Source: Planctomycetota bacterium
GTDB taxonomy: Bacteria > Planctomycetota > GCA-002687715 > DRQF01
Length of the DNA: 16,058 nt
Assembly: GCA_027001995.1 (NCBI GenBank)
Contig: JALTLO010000088.1
Coordinates: forward strand, 61,277 to 77,334
Direction of reading: 5' to 3'
Part shown: positions 1 to 16,058 of the stretch, piece by piece
Layout of the letters: every line of letters begins with the position of its first letter
Position numbering within the stretch: the first letter of the stretch is position 1
Translations under genes and position numbers: made by a program
The notes under the pieces: generated by a model
What the model was told of the DNA's origin: nothing
Databases searched by the model: none
The model's input: the letters and a program-made list of their open reading frames with translations, nothing else

Positions 1-1
1 C

Positions 2-1201
2 GATGCTGGGCTGTCGGGATTGATGTATCTGAGTTCTGGATGGGATCCTGACGTCGACAAGAAAATATTCGCGCGAGTCAAAGAAAAATTTGGCACATCT
101 GTGGCCGAGGTTGTTCGTGTTAATGGCCGCCTTGTAAGCGAGATCAATGATCTCATTGGTCAAAACCAGGACAAGGATGCTCTTTCTCTTGCGATGAAAC
201 TGATTGCATCTATGGGGGGGCCTCGCTTTTGTCCTTCTATGTCTTTGGTGGCTGGGCAGTTGGCATTGGGTTTGGGCAAGACAGAAGAAGCTGATCGCAT
301 TGGACAAGAACTGGCAGGCAGCGATGTCCCAGAAGTTTATCGAAAGGCTGCTGCTCGCCTCAGAGTCAAGCCTTCGGCCCAAGGGTCTTCCATTGCGATT
401 CTTGAAGTTGTTCCCGTCAAGTCCGGCCCCCTGATGGTGGGGGCGGAAGAGAACTTTCTTGTTCGCCTGCGCAACAGTGGTAAGAGCTCCATTGCCGGAG
501 GTATAGGAAGAACCGCTCTCAACCTTTCGATTCAATTTTCTGGGGATCATCTCGTTGCTGGTCGTCAGACGCCAGCGTCTCACCTTCCTATCTGGGGCTT
601 GGCACCGGGGGATGAAGTTGAAGTGATCGTGGCCGTTGTGGTTCCAGGTCCTGGGCAATTCTTCCAAGGGGCTGCTTCGGTCTTTCGCAAAGATGGGAAA
701 CCCGTACTTGTGACGTCACGCCCCAAACCCCCGGAAACAATTTGCACATCCTTGGCCACCGCAGGCGGCTTGGATCCTCGGGAGCAGGTTTTTGATGGTG
801 AGCGCTTTCGGAGCGCATGGTTCCCATCCCCAGCCCTATATCCGGGGGTGGTGAATAGAGACAAAAGTGTGACCTACTTAGCCGTTCAACTGGATCCCAT
901 CTTGGTTTCCCCTCGCCTGGTGGATCTAGGCAAACCACTGCGGGTATCGATTGACTTCGACAACGAGAAATTGCCGGCGGCCGTCGAGGAATTGGTTGAG
1001 GTCTATTATCGCTACGCTGGCCAACCTCATTTTCTTGGGCATCAGTGCATTCGGAAGACGTTTAAGCTGGATGGGAAAAGACAAAAGATGTCTTTTGACA
1101 TCCCCGTCAAGGGCGGCAAGGCTCCCGAACAGATTCGCATTGACCCTGTGGCGACACCCCATCTCATTACCATTCACGAAGTTCGAATCGCAACGATTTA
1201 G
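2..1201 (+). CDS. Hypothetical protein, probably 5'-truncated by the window edge; helical (TPR-like) N-part followed by beta-rich Ig-like domain(s)
   Basis: The frame is open from position 2 through the TTG/ATG at 20/23 to TAG at 1199-1201. The helical segment (LVAGQLALGLGKTEEADRI) is followed by VRLRNSG...LAPGDEVEVIVAVVVP, an Ig-like pattern. It ends 17 nt before murL, so it is probably co-transcribed. Confidence 0.7.
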   Translation, partial: DAGLSGLMYLSSGWDPDVDKKIFARVKEKFGTSVAEVVRVNGRLVSEINDLIGQNQDKDALSLAMKLIASMGGPRFCPSMSLVAGQLALGLGKTEEADRIGQELAGSDVPEVYRKAAARLRVKPSAQGSSIAILEVVPVKSGPLMVGAEENFLVRLRNSGKSSIAGGIGRTALNLSIQFSGDHLVAGRQTPASHLPIWGLAPGDEVEVIVAVVVPGPGQFFQGAASVFRKDGKPVLVTSRPKPPETICTSLATAGGLDPREQVFDGERFRSAWFPSPALYPGVVNRDKSVTYLAVQLDPILVSPRLVDLGKPLRVSIDFDNEKLPAAVEELVEVYYRYAGQPHFLGHQCIRKTFKLDGKRQKMSFDIPVKGGKAPEQIRIDPVATPHLITIHEVRIATI

Positions 1202-1218
1202 CCTATGATGGGGAGCCG

Positions 1219-2613
1219 ATGAACTTAGAAACACAAAGAAATGACGAAGGACGTTTTAATCCCCATGACTACCAGTCTTTTCATCATGACCAGGTGGTGA
1301 TGACAAATCGGGGCTTTCAACTGCACTATTCTCTTTCCGGGGAGAATAGTAAGTCTTTGCGCTTTCAGGAAATCATCGAATTCGAATCGGGCTTTGAAGG
1401 TTTGTCTTCCCCGTGCGCTCTCGCTGTTGAACGTGCGGCTCAGCTTCTTTTTCAAATCGCCGGGGTGAGCTATTTCAAACTGGCGGCCCCCAATAGGGTG
1501 AAATACTCAGGCTTAGTTTGTGGCCGTCGTCGTGATTTTCTGAGCCGCGTTTTTAAGCTTGGTCTGTCTGAGTTTGCTCATGTCAACAATCTTGATTTGA
1601 GTCATCTTGAGATTCTGGGGGATGAAGATGTTCCAGAACAGCGGGGGCAAACTGAAGTCCCCTTGGCTCTGGGGTTGGGGAAGAAGGTGTTGCTGCCTTT
1701 TGGCGGTGGCAAGGATTCGCTGCTGTCCTTGCAGCTCCTGGTCCGAGCCGGATTTGATGTTTCCTTGATTGTTGTTGGCCCTAACCCGGTGGCGGAGCAC
1801 TTGGCCGAAAAAACCGGAAAAAGAGTGATTCGTGTGAAACGCCTTCTTGATCCCCAGGTTAAAACCCTCAACGGTCAAGGAGCCCTCAATGGACACGTTC
1901 CAGTGACGGCCATCGTTTCTTTGATCGCCATCTTGGCTGCCCTCAAGGATGGTTTTTCGGCGGTGGTCATGTCGAACGAAAGCTCGGCCAATGTCGGTTC
2001 ATTTGTGGGCAAGGATTTGGTGGAAGTCAACCATCAATATTCCAAAAGCCTGGCTTTCGAAACCTCTCTAAGAGATGAACTTCAACATTTGGGTTTAGGG
2101 GAACTCGAATATTTTTCTTTGTTGCGACCTATGTCCGAACTTATGATTTGCCGAAAGTTTGCTGCTCTTGGCAAGCACTTAGATGGCTTCGTCAGTTGCA
2201 ACAAAAACTTTCGCCGAGATGCATCAGGAAAGACAACAACTTGGTGTCTGACTTGCCCCAAATGTATCTTCGTTTACTTGTGCATGGCACCCTTTCTTGC
2301 TGTTGAGACCCTGGACGCAATCTTTGGCGGCAATCCCCTCGATCGTGGTGAGAGCCTCGAAATCTTGGCATCGCTCTTGGGTGTGGAAGGAAAGACGAGG
2401 CCATTCGATTGCGTCGGCGGGCCAGATGAATGTCATTTTGCTCTCGCAAGTTTGGCCAAGAGAAATGACACATCATCTTGGTTGTGCGTCCGCCACTATC
2501 GTTCCCATTGGTCTCAAGGTTATTCGAATCCGGAAGATTCGATGCTGTTTAGACTCAACGCCAATCATCTTGTCCCCCAACGATTCCTGGGAGCCCTTGA
2601 TGAAGTTCGCTGA
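1219..2613 (+). CDS. murL: UDP-N-acetylmuramoyl-L-alanyl-L-glutamate epimerase (MurL)
   Basis: PP-loop-like FGGGKDS plus the motifs GVSYFK, LNGHVPVTAI, MSNESSA, VNHQYSKS, YFSLLRP, SCNKNF, WCxxCPKCxFV and PFDCVG, which I recognise as MurL family. It overlaps a MurD-type ligase. GGGGAG RBS-like sequence lies just upstream. Confidence 0.9.
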   Translation: MNLETQRNDEGRFNPHDYQSFHHDQVVMTNRGFQLHYSLSGENSKSLRFQEIIEFESGFEGLSSPCALAVERAAQLLFQIAGVSYFKLAAPNRVKYSGLVCGRRRDFLSRVFKLGLSEFAHVNNLDLSHLEILGDEDVPEQRGQTEVPLALGLGKKVLLPFGGGKDSLLSLQLLVRAGFDVSLIVVGPNPVAEHLAEKTGKRVIRVKRLLDPQVKTLNGQGALNGHVPVTAIVSLIAILAALKDGFSAVVMSNESSANVGSFVGKDLVEVNHQYSKSLAFETSLRDELQHLGLGELEYFSLLRPMSELMICRKFAALGKHLDGFVSCNKNFRRDASGKTTTWCLTCPKCIFVYLCMAPFLAVETLDAIFGGNPLDRGESLEILASLLGVEGKTRPFDCVGGPDECHFALASLAKRNDTSSWLCVRHYRSHWSQGYSNPEDSMLFRLNANHLVPQRFLGALDEVR

Positions 2614-3955
2614 CTTAGCAGGAAAGAAAGTGGCTATCCTCGGAATGGGGCGAGAAGGGCGAAGCGTTCTGGTTGCCCTACGATCCCGACTTCCCCATCA
2701 GCATGTGACCTTGATAGACGAAGGCGACCTAGAGAATTCTCCTTTAGATCAATTTGAGTGGGATTCTTCTTTGCATCTGACCAAAGGTGATTTGACTCCA
2801 GCTCACTTGGCTGCTCTCGATGTACTCATTAAGTCCCCAGGAGTGAGCCTCTACCGCCAGGATCTACAAGAAGCCAAGAAATCCGGGCTTACCATTACAT
2901 CATTGACGAATCTTTGGTTAGCTGAGAACACCCATAGTCGTACCATTGTTGTCACGGGCACCAAGGGCAAGAGCACGACTGCGTCTTTGCTGGCTGAGTT
3001 ACTGAGAACTTTGGGGCAGCCAGTCTTCTTGCGGGGAAACGTCGGTCGTCCCCTTTTCGATCAAGAAGAACCGGAGGCGGACGCTGATACCGTTGTCATC
3101 GAGCTGTCGAGCTATCAACTTGCTGACTTGAAAGAAGAAGTTGATTTCGCTTTATTGACTAACTTGGCACCGGAACATTTGGACTGGCATTTAAGCGTGG
3201 AGAACTACTATCGCGACAAGCTCAATGTTTCTCACCGAGCCCATGTTGTTTTTGCCAATGGGAATGATGGCGAACTTGTGAATCGTCTTCAGCACTGTGA
3301 AGATTGTCGTTGGTTTGGCACCGAAGAATCCCTGACCTGGGATCAGCGAGGGGTTATTCTGGATGAGGGGGTTCTGGTTGAAAGAGAGGCCATAGCCCTG
3401 CGGGGTTTGCACAATGTGTCGAACGTTTGCGCAGCTTTGAGCCTTGCTCTTGAGCTGGGGGTCGACTTGGAAGATGCCAAGGAAGTTATTTCTCGCTTCG
3501 CCCCATTGCCCCATCGCTTAGAGGTCGTCGATCAAAAAAATGGCCGTACTTTCGTCAACGACAGTATTGCATCAACACCACTGGCAACTCTCGCAGCTCT
3601 TCGTTGTTGGACGGAAACTCCCCTTGCTCTTATTGTCGGTGGTGCAGACCGTGGGCTGCCCGTGGAGGAGTTTGTGGCGGCCATCTTGAAGGTACCCTCT
3701 TGCTATCAGGTTGAACTCATGGGAGATTTCGGTCTTCGATTCTTGAAAGAGTATGAATTCCAGCAGAATCGAGAAGGGCCAGGGCCCTCTGTTCACATGA
3801 ACGACGATTTGTCCCAAGCTGTTGACCGGTGCTGGAAATATTCCCGAGACCCCTCTGTTATTCTCCTTTCCCCAGGAGCACCCAGTTTTGATGCTTTTCG
3901 TGACTTCGCACATCGGGGTGAGCAGTTTCGAGAAATCGTGTCTCAGCTCGGATGA
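2600..3955 (+). CDS. murD2: MurD-family ligase, likely the L-glutamate-adding MurD2 type
   Basis: Start re-called at ATG 2600 (MKFADLAGKKVAILGMGREG), overlapping the murL stop by 14 nt. Motifs: KSPG, VTGTKGKSTT (P-loop), GNVG, VIELSSYQL, PEHLDWH, LPHRLE, FVNDS, LLSPGAPSFDAF. The MurD2 subtype is inferred from adjacency to murL. Confidence 0.88.
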   Translation: MKFADLAGKKVAILGMGREGRSVLVALRSRLPHQHVTLIDEGDLENSPLDQFEWDSSLHLTKGDLTPAHLAALDVLIKSPGVSLYRQDLQEAKKSGLTITSLTNLWLAENTHSRTIVVTGTKGKSTTASLLAELLRTLGQPVFLRGNVGRPLFDQEEPEADADTVVIELSSYQLADLKEEVDFALLTNLAPEHLDWHLSVENYYRDKLNVSHRAHVVFANGNDGELVNRLQHCEDCRWFGTEESLTWDQRGVILDEGVLVEREAIALRGLHNVSNVCAALSLALELGVDLEDAKEVISRFAPLPHRLEVVDQKNGRTFVNDSIASTPLATLAALRCWTETPLALIVGGADRGLPVEEFVAAILKVPSCYQVELMGDFGLRFLKEYEFQQNREGPGPSVHMNDDLSQAVDRCWKYSRDPSVILLSPGAPSFDAFRDFAHRGEQFREIVSQLG

Positions 3956-3978
3956 AACGGTGAATCCAGTAAGAGGCC

Positions 3979-4008
3979 TTGACCAATCCTAAGCGTAGAA
4001 CATAACTT
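3979..4008 (+). promoter_or_regulatory. Possible sigma70-type promoter for the hydrolase-peptidase pair
   Basis: TTGACC (3979-3984), 18-nt spacer, TAACTT (4003-4008) in the intergenic gap after murD2. Consensus resemblance only. Confidence 0.3.
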
Positions 4009-4062
4009 CGGGGACCGGGCCTTGGTGAAAAGAAGGTCTTGGGCAACCCAAGGAGAATTCTC

Positions 4063-4926
4063 ATGTCGATTTTGTTTACACCTGTCTTCCGTCTAATCTT
4101 GATTCCCTTGTCGTGTTTTCTGTTCGCGACATCTTCGACGATGGCTCAAGACAGCCGCCCCACGTCCCGAAAAGCGACAACCCAAAAAGTGAAGGTGGTG
4201 AAGAAGACCATTACCTTTAGATCTCTGGATGGTCTGACCTTGACCGCAGATCTTTATACTGGACACAAGGACAAGAAGACGCCGTTCATCTTGCTTTGCC
4301 ACCAAGCTGGCTGGAGCCGAGGCGAGTACAAGGAAATCGCTCCTAAGCTGGTCGGTATGGGATTCAATTGTTTGGCCATAGATCAACGCTCGGGGGGTGG
4401 GGTGAATCAGGTTCAGAATGCCTCCGTCAAAGCGGCACAAAAGAAGGGGTTAGGGACAGGGTTCCTGGATGCTCGCCAAGACATCATTGCTGCTTTGAAA
4501 TTGGCGCGTAAGCAATATGCCCAGGGCAAACTTCTGCTTTGGGGATCGTCCTATTCCTCCGCCTTGGCCCTGCAAATTGTCGGTACGGAATCGAAGTTGG
4601 CCGACGGTGTCTTGTCATTTGCTCCGGGAGAGTACTTCAAGCGTTTCGGCAAGACTAAGCACTATATTCGTGATGCGGCCAAAAACATTAAAGTTCCCGC
4701 CTTTCTCACCGGCTCAAGAAAGGAATCCCGAACCTTCGTGAAGGAGATTGCCGATGTGATGAAATTGGGCAAGAAGCTTCACCTCTATCAACCTAAGTCC
4801 AAGGGCCACCACGGATCTCGCGCCTTGTGGAAGAAATTTGACGACAGCCCAGGATACTGGAAGGCCGTCACTCAATTTCTCGACCAGAACTTTCCCCGCC
4901 AGACTGCCACCAGCCGCAAGTCTTAA
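4063..4926 (+). CDS. Exported alpha/beta-fold hydrolase (dienelactone hydrolase/esterase-like)
   Basis: AAGGAG RBS at 4050-4055 precedes ATG 4063. Hydrophobic N-terminal signal ends near TMA|QD. Motifs: F.SLDGL.LTADLY, LLCHQAG, AIDQRSGG, nucleophile elbow WGSSYS and C-terminal His in GHHGSRALW. Confidence 0.82.
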   Translation: MSILFTPVFRLILIPLSCFLFATSSTMAQDSRPTSRKATTQKVKVVKKTITFRSLDGLTLTADLYTGHKDKKTPFILLCHQAGWSRGEYKEIAPKLVGMGFNCLAIDQRSGGGVNQVQNASVKAAQKKGLGTGFLDARQDIIAALKLARKQYAQGKLLLWGSSYSSALALQIVGTESKLADGVLSFAPGEYFKRFGKTKHYIRDAAKNIKVPAFLTGSRKESRTFVKEIADVMKLGKKLHLYQPKSKGHHGSRALWKKFDDSPGYWKAVTQFLDQNFPRQTATSRKS

Positions 4927-4949
4927 GCTGATTTATCTGAAAGAATAAT

Positions 4950-7007
4950 ATGACCAAGAAACTATTGAATATCATCGTGGCGATTTGCTTATTGGGCCTT
5001 GGAGCGTTGGCCCAAGAAACGATGACACCCGAGCTTTTGTGGAAACTCAAACGGGTGAGTGGGGGCAAGATTTCTCCCGATGGAAAATGGATGGTGTACG
5101 GTGTTCGCTCCTACGACCTCCAGGAGAATAAGGGGGACTCCGATCTGTTTCTGGCGCAACTGCCGAGTGGCGAAACACATGCTTTGACCCAGGGGCCAGG
5201 GAGTGAGGGGGCGGTTCAATGGGTGAATACAAAGCTTGGCTTAAGGCTCTTTTTCTTGTCAAGGCGAGGCAAAGATGCTTCCACGCAAGTATGGTCTTTA
5301 GACCCCAAGAGCGGTTCCATGACCGCAATCACCCATGAAGAGGGTGGTGTTGCCAATCTCAAGGTTTCTCCCGTCGGCACTCATATCGCTTTCACCAAAG
5401 ACATCAAGCTCGACGACACGGTGAACGATCTCTACGCCGACCTCCCTTTCGCAGACGCTCGGATTATCGATGGATTGATGTATAGGCATTGGGATTCCTG
5501 GCATGACTATAAGTATAGTCATCTCCATGTGGCTAAGCTTGGAGAGGACTTGAAGGCTGACAGGCCTGTTGATCTCATGAAGGGACTGAAGGTGGATTGC
5601 CCAGTGCCACCTTTTGGCGGGGCTGAACATTTCAATTGGTCTCCCGATGGCAAAGAGATTGCCTTCACCGCGAAGTTCTCCAACAACTGGGCCCAGTCCA
5701 CCGACAGTGACATTTACCTCATTCAGATTGATGGTGATGGTCGGCGTCAGTGCATAACCGCGGGGATGGACGGCTATGACAATGATCCAGTCTACTCACC
5801 CAATGGCAAGTACATAGCTTTTCATTCCATGGAGAGGCCAGGTTTTGAGTCTGACCGCAATCGTCTGATGATTTACGACCGTGCCACAGGGACGATCATC
5901 GATTTGTCCCAGGGTTTGGACCAGATGGTCCATGGGGCACTTTGGGCGCCAGACTCCAGTCGCTTATTTTTTATGTCCGAAATGCGCGGAACGAATCAGC
6001 TCTATTCTCTGGACTTGGTGGGCAAAACACTGAGGAGGTTGACGAAGAAGTCGCAGAAGAATTGGGGCATTCGGGATGTTACTCCAGACGGCAAGTCATT
6101 GTTGGTGAGCGTCCAAGATATGATTCGCCCCAACGAACTTGGCTTGCTCAGGTTGAAGGACGGCAGTTTCAAGGGCTTGACGGATGCGAACGGTCCTCTG
6201 TATCAAAACTTGAAAACCCCTCAGGTCCGTGAGCGTTGGGTGAAAGCAAGTGACGGCAAAAGAATTCACAGTTGGGTGATCTATCCCCCCAACTTTGATG
6301 CCAAGAAAAAGTGGCCTACGTTGGTCTATTTTCAGGGTGGCCCTCAAGGACAGATCGGCCAGTGGTTCAGCTTTCGTTGGAACTTCCACCTCATGGCGGC
6401 TCAAGGGTACGTCGTGGTGGCGCCAAATCGTCGGGGGCTTCCAGGGTTTGGTCGGGCTTGGAACGACGCGATTTCGAAGGATTGGGGCGGGCAAGCGATG
6501 CGTGACATCTTGGCTGTCACCGACGATATGGCCACGGAGTCTTACGTGGACGCTAAGCGCATGGGAGGCGTCGGCGCCAGTTTTGGCGGGTTCACTGCCT
6601 ATTGGATGATGGGCAATGCGAAACAGCGATTTGCCGCTATGATCGCCCATGCTGGTGTTTTTAACTTTGAATCGATGTATGGCGTGACGGAAGAGCTGTT
6701 TTTCGTCAACTGGGACTTAGGGGGGCCCTATTGGCGAAGCAAGGAACTCCAAAAGTCATACGACCGCTTTTCACCTCATCGCTTCGTTGCCAATTGGAAG
6801 ACCCCTTTGTTGGTCATTCACGGTGAAAAGGACTTTCGGGTTCCTATTGGGGAAGGTATGCAAGCATTCACCGCGGCCCAGCTCAAAGGAATTCCTAGTC
6901 GTTTCCTCTATTTTCCGGAGGAAGGGCATTGGGTTCAAAATCCCCAGAATGGCGTCCTCTGGCATCGTGTGTTTTTTGATTGGTTGGACCGTTTCTTGAA
7001 GCCATAG
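4950..7007 (+). CDS. S9 family serine peptidase (dipeptidyl-peptidase V / acylaminoacyl-peptidase-like), exported
   Basis: Signal peptide (ALA|QE). Beta-propeller repeats (ISPDGK, VSPVGT, WSPDGK, YSPNGK, WAPDSS, VTPDGK). GGPQG motif and catalytic triad contexts GASFGG, HGEKDFRVP and PEEGHW. Confidence 0.93.
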   Translation: MTKKLLNIIVAICLLGLGALAQETMTPELLWKLKRVSGGKISPDGKWMVYGVRSYDLQENKGDSDLFLAQLPSGETHALTQGPGSEGAVQWVNTKLGLRLFFLSRRGKDASTQVWSLDPKSGSMTAITHEEGGVANLKVSPVGTHIAFTKDIKLDDTVNDLYADLPFADARIIDGLMYRHWDSWHDYKYSHLHVAKLGEDLKADRPVDLMKGLKVDCPVPPFGGAEHFNWSPDGKEIAFTAKFSNNWAQSTDSDIYLIQIDGDGRRQCITAGMDGYDNDPVYSPNGKYIAFHSMERPGFESDRNRLMIYDRATGTIIDLSQGLDQMVHGALWAPDSSRLFFMSEMRGTNQLYSLDLVGKTLRRLTKKSQKNWGIRDVTPDGKSLLVSVQDMIRPNELGLLRLKDGSFKGLTDANGPLYQNLKTPQVRERWVKASDGKRIHSWVIYPPNFDAKKKWPTLVYFQGGPQGQIGQWFSFRWNFHLMAAQGYVVVAPNRRGLPGFGRAWNDAISKDWGGQAMRDILAVTDDMATESYVDAKRMGGVGASFGGFTAYWMMGNAKQRFAAMIAHAGVFNFESMYGVTEELFFVNWDLGGPYWRSKELQKSYDRFSPHRFVANWKTPLLVIHGEKDFRVPIGEGMQAFTAAQLKGIPSRFLYFPEEGHWVQNPQNGVLWHRVFFDWLDRFLKP

Positions 7008-7033
7008 CAGGGGCTCGATCGAAATCTAAAATG

Positions 7034-7080
7034 AAAAAAAGGGGCATGTCAGTGAAGCTGACATGCCCTCTTTATTTCTT
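7034..7080. terminator. Bidirectional intrinsic terminator between convergent genes
   Basis: Perfect 11-bp stem GGGCATGTCAG (7042-7052) / CTGACATGCCC (7058-7068) with a 5-nt loop. An A7 run on the left gives the U-tract for the minus strand, and a T-rich tract lies on the right. Confidence 0.88.
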
Positions 7081-7098
7081 CTCAAAGAACGTGGGGAA

Positions 7099-8001
7099 TT
7101 AGCTGTCCTTGAGGGATTTTGCAAAGTCATTGGCATCATTCGCTAAGCCAGTTTTTTTGGCTTTACTGATGAAACGACGGATTGCCCGTTTGGCGTCCTT
7201 GACATCCATGCTCTTGATGGCGTCCAGGCGCCCCTGAGCGGCCTCAATAATGGACTCTTTGGCTTCTGTGAGTTGCTGCTGCAAACTCTCTGGCAAGTTC
7301 TGTGGTTTCGGAGCTGCTTTCTCCAAAGCTTTGATGGCCTTGTCGAATTCCCCTTCATTCACCAAGTTGTTGCTTGAAATCACACCTTTCTTGATGGACT
7401 TCATCGTCTTGCGACTGACCCCCTTGCCAAACTTCTTCTTGAGCTTCTTAGTGGCTTCTTTGACAGCCTCCATGATCTTGCCAGCAGTGGCGCCCTTGAA
7501 GACGTGCATCTCTTTCAAATCGTGGGGGTTGATCAAGCTCGTATAGGGCACAAGGCCAGTTTTGTTGTAGGTGGCGGCTTTGCTCCGGTTGAGCTTCATG
7601 ATCTGACGAAAGGTCAAACTTGGCCATTGGACCATGTATTCGACTTTTTCACCCTGGGCGTTTTTCTTGGTGTAAGTGGCCGCCTTGCGGTCTTTCTTCT
7701 CAACAGCCTTGTCAAGTTTACTCAAGGAAAGAACTTCAACGGTGTGCTCATCGGCGAACTTGATGTACTTCTTATTCTGCATCACGGCAGAATGGACTCC
7801 CCAGCAGGAGCCTCAGTAAAAACCGTGGCTGTGCAGGACGATGGGTACGTTTAGGGCCTTGGCTTCTTCAACTGCTAGGTCCCAAGTCGCAGCGAATGTC
7901 ACCGTGTCTTTGATTTTGGGCTTCTTTTGGGCCCAGGCCGTATCCGACAAGGTGGCAAATGTGAGACTCAAGAGCATCAGGACGGCGAAAGTCCTCTTCA
8001 T
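7099..8001 (-). CDS. Exported thioredoxin-fold selenoprotein (UxxC; Sec63 encoded by in-frame TGA at 7813-7815), 300 aa
   Basis: GGAG RBS lies 8 nt before ATG 8001, followed by a signal peptide (AWA|QK). Reading through TGA gives ...TWDLAVEEAKALNVPIVLHSHGFY-U-GSCWGVHSAVMQNKKYIKFADEHTV..., in frame with ORF 7099-7785. A Trx-like cis-Pro segment (GLVPYTSLINP) and a helical Lys-rich C-terminus follow. A SECIS-like hairpin sits downstream of the TGA. Confidence 0.85.
7774..7793 (-). promoter_or_regulatory. Putative bacterial SECIS element
   Basis: mRNA AUUCUGC-CGUGAU-GCAGAAU forms a perfect 7-bp stem with a 6-nt loop that has G-U at loop positions 2-3. There are 26 nt between the UGA and the apical loop. 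Confidence 0.65.
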
Positions 8002-8273
8002 GCTATTCACTCCAGTTCGCAATGTTCGATTCAAATGGGGGGCTATGGATGTTCTCCTTATCCAAGCCCACTTACAACATATCAAGTGTAGGCGGTGATA
8101 GGCGGGATCTCCACCGCTGTGGAACTTCCCTGTTCCATGAACAAGCGAGATTGCCCAATTGATTCGGTTAATATGGGGAATGATAAAATAGTTTCCACAA
8201 GCCACCACCTAAGTGGCGATCTAAGCGTTAACATCAGCCTCGAAATTGTGATGAGCCCAGGAGTCATTCATCC

Positions 8274-8993
8274 ATGAAAACCGCTGTGACACGTCTGTTC
8301 GTCTTTGCCGTAAGTGCTTTATTCTTAGGAGGCTTATGTGCATGCCGTGACGATCTTGATCTTGAAACTGCTCAGGCGGTTCTGGTCAAGGACAATCGCA
8401 GGAAGCACCCATCCATCTATCAACCGGACCGTGATCAAAAGCGCTCGCCAGAGGTTTTTGAGGTGAAATTTCGGACCGCCAAGATCGGTAACTTTGTCAT
8501 TGAGGTCCACAGATCCTGGGCTCCCAGGGCGGCGGACCGCTTCTACAACTTGGTGGAAGCAGGTTTCTGGAAGGGAACATCCTTCATTCGGGTGATTCGT
8601 GGTCATGTGGTTCAATGGGGGATTCATGGCAACCCCATCGTGACGAAGTCTTGGCAAGAACAGGCATTCGACCCAGATCCTGTGGTGAAAACGAATAAGG
8701 CCGGATATGTGGCATTTGCTCCGGAAATCGGAACAGGTAAACCAGCGACGCAGATTTTGGTCAACCTCAGCGACCATCCCGATTATGACAAGGTTGGCTA
8801 TGCGCCCTTCGGCAGAATTACCCAAGGGTTTGACGTCTTGAATCGTTCTTTTGGACGTTATGGGGAATTTAAGGAAATTGGCAACAAGGACGGCATCAGT
8901 GTTAAGATGGTGGTCAAAAGAGGTGAACCCTACTTGGAACGCAACTTTCCCTTACTCACCAAGATTCGTTCAGCGCAGCTCACGGTCAAGTGA
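8274..8993 (+). CDS. Cyclophilin-type peptidyl-prolyl cis-trans isomerase, probable lipoprotein
   Basis: AGGAG RBS upstream and lipobox-like LGGLCA|C. Cyclophilin motifs G.FVIEVHRSWAPRAADRFYNLV..GFW, F.RVI.G.VVQWG, N..GYVAFA, TQILVNL and GYAPFG.I..G. Confidence 0.88.
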   Translation: MKTAVTRLFVFAVSALFLGGLCACRDDLDLETAQAVLVKDNRRKHPSIYQPDRDQKRSPEVFEVKFRTAKIGNFVIEVHRSWAPRAADRFYNLVEAGFWKGTSFIRVIRGHVVQWGIHGNPIVTKSWQEQAFDPDPVVKTNKAGYVAFAPEIGTGKPATQILVNLSDHPDYDKVGYAPFGRITQGFDVLNRSFGRYGEFKEIGNKDGISVKMVVKRGEPYLERNFPLLTKIRSAQLTVK

Positions 8994-8996
8994 GGA

Positions 8997-10028
8997 CTAC
9001 CACCAACGGTGTTTGGCAGCTTGGGGGAAGAGGTCGCATAAGTAGTCGGCGAAGTCGTCTTGTTCTGGGAACATGAAATGCCTCATCAAAAACGTTTCTA
9101 AGGCCAAGCGCATGGCTTTGGCAGAGCGATAACGTTCATGTTTGTCGATTGAAACCGCTTTCATGATGATTTTCGATAGGTCAGCGGGGACGTTGCTATC
9201 CACCTCCATGGGAGGGATGACTCTTTTGTTTTTCAAGTCATTCAGCAACATTTTTGTATCGCCCACCTCATGGGCCAATTGGTGGGTGAAGAGCTCGTAC
9301 ATCACCAAGCCCATGGAGTAAATGTCGGAACGGACTTCCGTACCTTCCCGGCGTACCTGCTCTGGGGCCATGTAAGGGTATTTTCCGAACACCACAACTT
9401 TCTCATCGTCGAATTCATTCAGTTTCGACTTGGCTACACCGAAATCCGTGAGCTTGGGAATGCCCCGAAAGGAGATGAGAATGTTACTGGGACAGATATC
9501 ACGGTGGATGATACCCATGTGTTGGCCATCTCGGTTGTGCCGCCGATGGGCGTAGTGCAAGCCAGAAAGAACACGGGTGATGATGTAGACACCGTACTTG
9601 ATGGCGACATTTTGATCGAGTTCCTGGAGGCGCTCGATGAGGTCCAAGACCGTCACACCGAAGACGTGCTCCATGATAATGAAGAACTCTCGTCGGGTCT
9701 CTCCCAACTGATAGACCTGGACGATGTTCGGGTGATTCAAACCACCGCAGAGGCGTGCTTCGTCCAAGAACATGGCCCGATCACTCTCATAGCGCACTTT
9801 GTTCTTGGGAAGCACCTTGATGGCCATGAGTTTGGTGAAACCGAATGCTCCGGCTTTTTCTGCCAAGTAGACTCGGCCCATTCCCCCAGCTCCTAAGAGA
9901 CGTAAGATCTCATAGCGGCCACTTCCTCGAATCACCCGTCCTGGGCCGATTTCGCTGCGGAAACGGTCTAAGAAACCTGGGCGGCCTTCAGGAAATAGGG
10001 GGTTGGTTGTGCGTTTTTGATCACTCAT
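8997..10028 (-). CDS. Hanks-type Ser/Thr protein kinase, catalytic domain only
   Basis: LGAGGMGRVYLA, MAIK, FLDEA, HPNIVQV, IIHRDICPSN, LTDFGVAK, GKYPYMAPEQ, SDIYSMG and ERY are all present. No transmembrane segment. Confidence 0.95.
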   Translation of the reverse strand: MSDQKRTTNPLFPEGRPGFLDRFRSEIGPGRVIRGSGRYEILRLLGAGGMGRVYLAEKAGAFGFTKLMAIKVLPKNKVRYESDRAMFLDEARLCGGLNHPNIVQVYQLGETRREFFIIMEHVFGVTVLDLIERLQELDQNVAIKYGVYIITRVLSGLHYAHRRHNRDGQHMGIIHRDICPSNILISFRGIPKLTDFGVAKSKLNEFDDEKVVVFGKYPYMAPEQVRREGTEVRSDIYSMGLVMYELFTHQLAHEVGDTKMLLNDLKNKRVIPPMEVDSNVPADLSKIIMKAVSIDKHERYRSAKAMRLALETFLMRHFMFPEQDDFADYLCDLFPQAAKHRWW

Positions 10029-10036
10029 CGCGGCCT

Positions 10037-10045
10037 ATGATAGCA
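10037..10045 (-). promoter_or_regulatory. Extended -10 element immediately upstream of the kinase start (possible leaderless mRNA)
   Basis: The minus strand reads TGC-TATCAT, then 8 nt (AGGCCGCG), then ATG. The upstream gap is pyrimidine-rich with no clear Shine-Dalgarno. Confidence 0.45.
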
Positions 10046-10077
10046 AGTGGATGGAGGCAGGACGATGGATGATGGAA

Positions 10078-11577
10078 TCAGAGTTTTTTGTACCACTTTT
10101 TGATGACCTCACATGCGGGCTTCCCGTGGACCGTATATTGCCTTTTGTCGTCTTTGTCCTTGTTGCGCCACCAAGTGTAGAAGAATGCACCCCTGAATCT
10201 TGGGGCGCCGTTTTGCCAGACTCGAAACCAAGCTTCGTAACAGTCGGCCTGCTCTTTCCAGTCAACCTTTTGAGGGCTGACATAGTCCCAAGGGTCCTTG
10301 TTGATGCCGTCCAAACTGGCATACCCCATTTCACTGAAGAAATAGGGTTTCTTTTCATTGGCTAAGGTCATCTCTAATTCTTTGCGAACTCGTCTCCAAG
10401 CTTGGGTTAATTCCTCGATGGAGGGATCGTCCTTTTTCGTCAGGCTGTGGTAGCCCGTCATGCCGATGGCGTCCAAATCATCCCACCATTGGATGACGTT
10501 GAGGTGATCCCAGTTGGCGGAGTAACTGAGGAGGCCAGAGAAACGTCGCCGAACTGAACGGATGACCTGACGCCAATGGGGCTCGTCTCTTTCTAATGAT
10601 GAAAATTCAGACCCGACGAGGAGTTCGTCTGCATGGTTCTCTTCGGCCAAGCTGGCGAAGGCTCCCATGAACTCTTGATAAGAAAGGAACCAGTCATCTT
10701 GGTCCTTAGGTTTGATGTCGCCACGCCAATGATCGTCCGTTGGTTTCCACAAAAGTACGATAGGCATGATGGCCACCCGTAGTCCTAGGGATTTTGCTTG
10801 TCGTATGACACGCCCTACCATGGGCAACGACGTGGAGCGGGTTTTCTTGGGGACCATTTCGCAACTGGTAAAATGATCAAGGAACCAAGGGGTGATGAGC
10901 AGGATGTCGGTGGCTCCTATGGCCACTTGTTCCCGCAAGAAGGGCTGGTAGTCGTAGTTGTCATCCCGGGAGTAAAGCCCCAAAGAGAACCCCTTGATAG
11001 GGTGGGCGGTCGGGGTTGGTTTCTTTTGACGGAGCTTGCGCCAAAATCCGGCTTTCCTTTTCTTCGCATCTTCTTCTGCGCCTCTGAGCTCCTGGGCGAA
11101 GCGCTTGTTCTTATCTGGTTCCAAGAAAGCTCCTAACCCAAGTTTGAGCATTTCTTGGTTGAGAAAGGCACCGGATGGGGTCCTGGCGTAAGCTAGGGTC
11201 TCAAAGCGTGCGTTTTTTCTGTTGTCATCAAAGGTCAGGGTCACATCTTGTCCCAGGGCGATCTTTTCCAGGGCGGCTTGTGATTCTTGGGCCCAGGCCT
11301 GGCTCCAGGAAAGCCCATGGGCAGGAGCATCGACACCAATGAGGCGGATGGTGTGGTCTCCTTCCACTTTGAAGGTCTCTCCCGACAAGACTTGGGTGAC
11401 TTTAGTTTCGCAGCGCATCGACTGTCTTTTATTCTTCGGAACGGCTTCAAAGTTCTTGCTGTGCTGTTCAAGTCCGGCGTCATCGGTCCAAACATAGGTT
11501 TGGGCCCCAAGCTGGGAAGCGAGGAAGAGAAAAAGGAACCCGGGGAACCAGTAGATGGGGTTTGGGGCGCTTGACAC
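10078..11577 (-). CDS. Exported fusion protein: short DUF4124-like segment + thermonuclease (SNase)-fold domain + GH113-like glycoside hydrolase TIM barrel
   Basis: Start re-called at GTG 11577 (or TTG 11580) behind AGGAAAGGGA, with signal ending LGA|QT. YVWTDDAG is DUF4124-like. SNase pattern: VTQVLSGETF...IRLIGVDAP...LAY...LNQEMLKLGLG...AEEDAKKRKAGFW. GH113-like pattern: WRGDIKP, WF.SY, VGSEF, SYSANWD, WWDDLDAIG..GY, FSEMGY, QADCYEA. Confidence 0.8.
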   Translation of the reverse strand: MSSAPNPIYWFPGFLFLFLASQLGAQTYVWTDDAGLEQHSKNFEAVPKNKRQSMRCETKVTQVLSGETFKVEGDHTIRLIGVDAPAHGLSWSQAWAQESQAALEKIALGQDVTLTFDDNRKNARFETLAYARTPSGAFLNQEMLKLGLGAFLEPDKNKRFAQELRGAEEDAKKRKAGFWRKLRQKKPTPTAHPIKGFSLGLYSRDDNYDYQPFLREQVAIGATDILLITPWFLDHFTSCEMVPKKTRSTSLPMVGRVIRQAKSLGLRVAIMPIVLLWKPTDDHWRGDIKPKDQDDWFLSYQEFMGAFASLAEENHADELLVGSEFSSLERDEPHWRQVIRSVRRRFSGLLSYSANWDHLNVIQWWDDLDAIGMTGYHSLTKKDDPSIEELTQAWRRVRKELEMTLANEKKPYFFSEMGYASLDGINKDPWDYVSPQKVDWKEQADCYEAWFRVWQNGAPRFRGAFFYTWWRNKDKDDKRQYTVHGKPACEVIKKWYKKL

Positions 11578-11600
11578 CAATCGTGTCCCTTTCCTATCAT
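11571..11600 (+). promoter_or_regulatory. Near-consensus sigma70 promoter for the 11663-14046 gene pair
   Basis: TTGACA (11571-11576), 18-nt spacer, TATCAT (11595-11600), about 60 nt upstream of ATG 11663. Confidence 0.6.
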
Positions 11601-11662
11601 GGCCTGTGCGGCCGATTGTGATTTTGCCCTGCTGCAAGTATCAGTTCTTTCTGGAGTTAGAG

Positions 11663-13450
11663 ATGTCGAGGCTGCAGGCTATTGCCCGCCGAGATTTGCC
11701 AGGCTGGATCCTCTTGGCCCTTGGCATTTTGCTCGTGATCCAACTGGCTCCTGAGTCTATGACTTTTAGGTCTGTTATTCATACGGGGGATGTCACCGGG
11801 GGCGCCAGTCCATTTTTGCCACTTTTTTCTTGGCTTGGGGCCTCCTTACCTTCCTTGCGAACTTTTCATGGGCCCGTCTCACTCTTGAACTTCGGGTTAG
11901 ATTGGCTCATCGCATTGGGGATGTTCTATTGCGTCTGGCGTCTGACCAGGAACCGCGTTGTTTCTTTGGGAGCGGGTTTTCTTATGGCCGCCCACCCCAT
12001 GGCCATGGGAGCCATGCTTGAGCCAGCGGGATTGCGAGACTTGGTGGCCATGGCCTTTATTGCCTGGCTCTTGGCGCTCAACGCCCAACCACGTTTTCGC
12101 TCAAGTCGGTTTCCTAATTTGCCGCCCCCAGCCAGCTCAAAGCTGAAGACAGCGTTGATGGGCCTGGGCATCCTTTCTGCTCCAGGGGTGTGGATAGCTC
12201 CTCTGCTGCTTTTGGCCATGGACATCCCCTTTCATCGGGAACCGGGCCGCGGTCCCATGGATCGAAACTGGCGTTCGTATTTGCCCCACGGAATCTGCCT
12301 TGTCTTAGGTCTTTTGCTCGAAGTTTTTTGGGGAGCAACAGCTCAATCTGTGGGGATGACCCATCAAGTGGTTGGTTTCTCTGAGAACCTCAACGGTTTG
12401 TTCTTGGGAGCCGAAACGTCATCATTGTGGTCGGCATGGGCCATTTTCTTTATCGTCATTGTGGCTGTTGCAATTGGGGTTTTGGAGGCCCTCTTTGACA
12501 TGGGGCGCCGCCGTTTGACTTTGCCTTATGTGGGATTCGCTGGCTTTGCCGCCGCCGTTGCCTTTTGTGCTTCTGCCGTGAGTCCTGACGCTCGCCTGAC
12601 CGGCGGAGCTTGGATGGCGTTCTTTGGGTTTGCGGTTTTGATTCCCATTGTCGGGTGGCGCATCCTCATGAGTTTCTTTCCTCCACAAGAACCGATGGCC
12701 GTGGCCCAACCTCGCCGTCTATCGTGGCCAGAGTTAGTGGCTCAAACTGGCCTTACACCTCTTCCGGATTTAGGCGCGATTCCACCAGCACCCCGCTTGG
12801 AAGAATGGCAACAAGTGCCCTTACTTCCCGGTGGTGAATCAAAGGACTTGGAAAGTTCTGGAGTCGATGGGGGAGTCCGTGAGAGTCTGGCGGAAGCCTT
12901 GGGGCGTATTGGTGTTTCCATGCAGGGTATCGGTGAGAAGAAGCCAAGCTGGGATGCTGGGTTCTGTCGACAAGAACTTGAACCTTTGCTCACCCCTAAC
13001 ACCAAAGTTTTGGCGTTCTTGCCTTCTCGTTCCCCCTACGCTGCTATGGCCGCCTCTCTTTGCGGGTCGATGACGATTCTCGAGCGCGGGGACTCTGGCT
13101 TTCCCGGTTTAGAGGGATTCGATCACGTCCATCTCTTTGACTACGATGGCCGTCGCCCTTGGCCTGCCCCGGATCAGAGCTGTGATCTCATTTTTTCTTT
13201 GGGTGTCTTATCGCAAATTCGCACCCCGGAATTGCAGGGGGTTTTGGCGGAGTTTGAGAGAATCTTGAGCCCGGAAGGGGAAGCGCTCCTGGTTTTCAAG
13301 CATATGGACACGGAGGGTGGGGAAGATGACAACCCACTGCCTGTCGAAATGGCTGCTGATTTTTGTCGGCAAGCCGGGTTGCCGGTGGACTCTACTGCCG
13401 AAGCCATCAACGGACACTTTCTCATTCGCGTGAGGAGGAAGAGGGCGTGA
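11663..13450 (+). CDS. Polytopic membrane protein (degenerate GT-C/TMTC-like N-domain) fused via a Pro-rich linker to a class I SAM-methyltransferase-fold domain
   Basis: GGAG RBS at 11653-11656 precedes ATG 11663. About 9-10 hydrophobic segments. LMAAHPMAMGAMLEPAGLRDL resembles the GT-C 'FA.HP...E.V....GR.DL' motif. C-terminal WPAPDQSCDLIFSLGVL...LAEFERILSPEGEALL resembles Methyltransf_11. Confidence 0.68.
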   Translation: MSRLQAIARRDLPGWILLALGILLVIQLAPESMTFRSVIHTGDVTGGASPFLPLFSWLGASLPSLRTFHGPVSLLNFGLDWLIALGMFYCVWRLTRNRVVSLGAGFLMAAHPMAMGAMLEPAGLRDLVAMAFIAWLLALNAQPRFRSSRFPNLPPPASSKLKTALMGLGILSAPGVWIAPLLLLAMDIPFHREPGRGPMDRNWRSYLPHGICLVLGLLLEVFWGATAQSVGMTHQVVGFSENLNGLFLGAETSSLWSAWAIFFIVIVAVAIGVLEALFDMGRRRLTLPYVGFAGFAAAVAFCASAVSPDARLTGGAWMAFFGFAVLIPIVGWRILMSFFPPQEPMAVAQPRRLSWPELVAQTGLTPLPDLGAIPPAPRLEEWQQVPLLPGGESKDLESSGVDGGVRESLAEALGRIGVSMQGIGEKKPSWDAGFCRQELEPLLTPNTKVLAFLPSRSPYAAMAASLCGSMTILERGDSGFPGLEGFDHVHLFDYDGRRPWPAPDQSCDLIFSLGVLSQIRTPELQGVLAEFERILSPEGEALLVFKHMDTEGGEDDNPLPVEMAADFCRQAGLPVDSTAEAINGHFLIRVRRKRA

Positions 13451-14046
13451 GCAATCAAGATAAGAAGAAGGAACCGTCCATGGCCGAAGAGTTGGAAACG
13501 ATTGCCGCGGGCCTCAATCGGCGGGAAGAACAACTCGATAGCCTTGAGGCGAAATTGGAGCAAGCGGTTCGCGATCTGGGACTTGACCTTCACTCTATTG
13601 AACTGCCGGAGAACAAGGGGGCTATCTTGGATGAAGTTCCTGAGGAGGATGACCAAGACCTTGATGCTGCCGAAAAGGAGGTACTTCCTCCTTCCCCAAA
13701 TGCCTTCCCATCATTGCCAAATCCTGCGGCAGCAGAGCCTATTCAAGAGCAAGCCCAGCATCCTATTGTCTTACGCGATCCGGCGGTCATTGAGCTTTTG
13801 AAGCAATCTGCTGGCATGGCCCAAAGGCAAGAGCATACGCGGATCAGCATTGAGAACTTGGACCGTAAGATCGACGTCTTGGCCACAGAACTGAGGCAAT
13901 GGCGCATGGAAGATGATTCTCGCCTCGCTCAAATGGAAGATGCCAAGGGGCAACTCTGGGGCATGTCGCTTGTTGAGATCAAAAGGCTCTTGGGGATGGC
14001 CGGCATTTTCGCTGCCATCGTCTTAGTCTGGTATCTCTTCACTTAG
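13447..14046 (+). CDS. Hypothetical acidic coiled-coil protein with a single C-terminal transmembrane anchor
   Basis: The GTG start overlaps the upstream stop (GTGA at 13447-13450) behind GAGGAGG. Two coiled-coil-like segments flank an acidic/Pro-rich linker. It ends in LLGMAGIFAAIVLVWYLFT-stop. Confidence 0.75.
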   Translation: MSNQDKKKEPSMAEELETIAAGLNRREEQLDSLEAKLEQAVRDLGLDLHSIELPENKGAILDEVPEEDDQDLDAAEKEVLPPSPNAFPSLPNPAAAEPIQEQAQHPIVLRDPAVIELLKQSAGMAQRQEHTRISIENLDRKIDVLATELRQWRMEDDSRLAQMEDAKGQLWGMSLVEIKRLLGMAGIFAAIVLVWYLFT

Positions 14047-14068
14047 AGTGCTTTTTGTCAGGGGGGAT

Positions 14069-15313
14069 TTAGAGACTGCCCGCCAAAGTACGTCCCCGTT
14101 GTTCATCTACTCTTCCTAACAGAAGGAAACTCAAGACGAAGCAACCCAGGAAATAGGCGATCCCACTTTCTAATCTTTCATTGGTAACCATGAGCAGACC
14201 CAGGTTCCCCAAGGGTGCCAAAATCGCTGCGACTCGCCCAAAGAAGCCCCAAAAGCCAAAAATCTCGCCACTTTTTCCTTTGGGGGTGAGGAGGGCGACC
14301 GTGGCTCGAATGGTGGACAAAGACGCTCCCATGGCGAAACCTGCAATCAGAGCCGCCGCCCAAAATCCCAGTCTGTCACTCTTCAGCAAGAGAAGAGCTC
14401 CAGCGACACCCCAAAATAGAGTCGTCAGACGAACTGTGTTCGTGCTGCCAATGCGATGGGCTATGTGGCTGCTTGAAAGGGCGCCGACGAAGGCCGAGAT
14501 TTGGCTGACCAAGAGGATAAGAGTGACATCCTTTTGGCTGAGGCCCGCTAACTTGGTGCCGTAGATGCCAGCATATTGAATGACGCCGTAGATGCCGATT
14601 TGCAGGACCAAGGCTGCGACAAAGAAGCGAAACAGATCGGGAAGTTGTGAGCGATCTTTGAGGGTTTTGGCTGATTCCGCCATGCCCGCAGAAATGGCCT
14701 GGGACATAGGCATGCTCCTAGTTTGCTTCTCTTTGACGAAAAGGAAAGTCGGCGTACCACCGATTAAAAAGAAGGCCGCTACGATCAGGCCACAGGATTG
14801 GCCTCCCCACCCTTTATCCAGGGCGAACCAGCAGAGTCCAAGGGCCAAGAGCCCGCCAATGTAACCAACACCCCAACCCCAAGAAGAAACCTTGGCGATG
14901 TCCTTTGGCTCCACCAGATCCGGCAAGAATGCTGAGATCAAGTTTTCGCCGCTGGCGAAAGCGGCGTTGGCCAAGATCACCAGGGTGAGAGCCAAAATCA
15001 CGTCCCCAGGGCCAAGAAAAGACAAACTCGCTGTCAGCACGATACAAGTAAGGAAACTTGCCAAGAGGAATCGTTTCTTCCGTCCGCTGTAGTCGGCAAT
15101 GGCGCCGATGACCGGTGCGGTCAAGATGACGATGAAGTTGGAGATCAGAAGGCCAATGCTCCAAAGCTTGGTTCCTGATTCCGGGGCAATGGTGGTGACG
15201 AAGTAAACGTTGAAAACCGCGGTGATGATGACGGTTGTGAAGGAGGAGTTGCCAAAATCGAAGAGGCACCAAGAGGCCACCGCTTTTCGCTGACTGACAC
15301 TTTCTTCAGTCAT
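14069..15313 (-). CDS. MFS transporter, UMF1/ATG22-like family
   Basis: Start re-called at ATG 15313 (ATGACTGA overlap with the upstream stop). SWCLFDFGNSSFTTVIIT, APVIGAIADYSGRKK, AFLPDL...KVSSWGWGVGYIGG and SGEIFGFW..GR are present. About 12 TM segments. Confidence 0.88.
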   Translation of the reverse strand: MTEESVSQRKAVASWCLFDFGNSSFTTVIITAVFNVYFVTTIAPESGTKLWSIGLLISNFIVILTAPVIGAIADYSGRKKRFLLASFLTCIVLTASLSFLGPGDVILALTLVILANAAFASGENLISAFLPDLVEPKDIAKVSSWGWGVGYIGGLLALGLCWFALDKGWGGQSCGLIVAAFFLIGGTPTFLFVKEKQTRSMPMSQAISAGMAESAKTLKDRSQLPDLFRFFVAALVLQIGIYGVIQYAGIYGTKLAGLSQKDVTLILLVSQISAFVGALSSSHIAHRIGSTNTVRLTTLFWGVAGALLLLKSDRLGFWAAALIAGFAMGASLSTIRATVALLTPKGKSGEIFGFWGFFGRVAAILAPLGNLGLLMVTNERLESGIAYFLGCFVLSFLLLGRVDEQRGRTLAGSL

Positions 15314-16058
15314 TCTGCTCATCCACAATGCGACTTGTGCCCGTGACGTCGATGATATTCTCGTCATCGATTTGCATATCCTTGGGCATGACCTCTGGTC
15401 CAGAGGTGTCGTTCTCGAAAGGTGATGGCGGCGGGTTGCCAAATTGTTGACCGAACTGGAAGAAACCCCCTGAAAGGCCCAGCCCTTCTCGAGCCTCAAC
15501 ACTGAGCCTTTCCTTAATACTGGTGAACAAGAAGTAAAACCCGATGAAGGGCGTGATCCACCATTGTTGTCCCGTGGTGAATAGGGGCAAAACGATCAGG
15601 AAACCGGCGAAGTAAAAGCCCACTTTGCAAGCGACACGGGTTCCTCGAAGCCTGCCGATCTTGGCACTGAGAATGGCCCTGAGGACACGGCCGCCGTCGC
15701 AGGGAAATGTTGGAATGAGGTTGAGGCAAGCCAGAAGCACGTTGAGGCCAAAGAAAACGATGAGAAGGTCATCTTGGAGAAAGGACCGGCGTTCTTCCAA
15801 GAAGAAGACGATTCTTTCGAATATAACTTCATCACTGCGGCCCAGCACTGCGATGACGGTGTAAGTGAGGGCTGCCAAGATCACGTTCATGGCGGGGCCA
15901 GCGATGGCAATCAGGCCTTCTTCTTTTGGATTCCTCAGTTCGCCTTCAATGCGAGCCATGCCACCCATGGGGGTGAGAATGACGTCGATGACTCGAACTC
16001 CTAAGAATCTGGCAGCAGCGGCGTGCCCCAGCTCGTGTAAGATGACGGTGGCAAATAG
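15306..16058 (-). CDS. Site-2 protease (M50 family intramembrane zinc metalloprotease), 5'-truncated by the window edge
   Basis: The frame is open to the window end and reads LFATVILHELGHAAAARFLGVRVIDVILTPMGG (HExxH at about 16023-16037). It continues with IAIAGPAMN and NLIPTFPCDGGRVLRA (NxxPxxxxDG). Confidence 0.93.
   Translation of the reverse strand, partial: LFATVILHELGHAAAARFLGVRVIDVILTPMGGMARIEGELRNPKEEGLIAIAGPAMNVILAALTYTVIAVLGRSDEVIFERIVFFLEERRSFLQDDLLIVFFGLNVLLACLNLIPTFPCDGGRVLRAILSAKIGRLRGTRVACKVGFYFAGFLIVLPLFTTGQQWWITPFIGFYFLFTSIKERLSVEAREGLGLSGGFFQFGQQFGNPPPSPFENDTSGPEVMPKDMQIDDENIIDVTGTSRIVDEQND

Follow-up and report, generated by a model that had tools for sequence, protein, structure and literature searches.

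An apparently uncatalogued family of Planctomycetota selenoproteins, stored in databases mostly as two pieces

Positions 7099..8001 on the minus strand of the window, the whole stretch of 16,058 nucleotides that was analysed, form a genuine selenoprotein gene. Its family, found in Planctomycetota, appears not to have been catalogued, and databases mostly store its proteins cut in two at the UGA. Comparison with homologs strongly supports selenocysteine (Sec) as the almost certain identity of residue 63. No new mechanism is involved, UxxC thioredoxin-fold proteins being the commonest known class of bacterial selenoprotein according to the accessible part of PMC13188914; the mechanism and the class are known, and the family itself appears to be new. 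As the best explanation of the data as a whole we propose, with moderate confidence, that the protein is exported and acts as a selenol/thiol-disulfide reductase, with DsbD probably recharging it.

The gene and its surroundings

The gene comprises 300 codons and the stop TAA (7099-7101). Its only in-frame TGA is the codon of residue 63 (7813..7815), and homologs align over the whole length of the gene. As the sequence-only reading had described, the ORFs 7813-8208 and 7099-7785 share a frame and flank this one TGA. The junction reads H-G-F-Y-*-G-S-C-W, giving the redox motif U63-G-S-C66 (7804..7815; U-x-x-C in the family), and Cys66 is the sole cysteine of the 300-aa product. The ribosome binding site ascribed to the 5' part is a Shine-Dalgarno-like GGAG (8010..8013), 8 nt upstream of ATG 8001. 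The 3' part had been thought to lack an evident one; it does have GGAG 11 nt before GTG 7785, but this is no conserved restart signal, since homologs mostly read GGC-ATG at that place.

Residues 1-24 (7930..8001) form a putative cleavable signal peptide, called by eye (MKR, hydrophobic core, A-W-A) with a predicted cut after A-W-A; residues 1-20 have low pLDDT in the structural model. A hydrophobic stretch upstream of the site occurs in 84/84 homologs examined, a count with no control set beside it. Judged by inspection of the sequence, export of the protein from the cytoplasm is very probable.

A hairpin resembling a bidirectional intrinsic terminator by consensus match only (7041..7069, both strands carrying T tails) lies between this gene and a convergent one for an S9 peptidase, and the upstream cyclophilin gene is divergent, so that the selenoprotein gene probably stands alone. 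Clustering of neighbours across 88 loci, a noisy comparison that includes off-frame ORFs, revealed no functional partner and no conserved neighbour indicating a substrate or DsbD. It showed tandem paralogs of the family and, only among close kin, synteny with cyclophilin, kinase and S9 peptidase genes. Rfam gave 0 matches at E<=5 for positions 7000-8300, and a contig of the sequencing run that is possibly the source of this DNA (X1) shows no difference across the TGA; no run of RNA was among those listed with this sequence.

Two other loci of the window deserve mention. On the minus strand (10078-11637) an SNase domain is fused to a GH113 glycoside hydrolase domain; on the plus strand (1219-3955) a 464-aa ORF without Pfam match is followed by a MurD-like ligase, recognized by eye, and the two presumably resemble the MurL/MurD2 pair.

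Residue 63, selenium machinery and the downstream hairpin

Among 91 distinct homologous sites the codon at residue 63 is TGA in 74 and a cysteine codon (TGC/TGT) in 13; the 4 others (D/G/G/E) belong to low-scoring relatives, and tryptophan never occurs. With TGA at that column in 74/91 sites, its position is not a matter of chance. Cysteine stands at +3 in every TGA gene (74/74, all UxxC). These counts are not a census, as 30 loci and 39 stretches, strongest first, were fetched from 220 profile matches. Family sites occupy 63 genomes or contigs, of which 57 have a TGA copy. The TGA is kept in these at 25-63% protein identity, and homolog alignments span both of its sides, as the sequence-only reading had predicted. 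The cysteine homologs are single proteins of ~300 aa rather than pairs of separate ones.

The core subfamily, characterized by H-x-H-G-F-Y-U, consists of 46 TGA genes and 13 Cys genes, and only cysteine alternates with TGA in it; both forms coexist in 5 genomes, and the Cys form is found alone in 8. The loci fetched contain 28 more distant TGA genes, and the distant subfamilies H-G-S-T-U, H-K-D-x-U and H-A-E-H-U have exclusively TGA there. Search with the single protein gave matches in 16/41 related genomes. A profile of the part after the UGA, which covers only that part and leaves codons to be read from the fetched loci, matched 120/401 phylum genomes at E<=1e-5, many of them weakly. Wherever a homolog source is named it is a planctomycete (6/6 titled contigs, 3/3 source names giving an organism).

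The consequences for annotation are visible in a clustered protein library, where, of 145 matches, 81 have their start immediately behind the site and 17 (one of them wrongly sorted by the pattern) stop immediately ahead of it; 16 span the site with CxxC, 7 span it without CxxC (one being an unrelated chance match) and 24 are partial. The two halves of the present gene are themselves stored as separate library proteins (P0050 and P0202). A further 67 database proteins comprise 42 with a CxxC pattern, 24 short fragments and 1 variant. Library source names are "hypothetical protein" except for one stray label, and the cluster features of one Cys homolog are unnamed and Thioredoxin_7 Planctomycetota clusters. 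The spanning matches without CxxC (7/145), together with the D/G/G/E sites (4/91), indicate that redox chemistry is dispensable in some relatives. No longer fused form was seen among 7,995 candidates of 598-2000 aa, which is weak evidence. Two family copies look like pseudogenes or assembly errors: L021 (genome G001) has an in-frame TAA downstream of the UGA, and L033 (G004) stops early with its remainder in a separate piece.

The selA, selB, selC and selD genes, whose presence the sequence-only reading had proposed to check, are all there in this 92% complete genome: selA, selD and the tRNA-Sec lie together on contig C148 and selB on C17, all passing their cut-offs. The selD gene itself has an in-frame TGA. 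TGA is also the commonest stop of long ORFs (834/1998) and tRNA-Trp(CCA) is normal, which argues that TGA is not reassigned in this organism. The selA gene was found in 60/61 family-bearing genomes searched; this enrichment is weak, consistent with the reading rather than decisive, as 290/401 genomes of the phylum sample have selA in any case and kin are not independent.

A bSECIS-like hairpin follows the TGA (7774..7793), with a 7-bp stem and a 6-nt loop that begins 26 nt after the UGA and has G at its position 2. The bSECIS model (PMC13188914 Fig 2, as far as accessible) asks for a 3-9 nt loop with G in its first two positions, a 4-16 bp stem, a distance of 16-37 nt after the UGA and an energy at or below -7.5 kcal/mol. 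Spacing, stem and loop G of the query hairpin conform, whereas its isolated energy is -6.9 kcal/mol against the limit of -7.5; the 60-nt region reaches -18.1 with a second hairpin (z -1.5), and folding z-scores of longer regions are unremarkable (-0.4 to -1.5). In one fixed test the hairpin was detected in 67/74 TGA genes versus 5.6 expected from synonymous shuffles, 7/74 failing, and in 2/13 Cys genes versus 0.5 expected; kin not being independent, the counts overstate the number of events. The background is given by the 206,150 TGA triplets of this genome, 6.6% of which pass.

The hairpins fall into two registers. In the first, shared by 26 TGA genes including the query, a 6-bp core is invariant even at synonymous sites and is broken in Cys genes; it forces codons such as CAT-TCT even at GC3 above 0.9, and these never occur in Cys genes. 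In the other 48 genes, distant members among them, the loop starts at +23 and is GGUC in 30, and the stem shows C-G/G-C/A-U and C-G/U-A/G-C exchanges, that is, changes on both sides of pairs. Part of this second stem follows from the H-x-x-V protein sequence, and that part of the stem is seen in Cys genes too, but the loops of the Cys genes lack the G-G/U start.

A quick IQ-TREE tree, midpoint-rooted, covers 82 proteins; 5 of the 87 Sec/Cys genes, being short or broken, were excluded, and residue 63 was given one common letter throughout the alignment. It needs at least 7 Sec/Cys changes, 4 of them forced by well-supported branches, and its midpoint root places all Cys copies inside Sec clades. 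This suggests repeated replacement of Sec by Cys, often after duplication, with a direction that is only inferred because the root is a midpoint. Tandem family pairs about 1 kb apart occur in L047, L049, L066, L082, L084, L091-L093, L095, L098 and L109; they are Sec+Cys in L047 and L049 and Sec+Sec in the remainder. In the present genome the family is represented by one Sec copy, alongside several distantly related paralogs that lack CxxC (C163, C177, C19 and C99).

Relation to known families

Pfam and NCBIfam searches with the query yielded nothing near a cut-off, and no curated family model claims it, in agreement with the earlier surmise of an undescribed family. A literature search, conducted without most subscription papers, found no description of this family. 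PMC13188914 (2026) inventories 119 selenoprotein families, many of them UxxC thioredoxin-like (Table 1). No row of that table fits by HMM or described architecture, rows without an HMM of their own being compared by name and motif only, and the accessible text does not mention Planctomycetes. The accessible part of the deep-Sep paper (PMC12013277) has no thioredoxin among its new families, and that of PMC1794560 has nothing on this family. PMC4807772, in the part available, reports two split candidates termed "thiol-disulfide isomerase-like thioredoxin" and a hypothetical protein in a planctomycete. These, compared by description, may equal the present family.

The UxxC selenoproteins catalogued in the accessible Table 1 of PMC13188914 (PF00085, PF13098, cd02966, SaoT NF040730, HUIPC NF047660) share with this family the thioredoxin fold, Sec in first position, a SECIS within the coding region and the existence of Cys homologs. 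Unlike them, the query has an insertion of ~55 aa, a five-helix C-terminal domain, a signal peptide and the H-x-H-G-F-Y-U context. It matches none of their models, and weak matches to Thioredoxin_7 and Thioredoxin_2 come from some Cys homologs only. Thioredoxin_7 (PF13899) scores 13.1 bits with the query against a cut-off of 27, and 11/71 members match it (best E 3e-9).

DsbH, a periplasmic reducing dithiol oxidoreductase (PMC5193440, accessible part), has 20% identity to the query, Cys rather than Sec and no helical C-terminal domain; its model NF043050 does not match the query and matches 6/45 members weakly (best E 0.002). The Trx7/PDZ family NF041199 and TsoB (NF045694, rhodanese/DsbD-like) share with the query a Thioredoxin_7-like start (W..A..EA...N.P) and the use of Sec, and the query lacks the PDZ domain of the former and the rhodanese domain of the latter. 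The TsoB model does not match the query and is weakly matched by 29/45 members (best E 2e-4), the lowest E reached by any member being 5e-5. NF041199 gave no match to the query at E<=0.01 and finds other genes of this genome, on C86 and C197.

Two more candidates were rejected. The UGSC protein model NF041046 has no query match at E<=10 and is not among the families listed for members; the U-G-S-C likeness is coincidental, as GSC occurs in 1/74 TGA genes. Matches of the query to TATA-binding proteins fall on its Lys-rich helical part and were judged compositional.

Predicted structure and proposed role

The AlphaFold2 model, computed on a 71-sequence alignment, has pLDDT 93.4. It predicts a thioredoxin-fold domain (about residues 25-192; 7426..7929) with a strand 54-60, an active-site helix 64-74, strands 88-94, 153-157 and 164-168 and a helix 173-191, followed by an all-helical C-terminal domain of five helices (about residues 193-300; 7102..7425) that is conserved in the family. 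As anticipated, U63 stands where the helix that follows strand 1 begins. The thioredoxin domain is interrupted between its strands 2 and 3 by an insertion of ~55 residues (96-144; helix, beta-hairpin, helices). Pro152 (7546..7548) is a candidate for the cis-Pro of the loop proposed earlier: it is invariant in both alignments and located just before strand 153-157, at the cis-Pro place of thioredoxins. His57 is invariant, and His59 and His70 nearly so, beside the motif.

Residues ~30-190 match thioredoxin-fold proteins, which make up nearly all listed matches. The best is Chlamydia DsbH (2ju5; Foldseek E 3e-5, Z 12.3, rmsd 3.1, 123 aligned), followed by DsbD C-terminal domains and AGR/UAS domains. 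The C-terminal domain folded alone reaches pLDDT 94, and its fold search turned up nothing specific (Z not above 7.2, no Foldseek match at E<=0.001); TPR-like proteins are among its best matches, with Z within the helical-bundle background. Search by sequence among solved structures returned generic helical proteins only. This domain had been described as basic and helical, and it is helical in the model; its charge of +9, versus +15 in the thioredoxin part, is not specific to it, and 56 core homologs have a median of +4 (range -7 to +12). Selection of substrates or partners is probably the function of the insertion and of the helical domain, which is the weakest step of the proposal.

In the proposed mechanism, SelB and tRNA-Sec would insert selenocysteine at UGA63 under the guidance of the hairpin that lies 26 nt downstream, and the signal peptide would take the mature protein of ~31 kDa out of the cytoplasm. 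From its place where the active-site helix begins, the selenolate of Sec63 would attack an oxidised substrate (a disulfide or a sulfenylated cysteine), and Cys66, by analogy with thioredoxin chemistry, would resolve the intermediate to a Se-S bond. Recharging would most likely fall to the DsbD-type transporter of the genome. The gene for the latter (genome G000, C20 ~23018-25406, plus strand; L123:519-2906) is interrupted by a TGA within the C-terminal thioredoxin domain; with read-through it encodes F-T-G-Y-T-U-P-N-C followed by some 110 further residues, and this TGA did not pass the hairpin filter. The DsbD of this genome is thus probably Sec-containing (U-P-N-C).

The Y-U-G-S-C motif of the sequence-only reading is correct for this gene, but the family consensus is U-G-P-C (GPC in 35/74 TGA genes, GSC in 1/74). 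The G-P dipeptide is of the thioredoxin, reducing type. Together with the resemblance of the protein to DsbH and DsbD-gamma, it speaks for a reductase rather than an oxidase, and we consider the reductase role with recharging by DsbD to be rather likely.

An exported selenoprotein of another kind, an isomerase or oxidase or a redox-switched holdase chaperone, is a less likely but serious alternative. CnoX/YbbN is a cytoplasmic chaperedoxin, not known to contain Sec, made of a thioredoxin and a TPR part, and it has the same two-domain layout, thioredoxin and then helical. The YbbN chain 3qdn is among the fold matches (Z 8.2, 164 aligned over residues 32-265), TPR proteins are among the best matches of the C-terminal domain, and relatives as well as paralogs in this genome lacking CxxC keep the scaffold. 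Moreover, neither DsbB nor VKOR was found in this 92%-complete genome, which leaves the oxidative route of the cell without an account. However, the YbbN match is poor beyond the thioredoxin domain (rmsd 9.5), the Z of at most 7.2 for the C-terminal domain is that of helical-bundle background, and the consensus G-P dipeptide is of the reducing type.

It is improbable that U63 and C66, together with H57, H59 and H70, act on a metal(loid) or a small molecule, by binding or reduction, instead of on protein disulfides. The conservation of the three histidines beside the motif would suit such a function, and the large insertion could form a pocket, but distant members replace H59 by K or A and H70, a residue within the stretch under SECIS constraint, by Y or D, and no metal-handling neighbour stood out in the noisy neighbour clustering. 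That the TGA is a true stop (of a pseudogene, of two proteins or through assembly error) or is read as Trp or Gly is effectively refuted: databases store the two parts separately and GGAG precedes GTG 7785, but 57 genomes or contigs retain the TGA, with coding conserved on both sides and Cys as the sole core alternative, the 3' piece alone would be missing both strand 1 and the signal peptide, and both the prevalence of TGA as a stop and the normal tRNA-Trp(CCA) speak against reassignment.

With the exported reductase as the preferred reading, the family adds a sizeable, systematically mis-split member to the bacterial selenoproteome and allows its annotation to be fixed. Matched Sec/Cys paralog pairs in one genome and the two SECIS registers offer a test bed for the benefit of Sec to a thioredoxin and for the flexibility of SelB. 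The family also suggests that Planctomycetota use selenium to a large extent for redox control outside the cytoplasm. In this genome, about ten other genes of the thioredoxin fold that have TGA as the first codon of the xxC motif were picked by eye from 56 candidates (on C27, C43, C44, C58 at 37783, C68, C76, C86, C105, C138 and C197); they include W-U-G-P-C redoxins, VPG-U and Trx7/PDZ genes, and C68 has two TGA sites in one frame. As a tentative picture, uncultured Planctomycetota might run a selenium-based redox network in the envelope, in which a Sec-DsbD feeds about ten UxxC thioredoxin-fold proteins including this family; the latter would be ancestrally Sec, repeatedly spinning off Cys back-up copies, with its SECIS moved by 4 nt in one lineage.

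Several other TGA-containing genes of this genome were noticed. The gene on C44 (5498, plus strand; L117:480-1421) encodes an exported-looking thioredoxin-plus-helical protein with Y-A-P-U-P-P-C and a GGUC-loop hairpin; it was ruled out as a member of the present family (hhalign probability 11%). A protein encoded on C58 (61213, minus strand; L119:223-2271) resembles, by eye, an efflux membrane-fusion subunit with N-terminal C-x-x-H...C-x-x-C repeats. A TGA occupies the Cys position of one repeat (Q-C-P-L-U) and is followed by a hairpin, making it a possible unlisted metal-binding selenoprotein. A small membrane-type ORF on C141 (23633, minus strand) has V-F-A-U-P-N-C and a GGUC-loop hairpin. 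Finally, AhpD/CMD-like genes on C22 (51244, minus strand) and C185 (626, minus strand) carry C-H-Y-U with hairpins and probably belong to a known family.
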